From: Laetmonice hystrix
Taxonomy: Eukaryota
DNA length: 64,000 nucleotides
Assembly (NCBI GenBank): GCA_965235115.1
Contig: OZ249436.1
Span: forward strand, 46,252,001-46,316,000
Direction: 5' to 3'
Shown here: in pieces, positions 1 through 64,000 of the stretch
Layout of the letters: the number at the start of each line of letters is the position of its first letter
Position numbering within the stretch: the first letter of the stretch is position 1
Translations under genes and position numbers: made by a program
Notes under the pieces: generated by a model
Database searches by the model: none
Seen by the model: the letters and a program-made list of their open reading frames with translations, nothing else
What the model was told of the DNA's origin: nothing

Positions 1-148
1 GGTCTTCATCCTCAGACAGAGATGGTTTAACTGTTCCTGGAACATTCAGGCTGGTCGTCATCCTCAGACAGAGATGGTCTAACTGTTCCTGGAACATTCA
101 GGCTGGTCGTTATCCTCAGACAGAGATAGTCTAACTGTTCCTGGAACC
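1..148. repeat. 52-bp tandem repeat, about 2.8 copies, truncated by the window edge
   Basis: TCCTCAGACAGAGAT recurs at 9, 61 and 113 (period 52). Confidence 0.9.
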
Positions 149-2945
149 TGCCTTTCCATCAATACCCGGGTTCGTTTCCCTTTCACTTCCGCGGAGGATG
201 CTCCCTTACCGTCTGAATGAGGACTGGGAAGTATCCGCTAGGGAATGGGAACAAAAACATGCGGTATTCATAACAACTTTAGATACTGCAATAATACTAT
301 TAATAGTAGATCTTCATGTTAGAGATGACATCTGGCTCCAACAGAGAAAAGTAGACCACCAGTCCAAGAATCCCAGACTTTATACAAACTGTGATTAACC
401 AAGAAAGCTAGGCTCGAATGTCTGGTAAAATACTTTAAGCTCAATACGTGAGAGACCTCCCAGCAGTGTGTATAAAGTACACACTAATTCAAGCTGAATA
501 GCCAAGCCTAGTACCAAACGGATCCTCACCCCTCACCCCATCCCCATCTCATGATGATGGTGGGAATATTTTAACAACCGCCAGCGCCGATGTTATAATG
601 ATTTTGCCGCTAACTGTATTGGTTTAACCATCGTGGATTTAAGAGAATGCATCCAACCCGTTGCCTGGAGCAGTGTGCCCGGCTTGCTGCTACGATAAGC
701 TCCGATAGCAACGGCTTGAAAAACGCCGAGCTTCGTTGTGATTTGATGGGCGTAGCGTGACCAAACAGAAGCAGGCCAGCTGTACATTTTGACTCCATCC
801 CAGAAGTTTTTATAGACGTCCTTTTTTCAAGTATGATTCAGTTTCCTGTTGTGGCTTCGGTTTATCAGCTGACGGCAGTGAGGTCCCTTTCCTGGTTGTA
901 GCTCTTTTATGGACCCCAGTGGAGGCCTTGCTGGAGCCGACACACAGGAGCCCCACGCAAGCTGTCTCCGAGACATTATAAACAGCCAAGATGTTACTGT
1001 GCCGAGCAGCTGGATGATAGCGCAGGTTCTGACAATATTTGTTACCCATGAATACTGTAATGGCGCGATATCGAGGGACAATCAATCCTGAAAACAGCTG
1101 ACATTCGATGGTTTCTCTCTTAAATAATAAATGTAAAGGATTAAAGAATCTATCATGTTCGTCTGATTCAGTGGTAAAACTTTAATGTGCTGTTAGGATA
1201 GACCCATTCTTTGGTTTGTCTTTCAAACTGAGAATGAATTTGTCTTTTTATGTGATTTAAACTCTTGTTTGTGTTGTTGCTACATTTTACGTTCTACTTC
1301 GGGGTTCTAATGCTAGAACCCTAAGGGATACTCCTGATTATTTTTGTGTAGGACTACTTGTAAAAGGGTATCTCTACTGATTTGAAACGAGATAAAAACA
1401 ACCAATTATCAAGATTTTATCGGCGAAGTTTTACACCAATGTTTAAATATGGCCGTTGTGCCACCTCAAACGTTCGCCCGCGTTATGATACAACGGGAGT
1501 TCCTCATGGCAGGAAATCCACGAGTGAGTTATGGGTGACAGCGCCACAAAGAATTCCGGCGAATTTACAATAAATGGCCAGAGGTTTGTTACCAATTAGC
1601 CTCAGCCAGTCGTCTTACTGCCCGTGTTTTCTTGTATAATTTTCCGGTGTACATATGTATAAAGAATGGCCCACAGTGAGACGTGTAACGGTTCATGCTG
1701 ATATTCCTTGTCAGTAAAGTATGAAACTATCCTGAAGCGTTAGTCAAATACTAAATCATCATCTACTCTCCGTTTTTTATAGTTTTTGCCACGGGCGTTG
1801 GCCATGACAGAAGTCTCCCTCAGTTAGTGAAGTAAGTACACCAAGTCATTTCTTCTAGTGCTACATTTAAACTATACCCTTCAGCTTTTTGGTCCAGTGG
1901 CATGCTGCAAATGAAAATTGGCAGAAGGTTCATACAGTCCACATGGACAACTGGAGGCCATCCTTGCTGTGAACAAGTATGTAAAGTGAAGTTAATAACA
2001 AACAAACACGTTTGGAGAATCAAGCTTTGTTAAACTCATCACACCGGTTCATTTGTATAAGACACTATGCCGTATATATTTGGTTGGTAATGTAGTATGT
2101 TTAAGATATTTAACTCGATTTATGAGGACGCGATGAGCTACTCATGAACCATGTAGGGAGACAAGCACACCAAGTACGTTGAACGTAAAACGACCTTGGA
2201 CATTGAGCATTCTTTGTGTTTTTCATGTATGTACATGTAGTGTGATGTAGCCCCTGGCGGGTGACGTTTTTGTTTGGGAGGGGTGCGTGAGAATCATTCC
2301 GCCGGTAACGTACTCAGTGACGGATGTAGATGAAGGTTACTGCCCTCAGACGTTCCTCAACTCCAGTTTGATATATTAATGTTTTGTTTTATGTTTGTGA
2401 ATCTTCACGTCGTTTAATCATGTGTGAATTTAACATCAGCAAACTACGTCATTGTGTGAAACCAGGCTATCGTACATCGGTCGAAGGGATTAAAAAATGG
2501 TAGAATTGTCAGCTGGAGACATCGTGGTGAACAGGAAGGAAGGAGGTATGCTGTCTGCGCGTCATTTGTTTGAGAATTTATCGTACACACATCATTAATA
2601 ACTTGGAAATTTATTAAAACAAAGTAGAATTGGACCTACCGCAGTATCAGATAAATCTGTTATCTTCCGAGGTTTTACGCCAAATCCTCCGATGTGGGAA
2701 TACCATAGTTGTGAGTTTTGTGGTATATTCTTCAAAACAGTGGCTGACATCATCTCTGATGAAAAGTGCGTATGTCAGCGAACTGCCGACGAGAAATGCC
2801 ATGCCGGCAACAGGCGGGATTCTCTACCTCAGCCTGCAAGTTTTTGTTCCTTATCTATGCGGCATTTGTCACATGGAAATATGCGAATCCACCAATGAGA
2901 AGAAAGAGGGGACAAAAAGAAGGATATAAAGGAGGAGTAAGACGG

Positions 2946-3008
2946 GGAGGAGGAGCAGGAGGAGGAGGAGGAGGAGGAGGAGGAGGAGGAGGAGGAGGAA
3001 GAAGAAGG
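2946..3008 (+). repeat. (GAG)n / (GAA) microsatellite
   Basis: Direct reading: about 20 GAG/GAA triplets. Confidence 0.95.
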
Positions 3009-4046
3009 TCTCATTCCAACAGTAAGAATTCAGCGGTAACTGCCATATATCATTATGGTATCTGACATGTATGCCACGTATCTGTCAGGTTTTTATTTAT
3101 AGATACGATGACCTCAATATCAACACTCGAACTCTGGATATCTCTCAAATACTGAACCATTAGGGTCCAGCAGTGCATGCTGGGAATACACCAAGAACTG
3201 TAGGAACCGATGGGCATTGCTTCCTACTGACCTGGATTCTCCTGCTAAGTCTGTCCCATCATTGTGATGCCTCATTTCACTTGTTACATGGAAGGCAAGA
3301 TATCGCACTGTTTTAATACAGAAATAATAATTATACACCATTGGGGGTTAATTCTGGCAAACCTACAGGTCAGCACGGACAGTGGGAAGTCTATATATTA
3401 TTTTTAATGAAGCGAATTACCTTTTTCAAAGTTAATTTGAATTCAGCACATACCATGGATGCCACGCTGAGTGTAAATAGCCTCCAGAAGAGCTCCGATG
3501 TCCTACCTGGTCGGACTGTTCTATGGATTATCAGCCTTCCAGGCAGCAGTGATGGGACCTCGGAGTCTATTGAGCAGAACCAGTTGTCAGGTGGAATCAA
3601 GCAAGTTATTATCCATGGACTACAGTCCTGCTGGTATGACGTACCTTCAGCATCCGGGTATCTCCAGGCTGCGCATGCGTGGAAACTGCCCTGCTGGTCC
3701 ACGACGTACACCGGCCGAAACCCGGTCTGAATTCATGCTGGGCATTCACAACTGACAACATTCATTTTCATGGCGATCAAAAAAGATCAGCCAAATCCTT
3801 GTTTGCGTAGTGTTCTCGTCCACAAAGCATACCATGGTTGACGTTAACCTCTTAGGTTTGGGGAAGGAGGCTCTTTAGGTAATTATCAGCGATGTCAGGT
3901 GTCGTAAATGATTGGGCCCACCTGCAGTTGCTTGCTGGCGGTGTAATGTATGTTAGCCTCATCATATGATAGAGTGGGGTAATGATATGAAAGGAACTGA
4001 TGCTCACATCACCTGCGGCCATGGGACGCGTCTTCTTCAATCTGTC

Positions 4047-4468
4047 ATCTCTGGCAGTAAATGGTGCCTCCCACAGTCAGCCAGGCTGTATATCTCTGGC
4101 AGTAAATGGTGCCTCCCACAGTCAGCCAGGCTGTATATCTCTGGCAGTAAATGGTGCCTCCCACAGTCAGCCAGGCTGTATATCTCTGGCAGTAAATGGT
4201 GCCTCCCACAGTCAGCCAGGCTGTATATTTCTGGCAGTAAATGGTGCCTCCAACAGTCAGCCAGGCTGTATATCTCTGGCAGTAAATGGTGCCTCCCACA
4301 GTCAGCCAGGCTGTATATATCTCTGGCAGTAAATGGTGCCTCCCACAGTCAGCCAGGCTGTATATATCTCTGGCGGTAAATGGTGCCTCCCACAGTCAGC
4401 CAGGCTGTATATATCTCTGGCAGTAAATGGTGCCTCCCACAGTCAGCCAGGCTGTATTTATCTCTGGC
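4047..4468. repeat. 45-bp minisatellite, about 9 copies
   Basis: Unit ATCTCTGGCAGTAAATGGTGCCTCCCACAGTCAGCCAGGCTGTAT; the later units gain 2 bp (TA). Confidence 0.95.
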
Positions 4469-4789
4469 GATCACGGCAATGTGCCTGATGCCACCAAACC
4501 AAACCTCTCGCAAACCTTTTCTACTTTTTTGGGGGGTGGAAGGGGGGTGGACGGGGGGAGAAAAGTTTTCCACCTTTACTGGAAGGAACGAAGTCCACGA
4601 GAAAGAATCATGCAATGTCATGCGACGGACCATGGCCAACAACTGCCAGAGTATGTCTTTTGTATAGATCTGTGGGCAAAGTGAGCAGAACGTAACGGTA
4701 GTTGGTCTACTTTATGCTTTACTCTAGTTCCCCATATTATGTTTTGGCTACCGCTGGGAGGTATGTTCAAAAGGCAAGCAAAATGTTAA

Positions 4790-5270
4790 AGGGAGTCGTA
4801 AAATTCATTTTTTTCGATTTATGGCAGTCTTAGAAACATATGATTCGCATACCTTGGACTCCCAGTAACATCATGTGAGACTGTTATGGCCCAGCGACCA
4901 GTATTTAGTAAGGAAAATATGCCAAATCTCTCGCAAATACGTAGCTCAGAATTAGCGAGCGGTGATCACGTGACTTCCGGGTGTGGAAGGGAATCTCCCT
5001 CTAGTCTAGTGTTGACCTAAATACCGCATGTACACCCGGAAGTCACGTGATCACGCGTCATCATCGCCCGACCGCGGCCAACTCAAATATCCTGTGGGCC
5101 GCTCGCTAATTCTGAGCTACGTATTTGCGAGAGATTTGGCATATTTTTCTTACTAAATACTGGTCGCTGGGCCATAACAGTCTCACATGATGTTACTGGG
5201 AGTCCAAGGTATGCGAATCATATGTTTCTAAGACTGCCATAAATCGAAAAAATGAATTTTACGACTCCCT
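4790..5270. mobile_element. Non-autonomous DNA transposon (MITE), Kolobok-type, with long near-perfect inverted arms
   Basis: Termini AGGGAGTCGTAAAATTCA...TGAATTTTACGACTCCCT with TTAA on both sides (4786-4789, 5271-5274). Arms are about 180 bp, with an inner inverted pair GTGATCACGTGACTTCCGGGTGT / ACACCCGGAAGTCACGTGATCAC. A TTAA TSD with purine-rich AGG termini fits Kolobok better than piggyBac, whose termini start CCC. Confidence 0.85.
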
Positions 5271-6975
5271 TTAAGGGTTAAGGTTAACATACAATCACCC
5301 TTGACGAAATGTCTTTTTTGAAGTAAAGTTTACAAGTTACGTGCTGCAAGGTCAGTGAAACTGCACAAGCCAAGCTGGCTGCGTTCATGTTACCATGGCT
5401 GTTGCTAAGGTGTAAAACATCAATCCAAATTCCAATAACACCCTAACTGATTGATTTTTTTCAGTTTATTTTTCAGTTAACCAAGGGTTGGATTTGACCC
5501 AGACTAGTATTCACGACAAAAGAAAAGGACAGAAAAATGAGAAAAATGAGTTCTGACCCAGAGCCCCTGGCCAGTACGTTCACAGTCCTCATTCCTCACT
5601 ATTATATGTTCATATGAAGCCCGTACCGGAAGGGAAGGTTGAAAGCCCGCCCTGAATGTTCTCCTCCGCGACAGGAGATCTAACGATGGTGTCGCTGTCT
5701 ATTTCCTGTTCCGGCTGGCCCTGTCGTGTACATCCGGGACTCACAGACCCAGGACCGGCGTCGCTGAAAGATCCTCCTGTCACAGACGTCACTATAGCAA
5801 CACCCGTCACAACGACGTCTCAGAAATGTATTGGTTAACAGCTCGTTAAAGATTTACATTGCAAACTCGCATTTCCTACGTACGTCGTGCAGGAATGTTT
5901 TGGCGATGGTAAGAAGGTCAATCTGGAATTCACAGAGCACTGGAAATAACGTTTGCACAAAACATTTGTTGATGGCATTGAGGAGGATAGTTCTGGTGGT
6001 AGAGGCATTAGTTAGTATACATGTACATACACGTATTAGAATTCACTATCGTCGTATTGTTATGTCATTCAATGGTTAATACTACACCTTTTCCCGAACT
6101 ATCTTCACCGTCAGCTTTGTTGTCTGAAGGTTCTAATATTTGTGGCGCGTATTAATTTCATATCTAATTACAGTTTAATTTGAAGACAATGCCCCATTTT
6201 TCTTTCCTTTTCTTTTGTCGTGAATACTAGATGAGTTCGGATTTTGTATATACGATATAATTATTCTATGCACGAGGAGATGACAATTTCCTCTCATTTA
6301 CGGAATATCTTCTTTTATCTTTAAATCAAGTTGTTTTTTCCAAGTCTACGAGATCGTTTGTAGTGGCTTCGCAAGAATCTTCAAATTGGATTTGATATTT
6401 ATTAATGCTGGTTGTTCTCCCATTGACTCCAGTGGAGATATTGATTAAATCTGGGAGACTTCTGCGAGCTAATAACTAGACTGAGTGAAAATGATTTGAT
6501 ATTGTCTATTAAAGTGCGATGAGCATTGACTCTATGTATTTTTGAGTTCTGCTGCTAGCAGCCACTTTCATTAAAACTCCCCTTAATAACTATGCACTTT
6601 TCTAGCAATGAAATAAAGATTTCAATTTGTGAGCAGCTTGACAAATCAGATTTACGTTCTCCCGCCTCCAGCCTTGCACCATAAGGTTTGAAAAGAAAAA
6701 TATGTAGAAAGCAATTACGTATCATTGCGAGTTAGTCTCATAATTTACGTTTACACATTTGGATTTGATTAGGGCACGGTTTGTAATTATAAAGCATTTT
6801 GCTGTGATTTAGAAGGGAAGTTGTTGTCTACCATGCCAGGCGGACAAGTCAATTTACCTTTTTGTACAGAACTGTAATCATGCATAGTTAAGTAGTAAGA
6901 ATTTTAATCTGTAGCCAAACTTGACGATCAATTATCACTTTGCACACGGAGAATCACCAGTCGAGATTAACCGTG

Positions 6976-9900
6976 GGTGTGACTAAATACCGGAATCCCC
7001 CGGAATCCCTTGGAATTTACCGGAATCCCCTGGAATCTACAGGAATCCCCGGAATCTACCGGAATCCCCCGGAATCCCCCGGAATCTACCGGAATCTACC
7101 GGAATCCCCCCGGCTTTGGGCTCGGAAGGCCCCAGAGTGTCCCTGGAGCACATTGGAATCCGCCGGACTTTGCCGGATTTGACACAATTCGAGAAAAGGG
7201 CAAGTGACTAAATACCGGAATCCCCATGTATCTCTCTAATTTACCCCAAAATGTACCGGAATCCCCCCGGCTTTGGGCTCGGAAGGCCCCAGAGTGTCCC
7301 TGGAGCACATTGGAATCCGCCGGACTTTGCCGGATTTGACACAATTCGAGAAAAGGGCAATTGACTAAATACCGGAATCCCCCTGTATCTCTCTAATTTA
7401 CCCCAAAATGTACCGGAATCCCCCCGGCTTTGGGCTCGGAAGGCCCCAGAGTGTCCCTGGAGCACATTGGAATCCGCCGGACTTTGCCGGATTTGACACA
7501 ATTCGAGAAAAGGGCAAGTGACTAAATACCGGAATCCCCCTGTATCTCTCTAATTTACGCCAAAATGTACCGGAATCTCCCCGGCTTTGGGCTCGGAAGG
7601 CCCCAGAGTGTCCCTGGAGCACATTTGAATCCGCCGGACTTTGCCGGATTTGACACAATTCGAGAAAAGGGCAATTGACTAAATACCGGAATCCCCCTGT
7701 ATCTCTCTAATTTACCCCAAAATGTACCGGAATCTCCCCGGCTTTGGGCTCGGAAGGCCCCAGAGTGTCCCTGGAGCACATTGGAATCCGCCGGACTTTG
7801 CCGGATTTGACACAATTCGAGAAAAGGGCAAGTGACTAAATACCGGAATCCCCCTGTATCTCTCTAATTTACCCCAAAATGTACCGGAATCCCCCCGGCT
7901 TTGGGCTCGGAAGGCCCCAGAGTGTCCCTGGAGCACATTGGAATCCGCCGGACTTTGCCGGATTTGACACAATTCGAGAAAAGGGCAAGTGACTAAATAC
8001 CGGAATCCCCCTGTATCTCTCTAATTTACGCCAAAATGTACCGGAATCTCCCCGGCTTTGGGCTCGGAAGGCCCCAGAGTGTCCCTGGAGCACATTGGAA
8101 TCCGCCGGACTTTGCCGGATTTGACACAATTCGAAAAAAGGGCAATTGACTAAATACCGGAATCCCCCTGTATCTCTCTAATTTACGCCAAAATGTACCG
8201 GAATCTCCCCGGCTTTGGGCTCGGAAGGCCCCAGAGTGTCCCTGGAGCACATTGGAATCCGCCGGACTTTGCCGGATTTGACACAATTCGAGAAAAGGGC
8301 AATTGACTAAATACCGGAATCCCCCTGTATCTCTCTTATTTACCCCAAAATGTACCGGAATCTCCCCGGCTTTGGGCTCGGAAGGCCCCAGAGTGTCCCT
8401 GGAGCACATTGGAATCCGCCGGACTTTGCCGGATTTGACACAATTCGAGAAAAGGGCAAGTGACTAAATACCGGAATCCCCCTGTATCTCTCTAATTTAC
8501 CCCAAAATGTACCGGAATCCCCCCCGGCTTTGGGCTCGGAAGGCCCCAGAGTGTCCCTGGAGCACATTGGAATCCGCCAGACTTTGCCGGATTTGACACA
8601 ATTCGAGAAAAGGGCAAGTGACTAAATACCGGAATCCCCCTGTATCTCTCTAACTTACCCCAAAATGTACCGGAATCCCCCCGGCTTTGGGCTCGGAAGG
8701 CCCCAGAGTGTCCCTGGAGCACATTGGAATCCGCCGGACTTTGCCGGATTTGACACAATTCGAGAAAAGGGCAATTGACTAAATACCGGAATCCCCCTGT
8801 ATCTCTCTTATTTACCCCAAAATGTACCGGAATCCCCCCGGCTTTGGGCTCGGAAAGCCCCAGAGTGTCCCTGGAGCACATTGGAATCCGCCGGACTTTG
8901 CCGGATTTGACACAATTCGAGAAAAGGGCAATTGACTAAATACCGGAATCCCCCTGTATCTCCCTAATTTACCCCAAAATGTACCGGAATCCCCCCGGCT
9001 TTGGGCTCGGAAGGCCCCAGAGTGTCCCTGGAGCACATTGGAATCCGCCGGACTTTGCCGGATTTGACACAATTCGAGAAAAGGGCAAGTGACTAAATAC
9101 CGGAATCCCCCTGTATCTCTCTAATTTACCCCAAAATGTACCGGAATCCCCCCGGCTTTGGGCTCGGAAGGCCCCAGAGTGTCCCTGGAGCACATTGGAA
9201 TCCGGCGGACTTTGCCGGATTTGACACAATTCGAGAAAAGGGCAATTGACTAAATATCGGAATCCCCCTGTATCTCCCTAATTTACCCCAAAATGTACCG
9301 GAATCCCCCCGGCTTTGGGCTCGGAAGGCCCCAGAGTGTCCCTGGAGCACATTGGAATCCGCCGGACTTTGCCGGATTTGACACAATTCGAGAAAAGGGC
9401 AAGTGACTAAATACCGGAATCCCCCTGTATCTCTCTAATTTACCCCAAAATGTACCGGAATCTCCCCGGCTTTGGGCTCGGAAGGCCCCAGAGTGTCCCT
9501 GGAGCACATTGGAATCCGCCGGACTTTGCCGGATTTGACACAATTCGAGAAAAGGGCAATTGACTAAATACCGGGATCCCCCTGTATCTCCCTAATTTAC
9601 CCCAAAATGTACCGGAATCCCCCCGGCTTTGGGCTCGGAAGGCCCCAGAGTGTCCCTGGAGCACATTGGAATCCGCCGGACTTTGCCGGATTTGACACAA
9701 TTCGAGAAAAGGGCAAGTGACTAAATACCGGAATCCCCCTGTATCTCTCTAATTTACCCCAAAATGTACCGGAATCTCCCCGGCTTTGGGCTCGGAAGGC
9801 CCCAGAGTGTCCCTGGAGCACATTGGAATCCGCCGGACTTTGCCAGATTTGACACAATTCGAGAAAAGGGCAATTGACTAAATACCGGAATCCCCCTGTA

Positions 9901-10140
9901 TCTCCCTAATTTACCCCAAAATGTACCGGAATCCCCCCGGCTTTGGGCTCAGAAGGCCCCAGAGTGTCCCTGGAGCACATTGGAATCCGCCGGACTTTGC
10001 CGGATTTGACACAATTCGAGAAAAGGGCAAGTGACTAAATACCGGAATCCCCCTGTATCTCTCTAATTTACCCCAAAATGTACCGGAATCCCCCCGGCTT
10101 TGGGCTCGGAAGGGCCCAAAGTATCCCTGGAGCACATTGG
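6976..10140 (+). repeat. Left arm: 10-bp CCGGAATCCC/CCGGAATCTA run, then about 19 copies of a 157-bp satellite
   Basis: GTGACTAAATACCGGAATCCCC recurs every 157 bp; the repeated 86-aa ORFs in the track are spaced 157 bp apart. Confidence 0.97.
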
Positions 10141-11862
10141 AACTTTGTAGTTCCCCCGTTTAGATTTGGTGAGTTCGTTCCTATTTTAGTTTCGTTTCAC
10201 ACTAGATCAGGGGCGATGCACAAGATCTCACGGATTTGGGGGCTTTTTTATTTAAATGTTTATGTTTAGTCGGCAAAAACGAGGTCATGCGCTACGGCTA
10301 AATCCAAAGTAACACCCAGTTTGATACAAAAATAAAATTAACCCTAGGCCAGACGCTAATCATTACCAAAGCAATTAGTTTGGTATTAGTGAAAATAGGA
10401 TTATTTACCCAATGCTGGCTAAGTATGCCCTTTCTAAATTTATCCAAATATAACCCCCCAAAATGCACAGAATGCACCATTTTTAATGTAAGAGTTCTCA
10501 TTTTTCAGGGGGAGCAGACTCCCTGACCCCCCCCCCCCCTCATATATTTCTTGAATACTGCCAGGTTATTTTGTGGCTTTTACAGTGTTCGCTTCACAAG
10601 TCGCTACAGGCCAGGGGGTGTCGTTGTGGCGCGTCATCTAGTACTCACTAGCTGATGTCGAACGAAGTTTCTGGAGTAGTCTGATGTTAGGCCCGATTCC
10701 ACCCATTGGAAAAGAGTGGACGTGCAAGTTACATTCTTCCTTGTCAGCATCTCCACGGCGACTTACACCAAAACTTGCTGGACTATGTGGAGAACGTACA
10801 CCTGAGGAATTACGCCAGGCGGTGGTCCATCCTCTGTTTGAAAATATTGAGCGCGGCTCCCGGGGAGGATCTGAACTGCCCAGTGCTATTATCATCTGAT
10901 TGTGAAGTTGTCTGCACCTAATAGGTAATATTAACGAACGAATGTGAAGATAATATAAATTGATTAACTGAACAAATAGCTTTAGTTGCAGTGTTGAACA
11001 CTGGGAGGTGCCACATGACCTTCGGAGGAGAAATTGTTCAAGCCCACCACCACCCCTTCGCCTCCATAAGGGGTCGGATGCCGTCTGTTGTCTGGATTTT
11101 ACAGCTGCCTTTACGCTTTTCCAGGGTTTTACCTACATAAGTAGTATTTATACCTGGTTTTTAGTGCGGAAGGTTGGCGCCTAATGGGGCAAGTTAATAA
11201 GTTCCAGACTCGTGGTTTCGCTCAAATATGTCAGCTCCTTTGGAAGTTTACTGTCTCATTGGTGTTGAAAGTTTTACTTCCCTGGATCAGATGCAATAAT
11301 ACGTATTTATAGTTTTCTATATTATGTATACATGTTATATAACGGCGAGGCTTCCCGTTCTTTTATCTATGCATGTCACATTTGAGTCTGAAAAGAAATT
11401 ACTTTAATAGAGAAATTAACCGGCTTTTTACTGTTTATTATTTGTACAGTATAATCAATAACACGCATATATGAGTTTCGATATTATGTGTTAAACCTTG
11501 ACATAATTACTTATTCAAGGTTATTGTATAGTCCCTTCATAGGTGATGGGCGGAATTTAACTTTTTTGTGTGAGTCCCCTATCGACGGGATACAATGCAA
11601 ATAAAATCTAATCTACAATGCCATCCTTCTTTCCGAGTTTGGACTTTATAAATACTACACTTCACTCTTGCAAGAGTTCAGAAACATTGTCAGTGCCCAT
11701 TCAAACGACTCAGGAGACTCCGGCTCGGCAGATACTGGTCCAGATATTCAAAATGTCACATGGGTAACATGACAAGAGTATTTGTGAGAAAAGGGACAGA
11801 AATAAAATGTAGAACATAAACAGAACAATTAATATTTTTTATTTATGAAATTAATTTCCCTC

Positions 11863-14536
11863 CTGGGATACTCTGGGTCCTTCTGAGCCCATATTTGGGG
11901 GGATTACGGTACATTTTGGGGTAAATTAGAGAGATACAGGGGGATTCCGGTATTTAGTCACTTGCCCTTTTCTCGAATTGTGTCAAATCCGGCAAAGTCC
12001 GGCGGATTCCAATGTGCTCCAGGGACATTCTGGGGCCTTCCGAGCCCAAAGCCGGGGGGATTCCGGTACATTTTGGGGTAAATTAGAGAGATACAGGGGG
12101 ATTCCGGTATTTAGTCACTTGCCCTTTTCTCGAATTGTGTCAAATCCGGCAAAGTCCGGCGGATTCCAATGTGCTCCAGGGACATTCTGGGGCCTTCCGA
12201 GCCCAAAGCCGGGGGGATTCCGGTACATTTTGGGGTAAATTAGAGAGATACAGGGGGATTCCGGTATTTAGTCATTTTGCCTTTTCTCAAATTGTGTCAA
12301 ATCCGGCAAAGTCCGGCGGATTCCAATGTGCCCCAGGGACACTCTGGGGCCTTCCGAGCCCAAAGCCGGGGGGATTCCGGTACATTTTGGGGTAAATTAG
12401 AGAGATACAGGGGGATTCCGGTATTTAGTCATTTGCCCTTTTCTCGAATTGTGTCAAATCCTGCAAGGTCCGGCGGATTCCAATGTGCTCCAGGGACATT
12501 CTGGGGCCTTCCGAGCCCAAAGCCGGGGGGATTCCGGTACATTTTGGGGTAAATTAGAGAGATACAGGGGGATTCCGGTATTTAGTCATTTGCCCTTTTC
12601 TCGAATTGTGTCAAATCCGGCAAAGTCCGGCGGATTCCAATGTGCTCCAGGGACATTCTGGGGCCTTCCGAGCCCAAAGCCGGGGGGATTCCGGTACATT
12701 TTGGGGTAAATTAGAGAGATACAGGGGGATTCCGGTATTTAGTCACTTGCCCTTTTCTCGAATTGTGTCAAATCCGGCAAAGTCTGGCGGATTCCAATGT
12801 GCTCCAGGGACATTCTGGGCCCTTCCGAGCCCAAAGCCGGGGGGATTCCGGTACATTTTGGGGTAAATTAGAGAGATACAGGGGGATTCCGGTATTTAGT
12901 CATTTTGCCTTTTCTCGAATTGTGTCAAATCCGGCAAAGTCCGGCGGATTCCAATGTGCCCCAGGGACACTCTGGGGCCTTCCGAGCCCAACGCCGGGGG
13001 GATTCCGGTACATTTTGGGGTAAATTAGAGAGATACAGGGGGATTCCGGTATTTAGTCATTTGCCCTTTTCTCGAATTGTGTCAAATCCGGCAAAGTCCG
13101 GCGGATTCCAATGTGCTCCAGGGATACTCTGGGCCCTTCCGAGCCCAAAGCCGGGGGGATTCCGGTACATTTTGGGGTAAATTAGAGAGATACAGGGGGA
13201 TTCCGGTATTTAGTCATTTTGCCTTTTCTCGAATTGTGTCAAATCCGGCAAAGTCCGGCGGATTCCAATGTGCTCCAGGGACATTCCAATGTGCTCCAGG
13301 GACATTCTGGGGCCTTCCGAGCCCAAAGCCGGGGGGATTCCGGTACATTTTGGGGTAAATTAGAGAGATACAGGGGGATTCCGGTATTTAGTCATTTGCC
13401 CTTTTCTCGAATTGTGTCAAATCCGGCAAAGTCCGGCGGATTCCAATGTGCTCCAGGGACATTCTGGGGCCTTCCGAGCCCAAAGCCGGGGGGATTCCGG
13501 TACATTTTGGGGTAAATTAGAGAGATACAGGGGGATTCCGGTATTTAGTCACTTGCCCTTTTCTCGAATTGTGTCAAATCCGGCAAAGTCCGGCGGATTC
13601 CAATGTGCCCCAGGGACACTCTGGGGCCTTCCGAGCCCAAAGCCGGGGGGATTCCGGTACATTTTGGGGTAAATTAGAGAGATACAGGGGGATTCCGGTA
13701 TTTAGTCATTTGCCCTTTTCTCGAATTGTGTCAAATCCGGCAAAGTCCGGCGGATTCCAATGTGCTCCAGGGACATTCTGGGGCCTTCCGAGCCCAAAGC
13801 CGGGGGATTCCGGTACATTTTGGGGGTAAATTAGAGAGATACAGGGGGATTCCGGTATTTAGTCATTTGCCCTTTTCTCGAATTGTGTCAAATCCGGCAA
13901 AGTCCGGCGGATTCCAATGTGCCCCAGGGACATTCTGGGGCCTTCCGAGCCCAAAGCCGGGGGGATTCCGGTACATTTTGGGGTAAATTAGAGAGATACA
14001 GGGGGATTCCGGTATTTAGTCACTTGCCCTTTTCTCGAATTGTGTCAAATCCGGCAAAGTCCGGCGGATTCCAATGTGCTCCAGGGACATTCTGGGCCCT
14101 TCCGAGCCCAAAGCCGGGGGGATTCCGGTACATTTTGGGGTAAATTAGAGAGATACAGGGGGATTCCGGTATTTAGTCACTTGCCCTTTTCTCGAATTGT
14201 GTCAAATCCGGCAAAGTCCGGCGGATTCCAATGTGCTCCAGGGACATTCTGGGCCCTTCCGAGCCCAAAGCCGGGGGGATTCCGGTACATTTTGGGGTAA
14301 ATTAGAGAGATACAGGGGGATTCCGGTATTTAGTCATTTTGCCTTTTTTCGAATTGTGTCAAATCCGGCAAAGTCCGGCGGATTCCAATGTGCTCCAGGG
14401 ATACTTTGGGCCCTTCTGAGCCCATATTCGAGGGGATTCCGGTAGATTCCGGGGGATTCCGGTAGATTCCGGGGAATTCCGGTAGATTCCGGGGGATTCC
14501 GGGGGATTCCGGGGGATTCCGGTATTTAGTCACACC
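11863..14536 (-). repeat. Right arm: about 16 copies of the same 157-bp satellite in reverse orientation, then the 10-bp run
   Basis: GGATTCCGGTATTTAGTCA recurs every 157 bp; there is one internal 21-bp duplication near 13285-13305. Confidence 0.97.
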
Positions 14537-14647
14537 GTTAACGGTTTATAACCCAGGCTTTGTTTCAACATTCCACGTGTTAGTAGAGGAATGGCACTGA
14601 TTATCAAAGGACAGCTACACGCAGTTATTATGGTTCCTGAAAGCAGA

Positions 14648-16005
14648 TTCATGACATCAGGACTAACGGACTCGGATACACTTGGGTCATGGTGACAACT
14701 TGGGACATCAGGACCAACTGACTCGGACACACTTGGGGCAGGGTGACAACTTGGGACATCAGGACTAACGGACTCAAATACACTTGGGTCATGGTGACAA
14801 CTTGGGACATCAGGACCAACTGACTCGGATACACTTGGGGCAGGGTGACAACTAGGGACATCAGGACTAACTGACTCGGATACACTTGGGGCATGGTGAC
14901 AACTAGGGACATCAGGACCAACTGACTCGGATACACTTGGGGCAGGGTGACAACTTGGGACATCAGGACCAACTGACTCGGATACACTGGGGCAGGGTGA
15001 CAACTTGGGACATCAGGACCAACTGACTCGGATACACTTGGGGCAGGGTGACAACTTGGGACATCAGGACCAACTGACTCGGATACACTTGGGGCAGGGT
15101 GACAACTTGGGACATCAGGACGAACTGACTCGGATACACTTGGGGCAGGGTGACAACTTGGGACATCAGGACCAACTGACTCGGATACACTTGGGGCATG
15201 GTGACAACTAGGGACATCAGGACTAACTGACTCGGATACACTTGGGGCATGGTGACAACTTGGGACATCAGGACCAACTGACTCGGATACACTTGGGTCA
15301 TGGTGACAACTTGGGACATCAGGACCAACTGACTCGGATACACTTGGGGCATGGTGACAACTTGGGACATCAGGACCAACTGACTCGGATACACTTGGGT
15401 CATGGTGACAACTTGGGACATCAGGACCAACTGACTCGGATACACTTGGGTCATGGTGACAACTTGGGACATCAGGACTAACTGACTCGGATACACTTGG
15501 GGCAGGGTGACAACTAGGGACATCAGGACCAACGGACTCGGATACACTTGGGGCAGGGTGACAACTAGGGACATCAGGACCAACTGACTCGGATACACTT
15601 GGGACAGGGTGACAACTTGGGACATCAGGACTAACTGACTCGGATACACTTGGGGCATGGTGACAACTTGGGACATCAGGACCAACTGACTCGGATACAC
15701 TTGGGTCATGGTGACAACTTGGGACATCAGGACCAACTGACTCGGATACACTTGGGGCATGGTGACAACTTGGGACATCAGGACCAACTGACTCGGATAC
15801 ACTTGGGTCATGGTGACAACTTGGGACATCAGGACTAACTGACTCGGATACACTTGGGGCAGGGTGACAACTAGGGACATCAGGACCAACGGACTCGGAT
15901 ACACTTGGGTCATGGTGACAACTTGGGACATCAGGACTAACTGACTCGGATACACTTGGGGCAGGGTGACAACTTGGGACATCAGGACCAACGGACTCGG
16001 ATACT
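14648..16005. repeat. 51-bp minisatellite, about 27 copies
   Basis: Unit CATCAGGACCAACTGACTCGGATACACTTGGGGCAGGGTGACAACTTGGGA. Confidence 0.97.
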
Positions 16006-16743
16006 GACTAGTTCTCTGTGAATAACTAAATCATATTAAAGACTCTCTACATAAATCCCGTTGTCATGAAGAAGGTACAAAGCTTCAACCAAACTGCTCC
16101 CATTTCTTTAAGTTCAAACTTTATTTTTCACTTTTCTGAGGCGCGAATCGTTAACATTTCGAGGACATCATTTACTGGTAATTTGTTCTTAATAAGCAGA
16201 GGTTTCAATTTCTTTCTTACAGTTTGTTCTGCAGCATCAGCATACTAAAGTAATGAACACAACTTTGTTCCCCTAATGAGTCTGCAGATATTCCGGACGA
16301 CACTTTCAATTCCATTCCAAAATCATTAAGATCTACATTAGATCTAACCAGGTATAATGTAGATCTAGGTATAATATATGATCAATTATGTTATCATCTG
16401 CTCAGAAGACGTATGTTATGTTAGCTTCTGCTCAGGAGACACACAGGTAGCCTTGAACTGTTGGTGGCCATGGGAAATGTTAGCGCCTGGTAGTTGAGGA
16501 CAGACCAGCTGTATGTGTCGTGGAGCTGCCACTAAACCTTTCTGGTCTCTCCTTGATGGACTTTTAACTGCTGCCTACTTGATTGGTGTGGGACGGACAG
16601 CACAGTCCAGCTGGTCACATCGACGTGGGAAGTCGTTTCGTTCTAGGTCAGTTCTTGGTAAACCTCGGCGTTCTTTAAATGTGTTTACTACAAACACCTT
16701 TCCTTTATCAGAAGTGAGTAAATAAATAAATAAATCAAGAAAT

Positions 16744-16879
16744 NNNNNNNNNNNNNNNNNNNNNNNNNNNNNNNNNNNNNNNNNNNNNNNNNNNNNNNNN
16801 NNNNNNNNNNNNNNNNNNNNNNNNNNNNNNNNNNNNNNNNNNNNNNNNNNNNNNNNNNNNNNNNNNNNNNNNNNNNNNN
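16744..16879. other. Assembly gap (N run)
   Basis: N bases. Confidence 1.
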
Positions 16880-17732
16880 GATCTCCGAGATAGCTTAGTT
16901 TAAAGTTGGTTTTTAAGAATCGAATGATGAAATATCCGCCTAAGGTTGCAGTGATAATATTACGAGAATACTAGTTAAAGATAGTATCCAAAGCGCCCCC
17001 ACTTTTCGATGTGGACTATAGCGGGTCGTTTACTGGTTATTATGAAGTATACCGTATTACCGCTCGGAAACGTTATCTTTCTCTATGATTCTATGAATGG
17101 TAAGGAGTAGTACTCAATCCACATTCTCTAAACCTTAAAACGAGGAGTGGACTCGAAGCCGTCGCTCACTGCGATCGTTCGGAGTCGGTGGCAGGTTTCA
17201 AAATGACGTCGTTTGCCGAGGTCGTAATGCTGCCGTTTCCATGAAGGTCATCTCTCATCCAGATGCATCACAGTCTGCCAGATGCATCACGGTCTGCCAG
17301 ATGTATCGCAGTCTCTCAGATGTATGGTAGTCCGCCAGCACAAAACGACATCGTTTTGGAGGTTAAATCCAACCAGCCCGCCGCTCCGGCCAGATTGATC
17401 AACGCTGACCGACGAAAGTTCTCATTGTCTCCGACAGATGTCGCGACACAGATCAATCAATATAACAACCTTTGTTATCAAGGGAACTTATGGAATATAA
17501 TGTTGGCAAAATGTATATTCTGTAATTCTGTTTGGATCGGGTTTCACGGAGTTAAACCTGCTTTAAACAAAACAACACGTTATTCACAAAATATCTACCA
17601 GGAAGATATTAGCTACATGGAGTCTGTCTTGAAATGACAAATATTACGGAAGAGGCAAACGAGCCAATAAAATATCTGGAATGGAGAGTGAGTCATGGAA
17701 GGATAGGCCTATAGCGAGGTGAGGAAATCAAC

Positions 17733-17871
17733 CCAGGGCCGAGTTTATTCAACTTAACATCCTACCTAAGCTTTACGCTTCTGATTGGTTCATTGCACCA
17801 GACCAGCCAAGCAGAAGCGTTAAGCCTAAACTTATAAGTAAGATCTTAAGATTTTAGGAAGCGGGACCGGG
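17733..17871. mobile_element. Small palindromic MITE-like element
   Basis: Internal inverted pair TAAGCTTTACGCTTCTG / CAGAAGCGTTAAGCCTAA and imperfect termini CCAGGGCCGAGTTT / GAAGCGGGACCGGG. A related fragment occurs near 37424-37500 and in the duplicate copy. Confidence 0.4.
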
Positions 17872-18652
17872 TCATTAAATGCGCTACGTTTCGGTGTAGG
17901 AATTGGAGTGAGTAGGGGTACGACCCCAGCGGCGGGCGGTCAAGGCTGGATGTTGTCAGGTCGTGATCTCTGTAACGTGCTCCATCTCAACTGTCAAAGA
18001 TCCCACTGGATACGACGCCGACACCATGCATCACGGCGACCGCCCAGAGCTGGTTGTCAGTCACCTTTCCTGTCAGTGACACAGACCCTGACATCGCCAC
18101 CGGCGCTTGATGGATCCTCAGGGGAAGCTTAGGTCGTAGGTTCCACACTCGCCAGGTGCCGACTTGTGGCAGCAGGCATTTTATTACGTGGTTCCATCTA
18201 ATTAATTGGCTCTAATCTAAGTAACAAATGAGAGGTGTTGTTGGCGCTGGGCGCTGGGCATGCGCACTACGGACGACCAGAGTGGGTGCCGTAAAACTAA
18301 GTATGCAGGAGATGGCTAATATAGCGGAGGTAGGCCATCACCCCGGACTATGGCCACGGTGGATATAACCACAGGAATGCATCACATCTGGTCATCAAGA
18401 CATTGATTGCTAACTTCACAGACGACTTCCCAAGATTTATGGATATATTCATCATGTTTCTTACAAGTCGTAATGTGTCCAAGTTTCGTAATTAGGATTT
18501 CACGTCATACTTCCGGTAACCCAGAGTTACTCAAACAATATTGTCAGACTCAAATTGTCTCAGCAGTTCACGCTACTCTGACATTGGCAATATAAGAGAG
18601 TCATGAGGTAGGACCATTGCACTTCTGTCACGACTTTGCCGAACTCCCGACT

Positions 18653-18877
18653 CCCCCCGTACAGTGTCACGATTATCTGCTCCCGATCTATGCAGACGAT
18701 AGTCGGCCGTAATCGGGAACCACGCACACTCCTGATATTGGTCAACTGCAGCTGAGCCGCTTGGTTCCCGATTCGTTTTTTCGAATCGGCTACGATTTGC
18801 TCCAACTGCAGTCGGGAGCAGTCGGGAACCATGGTTACCGACTCGAGTTGGGTAAAATCGGGAAAGTGTACGGCGGG
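18653..18877. mobile_element. Degenerate MITE, possibly PIF/Harbinger-derived
   Basis: Imperfect TIRs CCCCCCGTACAGTGTCACGATT / AATCGGGAAAGTGTACGGCGGG with internal TCGGGA/TCCCGA motifs; no clear TSD. Confidence 0.45.
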
Positions 18878-19659
18878 TTTTATTATCTACCACAAAGAAA
18901 ACATAATTTGGACAATGACCTTGATTGATTATTAATTACGAATTAATTACGCATTCTTACGGTACACTTGTTTATTCTGAAGAATCGATCTGACATAGAT
19001 GCAGCTGATGATTGCACATGGTCAGATATGGGTGAGGAAAAGTTCTGGGAGGTGATGATCGATTTGTAGGGTTCATACTCGGCTGTGTATGGTCTATTGT
19101 TCTCTCAACACCCGGATGTAGCGTTTGTCTTACTGAACCATTCGTTGTCACTTCACCGTTATAAATGACATGTTTGAAACAGCTGCACGGTTCCACGACT
19201 TCGAGGGTTATAAGATCTTGTAAATTAGTGATTCATATTTGTCAACCCAGGTGCTGGAAGCCAGGATGTCAAGTTTGTAAGTCTGTGATGTCCTGACGAC
19301 AGCGATGGTGCTGCCCCTAGCGTACGCTGTGTGAATGACGGTTACTATTGTTGCAGAACCAAATAACGCCTTCCTGAATCAGATACATCAAGAAAGTAGG
19401 AAATGTTTATATTTTCATATCACTATTGAAGATTAAGAGTAATACTACATTTCCACGTTTGCAGCATGGTTATTCAGACAAGTCCAAAGGTAAAGTTATC
19501 GATGACGGTAAACTATAGTGGGTCTTAAAACGAAAACTGGAATGGGTTAATCGTATGAAGATACTTTAAGTTTTCTTCCATGTTTGTTTAGGCTTTTGAC
19601 ACAGGTGGATTTCCATCCTTCCAGTACTATATTGCTCTCTGCCCTCCCAAGTGCTCCAC

Positions 19660-19868
19660 AACTGGGCCATCAAAGGCTTTGGTATGTCCAGCTTTGTCTG
19701 TGCGACTAGGCATAGAACAGAAACCTTGCCATTCTTTCGAAAAGAGTAGTGGATTGCCCCCCGTTACAGGTTTCTTTTTCACTTCATTCACCTCATCGCC
19801 CTGAATATGACTGAAATATTGCCGACAGGGCATAAAACCTCCAATTCACTCACTCACTCATTCACTCA
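19660..19868 (+). mobile_element. SINE fragment with a Nin-domain-like core and (TCAC)n tail
   Basis: ATCAAAGGCTTTGGTATGTCCAGCTTTGTCTGTGCG...AAGAGTAG resembles, from recall, the Nin central domain of invertebrate SINEs. It ends CTGAAATATTGCCGACAGGGCATAAAACCTCCAAT(TCAC)n, a typical SINE 3' tail. Confidence 0.55.
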
Positions 19869-20568
19869 AATTGGAAACGGTTTACAGCTTCATGTTTGCT
19901 AATGATATGTAAAAGAAAAGCGAGTTACCTAAGACATTAATACGAATAGGGCAATTGTTAACACTGGGAAATTAACATCTGGCAATTACAAAAAAACAAT
20001 ACCGACAGAATTGGTATAATGTAACTAGTGCAATCTGCGAGGAAATGTGGGGCATGTACATTGAAACGCTATAACCTAGACGACTGGATCGATTTTAAAT
20101 CGAACGCTACTTTGTAGAGATAAATGCAACAGGCAGTGTTTAAAACTGAGCATGCTCGCCACTATTTACATAAAAGGCACATTTTCATATGGGGGAAGGG
20201 CGTATAAAGCATACTACCTTGATTGAAAAACGGACTGTTTATACATCAATAAATCACGACCTGTTTCCTATGCTCGATATCAATGTTATGCCTAATGGTA
20301 TATGATTATTGGACTCCAAGACTTGCTCTGTGAGGAGATGTAAGTATTTCGATAATGCAATTCGAACTGATATGTTAAGCATTAATGTGAAGGTAAACTG
20401 GTAAACAATTCTATAATTCCTAAAACACATTTCTATGTTCGGCACTATCAAAGATTAGGGCACTGCCTACGGCATTACAACCCCTTGCCTGGCATACTTA
20501 ATGAAGGAGGATACTGATGACAGATTAATAGGCAGGATGATTTAGGATAAAAAAAATCCTTTAGTTAA

Positions 20569-20837
20569 ATTTGTACCTTAAATTCCTTAAATGCTTACCT
20601 TTGAACCCCAGGGGCACCATGTTAAAACTTCAGTTCCAGCGATAAGTATTTTTAAAATCGAGTTATGTTAGAGCCCCGAGTTCCCCTTCGACCCGCCCGC
20701 TATTTACTGAAGCCAGCGCGGGCTGGGAGCTAGCGGTAATCTATTTAAAATACTTTCGCTTATCGCTCGAACCTGAAATTTTAAAATGGTGCCCCTGGGG
20801 TTCAAAGGTAAGTATTTGAGGAATTTCTGGTGCTACT
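20569..20837. mobile_element. Kolobok-type MITE (palindromic)
   Basis: Inverted arms AAATTCCTTAAATGCTTACCTTTGAACCCCAGGGGCACCAT / ATGGTGCCCCTGGGGTTCAAAGGTAAGTATTTGAGGAATTT extend with mismatches to TTAA at 20565-20568 and 20838-20841. Confidence 0.7.
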
Positions 20838-20994
20838 TTAAGGTTGACCAAGAAAATCAAAAAGTTTATCCTTTGTCTGGATAATTAGGACCTGAACATG
20901 TTCAGTTAGAGGAGGTGGCCCGTCTTACTCAATGTCAGATGACATGCAACTTATTGGCTGCAGTTTTCTCCGGGCATGCCGGTTACCGACCCTC

Positions 20995-21801
20995 TGACTA
21001 TGAGCTGGCTATGAGCTGACTATGAGCTTGCTATGAGCTGGCTATGAGCTGACTATGAGCTGGCTATGAGCTGACTATGAGCTGGCTATGAGCTGACTAT
21101 GAGCTGGCTATTGCTGGATGTGGACATGTTCTGTTGATATAATGTGGGAGGCGAGTTCTGACTATGAGCTGGCTATTGCTTGATGTGGACATTTTCTGTT
21201 GATATACGTGGGAGGCGAGTTCTGACTATGAGCTGGCTATTGCTGGATGTAGACATTTTCTGTTGATATATGTGGGAGGCGAGTTCTGACTATGAGCTGG
21301 CTATTGCTTGATGTGGACATTTTCTGTTGATATACGTGGGAGGCGAGTTCTGACTATGAGCTGGCTATTGCTGGATGTAGACATTTTCTGTTGATATATG
21401 TGGGAGGCGAGTTCTGACTATGAGCTGACTATTGCTGGATGTGGACATTTTCTGTTGATATATGTGGGAGGCGAGTTCTGACTATGAGCTGACTATTGCT
21501 GGATGTGGACATTTTCTGTTGATATATGTGGGAGGCGAGTTCTGACTATGAGCTGGCTATTGCTTGATGTGGACATTTTCTGTTGATATACGTGGGAGGC
21601 GAGTTCTGACTATGAGCTGACTATTGCTGGATGTGGACATTTTCTGTTGATATATGTGGGAGGCGAGTTCTGACTATGAGCTGGCTATTGCTTGATGTGG
21701 ACATTTTCTGTTGATATACGTGGGAGGCGAGTTCTGACTATGAGCTGGCTATTGCTGGATGTGGACATGTTCTGTTGATATACGTGGGAGGCGAGTTCTG
21801 A
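20995..21801. repeat. 11-bp subrepeat run (TGACTATGAGC/TGGCTATGAGC) followed by a 64-bp minisatellite, about 11 copies
   Basis: GCGAGTTCTG recurs at 21151, 21215 and onward (period 64); each 64-bp unit starts with the 11-bp motif. Confidence 0.95.
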
Positions 21802-21885
21802 AAGAGGAACACTCCAATCATATAATGATATAATGTTAGTCCTATCTGAAACCCATCAGACCTCAACATTTCTACTGTGACATAC

Positions 21886-22070
21886 NNNNNNNNNNNNNNN
21901 NNNNNNNNNNNNNNNNNNNNNNNNNNNNNNNNNNNNNNNNNNNNNNNNNNNNNNNNNNNNNNNNNNNNNNNNNNNNNNNNNNNNNNNNNNNNNNNNNNNN
22001 NNNNNNNNNNNNNNNNNNNNNNNNNNNNNNNNNNNNNNNNNNNNNNNNNNNNNNNNNNNNNNNNNNNNNN
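21886..22070. other. Assembly gap (N run)
   Basis: N bases. Confidence 1.
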
Positions 22071-23935
22071 GGGCGATTAGTTGTAGACTATTTCGTCTTT
22101 AAATATGAATTACACCATCAGTAATACTGACTGGTAAACATATTTGATGAGGACAAGACCCCAGTACTATAAAAGGCCGGGTATGACGCTGGGAGAACAT
22201 TATGAGCGATGTCCTAGTCCATCGGCCGAGCACCAGCTGAAATCCTGCCACTTATTGGCCAGCCCAGCTCACATGATTAGCGGGAAAATGATGCTGTGTT
22301 TATAGACAGATGTTGTGAGATCGTCTCTATTTGAAAGTCAAATGAGCCCAGTAATGCAGTAGCTTCGGGGCTGACGCTGCCATTTGATATTTTACAGGAA
22401 AGATTAATACAGGGAAAGAGAAAATCACCGCTTGGAATTTAAATTTGTAATTCACAGTTCCTCCATACAGATGCCGTCAATGGACTTTAGCGCAAACAAC
22501 AAAATCAAATGACGGTGTCCCATTAATAAAAAAAAACATCTGTGGAAGCTTTAACCTTGAATAGAAAAATTCTAAAGATGAAAATATTTGATTTTTTCGA
22601 AGACCCATTCATTCTACTAAAAATGAAAGTTTCCTGAGACGAATCATGATGACAATGTGATACCAAGATAGACTTGTGACATTTTGCTTGGCTGAAATTG
22701 GCACGTTCCGAGTGACAACTGATGGTTCAATACGAATTGTACGCCACAGTTCGCCTTTCTACAACCAGAGCGGGTTCCCATACAAACCAGTCGAGTGGAG
22801 ACGTAATGGTAGAGGACCTGTACATGCGTGCTGCACGTGTTTGAATGATGACTAACCATTACAGAACTAACTTCTAAAACTAACCACCAGATTGCCAATA
22901 TAAATACAGCAAATGTTTCATTTAATCTTTACCGGCCCAGGGTTGTTTGCCAATTGAAAACAAAAGTTTTGAACAAAATTCAGCTTACGGTTGAAGTCTC
23001 TCAGTAACTAACTAACAGGGTTTGGTTTTATTTACCAAAGTTTTCTTTTTGATGTTTCCATTACGTCGTGCTCAGAATGTCAGCGCCATATCTGTTAAAA
23101 TGTCTACACTGTATGCTGAAATCTTTCTTGGTCTGACTTTATTTCTGTTATATTTCTTAAAATACTACACGAAGCAAGCGAATTTGAAGTGTAAAGTCGG
23201 TTCGCATACATTTTTGACAGACATTCACATTGTATGATGGAGGAGGGATAGACTATGGTCTGAAGGGGCAGGGTTGCTCCCACATTTTCTTATTATTTTT
23301 ATATTTTTTTTCGAAAGCATGAGGCGCTAAGTCAAAGTGAAGAGTGTGATGTCTACATTCCTTGGCGTCAGCCTACCTATGATATATGCCCACCCGGCAT
23401 GCTGAGGATGACGGGTTTTGAAAGATCAGAGATCAGTTTCACTGGTTCCTCAGTTTAGAGAATGTAGAATGAGCGGAGAGAGACCCTGGAGACCCTGACG
23501 TCAAGACGCATGAAGCCAACCAACCGTAGATACCGGCACGAAATGGTTGTGGCAATCTTCACCTGGTACAGCAAATCTCTGCACATAGGCCGAAGTCGAT
23601 TTGGGTTAAATATTATTTTCTTAGCCGTCATCAATAATTTGAATGATTTGAGCATGGGTGACTTTGAAAAATGAAGGTATAATCATTTATGACATTTTAA
23701 CGGCCTAAAACCAGCCACGATCCTACTTTTTCCCCGCGTGTAATTTGGGGATTGGCTCAACTTAATTCAGGAAAATTATTTTTTCACGATGAAAGATGGC
23801 GCTGCGTGCAGGAAGTGATCAATCACAGCCTCATTGTCATTTCGGCTTGACCTGCACTTGTTGACCCCGCTCTTCGGCAGGCCATCAATGCTAGCTTGAT
23901 GCCCGTTGATTCAGAATCAGTCGTACTGCACGGGA

Positions 23936-25517
23936 CCGTCTACTGACTCCAGGATATGATCACGTCTGGCCTGTAGCAGTCAGTGACGGGGCGGGAACTC
24001 TTGCTCCATCTCACACCGTCCGCTGACCGTCTACTGACTCCAAGATATGACCACGTCTGGCCCGTAGCAGTCAGTGACGGGGCAGGAACTCTTGCTCTAT
24101 CTCACACCGTCCGCTGACGGTCTACTGACTCCAAGATATGATCACGTCTGGCCTGTAGCAGTCAGTGACGGGGCAGGAACTCTTGCTCCATCTCACACCG
24201 TCCGCTGACCGTCTACTGACCACGTCTGGCCTGTAGCAGTCAGTGACGGGGCAGGAACTCTTGCTCCATCTCACACCGTCCGCTGACCGTCTACTGACTC
24301 CAAGATATGACCACGTCTGGCCCGTAGCAGTCAGTGACGGGGCAGGAACTCTTGCTCTATCTCACACCGTCCGCTGACGGTCTACTGACTCCAAGATATG
24401 ATCACGTCTGGCCTGTAGCAGTCAGTGACGGGGCAGGAACTCTTGCTCCATCTCACACCGTCCGCTGACCGTCTACTGACTCCAAGATATGATCACGTCT
24501 GGCCTGTAGCAGTCAGTGACGGGGCAGGAACTCTTGCTCCATCTCACACCGTCCGCTGACCGTCTACTGACTCCAAGATATGATCACGTCTGGCCTGTAG
24601 CAGTCAGTGACGGGGCAGGAACTCTTGCTCCATCTCACACCGTCCGCTGACCGTCTACTGACTCCAAGATATCATCACGTCTGGCCTGTAGCAGTCAGTG
24701 ACGGGGCAGGAACTCTTGCTCCATCTCACACCGTCCGCTGACCGTCCGCTGACCGTCTACTGACTCCAAGATATCATCACGTCTGGCCTGTAGCAGTCAG
24801 TGACGGGGCAGGAACTCTTGCTCCATCTCACACCGTCCGCTGACCGTCTACTGACTCCAAGATATGACCACGTCTGGCCTGTAGCAGTCAGTGACGGGGC
24901 GGGAACTCTTGCTCCATCTCACACCGTCCGCTGACCGTCTACTGACTCCATGATATGACCACGTCTGGCCTGTAGCAGTCAGTGACGGGGCAGGAACTCT
25001 TGCTCCATCTCACACCGTCCGCTGACGGTCTACTGACCACGTCTGGCCTGTAGCAGTCAGTGACGGGGCAGGAACTCTTGCTCCATCTCACACCGTCCGC
25101 TGACCGTCTACTGACCACGTCTGGCCTGTAGCAGTCAGTGACGGGGCAGGAACTCTTGCCCCATCTCACACCGTCCGCTGACGGTCTACTGACCACGTCT
25201 GGCCTGTAGCAGTCAGTGACGGGGCAAGAACTCTTGCTCCATCTCACACCGTCCGCTGACGGTCTACTGACCACGTCTGGCCTGTAGCAGTCAGTGACGG
25301 GGCAGGAACTCTTGCTCCATCTCACACCGTCCGCTGACCGTCTACTGACTCCAAGATATGACCACGTCTGGCCTGTAGCAGTCAGTGACGGGGCAAGAAC
25401 TCTTGCTCCATCTCACACCGTCCGCTGACCGTCTACTGACTCCAAGATATGATCACGTCTGGCCTGTAGCACTCAGTGACGGGGCAGGAGCTCTTGCTCC
25501 ATCTCACACCGTCTGCT
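23936..25517. repeat. Minisatellite with 91-bp and 78-bp unit variants, about 18 copies
   Basis: TACTGAC recurs at 23941 and 24032 (period 91). The short variant lacks 13 bp (TCCAAGATATGA..) and is clustered at about 25020-25340. Confidence 0.95.
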
Positions 25518-27375
25518 GACCCAGTCGTGATGTATTATTCAATGGCTGGTCGTGTTTGACTGATCCAACAGTTGTGTTTAACCCTAAGGTCGCAGGTAAC
25601 GGTTGGTCGGGTGGCGATAGGTCGTGGGATAAGGCAGATCCCGGGGTGTGGTGGGGGCTAGGCGGACATTGTCTCACTGTCTGACCTGACAGACGGGTGG
25701 CCGGCCCGACAACTCGGACCAAGTTCACAGACTCTCCCTCCCAGTCAGAATTCACAGTCAGTGGCGGTAGTTCTCGTCATCTACAAAGTTTTATATATTC
25801 CTCACAGGGTCACAAAGCATGTTAGGGTAATTACAATATATCTTATTCATACACAGAGAATAATATGATGGCTAGAAATAAGGTTGACATTCATCCATCC
25901 ATTATAAGAGTTCATACGGCATTAGTCATTTAAAGGATTTAAAGGGGGAGCTGAGCTTTGTCTCTTCTTATGTTCCTGCATAGATCTATGTACTGGGCTG
26001 AAATGAAGTTCAGTATAAGTAAATGCAGTATTACATCCAGATCTGGCCCAGCTGAAGCTATTCTGTCCAATATGGTCGCCAGGGGACGCTTGTATAATCT
26101 TCAGTTCGCTAGAATATCTTGGGGAAATGCATGGGTGGTTTAGGGGAGCAAAGTTTATGAAACGGCCCCTCTTGCAGTAAATGATATCGTGATGATCACA
26201 AGCCAAGCGTCCGTATCCGTCCGATGAGTGTGTTTTGTCAGACCGAGGCCGGTTTGACGGGGGGGGGGGGGGGGGGAAGCGTCCCGCGAACCCGTGGTTT
26301 ATGACATTGCTATGGGCAACCGGACACAGCAATGTCTCACAGTCAACCTCACGATCTCTGATAGAATGGAGACGGTCGGACTCACATACCCGGGTCATGA
26401 CCTCTACCCCTCGAGACTTCCGTTTCAGTAACGTTATGTTTTATATACCCCCTTCCTTCACCCCCGCCCCCACCTCCTTCTTGCGGTGCCCCCCCCCCCC
26501 TAGGTATCTCACCTGGCACTAGCTCACCACGATGAACCGAGCGTTGTAACGGATACTGAGGTGAGCTTCAGGTTACCGTGTCACTTCTGTCACTTTACAG
26601 TAACTTACTGTTAGGGCTGCTACCTTCATCCTTCAGTTTCAGTGAAGTGGTATGAGTCAGGCCTTTTGTTCCTACATCTGAATCCCAATCTACGGCGTAC
26701 CTGTTAACCTTGACAAGTGACCTCAGTCACCGTTCGACTGTGAACGACTTGCGGCAGGCGTTCGTTTCTCAATATGACAATCCTCATACAGGTCACTGAG
26801 CCAAACATTTCTCTCTGCCGCTTTCCTTTGTGGCAATTGTAATATTATTGGTAAAAAAAGGTTTAAAAAAAACTGGTTTGGTGAGGGATGTACATGTAGA
26901 TGAGCGATCTATGCCTGTATCTGTGCGTCTTTACGTCGCCAGAGATCTACCTAAATACGATTGCGTGTGGATCGCAGGAATAGAATTGTTGGTCGTATAA
27001 AATCAACATGATGGCATGTGTAATTCCTGTGTGCGCGTAGTTGTATACATGTATCTGTATTTTTATTATCGGTCTGGCGTTTATACTATTCACAATCGGT
27101 GGTACACCTGAGGTAAGCCTGAGGATGTATACATAGACAGGAACGAGTGTGTGATACGTCCTGTATCGGACGAGGCGACAAGCGCGGAGTAATATCTGCA
27201 CGATCCCGATAGAGGTGCTGATGTGAACCTCCGCGCTGGCTGCATAAACTTCCATTCATTTGTTAAACAAAGGATATGTACAGAATGTATAGAAAGGTCG
27301 TGGATTGGCCTGTTTATGATGTCATTACCACGATAATACACACATGGTCTCATCATCATCAAGGAACTGACACAT

Positions 27376-27461
27376 CCTCTTACTTAATCCTTATATACCC
27401 TCTTACCTAATCCTTATATACCCTCTTACTTAATCCTTGTATACCCTCTTACTTAATCCTT
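27376..27461. repeat. 23-bp tandem repeat, about 4 copies
   Basis: Unit CCTCTTACTTAATCCTTATATAC. Confidence 0.85.
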
Positions 27462-27652
27462 TAATCCGGGTGATGTGTTGATGATTATAGGTCATAATCA
27501 TGGGCGCCGGAACTGGGGGGAAAGGGAACCGATTCTCCCTCAATACGGGAGTTTCACAAAAGTTCACTCAAATCCCACTCTGCGCCGCCACCGCTAAAAG
27601 CCCACTTCCGCCGACACTGGGACTTCCGGTGTCAACACCCAGTACGACACAC

Positions 27653-27760
27653 CGCCGGTCTCTTTCCGAGTATACATGATCGTCGGGCTTGATTGAGCTG
27701 ACATGCTCTACCTCGGTTGCCAGTGAAACAAGTTTCTCTTATTTGGTCTTCTTGTTGCAT
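27653..27760 (+). pseudogene. Possible relic of a hAT transposase C-terminal dimerization domain
   Basis: Across one frameshift it reads LFPSIH..LIELTCSTSVASETSFSYL, resembling the hAT motif FPxIxxLLxIxLTxPxTSxxxERSFSxL. By-eye match only. Confidence 0.3.
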
Positions 27761-30700
27761 GGCAAACCTCTTTCTGCCAAATACTTTCGTAATTCCTTCA
27801 CTGTCCGGCCGCAAAGCCATGACTCCGGAAGGAGCAGTGACTGCAGACCACTCAGCGCACATTTTGGCCCCCTGTGCCCTCCCCCCCCCCCCCCCATCGC
27901 ATCCGTATATGCATTGTGGAGATAGAGTTCACTCCACTGGAGAAAGAAACACTCTGAAATTTGCTATACGCTTGGCGTCAAGATTGTGTATATATAAAGT
28001 GAACTATAGTGTAAACGGCGGAATGGCAGAAGATTATCGCCCTAATCTACAGTCGAGGTTTTCATACAAACCTGTCGAGTCTAATGCCCTGGTCGTCCGA
28101 CGTTTTGGCCACACACGACATTTGCACATAAATTGATTCATTTGTTCTGAATTAGTGTCTGTCTTTTTGGAGCAGAGGTTCGCACTCTAAATCAAACTGG
28201 TTTTTTCCACGTGGTAACTGCTGATGTTTGCTCAGTCTGCAACCTGTCCCATCCAATGTACTTATATGGCGGTTCTATAGCGAACTGCTTCCACTTACCA
28301 AAGATTGGGTATGAATAATAAGGCATACAGTATGGTGTAATGCCAGGACTTACAGAACTAATGGAAGATTTTTAGTGGTTCAAATCGAACGGATATTTCA
28401 GTGAAATCTAACAGTTCAACAAAGTATAACAGTAACAGTTGCATAGCAATAAATTGTCTGCGATCTTTTAGCAGATAACAGAAAATGTTGGCATGCTATG
28501 AGACCTTGAGCTAAAAACATGCGCAGTATTTTGAAAGTCTGCTTAAGTCGGAATTTATAAAAGCAGCAGTTCATCGCAAGAATTAGTTGACCTTCAATTG
28601 TCACTTAAGTCCTAAGATTTAGTTATACCTGGGGGAACCTAAGAAAACATTTGTATCTACTGTGAACTACTGTGGTATTGAACCACATATTTAATCTGAG
28701 AATCGCATTGACCACATTCATTGTCAGATATATAGTCCAACCATAGACTGGGATCCGTTTAATCATAGTCTATCGTTTGAATTATGTAACATGAGTTAAC
28801 CTTTTCTAAAATGTACATTAGTATTTCCTATTCCATCTATTCTACTTAAAGGTATAAATCGGAACGTTTCCAGTTTTGTTCTTGCAGTCGGTTGGCGAAC
28901 TGTCAGTAATCTAACGGAGCGCACCAATCACAACTCAGCATCAGTAAACTGTAATAGGCACGATATTGATCTTGATCTAAGCTTGTCGCAGACCACGCTA
29001 TATTTTGGAAATCTCTCTGGAGGGCAGTCTCCGACCAGGGACAGCGGAATAAATAGCCGGAAATGACATGGCGAACTGCCAGGAACTTGGCCGTAATGTG
29101 AGACTGGACGACAAGGAAAGAATCATCCTCCCACATTTTATTACTAGAACTCTCAGACTATAGCGACTAGAAACTTTGGTTTAAGGCGTCTGAAATATTG
29201 TTTGCAAGATATTTAGGCATATGTTTTGTATGTGCTGAAACATATATTATTGTTTTTGAGGCTTTCATATTACTAGTATGTCTGGTAGTACGCCGTTATG
29301 CCCATCTTATTTGGCTCACACATAGATCCTGACATTTCTCTTACTACCAGAGGTGAACTTTACGGAGGCGCGTGGAAATATGGTAAAACGGCAGCGATAA
29401 CCCGGAAATAAGACAGAAGTAGGCAAGGCTGGCGCTTTGTATTGATTGAGGCATATAACACAGCAGGCATAGCTTTAGGCCTGATACCAAAGAGGCGCAC
29501 AGCCGGCGCGCTGCATATTAAGTAGAAACAATGATCTGCTACCTTAAGGCGACACAGACAGGAAGTAGACTGGCAATGTTACCTTCCTCTTGCAGCAACT
29601 CATCAATACTTAATGTCCTGTCAGAATGATACCTGCTGATGGCTGTCATGTGCGATACTGCTCGCAAAATATTCACCCAAAGGTCACTGAAGGATGATCA
29701 TGACATTTTCTCTGTCCTGGGGAAGGACACCTCAAAGTTCAGCAAGATACAAACATATCTAGCCCGTGATGTGAGGAGATAGTGGCATGTGTTTATGAAG
29801 CTTCATGCAGGACTTCTTTCGGAAAATTCCCTTTGCGATACTTCTCGGATTTCAGTCGGCTTTATGCTAGTAAAAACAAGAAAATAACGTGATAGGTTGT
29901 GGCGTGCATGAAATACGACTAGACGTATACCCTGTCATCATTTGTCCTGAGGTTTTTAACTGTCTTGCTGCAGACCTATTCCATACAGCATGCACACTTA
30001 GGCTTTCATATCAAATGACACAATGCAAACTTTCCTTGATGTGTATGTTTATCCTTGATGGGAAAAGCTCTAGGCATCGGTGTGTCTCAATATTATTCTT
30101 TTTGTTATTTTTTTATTTTTATTTAATTTTCAATTTTCCAGTCATTCTGTTAGGGGTATTTTAAAGTCTTAGATTCTTATATGGAGAACTCTGTTGAACC
30201 CATGTCACCAGTCTTCCAGCGCAAAGGGATCTTGTAAAATCTGTTATCAAACCGAAAATTTAAGTGTAGACTGAACCGTACTTTTTCATAATATGCGTTT
30301 CCGTGCATATTTGGTCTGGTGGTGGCCGAGTTTGGCGTTTTTAATTTGGTGTGAGTTATAGGTTATAGTAATCGGCCCCAGGCAATAGCCTCCTGTACTG
30401 CATGCATGCATGGCTTTGATAACATTTACAGACCGAATTAAAGACGTCCTACTGTCTTTTGATTATATTTGTAAACTTTTACCCAAGATTTAACCTACAT
30501 GGATCCATTATTCTATTTTTGAGGCGTCACCGCATGACGGGTCACCTATTATAACATTTCACGCCAAAACCACACAGAATATAGGCTCTGTACATGTACA
30601 CCGAATATTGTACATATTCAAACACATTGATGAAAAAATGGTCACGATGAGAGGCCCTCATTTTGCAAGTCATGCAAACAGAAAGTTCTGAAGAAAAAGC

Positions 30701-30783
30701 TAGTCTAGATTGTTGTAATATCTGTGAGAATCAGCTGAGATGATAATAATATGTTGACTACTTTCCACTCTAGTCTTGAAATA

Positions 30784-31642
30784 ATGTTTTTACCTGTTGT
30801 TTCATGGTTATGTCAGGAAGGGTTTTGTTAGCCCTCACCCACCACCCTCTTACCCCACGTCAGTCTATAATGTTTTTACCTGTTGTTTCATGGTTCTGTC
30901 AGGAAGGGTTTTGTTAGCCCTCACCCACCACTCTCTTGCCCCACGTCAGTCTATAATGTTGTTTACCTGTTGTTTCATGGTTCTGTCAGGAAGTGTTTTG
31001 TTAGCCCTCACCCACCACTCTCTTGCCCCACGTCAGTCTATAATGTTGTTTACCTGTTGTTTCATGGTTCTGTCAGGAAGGGTTTTGTTAGCCCTCACCC
31101 ACCACTCTCTTACCCCACGTCAGTCTATAATGTTGTTTACCTGTTGTTTCATGGTTCTGTCAGGAAGGGTTTTGTTAGCCCTCACCCACCACTCTCTTAC
31201 CCCACGTCAGTCTATAATGTTGTTTACCTGTTGTTTCATGGTTCTGTCAGGAAGGGTTTTGTTAGCCCTCACCCACCACTCTCTTACCCCACGTCAGTCT
31301 ATAATGTTGTTTACCTGTTGTTTCATGGTTCTGTCAGGAAGGGTTTTGTTAGCCCTCACCCACCACTCTCTTGCCCCACCTCAGTCTATAATGTTGTTTA
31401 CCTGTTGTTTCATGGTTCTGTCAGGAAGGGTTTTGTTAGCCCTCACCCACCACTCTCTTACCCCACGTCAGTCTATAATGTTTTTACCTGTTGTTTCATG
31501 GTTCTGTCAGGAAGGGTTTTGTTAGCCCTCACCCATCACTCTCTTACCCCACGTCAGTCTATAATGTTTTTACCTGTTGTTTCATGGTTCTGTCAGGAAG
31601 GGTTTTGTTAGCCCTCACCCACCACTCTCTTACCCCACGTCA
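30784..31642. repeat. 87-bp (some units 86-bp) minisatellite, about 10 copies
   Basis: Unit ...TACCTGTTGTTTCATGGTTCTGTCAGGAAGGGTTTTGTTAGCCCTCACCCACCACTCTCTTACCCCACGTCAGTCTATAATGTTGTT; it explains the two 242-aa ORFs. Confidence 0.95.
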
Positions 31643-34202
31643 GATTCTGATTATGACCAAAGTTCCTCTCACGGCTTGAATAGCCAACTGATTGAAGCCA
31701 AGCTAATTCAGGGGGCAACACAGTGCATTTGTCTGGTGAACAACAAACTGGCTCCTCAGTTATCTGGCTTGCGTTTAATACATTTACCCTCTCTCTTCCA
31801 ACTCAGCGCCTATGGTCATTCACAGCATGCACACAGCCTCGCAGCCTCCTCTCAGATGACTGGGTCGTCTTCTTTCCTCAAACTTCTTTGAGGATGAAGA
31901 AGGGTATCACTTAAAGATGGAGTAAAAGGTATGGGGAACATCAATATCTCATCTTCTTATCATCACATCATCAGGGCAGTGCTCGTTTGAATGTGCTTCA
32001 GTGGAGACCGTGCCGGTGTTATTGGTTAGACTCAGTTCAGTTCACTCAGACAGAGAGAGATATCGAGAGATAGAGAGAGAGTTAGAGTTAGAGAGTTGAG
32101 GCAGGCATGCAAGATGAAAATTTTAGTTGTAATTAGATTCAACCAAATTTACTGTGAAGAATTATTATACCAAACTAACAACCCCTTCTCTCATCACCCC
32201 GACTAATTCCAGTTCTGGCACCGTGCCAGCTGTTCAACCCTTTCATTTTGCCGGTGTTTTCTTGTTCCGTTTCGCCCGCAGTGCGGTAAGGGTTGGGATG
32301 AAAACACAACTTCCCTATTGTTTTTTCTCAACCTCTCGAGGATCACGCAGAACTAAGGACAACGATATGCAATTTGCATGTTGACAGTTCCCCAAAGAAC
32401 CCTCTCCGACAAAAGATGGGGCACCGGTACCCGCACGGGTGAACGCACAAGACCTTGCAAGGGACACTCTAACAGCTTAATGAGTGTGGGATGGAATAAA
32501 CGAACGTGTAACACTTGCTGACGACGCGACAAGAAAATATCATTTCACGCCTCATCAGCCATGTGATGGAAGTACTTATTTCTGCTTCGCTGCCCCGAAC
32601 GGTTTCGAAAGCGCTTGTCGTGTGTGACCCCTGTAGCTAAAGGACTTGCGTGAAAGGCCCTTGTACCTGTTCAATATAGTCACCCCCTCTGGCGGCAAAC
32701 AATTACATGTTTGATTTGTTTAGCTGTCGGGATCAATTTGAGAAGGCCGTTGTGGTGAAGAGGAATTTGCTGAATATCCTTTCTTGTATCAATTCGTCTG
32801 TCCATGGGTAAACCATGGATCCAGGGGCGCCAGGAATAGTCCTTAGGGTCGGTTTAGTGTAAGAAGTGGGCCGTGTGAGGAACCGAGCTTCTTCTCATGT
32901 AGAATTATTATGCGGCTCGCCACATCCTGCCTCAGTCTCGCCACATCCTGCCTCACATCATTATTATGCGGCTCGCCACATCCCAGCCCCGTGCTCGCCA
33001 CATTACAGTCTCAAGTAATAGATTGAGCATCGATCAGCCATGCTCGCACTTCAAGCCTTCAATCTTTTCATTCCAACCGTTTAACAGCTGCAGGAGATGC
33101 CTTCATTAAGTTGCGGTATAACATAGTTTGTTAGAAGTATAATGAGATTAACCAGTGGTGGTTGATTACAGGACGATGATGGCAGGAGAACGATTATTTC
33201 ATGATTGCCAAGAATACACGCGTGAACAAACTTTGAAGAAAGACACGGCGAAGGAAATGTCAGGTGTTCATACATATGAAAATGCGTTATGATACCAGCG
33301 ACACGGGAGGTGGGGGCTGAAAGAGGTTGCACCTTAAACATTGATAGCCAAAATGAGAAATTATGCTTTTCATGTCGCAGCGCAGCGGTTCCGCCGGCCT
33401 TGGTGATACACCCTGTAAAGTTTATAACATTGTGTACGCCTCATGAGGAATATCATTCCTTTCCTTTCCTTTCCAGCTTTCCTCAATACTGCCTTTCTGT
33501 ATTTGTATTAATACGTCACTGCTATGTGAAATTTCAAAGTGAGTTTGAATGCGAGCCGTCGCTAGACGTACTGATTGTTTTTGTGAATGTTGAGATATCC
33601 TCTTTGTAATCTCATTCAGATCAGCGGATTCAGGACAACAGTCAGGGAGGATTATCGGTATTAGCCGGCTATTGTAGGTGGGATTAACGACAAGACAGAC
33701 AGAACTGACAGGGGTTGTCAGCTTAGTGAGCTGATTGCCCACAACATTGTGGATGAGAATTGGTAGGGTGTGGTCAGGTCTGCGGCAGGTACTGACACCG
33801 ACTGAGTCAGGTGATGCCATGAGGGGAAGGGTGGGTGGGCGGCAATAAGGGTAACATTAAGGGTATGATCTGAGCCAGGTCACAGCCTGTGTGATCAGAC
33901 GTAGAACCGATCCTTTCATCTTCCGAGATAACTATTGGGCTGGTGTTGGGTGTCAACTTCACTCAGTATGTCAAACTTCACAGTTCAGCACATTAAACTT
34001 AATACACATAATACCATCGGTTGCATGTTTGTCTGAAATTGTCACATTTGGGATATTATATTCTTCATGAAATATCTTTACGAGGCAAAGCATTTGATGT
34101 ATAGAACGAGTACACTATGACGTCACCGAAATTTTCGGTCAAGTAATGCAAAAATGGCGAATAATGAAACGCATAAGCTGAAGAAATGGTGTAAAAAAAC
34201 AA

Positions 34203-34765
34203 GAGGGAAGATACAAACGAATACATAGTTTACATAGATGATACAGATTAATTAAGGGAAGATAGAAACGAATACATCGTCTACATAGATGATACAGATT
34301 ACATAGATGCTACAGATTTATTGAGGGAAGATACAAACGAATACATCATCTACATAGATGATACAGATTACATAGATGATACAGATTTAATGAGGGAAGA
34401 TACAAACGAAAACATCGTCTACATAGATGATACAGATTACATAGATGCTACAGATTTATTGAGGGAAGATACAAACGAATACATCATCTACATAGATGAT
34501 ACAGATTACATAGATGATACAGATTAATTGAGGGAAGATACAAACGAATACATAGTTTACTTAGATGATACAGATTAATTGAGGGAAGATACAAATGAAT
34601 ACATCGTTTACATAGATGATACAGATTACATAGATGATACAGATTTATTGAGGGAAGATACAAACGAATACATAGTTTACATAGATGATACAGATTAATT
34701 GAGGGAAGATAGAAATAAATACATAGTTTACATAGATGATACAGATTAAGTAAGGGAAGATACAA
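34203..34765. repeat. Minisatellite with 51/69-bp units built on an 18-bp subunit (CATAGATGATACAGATTA)
   Basis: GAGGGAAGATACAAACGAATACAT recurs, followed by one or two 18-bp subunits. Confidence 0.9.
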
Positions 34766-35619
34766 CAAAAGTGTTATTACATCCCGCTGCCTGGCTGTCC
34801 TTTAGTCTCATCACCAGCAAAGATCAAACTTGGGTATAGTCTTTGAAGCGGTCAACTAAAGCCCCGGCGTGGTGCGACGTGAGGGTGTTCGTTCATGTCG
34901 TCCGGATCAAAGCCACTTTGGTGTCTGCCTCTCTATCTCCACATCAAAAGTAGGAAATGAAGATTATAACAAATGGCAGCTGCTGCAACTCATCATCAAG
35001 ATTATTAATGTTCCCAGCTGTGATGACGTCTCCTGTATCGTGATTATAAAGGCAGCGTTAAGAAGTGCGCCTTAAAACACGCCATATGTGTAAAGGGTTA
35101 ATGCAATTTTGTATCCTATTAGTGGTAGCGTCCGAGTGGTCAAGTGGGGCTGCTGTAACGTGGAAGACAAATCATCCACTAAGTTCATTCTCCGCTCGGT
35201 GGTGAGCGGGCCGGCCTGGCTTGATGGAGCACTCAATTTAGCCGTCGCTCCCTTTTTTGCAAACGTGAGAATTATACTGATGCCCATTATCATGTTTCGT
35301 AAATGTGTAATCTGTGTGTTTAATGTGGTATGTTTATGAGATTATAGGATGAGGCTTTCCGGGTGGATTTCTATAGCTGGCCTATAGATTAAGCTTTCCG
35401 ACTGGTAATCCTTGGAGTCAGACGGACAGCTTGTCTGCCTCTGGAGGACCTGCAGGAGGAGGAGGAGCTGAGAGGAAGGTCAAGGTGGTGGCGGCTACAT
35501 CCATTCCTCCTGCACCTCCTCCTCCTCCTGTGCTGCATCAGATGACCTTGGGTAAGCATGATGGAGGGCCAGGTTGATGAGGTATCTAATGAAGTCAGCA
35601 GACAGCGGTGGGAATGGCT

Positions 35620-35971
35620 GTGTATAACCCTGGCCAGTTGGTCTCAACAACCCGGCACTGGCCGTGTATAACCCTGACCAGTTGGTCTCCACAATCCGGC
35701 ACTGGCCGTGTATAACCCTGACCAGTTGGTCTCCACAATCCGGCACTGGCCGTGTATAACCCTGACCAGTTGGTCTCCACAATCCGGCACTGGCCGTGTA
35801 TAACCCTGACCAGTTGGTCTCCACAATCCGGCACTGGCCGTGTATAACCCTGACCAGTTGGTCTCCACAATCCGGCGCTGGTCGTGTATAACCCTGACCA
35901 GTTGGTCTCCACAATCCGGCACTGGCCGTGTATAACCCTGACCAGTTGGTCTCCACAATCCGGCACTGGCC
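35620..35971. repeat. 44-bp minisatellite, 8 copies
   Basis: Unit GTGTATAACCCTGACCAGTTGGTCTCCACAATCCGGCACTGGCC. Confidence 0.95.
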
Positions 35972-36970
35972 TAAAGTCCAGCGACCTCTATACTCACTGC
36001 ACCGCCCTTGGTACCAGGAGTATGGAAAAATACACAGCCAGGGAAGGAACTCGTATCGGGGGCCGTTCTACATCCCAAATCAAGGTGTTTCTACAGGATC
36101 CTGACAATCATGCTGATGGATCGTCCTATGAAATTTATACGACTTAATCTAGGAATGGAGAAATAGGATTGTGTTATGATTGCCATATAACGCCGGGAGA
36201 TTGTCCATTCGAAGCTGTGGTGAACAACGAGATAGCACTAACCACATCGCTGGCTTGTTGCTGATCAGAAAACAATAGCAGAGCGGGGTGCAGGCACAGG
36301 CATCATATGAAAAGGGACATAAAAAAGATCTCATCATACGACATGTACTAAAAAACGGAATCCCGTTGATTAAGACTTGTGACAGATCAACGGAAATTAC
36401 CTTTCTAACGACAAGGGAGTGCGCTGCGAGCGTCATTATGCTGGGATGGAAGTTGCAAAAACAACAAATGGTTATTTTGTTCATTCTCTATAAATTGCCT
36501 CAATTTCTGTCACAACATACTAAAGATTTGTTCACCTTTGTCACCCCTATCACATTGAATATGATAGTATCTGAAAAATTTCTTTTAGCATTCCTTATTA
36601 TAATCAGCATAAACCTGAGTTAGTTGAGAAAGCTAGAACCTCACCAAGGTCGCTAACCTGATAAACACACCACAGTAAAACATATACCTGGTGGTGACTA
36701 CATTCAGAGAACAGGATAACGGTCATAATTATTATTATCCGGTTTGAAAAAAAGGATAGACATGTTTAAACTCGATGTTGCTATACTTTGTTATGTAATT
36801 CAGCGCACGTATCTAACATATACGTAGCCATCCTGCTCGACCACATGCTTTCCAGAGCATGCGTGGTCCGACGTTCCCGTTGTACTTCCGGTGGGCGTGA
36901 CGTCACAAAACGGGTGATAATGAAGGTTGATAACATAGGCCTAAGTCTAGAAACAGTAGAATGAAGATCT

Positions 36971-37100
36971 CCTCTCCCCTTTGTGACATCACGGCCTGCG
37001 CTCCCCCTCCCCTTTGTGACATCACGGCCTGCGCTCCCTCCCCTTGGTGACATCACGGCCTGCGCCCCCTCCCCTTGGTGACATCACGGCCTGCCCCCCC
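36971..37100. repeat. 31-33-bp repeat x4 carrying GTGACATCAC (duplicate near 41297-41427)
   Basis: GTGACATCACGGCCTGC at 36983, 37016, 37047 and 37078. Confidence 0.85.
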
Positions 37101-37262
37101 CCTCCCCCGATAAGACCGCCTCTCCCGACAGAACACTACTGTCCTACATGTGCAGACCGGAACGGGGCGGACGAGGCCTGCCGCCGCACCATGTCATGCA
37201 TGAATCGGTATTGCAGACCAAAACCGCATTTGTATTTAGTCCTTCCCTTGAGCTATCATGGC

Positions 37263-37334
37263 GGCTTGTTGGTCTAGGGGCATGATTCTCGCTTTGGGTG
37301 CGAGAGGTCCCGGGTTCAAATCCCGGACAAGCCC
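37263..37334 (+). tRNA. trnP: tRNA-Pro (anticodon TGG)
   Basis: GGCTTGTTGGTCTAGGGGCATGATTCTCGCTTTGGGTGCGAGAGGTCCCGGGTTCAAATCCCGGACAAGCCC, 72 nt. It matches the metazoan tRNA-Pro body with intact stems and A/B boxes, and has a TTTTT terminator 3 bp downstream. Confidence 0.95.
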
Positions 37335-49164: not shown

Positions 49165-49855
49165 ACATTTATCACATTATTAAATAGGCCTTATGAATAA
49201 ATAAATACTTAATTCCATACCGATTTAAGTATGCAAGCACCTTTTGGTTACACTGCCATCGTGTGCAGAAAGTAGGACAAGAGTCTGGCTCGTGTTCATT
49301 CCGTTGTTCCTAGACTTAGGTTATTATCCCTCATTATCGCTCATTTTGTTTCGTCACGGCGATAACGAGGTTTAGAAGGGATATCATTTCCGGAAGTAGC
49401 GGTCCAGAACACGCATGCTCGGGGAAGCCAGTTGTTAAGCGGAAAGGAGGGCTCAAGTCGCAGAATGGGACGTCATAAAATGAGTGATAAAATGTGCTAA
49501 TCCTAACCCATATTGCCTGAGATAGACTAGACCAGCACCGGTCGTCGGAAGAAGCCGGCAGGCATGACCTGTGCAGATTGGTATGACATAAGTATAGACC
49601 ATGATGGCGCCGTCCATCAGGGTTCAGGAGGTCGATGGATAGCTTCGAGCCGTGGTCTGGTGACTTAAAACACACATTTAATCTTTTGACAAGGATCTGT
49701 ATTTCCGATCCTTCACACACGGATCTTCTAACATAGAGACATCTTTTAGTGCCAAAAATACAAATGATGATCTGGCATCAAAAAGAAAAACATGTATCCG
49801 GAGGGCGATAATTGGGGACCTTGCCATACAATTTGCATATAAAAGAAAATATCAA

Positions 49856-49927
49856 GGGCTTGTCCGGGATTCGAACCCGGGACCTCTCGCACCCAAAGCG
49901 AGAATCATGCCCCTAGACCAACAAGCC
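49856..49927 (-). tRNA. trnP: tRNA-Pro (TGG)
   Basis: Identical to 47690-47761. Confidence 0.95.
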
Positions 49928-50617
49928 ACATATATGACATTATTAAATAGGCTTTATAAATAAATAATTAAATACTTTATTCTATACCGATTTTAGTATG
50001 AAAGCACCTTTTGGTTACACTGTCATCGTGTGCAGAAAGTAGGACAAGAGTCTGGCTCGTGTTCATTCTGTTGTTCCTGGACTTAGGTTATTTACCCTCA
50101 TTATCGCTCATTTTGTGACCTCACGGCGATAACGAGGTTTAGAAGGGATATCATTTCCGGAAGTAGCGGAACACGCATGCTCAGGGAAGCCAGTTGTTAA
50201 GCGGAAAGAATGGCTCAAGTCGCAGAACGGGACGTCATAAAATGAGCGATAAAATGTGCTAATCCTAACCCATATTGCCTGAGATAGACTAGACCAGCAC
50301 CGGTCGTCGGAAGAAGCCAGCAGGCATGACCTGTGCACATTGGTATGACGTAAGCCTAGAACATCATGGCGCCGTCCATCAGGGTTCAGGAGGTCGATGG
50401 ATAGCCTCGAGCCGTGGCCTGGTGACGTAAAACACGCATTTCATCTTGTGACAAGGATCTGTATTTCCGATCCTTCACACACGGATCTTCTAACATAGAG
50501 ACATCTTTTAGTACCAAAAATACAAATTATAATCCGGCACCAAAAAGGAAAAAATGTATCCGGAGGGCGATAATTGGGGACCTTGCCATACAATTTGCAT
50601 ATAAAAGTAAATTTTAT

Positions 50618-50689
50618 GGGCTTGTCCGGGATTTGAACCCGGGACCTCTCGCACCCTAAGCGAGAATCATGCCCCTAGACCAACAAGCC
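50618..50689 (-). tRNA. trnP: tRNA-Pro (AGG)
   Basis: Identical to 46303-46374. Confidence 0.95.
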
Positions 50690-51381
50690 ACATTTAACAC
50701 ATTATTAAATAGGCCTTATGAATAAATAAATACTTTATTCCATACCGATTTAAGTATGCAAGCACCTTTTGGTTACACTACCATCGTGTGCAGAAAGTAG
50801 GACAAGAGTCTGGCTCGTGTTCATTCTGTTGTTCCTAGACTTAGGTTATTGTCCCTCATTATCGCTCATTTTGTTTCGTCACGGCGATAACGAAGTTTAG
50901 AAGGGATATCATTTCCAGAAGTAGCGGTCCAGAACACGCATGCTCGGGGAAGCCAGTTGTTAAGCGGAAAGAATGGCTCAAGTCGCAGAACGGGACGTCA
51001 TAAAATGAGCGATAAAATGTGCTAATCCTAACCCATATTGCCTTGAGATAGACTAGACCACCACCGGTCGTCGGAAGAAGCCGGCAGGCATGACCTGTGC
51101 ACATTGGTATGACGTAAGTATAGACCATGATGGCGCCGTCCATCATGGTTCAGGAGGTCGATGGATAGCTTCGAGCCGTGGCCTGGTGACTTAAAACACA
51201 CATTTAATCTTTTGACAAGGATCTGTATTTCCGATCCTTCACACACGAATCTTCTAACATAGAGACATCTTTTAGTGCCAAAAACACAAATGATGATCTG
51301 GCATCAAAAAGAAAAACATGTATCCGGAGGGCGATAATTGGGGACCTTGCCATACAATTTGCATATAAAAGAAAATATCAA

Positions 51382-51453
51382 GGGCTTGTCCGGGATTCGA
51401 ACCCGGGACCTCTTGCACCCAAAGCGAGAATCATGCCCCTAGACCAACAAGCC
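51382..51453 (-). tRNA. trnP: tRNA-Pro (TGG), one C:A mismatch in the anticodon stem
   Basis: Plus strand TCTTGCACCC gives the 3' strand of the anticodon stem as GCAAG instead of GCGAG. Confidence 0.85.
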
Positions 51454-52043
51454 ACATGTATGACATTATTAAATAGGCTTTATAAAATAAATAATTAAAT
51501 ACTTTATTCTATACCGATTTTAGTATGAAAGCACCTTTTGGTTATATTGCCATCGTGTGCAGAAAGTAGGACAAGAGTCTGGCTCGTGTTCATTCTGTTG
51601 TTCCTGGACTTAGGTTATTATCCCTCATTATCGCTCATTTTGTGACCTCACGGCGATAACGAGGTTTAGAAGGGATATCATTTCCGGAAGTAGCGGAACA
51701 CGCATGCTCGGGGAAGCCAGTTGTTAAGCGGAAAGAAGGCCTCAAGTCGCTGAACGGGACGTCATAAAATGAGCGATAAAATGTGCTAATCCTAACCCAT
51801 ATTGCCTGAGATAGACTAGACCAGCACCGGATAGTCTCGAGCCGTGGCCTGGTGACTTAAAACAGACATTTCATCTTTTGACAAGGATCTGTATTTTCGA
51901 TCTTTCACACACAGGTCGTCTAACCTAGACATCTTTTAGTATCAAAAATACAAAATGATGATCTGGCACCGAAAGGAACAATTATCCGAAGAGCGATAAT
52001 TGGTGTCCTTCGCGGCCATTTTGGATATAAAAGTAAATAAGAT

Positions 52044-52115
52044 GGGCTTGTCCGGGATTCGAACCCGGGACCTCTCGCACCCGAAGCGAAAATCATTCCC
52101 CTAGACCAACAAGCC
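52044..52115 (-). tRNA. trnP: tRNA-Pro (CGG)
   Basis: Anticodon arm TTCGC-TTCGGGT-GCGAG (one G:U pair); D-loop GGGGAATG; T-arm intact. Confidence 0.9.
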
Positions 52116-52779
52116 ACAGATACGACATTATTAAATAGGCCTTATAAATAAATGAAGCCTTAGAGCCTGCTCCGCTGGTGTTGGCGGCCATAGCGAACGT
52201 TGACAGCTTATAAGCAAAATTTGTTAGAACATAGACGAAAACCATCGATCATAGTGATGAGGAATGGCTAAGCCAGTGATTTTGACACGGTTGTCATGTT
52301 CAACATATGACTTCTTGGAATGGGGGGGGGGGGCATTTATTTTCAACCACTACTCTGAAAGGTGAGTATATACATAGAGGCCTTGCAGCTGTCCAAATGT
52401 GATTTTTGACTGGACTTCTCCTTTAAGTATGTAAGCACCTTTTGGTGTAAACACTGCTATCGCGTGCACAACTGGGACAAGGGTTTTCCTCATGTTCATT
52501 CTATGTTCCTGGACTTAGGTTATTAACCCTCATTATCGCTCATTTTATGGCGTCACGGCGATAACGAGGTTTAGAAGGGATATCATTTCCGGAAGTAGCG
52601 GTCCGGAACACGCATGCTCGGGGAAGCCAGTTGTTAAGCTGACAGAGGCATCTCGTCATACATACTTCTACATGCAGGTGTAGGTCTACTGCGATTATAG
52701 TGCGCTGCATTCACTGCAAACGATGTCACAATGGACTTTTAGTGACGTCATGGGCTGCTAAATTAAACTTGATACGACT

Positions 52780-52995
52780 GTGCCTTGCGGTTCCTTTGGT
52801 CTCTGTCGGCATATGTTTCGCATTATGTAGGCTTAGTGGTACAGGTGGGCAGTGGTCAGCGAAGTCTTTTTGATGAAACTGATTCTAAGCTATTTCCGTG
52901 CCTTGCAGTTCCTTTGGTTTCTGTAGGCCTATGTTTCATATAGTATGTAAGTTTAGTGGCACAGGTAATCAGTGGTCAGCAAAGTATTTTTTTGC
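52780..52995. repeat. Diverged two-copy direct repeat, period 118 bp
   Basis: GTGCCTTGCrGTTCCTTTGGT...CAGTGGTCAGCrAAGT starts at 52780 and at 52898. Confidence 0.7.
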
Positions 52996-54767
52996 ATAGA
53001 CAGAAAGTATTATATTATATGGCACTTGCTGGGAAAGAAAATGCCACGCCGTGCATCGGGACGGACATGTAGTCTTACTAGACATTATAATACGGGTTTA
53101 ATTTGTAATGGTTTTTTTACAGTCAGGAAATGACGTCATATTTGAATAGCATTGATCTTGCGTGTTATCGGCTTCAAGGTTATGATGAAGACCTCCTTCG
53201 GAACGCCACTTTAACACTGTCATTTTGGAGAAGTTTATTGTATACAGTGTATCGACGAACGAAGGCACTAGCTCCTGGAGAGTTAAGTCTCTGAAGTGGG
53301 CATAAATGAAACGCTACAATAGGAATGCCGTTCACCCATACAATTATTACGGACGGGTCTATGCATACAGGGTATTTGCAGAGTGCATTAGCGGAGAAAC
53401 ATTAAGTTCTAAAAAAAACCATTACCTTCACTAGATTCAATACAAGGACAAACCACTAATGCAGTCATTATTCCAAAGAGGCCACAAGCGGTTGGCTTCC
53501 CTAATAGTGCTCTCTTATGTTTGCGGCAATTGGTGTTTCACCATAATCACTTTCCACATCGTGACTCAGTCTGAAAGTCAGCAGTGTTGTTTCACAGGAA
53601 AGATTTGAACTTAATTATTATGAACCACTGCCAGGAGTTATAATTACATCTCCTGGATTGTAACAAAAACATGTCTCCGTGCACGGTGATTGCACACCGG
53701 TGATCGCACAGTTGCACCGACTAAAGGAACAAAATTGCTGGAGCAGTACGCCCATGGCCAACAACTGCGCATGAAGTTTGGTTTCTTTAATAATAATTAT
53801 CCGATGAACATTTCATAATCCCGTCCGATCAGAACGAGAATAAACTCGTCCTCCTGGATGGAAACATCATAAACGACCTCACAAGACCGCAGTGAACACA
53901 CGGCATTATTCAGGTCATCCGATAAACTTCCGTCCGTGTGGCTCATCGTGCTGGTTTTGTCTGTGACTAATTACAGGAATACCCACATCCCATCCCTTAC
54001 CTACCATTATCTGAGCCATTCAGTAGCAAACAGTCACTAAAGAAAGTGGTTCCAACATCATTAGTTTGTTCAGATAACGCTAAGTGCAGGAGTAGTTTCA
54101 TCTGGTTGCCCGGCGTTTACACAAAATATCAAAAGAATGTTAAATTCAATGCCACTACATTAGGATTAAATCGCAGCCCAAGTCGGCCCTAATGCCATAA
54201 TGATAGCGTGTATTATGACTGCAGTGACTAGTAGGCCCACGATTTGGAATCAAGGAAAGTGTGCTAAATGATATTAGTTCAGTTCGCGTTAATGGTTCTG
54301 GCATTCCAACTCTTTTAAGGCTAAGCATTTTAAATTCTGCTGGAGTAGGCTCTAAATTCTGCTGCAGTAGGCCCGACATAATATCGACAGTGTCCTTTCA
54401 TTTGGAGCGATCTTGAAACATTAGTGACGTCTATCCGAATTTATACACACATTGCCAACATCTGCAAACAGTAGCAATATTATATAGTTATCATTTATAC
54501 AGTATAGCTCTAGAGTCCATCAACATCTACAAGCTGTCTAGGACAAGAGTGCCAACCATGCCCTATCTGAACACAGCAGACTCCATTGTGCTGACGAGGC
54601 CCTGGTATTTTCAGATTGAGGTCGTGATCTGATCCTGTAACGGTCGCGACCTGATTCTGTAACAGGGCAAGTAATGATCTTCCATTACGGATTTGAATGC
54701 AAAACCATTTAGGACAAGACAGGACACATGCTTGCGTAATTGGCCGGAAGTGGGTGAACATGGTCTT

Positions 54768-54897
54768 NNNNNNNNNNNNNNNNNNNNNNNNNNNNNNNNN
54801 NNNNNNNNNNNNNNNNNNNNNNNNNNNNNNNNNNNNNNNNNNNNNNNNNNNNNNNNNNNNNNNNNNNNNNNNNNNNNNNNNNNNNNNNNNNNNNNNN
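54768..54897. other. Assembly gap (N run)
   Basis: N bases. Confidence 1.
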
Positions 54898-56164
54898 CAC
54901 CTCCCGTTCGCTAAAATTGTCATTGAATTTCAATGGTAATTTTACCGAGCGGGAATTTATGCAACGGACCCCTGGCCGAGTCTGATCGGAGACTACATGA
55001 AGTAGGCCTAACAATGTGGCTTGGATAGGTAGAGTGAATGAATCGTTGTATGAATGAATAAATGACTGAATGAATGAGTAAATAAACGAATGACGGAATT
55101 CAATAAATGTTTGTTGATTCGTATTTCTCCCAATCCAAAGTGTATGTAGCAGGCCTAGCTGTGTTACAGAAAGGATATTTACCAGTACCTAAAACTGAAC
55201 AACGGAATTCTAATTCCAGATGTTCCAGAGTCTTTACACATTCTGAGATATAAGACACAACTCATCAACTCCATACTTCGAATATGTTAAACAAACCTGC
55301 CATCTATTAGTCTCTGTCCATGAGTATATGGACCTCTCCCCTACACACACCATCTTGGACTAACAGATCCTGTGAATTATGAGTGGAAGGTGAGAGCTAA
55401 AGTTACGTTCCCATCAGTAAACAGAATGATTTAATGACAGAAACATTTGGAAACACTTTGAACGAATTGTTTTACGGGTTTCTGGATCAACATGGCTGTG
55501 GTAAAGAATGCATAATAAGACAAAAATCATTAAAAAATAAACACAAAAATAAACACAAAACCAAACACGGAGGGCATGAGCTGAAGAGCCATCACCGCAG
55601 TTAGTGCGGTAAGTAGCTGCGAGGAGCCAATGCGGCGCCTTAACTGGGAAACAAACAAAGCAAAGAGCGATTTCTGCGTAGAAAACCTGACACTTTTTGG
55701 CATTTAATCACTTCGGTCAGCTCTGCCGCCGTTTTCAAGAAGCGGAAAGTGTTTGAAGCCCAAAGTCAATCGGAGATATTTTTGTTTGGGCAGATGCCCT
55801 GGATGCGAATAATGAATAGAGACAAGAAAATAACCCGGGTGACTGTATTATCGGCAGATGTTACTGGGCCAAGCCATAGTGGAACCTTTAAGGTCTGACG
55901 AGTGCATGACTCAATACCATGACGTTAGCATTCTTCAGATACTACTCCCAACAAAGATAAAATGCAGAGTTGTTCTTTAAATAACGATTTTAGTGGTCAA
56001 GCAGGAGCAATTACGTCTGGTAATTTCGTGTCATTTTGTTTCTTTATGGCCCTGGAGCTGTCAGATTTCGTGAATATTGTTTATGACTTCGACACGAGTG
56101 TTTGTGAGGGTGTTTGGGCCACGGTGACACTTAAGCCTTGATTGACTCCGCCCCTGATATTGGT

Positions 56165-56310
56165 CACGATTGATTGGGATTGGGATTGGGGGTTTTTAAG
56201 CCTCATCAACACTCAATGTCATGTCAATTGTACTGGTGGAGGGAACCGGAACACCCGGAGAAAGCAACCACTACTGCAGCAAGTAACTGACACGTTCTTA
56301 GGATGGAAGG
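56165..56310 (-). mobile_element. SINE fragment with a V-/Meta-type core motif and microsatellite tail
   Basis: GGTGGAGGGAACCGGAACACCCGGAGAAAGC is the reverse complement of a CTCCGGGTrYTCCGGTTTCCTCC-like SINE core (from recall); a GATTG/GGATTG tail lies to its left. Confidence 0.45.
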
Positions 56311-57877
56311 GAAGATCAGAGAGCGTGAAGGGTGTTTTCCACGCTCGGTTAGGCCGTTTATAGATAATATCGCCTCTTATCCCATTTTCGACCTCTATAT
56401 TATTTCTTTGAGATGTGGGTTATCAAAATGTTTCCGAGTCAGCTCTTCATTAGGGGTTTCTATGCGTGGTTGAAGTACAAAATTATTGTTTAGACTTTTT
56501 GCGGCGTTATGATACTAGGCGAGCCTTGGCTAAGGAGAGATCCACATCGTGGCCAGGAAAGGGCCTACGCTGGGGGGGGGGGGGGGGGGGGAGACAGGCC
56601 ATCGTCTGGGGCATCAAGAGACTATTGAGATGCTTTATAGTCTCGAGGTCAAGTGTCTCACAGGTCAAAGGTCACCGTTGGTGTAGTTGAATCCTGGGCA
56701 TTGTTTACAGTAAGCACCGATTGGTGTGAACGTTTCATAAACAATCCAGTTGGTGCTGACAGCGGTGTGAAAGAAAACACAACTCCCGCCATGCTGCCAC
56801 GACAAAAATCCAGTTGCGGAAAATTTCTGTGACAGTCCTGAAGGCAGGACGTTAGCAGGCAGGAAAAAGAGAATTTGGCTTGAACGTTCCCGAAGGCGAC
56901 CAGTACGTCTCCGTCCCACAGACTGTTTTCTCAAATTCAGGAGGTTGGATACCTGACAAGTAAAACCCACAGTGCATAATACAAAATCAAATGTTATCTT
57001 CGCTTTTATTTTTTCTCTGACTGTACTTCCTATATTTTTGAATTATAATTGGATTCTACTTTGAATAGTAAAAACTATAATGGATTTGCCTTTGGAATCA
57101 GTGGCCCCAGGGGCGGATCCAGGATTTCGGAAAAGTAAAGGGAGTCCAAAATGGAAGTGTGAAGAAGAAGGGTCCCAACGGGGATTAAAATTTAATGTAA
57201 AAAAAAATAGAAATTAAAATATTAGTGGCGTGTTGTAATCTGATGGTGGACGTGATGATGTTGGTGTCTTCTTGTCCGGGATTTACATAACCCAGGATCA
57301 GAGACATTTACTGGGAAACTCTTCCCGCCGCCGCTTGCGATGGTTGTAGTAGTAGGCAATTCGTGATCCCTCAGAATATGGAAATTTATAACCATTCCGA
57401 AATTAAATGAAATAGCCATTGAGACTCAGGAGTGCATAACTATCAATGGTTGGAAAATTGATTTATTCTTTAAATTCGAAATCGGAAGAAGCTCGTGTGT
57501 TCTCTCGTCCTAGTGAATCAGGGGTTTGGCTTTCTGCATGTTAATAGTTTATTCCGGGTACTCCGATGCCCTTCACCGTGTAAGCTGAACTCCTCAGTAT
57601 AGCCTACCCGAAGTATTTGATGGAGCTGTTAATTGCCAAATTTTAGATTAATAAATCTCAATTCACGTGTGTACTTTACATCAAGTTTCAGAGATCTGAA
57701 AGCTCTGATCTCGGGCATCCCCAGCATCTCTCAGACTGATCGGGAGTTCCCCCCCCCCCCCGATGCTTAATTTACTTTAGGTCATAAGACCGAGGGTCAA
57801 AATGTGTGACGTTCGGCCTGAGGGGAGGGAGGCTGCCTGTGGAATTTACATTCCGGCTTTGTCTTTCAAGGTTCAAC

Positions 57878-58093
57878 ATGCATGTTTGCCCGCCTCGACA
57901 CTCAATATTGCCGCTTTTAGTAACATTAGCACTTTGCACCGGAGCCGCTGTTGGACAGGGCATTGACAGAAGGCTTGTCTTCACGGGAGGAGGGTTTTTA
58001 CAGGCCAGCCGATGGTGGGGTTATGGTGCCAATGGCTGCCTCCCTGTAGAGTGCCTATATCCTGGTCCAGTGAACGATGGAGACCTCCTTTAA
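57878..58093 (+). CDS. Candidate small secreted protein or first coding exon (signal-peptide-like N-terminus)
   Basis: MHVCPPRHSILPLLVTLALCTGAAVG-QGIDRR..., preceded by an acceptor-like CTTTGTCTTTCAAG at 57857-57870. No family recognised. Confidence 0.25.
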   Translation: MHVCPPRHSILPLLVTLALCTGAAVGQGIDRRLVFTGGGFLQASRWWGYGANGCLPVECLYPGPVNDGDLL

Positions 58094-58687
58094 AATGTAA
58101 AATGATTGTGTTGGTGGTGATGATAGAAAACTGCACTGAGTGCCTCCGAATTAAGTCTGGCCTCTGTCAGTCAATCCGTGCATTCGATTTTAGAGTGACC
58201 CGGATCAGGCCGTGGATCCTGCCGGGGTTCACCCTGGCCTGGAGCACCCGCCACCCCACCCCCATACCCCACCCCACCCCAAGTTGACAAGCCAGCCTAG
58301 CCATGCGGACTGGAGAGTCGGAACCGTCCCGTCCTGTCATTCCTCTCTGAGTAAATAGATACACTGGAGGAGTACATAATATTTATAGACTATCGCGAAT
58401 AAAAAAAATATACAAAAACATATTACACCAGGTTGTAGACAAAGTAACCGTCTCTATACAGAGACAAACGCCACTGTGTGTAAATTCCAGATATACCCGA
58501 ACAAAACCTCAGGCTACCATGAAACCCCCTCCCCTGTCCGTCTCGCTGGACTAAATATTGCTAAACTTACCTCACTTATTTCCAAGCTTCGAAAGCACGA
58601 TGCGACATAATCATTGCGGCACAAAGTCTTGAACTGATAAGTTTCACTCTCTGGCTTGTGTTTTCAAATTCTTAACTTTTTTTCCAG

Positions 58688-58758
58688 AAATCCATGGAAA
58701 TCAGAATCAAGATCATGCTCAGGACCAAACATCCAGAAATAGCCAGTCTGAATTTTGG
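58688..58758 (+). CDS. Candidate 71-bp internal exon
   Basis: Strong acceptor TTCTTAACTTTTTTTCCAG and donor GTAAGT; open in two frames (e.g. xIHGNQNQDHAQDQTSRNSQSEFW). Confidence 0.3.
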
Positions 58759-61700
58759 GTAAGTTGGACCTTTTTGACAAAATTTCCAAAATTTTAGTGG
58801 AGTCCCTCAGGCCCCCTGGTTCCGGGTATGACTTTATATGATGTACTCGTACTCGTACTGGCCTACAGTGTTGACAACGGCGAACAACTGATGCAGTGAT
58901 GACTACAGCTACAGACCCACGATAGACCCTCGAACCATGAGGTCGGCCCAGTCTAGCAACCCGCCCCAAGGCCAACAGTTTATCTCTGACTGACAAAAGG
59001 ATGAGACTGGGAAGATTCGCCTTGAGTTGAATACACCGGCTCATATCCTGCCTTCACCGACCCCTGTACGCCTCAGGGCTTTGACCCCGGCGACTCCCAG
59101 AGACTGACTCTCTGACCCATGACCCCACCCCATGGGGGCTCAGCCGGCCCATGGGGCGGGCTGTGTTGATAGGGAGTGGTCAAGACTGACCACTCGCTGT
59201 CGGCAGGGTGCTGATTAGACAGACCCGAGAAGGTCAGTCTCCGCTCGCAGTTCGTGGTCAGGTGGTCAGGTAAGTGACCTGTAGACAATGAAGGATTAGA
59301 GACCGATGTGGTCGGCAAGGGTCGATGATAAGGCAGCCAAAAAAACTGCCAAGTTGAGTGCGGTTTTTATGGGAGTTAGTAGTTTACTACTCGGGGCCTG
59401 GCTGTAGCTATAGCAAGGAGGAGGGAGAGATGAAGGGGGGAGGGTACCGACTTTACCTGATTCATCATGGGTAATGGTGGATGAGAAAGTTGGAAATTAT
59501 CACCTTTCAACAAAGTTTGTTGAAATCTGCTATGAAGATAACTGATGCCTGGTCAATTAACTTTTATTTTTTACTAAGTGCACTCTATTACTGCGGCCGT
59601 GAGCATTGGGGGCGGGGGGCACTGTGGTAAGCAATGTAAACAATGCGTTGAATGCAAGATTACATTTTACTTTAAGTACCAAACTACCAAAATAATGGTT
59701 AATAGAAAAGTGTTATTATCTCATGCAGTTCTTTCGGCTTTGGAAGAGCCCCTTGCTCCCCGTACCTTTTCTGCGGATTGGCGGGGAGGGCCTCTGGCGG
59801 GAGACGGTGACAGACTCTAACTCCGCCATAACAATCCCATCTTGAACATCCCCAACTACAGAGGGAGCTATCCAGAAAACTGTGATGCTAAAAGTAGAGT
59901 ATGAGGAAACGGAAACGAAGTACAATGTAGTTTCCTAGAGCTGTCTGTCATATTACACTGCACCTCCAGTGACCGGGAGAAAATGACATGGTTTCAGGGG
60001 GGTGCTTGTGGTTTATTAATCTAGAGGCAGTCTCAATATCTGTGAAGTTGAGAGGGTCCTCGTCTACTGACGCTGTCAGACTGAAGGACAAGTGAGATGC
60101 CATCTGCTCTGATGCTGAATATAAATGAGGAATCTGGGCAATATTGGCCATCTCTGGGTTATCGTTTAATTGATAGGAGAATTACTCCCTTCAGGTGGCA
60201 GCCTTGGACCTGCGCATCTGGTGATCTTCTTGGAACTAGGGCTCCAATATTCCAGGTTCTCCTTTTCGACATGCATATTTATCACCTATGACACTGATGT
60301 AGAGCCCCCTGCAATGTTCTGGATTAGATGGCTGATTACGTTGAACTTGGTGAACTTGGTTCTTCTGTCTGCCGTACTATACAATCTCACTGCAAACCTC
60401 CCAAGAACATGGAAGATTCCCCGCTGGTTAGCACAACGGCAACTCTTCATCATCCGCGGCAGGCAGCCTGACAAAGAAGAGACTTACAGCCTCTGCTGTT
60501 GATAATTACGTCATGTGTGATTTTCCCCCTGTACGTCACTAATTTGACTTTAACTTCGTGAAGAGGGAAACGCTGCGTTCTATAAAACCTTGCTATTCAC
60601 ATTTCATCATACGAGTCGGTGGAGAGGAGACGTGAGCTGCCGACACAAAAAAACATCTCAGGACGTGAACGTTTCTTCTGTTGCCAACGGAAAACGCTGC
60701 TGTGTCTGTGCGTTTCCGCTGTTGTCATGCAAGGATGGCGAGGGGAGATTGCCTTTCGATGTCATGTTGATGACCTGTAGATATGTCACATGAGAAAAAT
60801 CACCAAAGATGTGTTTTTGTGTGACCTATGCGCAGTTTACACATGCCAACCAGTTGAAGGGCGTCAGGTGACCTTCGTCATATCCCTATGATTTTCGATA
60901 GATGTCATATGAAAGTGATTTGACTTGTCTTCTTGACTTTTTCAAACAAGGCCAGCATTTTTGAAGACTGATTGAGTTAAAAACAAACATATTTTTAAGC
61001 TGGTCCTGGTCACCCCCCTAGGTGAATGTGAAAAAAATCTACTTAAGATGGGGAAGTAGGCACAACGTGATCAACAGTCGGCAGAGGTAATCCAAACAGT
61101 ATCAAGGCAACCTTTACTTGCGTCGTCGTTGAGCTTCCTGCGTGCACGACACACGTTTTCCTATCACCAAGTTTCGTCTTTCACATATGACCTTACCCAT
61201 TACAAAACGCACAGATACAAAAACAGGGTTTTTGTACAACGAATTTTGTATTGATGAAACATATTGTTTTAAAAAGACTACGACAAAACGACCATCGTGT
61301 TGGTGAAGTATTATTCCCGAAGGTTCGGTTACTGGGGGAATCCTTTGCTGCCGTCGTCACGTTACAAAGACTACTCTTTGACATTGTTCATATTTCTATA
61401 TAATATTCGTACCATAAGGACACCAGATACTATCACTGTACACAAAGGCACATGAGTAAGCACATTTTTTGAAATAAAATAAAGCGGGGTGTTTTTGGAG
61501 CGGATGGGAATATTTTCAGACGCCATCTCGGGTTCAAAGTATCGTGGTATAATGACACGCTAAAGTATGGCATTAGCTGTGTGTAAGATTATGGATGGAT
61601 GAGGGGGAAATTGATTTTACTTTATGCTTGTCAATGTTTACAAGACATGTACTTTGTAGATGGGAGTACTGACTTTAGTTTACATAACAGAGCCGAGTTA

Positions 61701-63143
61701 AAAACTAACATGTTGAGTGCGACTGAAAGCGGATGGATCCCAGCGACTTCAAGAAGATAAAGGGGTAGATCTATGTACGGTTTTCAGGGATTCTCCTATG
61801 TTTTGGAGGGGATCAGTGGCCATTGTTTACATCAAAACGACTTTAATGGTGAACAGCCCTGGAACTGTAATTTTGCGCATGCATGGATCCATTTACAGAT
61901 AGCTTTGTTTCTAAACGGACGGCGAGTAACTTTGAGAAGCGCAGTTGTTAGCTATTCTCTTTACGGATATTGAGAAGATGTTAAAATAATTGTCATGATG
62001 GGATGGGGTATCCTGCTTAGAAATTTGAGTAACCTCAGAACAACCTAATTATCCAGGCCTTTCAACAACACGACATGCATAGGAACCATTGTTTAATGGG
62101 GGCCGAAATTAATCAGGGCCGTGAATAGGGGGGCTGGGGGTCCGTAACCTCCCCCCCCCCTCCTCCAAAATCAAGTATATGGCTTCCATTATTGTACACG
62201 ACCAGGCCCAGGTGTGGATCCATAGGGGCTCTCCAAGCATGGCTTCCCCCGGCCCAAGTATAACCCCCCCCCCCTCCCTCAAAAAGTCCTGCGCACGGAA
62301 CTGGCCTTGATAGACAACACGGGCGGGTCCATAATTTTAGAACCGGGGGGGGGGGCTAAAGGAGGGAAATCTAGGAAACAAATTAGGATTAAACAGGGAA
62401 ACCTCTGAAAGTTGTTCAGGGATGAACCTTCAGGACCGCTGGGAAGTCCACGTCAAACTGAGCAGGCCTATTCACGTTAGTCAGGTCCACGTGTGGCCGT
62501 GTCTGGACAAGCATTAGTTATCATTTTCAGGTGTTACTTTACTCCAAGGTAACTTTCTAATGGTATTGGGGTTAGAAATCCGGGTGAGGGCTAGGGCTAG
62601 AGATAAGGGTACACTTTGTCGGGTGGTTTAGGGACCGGGACTGACGGTTAGTATTACAGGTTCGGGGTTAAGTGACGGATTTTTAGTTTTTACCAGATTT
62701 TGTGGATACTCTATCATGAGAGTGTTCAGTCGGTGGTCATGTCACACCCCAATTAAAGGTGATGCGGCAGTGACCACTTGATGTGGTACACAGGACCACT
62801 CCCAGGGGGCAGCACAGGTTACGGTGGACATGGAGTGGTGGTGGGAGGGGGAACAGCCTTGATTACAACCCATCCACAGGTGGGAAGTGCTCATTATGTA
62901 ACTGCACTTAGAGTTCCTCAGTTTATTAGAGGCCACCACCACTTTCAGGAGCGTGGATATCAAAGCCTAACAGCAGCGCACTAGTCTGCGCATGATCAGT
63001 GGCTTATATTGATGCTTCCCACCCTATCTCAGTCTCATTGATGTTTCTATGAAAAACGCAAAACAAGTGGCAGATTTTGGTATTGCATTGTAGCACATTC
63101 GGCCATACATACATCGCTGGAAAAACAGACTGAGAAACGTTAA

Positions 63144-63674
63144 AGGGGCATATTATGAGGAAACGTGAGAAATCGGTATTTCAAAGAACTTTTGCTGTTT
63201 TCATCAAGAGATTCTTCATTAATATTGCTTGGTAAACAAAGACATCAGTTATCAGTTTCATTTTGCGTGACAAATCGAAGTTTATGAAGCTCCCTTGCCC
63301 GCTTTTCTGCCGATTTCGTAAAATATTTTTTGGGTGGCATTCTGATGCCGGACAATCGAGTGCAACTGCTGAATTGTTCACAACTAAACGAAGCACGTGA
63401 CTAATCACATGCAGAGAGTGCAGACGCTGGATGTGACACAGTATGCAATTACACGGGTTGATGGGAGGTTGTCTATAGCAAATTATGGCGGGAGATGTGC
63501 TATCGGGAGAAATCTATAGGTTTGGTCGTATAGAATCTACTTGTGCTGCATACGCAGCGAAAACACGTCGGAGGACAAAATGCTGTGGTAGGATTATTTG
63601 CTTGGATCCCTAGTACATGATCATGTTGGATAATTGCCGGAAATCTAAAAAAACGTGTTTCATAGCATGCCCCT
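63144..63674. mobile_element. Kolobok-type non-autonomous element
   Basis: Termini AGGGGCATATTATGAGGAAACGTG / AACGTGTTTCATAGCATGCCCCT with TTAA at 63140-63143 and 63675-63678. Confidence 0.75.
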
Positions 63675-64000
63675 TTAATGCCTTTGCATTTCGAATGTTG
63701 AGCTGATATTTCAATGTGCTTTGGAATAGAAGCGGCACTTCTTGAGATCAAAAGACAGAACCCCCCTAAGGTTTGGTACTTTAGAACAGAAATGTGACTC
63801 GGAATAGGAATAAAGCAGTGCATTAAGTACTATAGCTTGTACAATTACAAACAGATGGAATCTGAAACCTGCCGTCGTAATGCTGACACAGGCACAGATA
63901 TCAACAAATCCTGTCTTAGAGTCTGTTCGGAAACGTTTTCCGGAGACACTCAGAAATCTCTAGAGTAAGGCCAACAGGTTCCATATCACAAAGGAAAAGT

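What the first reader, a model, noticed from the sequence alone, without database searches (positions are those of the whole stretch)
6976..14536. 7.5 kb foldback element whose arms are satellite arrays amplified from its own terminus
Seen: two arrays of the same 157-bp monomer face each other in inverted orientation (about 19 and 16 copies) around a 1.7 kb unique core. They are capped by exact inverted ends GGTGTGACTAAATACC / GGTATTTAGTCACACC. Every monomer contains GTGACTAAATACCGGAATCCCC, a copy of the element end. Just inside each end is a run of 10-bp CCGGAATCCC/CCGGAATCTA units, about one helical turn each. A candidate 8-bp TSD with one mismatch flanks the element (TTAACCGT 6967-6974, TTAACGGT 14538-14545). 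Established: Drosophila FB, Galileo and other foldback transposons have arms made of tandem subrepeats. Inference: this is a non-autonomous foldback-type DNA transposon that carries and seeds a satellite, the CCGGAATCC motifs are phased transposase-binding sites, and it can form a stem of about 2.7 kb.
Basis: partly seen in the sequence, partly recalled or inferred. Interest (0 to 1): 0.75.

Follow-up and report, generated by a model that had tools for sequence, protein, structure and literature searches.

The report
Foldback transposon with satellite arms
This is a real, recently mobile "foldback" jumping gene whose two mirror-image arms are tandem 157-bp repeats; it is a gene-less deletion copy of a much larger relative that carries a Mutator-type transposase reading frame, so it is a well-documented new member of a known kind.

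Summary
Window 6975-14537 is a 7,563-bp element. It has two inverted 157-bp arrays (19.4 and 16.4 copies; arms 96.7% alike over 2,676 columns), 10-bp CCGGAATCCC runs at both ends, and an abutting 8-bp duplication with one mismatch.

It is one of about 60 copies. The 34-nt end occurs 127 times in this 627-Mb marine animal genome and never in the reversed control. Of 16 sampled copies with one end of each type, 11 have 8-bp duplications (five perfect), two have 9 bp and three have none.

Most copies have no centre. The window's 1.7-kb "core" is not unique. It is 99.5-99.7% identical to the interior of two giant copies (33 and 44 kb), and each of those holds an open frame of more than 1,000 codons with a Pfam MULE match. 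The 33-kb copy has its own 7/8 duplication. The window copy is therefore an internally deleted, non-autonomous Mutator-type foldback, like Drosophila FB-NOF, nematode Tm1 or Tetris.

I could not fetch or read the ORF sequence. Satellite "seeding" and transposase binding to the 10-bp units are untested.

The scan has already reported other foldback families in this genome, on other DNA.

Novelty: new member of a known kind. Interest about 0.35.

The parts
6967..6974 (+). Left copy of the 8-bp target-site duplication (TTAACCGT)
   Evidence: Abuts the corrected left end. It matches 14538-14545 at 7 of 8 positions, with the mismatch at position 6.
6975..7000 (+). L-type terminus GGGTGTGACTAAATACCGGAATCCCC
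   Evidence: Conserved at 26 distinct L ends with unrelated flanks. Contigs from another sample break exactly at 6974/6975 (table 7).
6990..7110 (+). Subterminal run of 10-bp units CCGGAATCCC / CCGGAATCTA (12 copies; 20-bp super-unit)
   Evidence: Tandem Repeats Finder. The L-type run carries the diagnostic CCCTTGGAATTTA.
7093..10142 (+). Left arm: 157-bp monomer array, 19.4 copies
   Evidence: Tandem Repeats Finder, 97% matches. Each monomer holds a copy of the terminal motif and two CCGGAATC sites. The G/T variant at monomer column 111 alternates over parts of the array.
10143..11859 (+). Non-coding core: remnant of the interior of the ORF-bearing giant copies
   Evidence: 99.5-99.7% identical to C7:28869197-28870911 and C6:28206998-28208709. 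The core/right-arm junction is identical in the window, C7, C6 and L058. No Pfam or Rfam match.
10926..11463 (+). 5'-truncated fragment of an unrelated dispersed repeat inside the core
   Evidence: Core positions 784-1321 match more than 40 loci at 72-87%. The other loci extend further 5'.
11860..14448 (-). Right arm: the same 157-bp monomer inverted, 16.4 copies (one 178-bp variant unit at 13105-13464)
   Evidence: Tandem Repeats Finder. R-arm monomers carry variants at monomer columns 37, 46 and 111 that are shared across copies.
14432..14524 (-). Subterminal 10-bp repeat run of the R end
   Evidence: Tandem Repeats Finder. R-type (CCCCCGGAATCCC...).
14512..14537 (-). R-type terminus (read inward: CGGTGTGACTAAATACCGGAATCCCC)
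   Evidence: A leading C is conserved at 14 of 17 R ends.
14538..14545 (+). Right copy of the target-site duplication (TTAACGGT)

Best explanation
The element at window 6975-14537 is a non-autonomous, internally deleted member of a young foldback DNA-transposon family in a marine animal genome.

**Structure.** Each arm is built of three parts: a 26-nt terminus, a run of 10-bp CCGGAATCCC units, and a variable number (1.5 to 36) of 157-bp monomers that each repeat the terminal motif.

**Movement.** The family moves by cut-and-paste and makes 8-bp (sometimes 9-bp) target duplications.

**Likely enzyme.** The most likely transposase is the Mutator-type (MULE) protein encoded by an open frame of more than 1,000 codons in two giant copies of the family (33 and 44 kb). 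The window copy keeps only the last 1.7 kb of their interior.

**What is shown.** The family, its ends, the duplications, the deletion lineage, and the position of a MULE-domain open frame between family ends.

**What is inferred.**
- That this protein is the active transposase.
- That it binds the 10-bp units and the terminal motif.
- That arm arrays grow and shrink by unequal exchange.
- That recombination between the inverted arms flips the interior.
For: **A dispersed family with defined ends**
- 127 family ends in the genome against 0 in the control. At least 33 convergent pairs lie 0.4-9.5 kb apart.

**Target duplications**
- Among 16 copies with one L and one R end: five perfect 8-bp duplications, four at 7/8, two at 6/8, two 9-bp repeats (9/9 and 8/9), and three with none.
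- Non-cognate flank pairs reach 7/8 once in 462.

**The whole foldback transposes**
- L060 and L065 share one centre junction but have different sites and duplications.
- L- and R-arm monomer variants are inherited across copies.

**Link to a MULE reading frame**
- Pfam MULE hits over the curated cut-off (29.9 bits, genome-wide E 3.3e-4) lie in stop-free frames of 1,157 and 1,088 codons, at C6:28199689 and C7:28858749.
- Both hits lie inside the family end pairs C6:28175835..28220040 and C7:28844227..28877519.
- Both lie 7-10 kb from sequence that is 99.5-99.7% identical to the window core.
- The core/arm junction is identical in all four related copies.
- The 33-kb C7 copy has its own 7/8 duplication (ATCGTGGC / ATTGTGGC). 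Its L-end flank occurs nowhere else in the genome, so the C6 copy sits at a different site.

**Other superfamilies**
- No P, hAT or IS1595/Merlin domain hit lies near any listed end.

**Literature**
- MULEs have long TIRs and 8-10 bp duplications. [quoted passage not shown] Muta1 subterminal repeats strengthen transposase binding and cleavage (PMC5499845).
- Most foldback elements appear to be Mutator-type (PMC4079207).
- Tm1 has asymmetric end motifs, tandem-repeat TIRs, 8-10 bp duplications and a single MULE-encoding copy (PMC3169594).
Against: - Its DDE residues, its other domains and its relation to NOF/Phantom are therefore unread.
- The MULE match is weak and covers only model positions 38-99.
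- No SWIM zinc-finger hit lies in these frames.
- The ORF could belong to a separate MULE nested inside the giant copies. However, it has no other copy in the genome.
- An 8-bp duplication also fits hAT or P.
- Three of 16 copies lack duplications, and about half of the duplications are imperfect.
Confidence: 0.8

Rival explanations
1. It is a foldback transposon, but it is mobilised by a hAT- or P-type transposase encoded elsewhere. On this reading the MULE open frame in the giant copies is a passenger or a nested element.
For: An 8-bp duplication is the hallmark size for hAT and for the P element. Galileo shows that foldback architecture occurs in the P superfamily (PMC3688188, PMC3573991). 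An earlier scan note (s1-344650) reports a P-like transposase linked to another foldback MITE in this genome. The MULE match is weak.
Against: None of the 88 Tnp_P_element hits or 53 hAT-dimerisation hits lies within or beside any listed family end. The termini do not look like short hAT TIRs. Two copies have 9-nt duplications, which fits MULE (8-10 bp) better than hAT. This MULE frame has only two copies in the genome, and both lie between family ends.
Confidence: 0.13
2. The window copy was not made by transposition. Instead it was copied in during double-strand-break repair, using another copy as template. The flanking 'duplication' would then be microhomology.
For: The duplication is imperfect (7/8). 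L053 and L059 share 15/16 nt immediately outside their R ends although their flanks are otherwise unrelated. Three copies lack duplications.
Against: Five perfect 8-bp duplications flush with both ends, and a fixed length of 8-9 nt, are what a staggered transposase cut produces. Microhomology joins do not give this pattern. The ends are precise to the base at all loci.
Confidence: 0.04
3. It is not a mobile element at all. It is either a local palindromic satellite block or an assembly artefact of an inverted array.
For: Long inverted arrays are hard to assemble. No read-level confirmation of this particular locus was obtained.
Against: The same architecture, with precise ends and different flanks, is found at more than 30 loci on many contigs. 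Contigs from an independent sample break exactly at the end position 6974/6975.
Confidence: 0.02

Closest known systems
Drosophila Foldback (FB / FB-NOF)
   Same: The arms are long inverted repeats built of tandem subrepeats of variable number. Most copies have little or no centre. A few large copies carry a coding insert. The literature assigns most foldback elements to the Mutator superfamily (PMC4079207).
   Different: FB makes 9-bp duplications and has shorter subrepeats (my own knowledge). Here the duplication is mostly 8 bp, the monomer is 157 bp, and the outermost base of the two ends differs (G vs C). Homology of the ORF to NOF was not tested.
Tm1 Mutator/Foldback family of root-knot nematodes (PMC3169594)
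   Same: Asymmetric outer end motifs. TIRs made of variable numbers of tandem repeats. 8-10 bp duplications, some with mismatches. Copies with the same end motif on both sides that lack a duplication. Very few MULE-encoding copies among many non-coding ones.
   Different: Tm1 repeats are 13-15 bp and its duplications are mostly 9 bp. Here the repeats are 10-bp units plus 157-bp satellite-like monomers, in arms up to about 5.7 kb. The candidate autonomous copies are 33-44 kb.
Muta1 of Aedes aegypti (PMC5499845, PMC5225508)
   Same: It is a MULE classed as a foldback element because its TIR consists of subterminal tandem repeats. Those repeats increase transposase binding and are needed for cleavage, which is the best experimental precedent for the 10-bp units here.
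   Different: Muta1 has 145-bp TIRs and a proven active transposase. Nothing here has been tested biochemically.
Tetris of Drosophila virilis (PMC4079207)
   Same: A foldback transposon whose TIR tandem repeats (about 220 bp) are satellite-like. Duplications of 8-10 bp. Assigned to Mutator on that basis.
   Different: For Tetris no coding copy was found, and an independent satellite derived from it is documented. Here a candidate coding copy exists, but independent satellite blocks were not demonstrated.
Galileo (P superfamily foldback-like element; PMC3688188, PMC3573991)
   Same: Long, internally repetitive TIRs with multiple transposase-binding sites. Great structural variation among copies, including chimeric copies.
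   Different: Galileo encodes a THAP/P-type transposase and makes 7-bp duplications (my own knowledge). No P-type domain lies near this family's ends.

Membership tests
Foldback-type DNA transposon (structural class) | Long terminal inverted repeats composed of tandem subrepeats, with arm length varying between copies | tested here: met
   Arms hold 1.5-36 monomers in the 21 sampled copies. The window arms are 96.7% alike over 2,676 columns.
Foldback-type DNA transposon (structural class) | Dispersed copies with identical precise ends, different flanks and target-site duplications | tested here: met
   127 ends against 0 in the control. 13 of 16 L/R copies have 8-9 bp duplications.
Foldback-type DNA transposon (structural class) | Most copies lack a coding centre | tested here: met
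   In most copies the + array abuts the - array directly. No transposase-like ORF of 130 aa or more in any fetched locus.
Mutator / MULE superfamily | Target-site duplication of 8-10 bp and TIRs longer than 100 bp (PMC5499845) | tested here: met
   8 bp in 11 copies and 9 bp in 2 copies. The arms are kilobases long.
Mutator / MULE superfamily | An autonomous member with the same termini encodes a MULE-domain (DDE) transposase | tested here: inconclusive
   Pfam MULE hits over the cut-off lie in 1,088- and 1,157-codon open frames, inside two family end pairs. One of these pairs has a 7/8 duplication. The protein sequence could not be fetched, so the catalytic residues are unread.
Mutator / MULE superfamily | SWIM or other zinc finger accompanying the MULE domain | tested here: not met
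   No Pfam SWIM hit in or near the C6/C7 frames. FLYWCH, the Phantom-type finger, was not tested. This feature is not universal.
hAT superfamily | hAT transposase (dimerisation domain) associated with the termini; short TIRs; strict 8-bp duplication | tested here: not met
   None of the 53 Dimer_Tnp_hAT hits is near a family end. The TIRs are long. Two copies have 9-nt duplications.
P superfamily (Galileo-like foldbacks) | P-type transposase associated with the termini | tested here: not met
   None of the 88 Tnp_P_element hits is near a family end.
Satellite DNA seeded by a transposon (as for Tetris) | The monomer also forms long head-to-tail arrays outside elements | not tested
   All listed monomer hits lie at loci that also hold family ends, but only 38 of 289 candidate loci were scored. 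Summed word depth in another sample hints at many more monomers than the assembly shows. This is not a reliable copy number.

The most novel reading that the evidence does not exclude
Two side observations could be more than ordinary.

**(1) Polar scars in the duplications.** The imperfect target duplications are one-sided. With the L end placed on the left, 9 of 10 mismatches in eight imperfect 8-bp duplications fall in the three bases touching the L end. Two further copies have one extra base there. This would fit 1-3 nt of donor flank travelling with one transposon end, that is, an offset first nick at the L end only. It would be a natural record of the cleavage chemistry of an animal MULE/foldback transposase.

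**(2) Outward palindrome growth.** The arms appear to nucleate growth of the palindrome into neighbouring DNA. One copy (L057) and a whole second family ('B': 25 ends, L/L inner ends, about 1.1-kb extra arms) have flanks that are inverted copies of each other, starting right at the foldback ends. Family B moves with different termini (TGTGGCGG...), and the one complete pair read has a 5-bp duplication. This suggests that fold-back duplication built a new mobile family served by a different transposase.
Probability: 0.25. Interest if true: 0.55.

Novelty: new member of a known kind. Interest (0 to 1): 0.35.

Why it matters
For most foldback families with satellite-like arms, such as Tetris, no coding partner is known. 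This family has a candidate: an intact open frame of more than 1,000 codons with a MULE match, sitting between family ends in two giant copies. It also has clear deletion derivatives, of which the window copy is one.

That makes it directly testable which enzyme moves satellite-armed foldbacks in this marine animal, whether the phased 10-bp units are its binding sites, and how such elements spread 157-bp repeats around a genome.

The young age, the many copies and the kilobase-scale hairpin potential also make these loci likely hot spots for rearrangement. As a kind of element, however, it is not new.

Tried and rejected
- **Fetching more genome sequence.** The remaining 13 end pairs and the ORF region could not be fetched.
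- **Other transposase domains.** Searches of the genome for P-element, hAT and IS1595/Merlin domains gave no hit near any family end. A SWIM search gave none in the C6/C7 frames.
- **Coding or RNA content of the window element.** No Pfam match to the core ORFs. No Rfam match at 6900-14700. No ORF of 130 aa or more that looks like a transposase in any of the 82 fetched loci.
- **Origin of the main family from family B.** I considered that the main family arose from family B by a CpG-to-TpG change creating a new end (GGGCGTGAC to GGGTGTGAC). I rejected this as the main reading. The main family has its own ORF-bearing copies and makes 8-bp duplications. Family B has L-type inner ends on both sides, and its one readable pair has a 5-bp duplication. 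Family B is better explained as a fold-back duplication of half an element plus its flank.
- **Inversion between two copies lacking duplications.** L051 and L055 lie 2.7 Mb apart on C1 and both lack duplications. Their flanks are not exchanged.
- **Read evidence for an empty site.** Only contigs from one other sample were available. They leave the reference at 6955, 20 nt before the element, and their letters are not shown.
- **Naming the organism.** Run labels are coded, and the window has no conserved coding exon.
- **Literature search for the end sequence.** No paper contains it. The Phantom paper (PMC2927773) is not held.


Full report
**1. What is in the window**

- Tandem Repeats Finder reports a 157-bp array at 7093-10142 (19.4 copies, 97% matches). 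The same unit in reverse complement lies at 11860-14448 (16.4 copies).
- Runs of 10-bp CCGGAATCCC/CCGGAATCTA units lie just inside both ends, at 6990-7110 and 14432-14524.
- An end-anchored alignment of the left arm with the reverse complement of the right arm gives 2,676 aligned columns at 96.7% identity. A single strand could therefore fold into a stem of about 2.7 kb.

**2. It is a dispersed family with precise, slightly asymmetric ends**

- The window is C1:46252001-46316000 of a 627-Mb, 35-contig animal assembly. A 2016 marine metagenome holds a contig of the same 157-bp array.
- The 34-nt end pattern occurs 127 times in the genome (58 forward, 69 reverse) and never in the reversed control. 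At least 33 convergent pairs lie 0.4 to 9.5 kb apart on many contigs.
- One end type ('L') always reads GGGTGTGACT and is followed by CCCTTGGAATTTA in the 10-bp run.
- The other type ('R') reads CGGTGTGACT inward and has a plain CCCCCGGAATCCC run.
- The window element is therefore 6975-14537 (7,563 bp), with L on the left and R on the right.
- Contigs from an independent sample break exactly at 6974/6975 when laid on the window, which supports that boundary (table 7).

**3. Target-site duplications**

I read both flanks of 22 copies.
- Sixteen copies have one L end and one R end. Of these, five have perfect 8-bp duplications flush with both ends, four match at 7/8 (including the window, TTAACCGT / TTAACGGT), two match at 6/8, two have 9-nt repeats (9/9 and 8/9), and three have none.
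- Among 462 non-cognate flank pairs only one reaches 7/8.
- L060 and L065 have the same idiosyncratic centre junction but different sites and different perfect duplications. The whole foldback therefore moves as a unit.
- End regions of many copies are 98-99% identical, so the family is young.

**4. Most copies have no centre, and the arms evolve as arrays**

- In most of the 21 sampled copies the + array abuts the - array directly, at a different monomer phase in each copy. Arm sizes range from 1.5 to 36 monomers.
- Across 403 monomers, identity is 97.5% within an arm, 96.9% between the arms of one element, 96.8% between elements for the same arm type, and 96.4% for opposite arm types.
- Three monomer columns carry R-arm-enriched variants shared across elements.
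- L and R arms are thus separate lineages inherited through transposition, with mild local homogenisation. This points to unequal exchange within arms rather than repeated re-creation of the palindrome.
- The terminal 26 nt aligns with an internal stretch of the monomer (GGGCAAGTGACT...). The 21-nt core of the end occurs 18 times in the left arm and 17 times in the right. The exact 22-nt form occurs only 11 and 7 times.

**5. The 'unique core' is a deletion remnant of ORF-bearing giant copies**

- The 1,717-bp core (10143-11859) is 99.5-99.7% identical to C7:28869197-28870911 and C6:28206998-28208709. Its last 328 bp also survive in the copy L058.
- The junction between the core end and the adjoining arm is identical to the base in all four copies. 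The array beyond it stays in register at about 97% for more than 1.4 kb.
- In the window and in L058, the other side of the remnant is joined to the opposite arm at the same monomer phase (...CACATTGGAA|). This looks like the ancestral inner boundary of the arm.
- The C7 and C6 sequences lie inside end pairs 33.3 kb (C7:28844227..28877519) and 44.2 kb (C6:28175835..28220040) apart.
- A genome-wide Pfam MULE search gives two hits over the curated cut-off (29.9 bits, genome-wide E 3.3e-4). One is at C7:28858749 in a stop-free frame of 1,088 codons. The other is at C6:28199689 in a frame of 1,157 codons.
- These are the only two copies of that frame, and both lie inside the giant end pairs, 7-10 kb from the core.
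- The C7 copy has its own duplication, ATCGTGGC before the R end and ATTGTGGC after the L end (7/8). Its L-end flank occurs nowhere else in the genome, so the C6 copy sits elsewhere.
- Relative to the L and R ends, the core is inverted in the window compared with C7, C6 and L058. Recombination between inverted arms would produce exactly this flip.
- The core itself is non-coding. It contains a 5'-truncated fragment of another dispersed repeat at 10926-11463.

**6. Which transposase**

- Searches for P-element, hAT and IS1595/Merlin domains give many hits, but none lies near a family end.
- Most foldback elements appear to be Mutator-type (PMC4079207).
- Tm1 of root-knot nematodes shows the same combination: asymmetric end motifs, tandem-repeat TIRs, 8-10 bp duplications, same-end copies without duplications, and a single MULE-encoding copy (PMC3169594).
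- My best reading is therefore a Mutator-superfamily foldback. I give about 0.65 to the superfamily assignment and more than 0.9 to 'foldback transposon'.
No SWIM finger hit lies in these frames.

**7. Read evidence**

- Only Logan contigs from one other sample of the same (coded) organism were available.
- They cover the left flank with about 1% differences. They leave the reference at 6955, 20 nt before the element, and then run on for 172-225 letters unlike the laid stretch. No listed contig joins this flank to the element.
- This hints that the insertion or its neighbourhood differs in that sample. It does not show a clean empty site.
- The inversion itself is not in doubt, given more than 30 loci with the same architecture.

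**8. Side observations**

- **(a) Polar mismatches.** With the L end on the left, 9 of 10 mismatches in the eight imperfect 8-bp duplications (the seven of section 3 plus the C7 copy) lie at positions 6-8, next to the L end. The two 9-nt cases have their extra base there. A uniform spread would give this with a probability of about 0.001, although I chose the positions after seeing the data. Carry-over of a few donor-flank bases with the L end is one possible cause.
- **(b) Shared flank.** L053 and L059 share 15/16 nt just outside their R ends but nothing further out.
- **(c) Fold-back growth.**
  - Copies with the variant inner end GGGCGTGACT are not at element ends. Their flanks are inverted repeats of each other for about 1.1 kb. 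They end in different termini (TGTGGCGGCACGATTTGACCC plus repeats of about 20 bp), which occur 25 times in the genome.
  - The one complete pair I could read has a 5-bp duplication (AGGCG). An uninterrupted paralogous target lies beside L062.
  - L057 shows the same palindromic flanks at a single locus, with R-type ends on both sides.
  - Fold-back duplication of half an element plus its flank explains both cases.

**9. Verdict**

- The kind is known (FB, Tm1, Muta1, Tetris, Galileo).
- Earlier notes of this scan describe other satellite-armed foldback families in the same genome (s1-317215, s1-319923, s1-327611), and probably another copy of this 157-bp family (s1-334747).
- What this follow-up adds is the candidate coding partner and the deletion lineage.
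- 'Seeding of a satellite' and binding to the 10-bp units remain untested.

Noticed in passing
L071-L082; complete copy C21:1388648-1393110 (L076+L073): A second foldback family ('B'). It has about 1.1-kb extra arms ending in TGTGGCGGCACGATTTGACCC, followed by repeats of about 20 bp. These arms enclose L-type inner ends of the 157-bp family (GGGCGTGACT) on both sides. There are 25 ends and about 9 pairs in the genome. The one pair I could read has a 5-bp duplication (AGGCG), and an uninterrupted paralogous target lies beside L062.
   Followed up: partly
L057 (C2:21427047-21430948): This copy has R-type ends on both sides. Its 200-bp flanks are near-perfect inverted repeats of each other (1 mismatch in the 110 nt shown). 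It looks like outward fold-back duplication of half an element plus its flank.
   Followed up: partly
Flanks of window 6975/14537, L022, L052, L053, L058, L059, L067 and C7:28844218/28877520: Mismatches in imperfect target duplications cluster in the three bases next to the L end (9 of 10). Two copies have one extra base there.
   Followed up: partly
L053 and L059, first 16 nt outside the R end: The two loci share GTCCTGGGTGGWGTTG (15/16 identical), although their flanks are otherwise unrelated. Either flank sequence was carried along with the element, or this is an insertion hot spot.
   Followed up: partly
window 6955: Contigs from another sample of the same organism leave the reference 20 nt before the element. 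They run on for 172-225 unlike letters and none joins the flank to the element. This may be a structural polymorphism at the insertion site.
   Followed up: partly
G000 C1:28,828,000-28,919,000 and C13:27,885,000-27,915,000: Long tandem arrays of units about 2.2 kb and 1.62 kb long. Each unit holds a fragment matching the P-element transposase domain, so these are transposase-derived macro-satellites.
   Followed up: no
window 14653-16004: A 51-bp minisatellite (26.5 copies) starts only 115 bp from the element's right end. It gives a spurious stop-free frame of 452 codons.
   Followed up: no
window 35615-44294: Tandem Repeats Finder arrays recur at a 4,325-bp offset (35615/39940, 36974/41300, 39370/43697), together with a duplicated 264-aa ORF that has no Pfam match. 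This indicates a tandem duplication of about 4.3 kb.
   Followed up: no
L005:96-1404 (C7:28867111-28868419): A 52-bp satellite (about 25 copies) and a tandem duplicate of the first 542 bp of the core lie inside the 33-kb giant copy. They sit between the MULE frame and the core.
   Followed up: no
window 5200-5275: This stretch has very high summed word depth in the other sample's contigs, so another high-copy repeat ends at about 5275.
   Followed up: no
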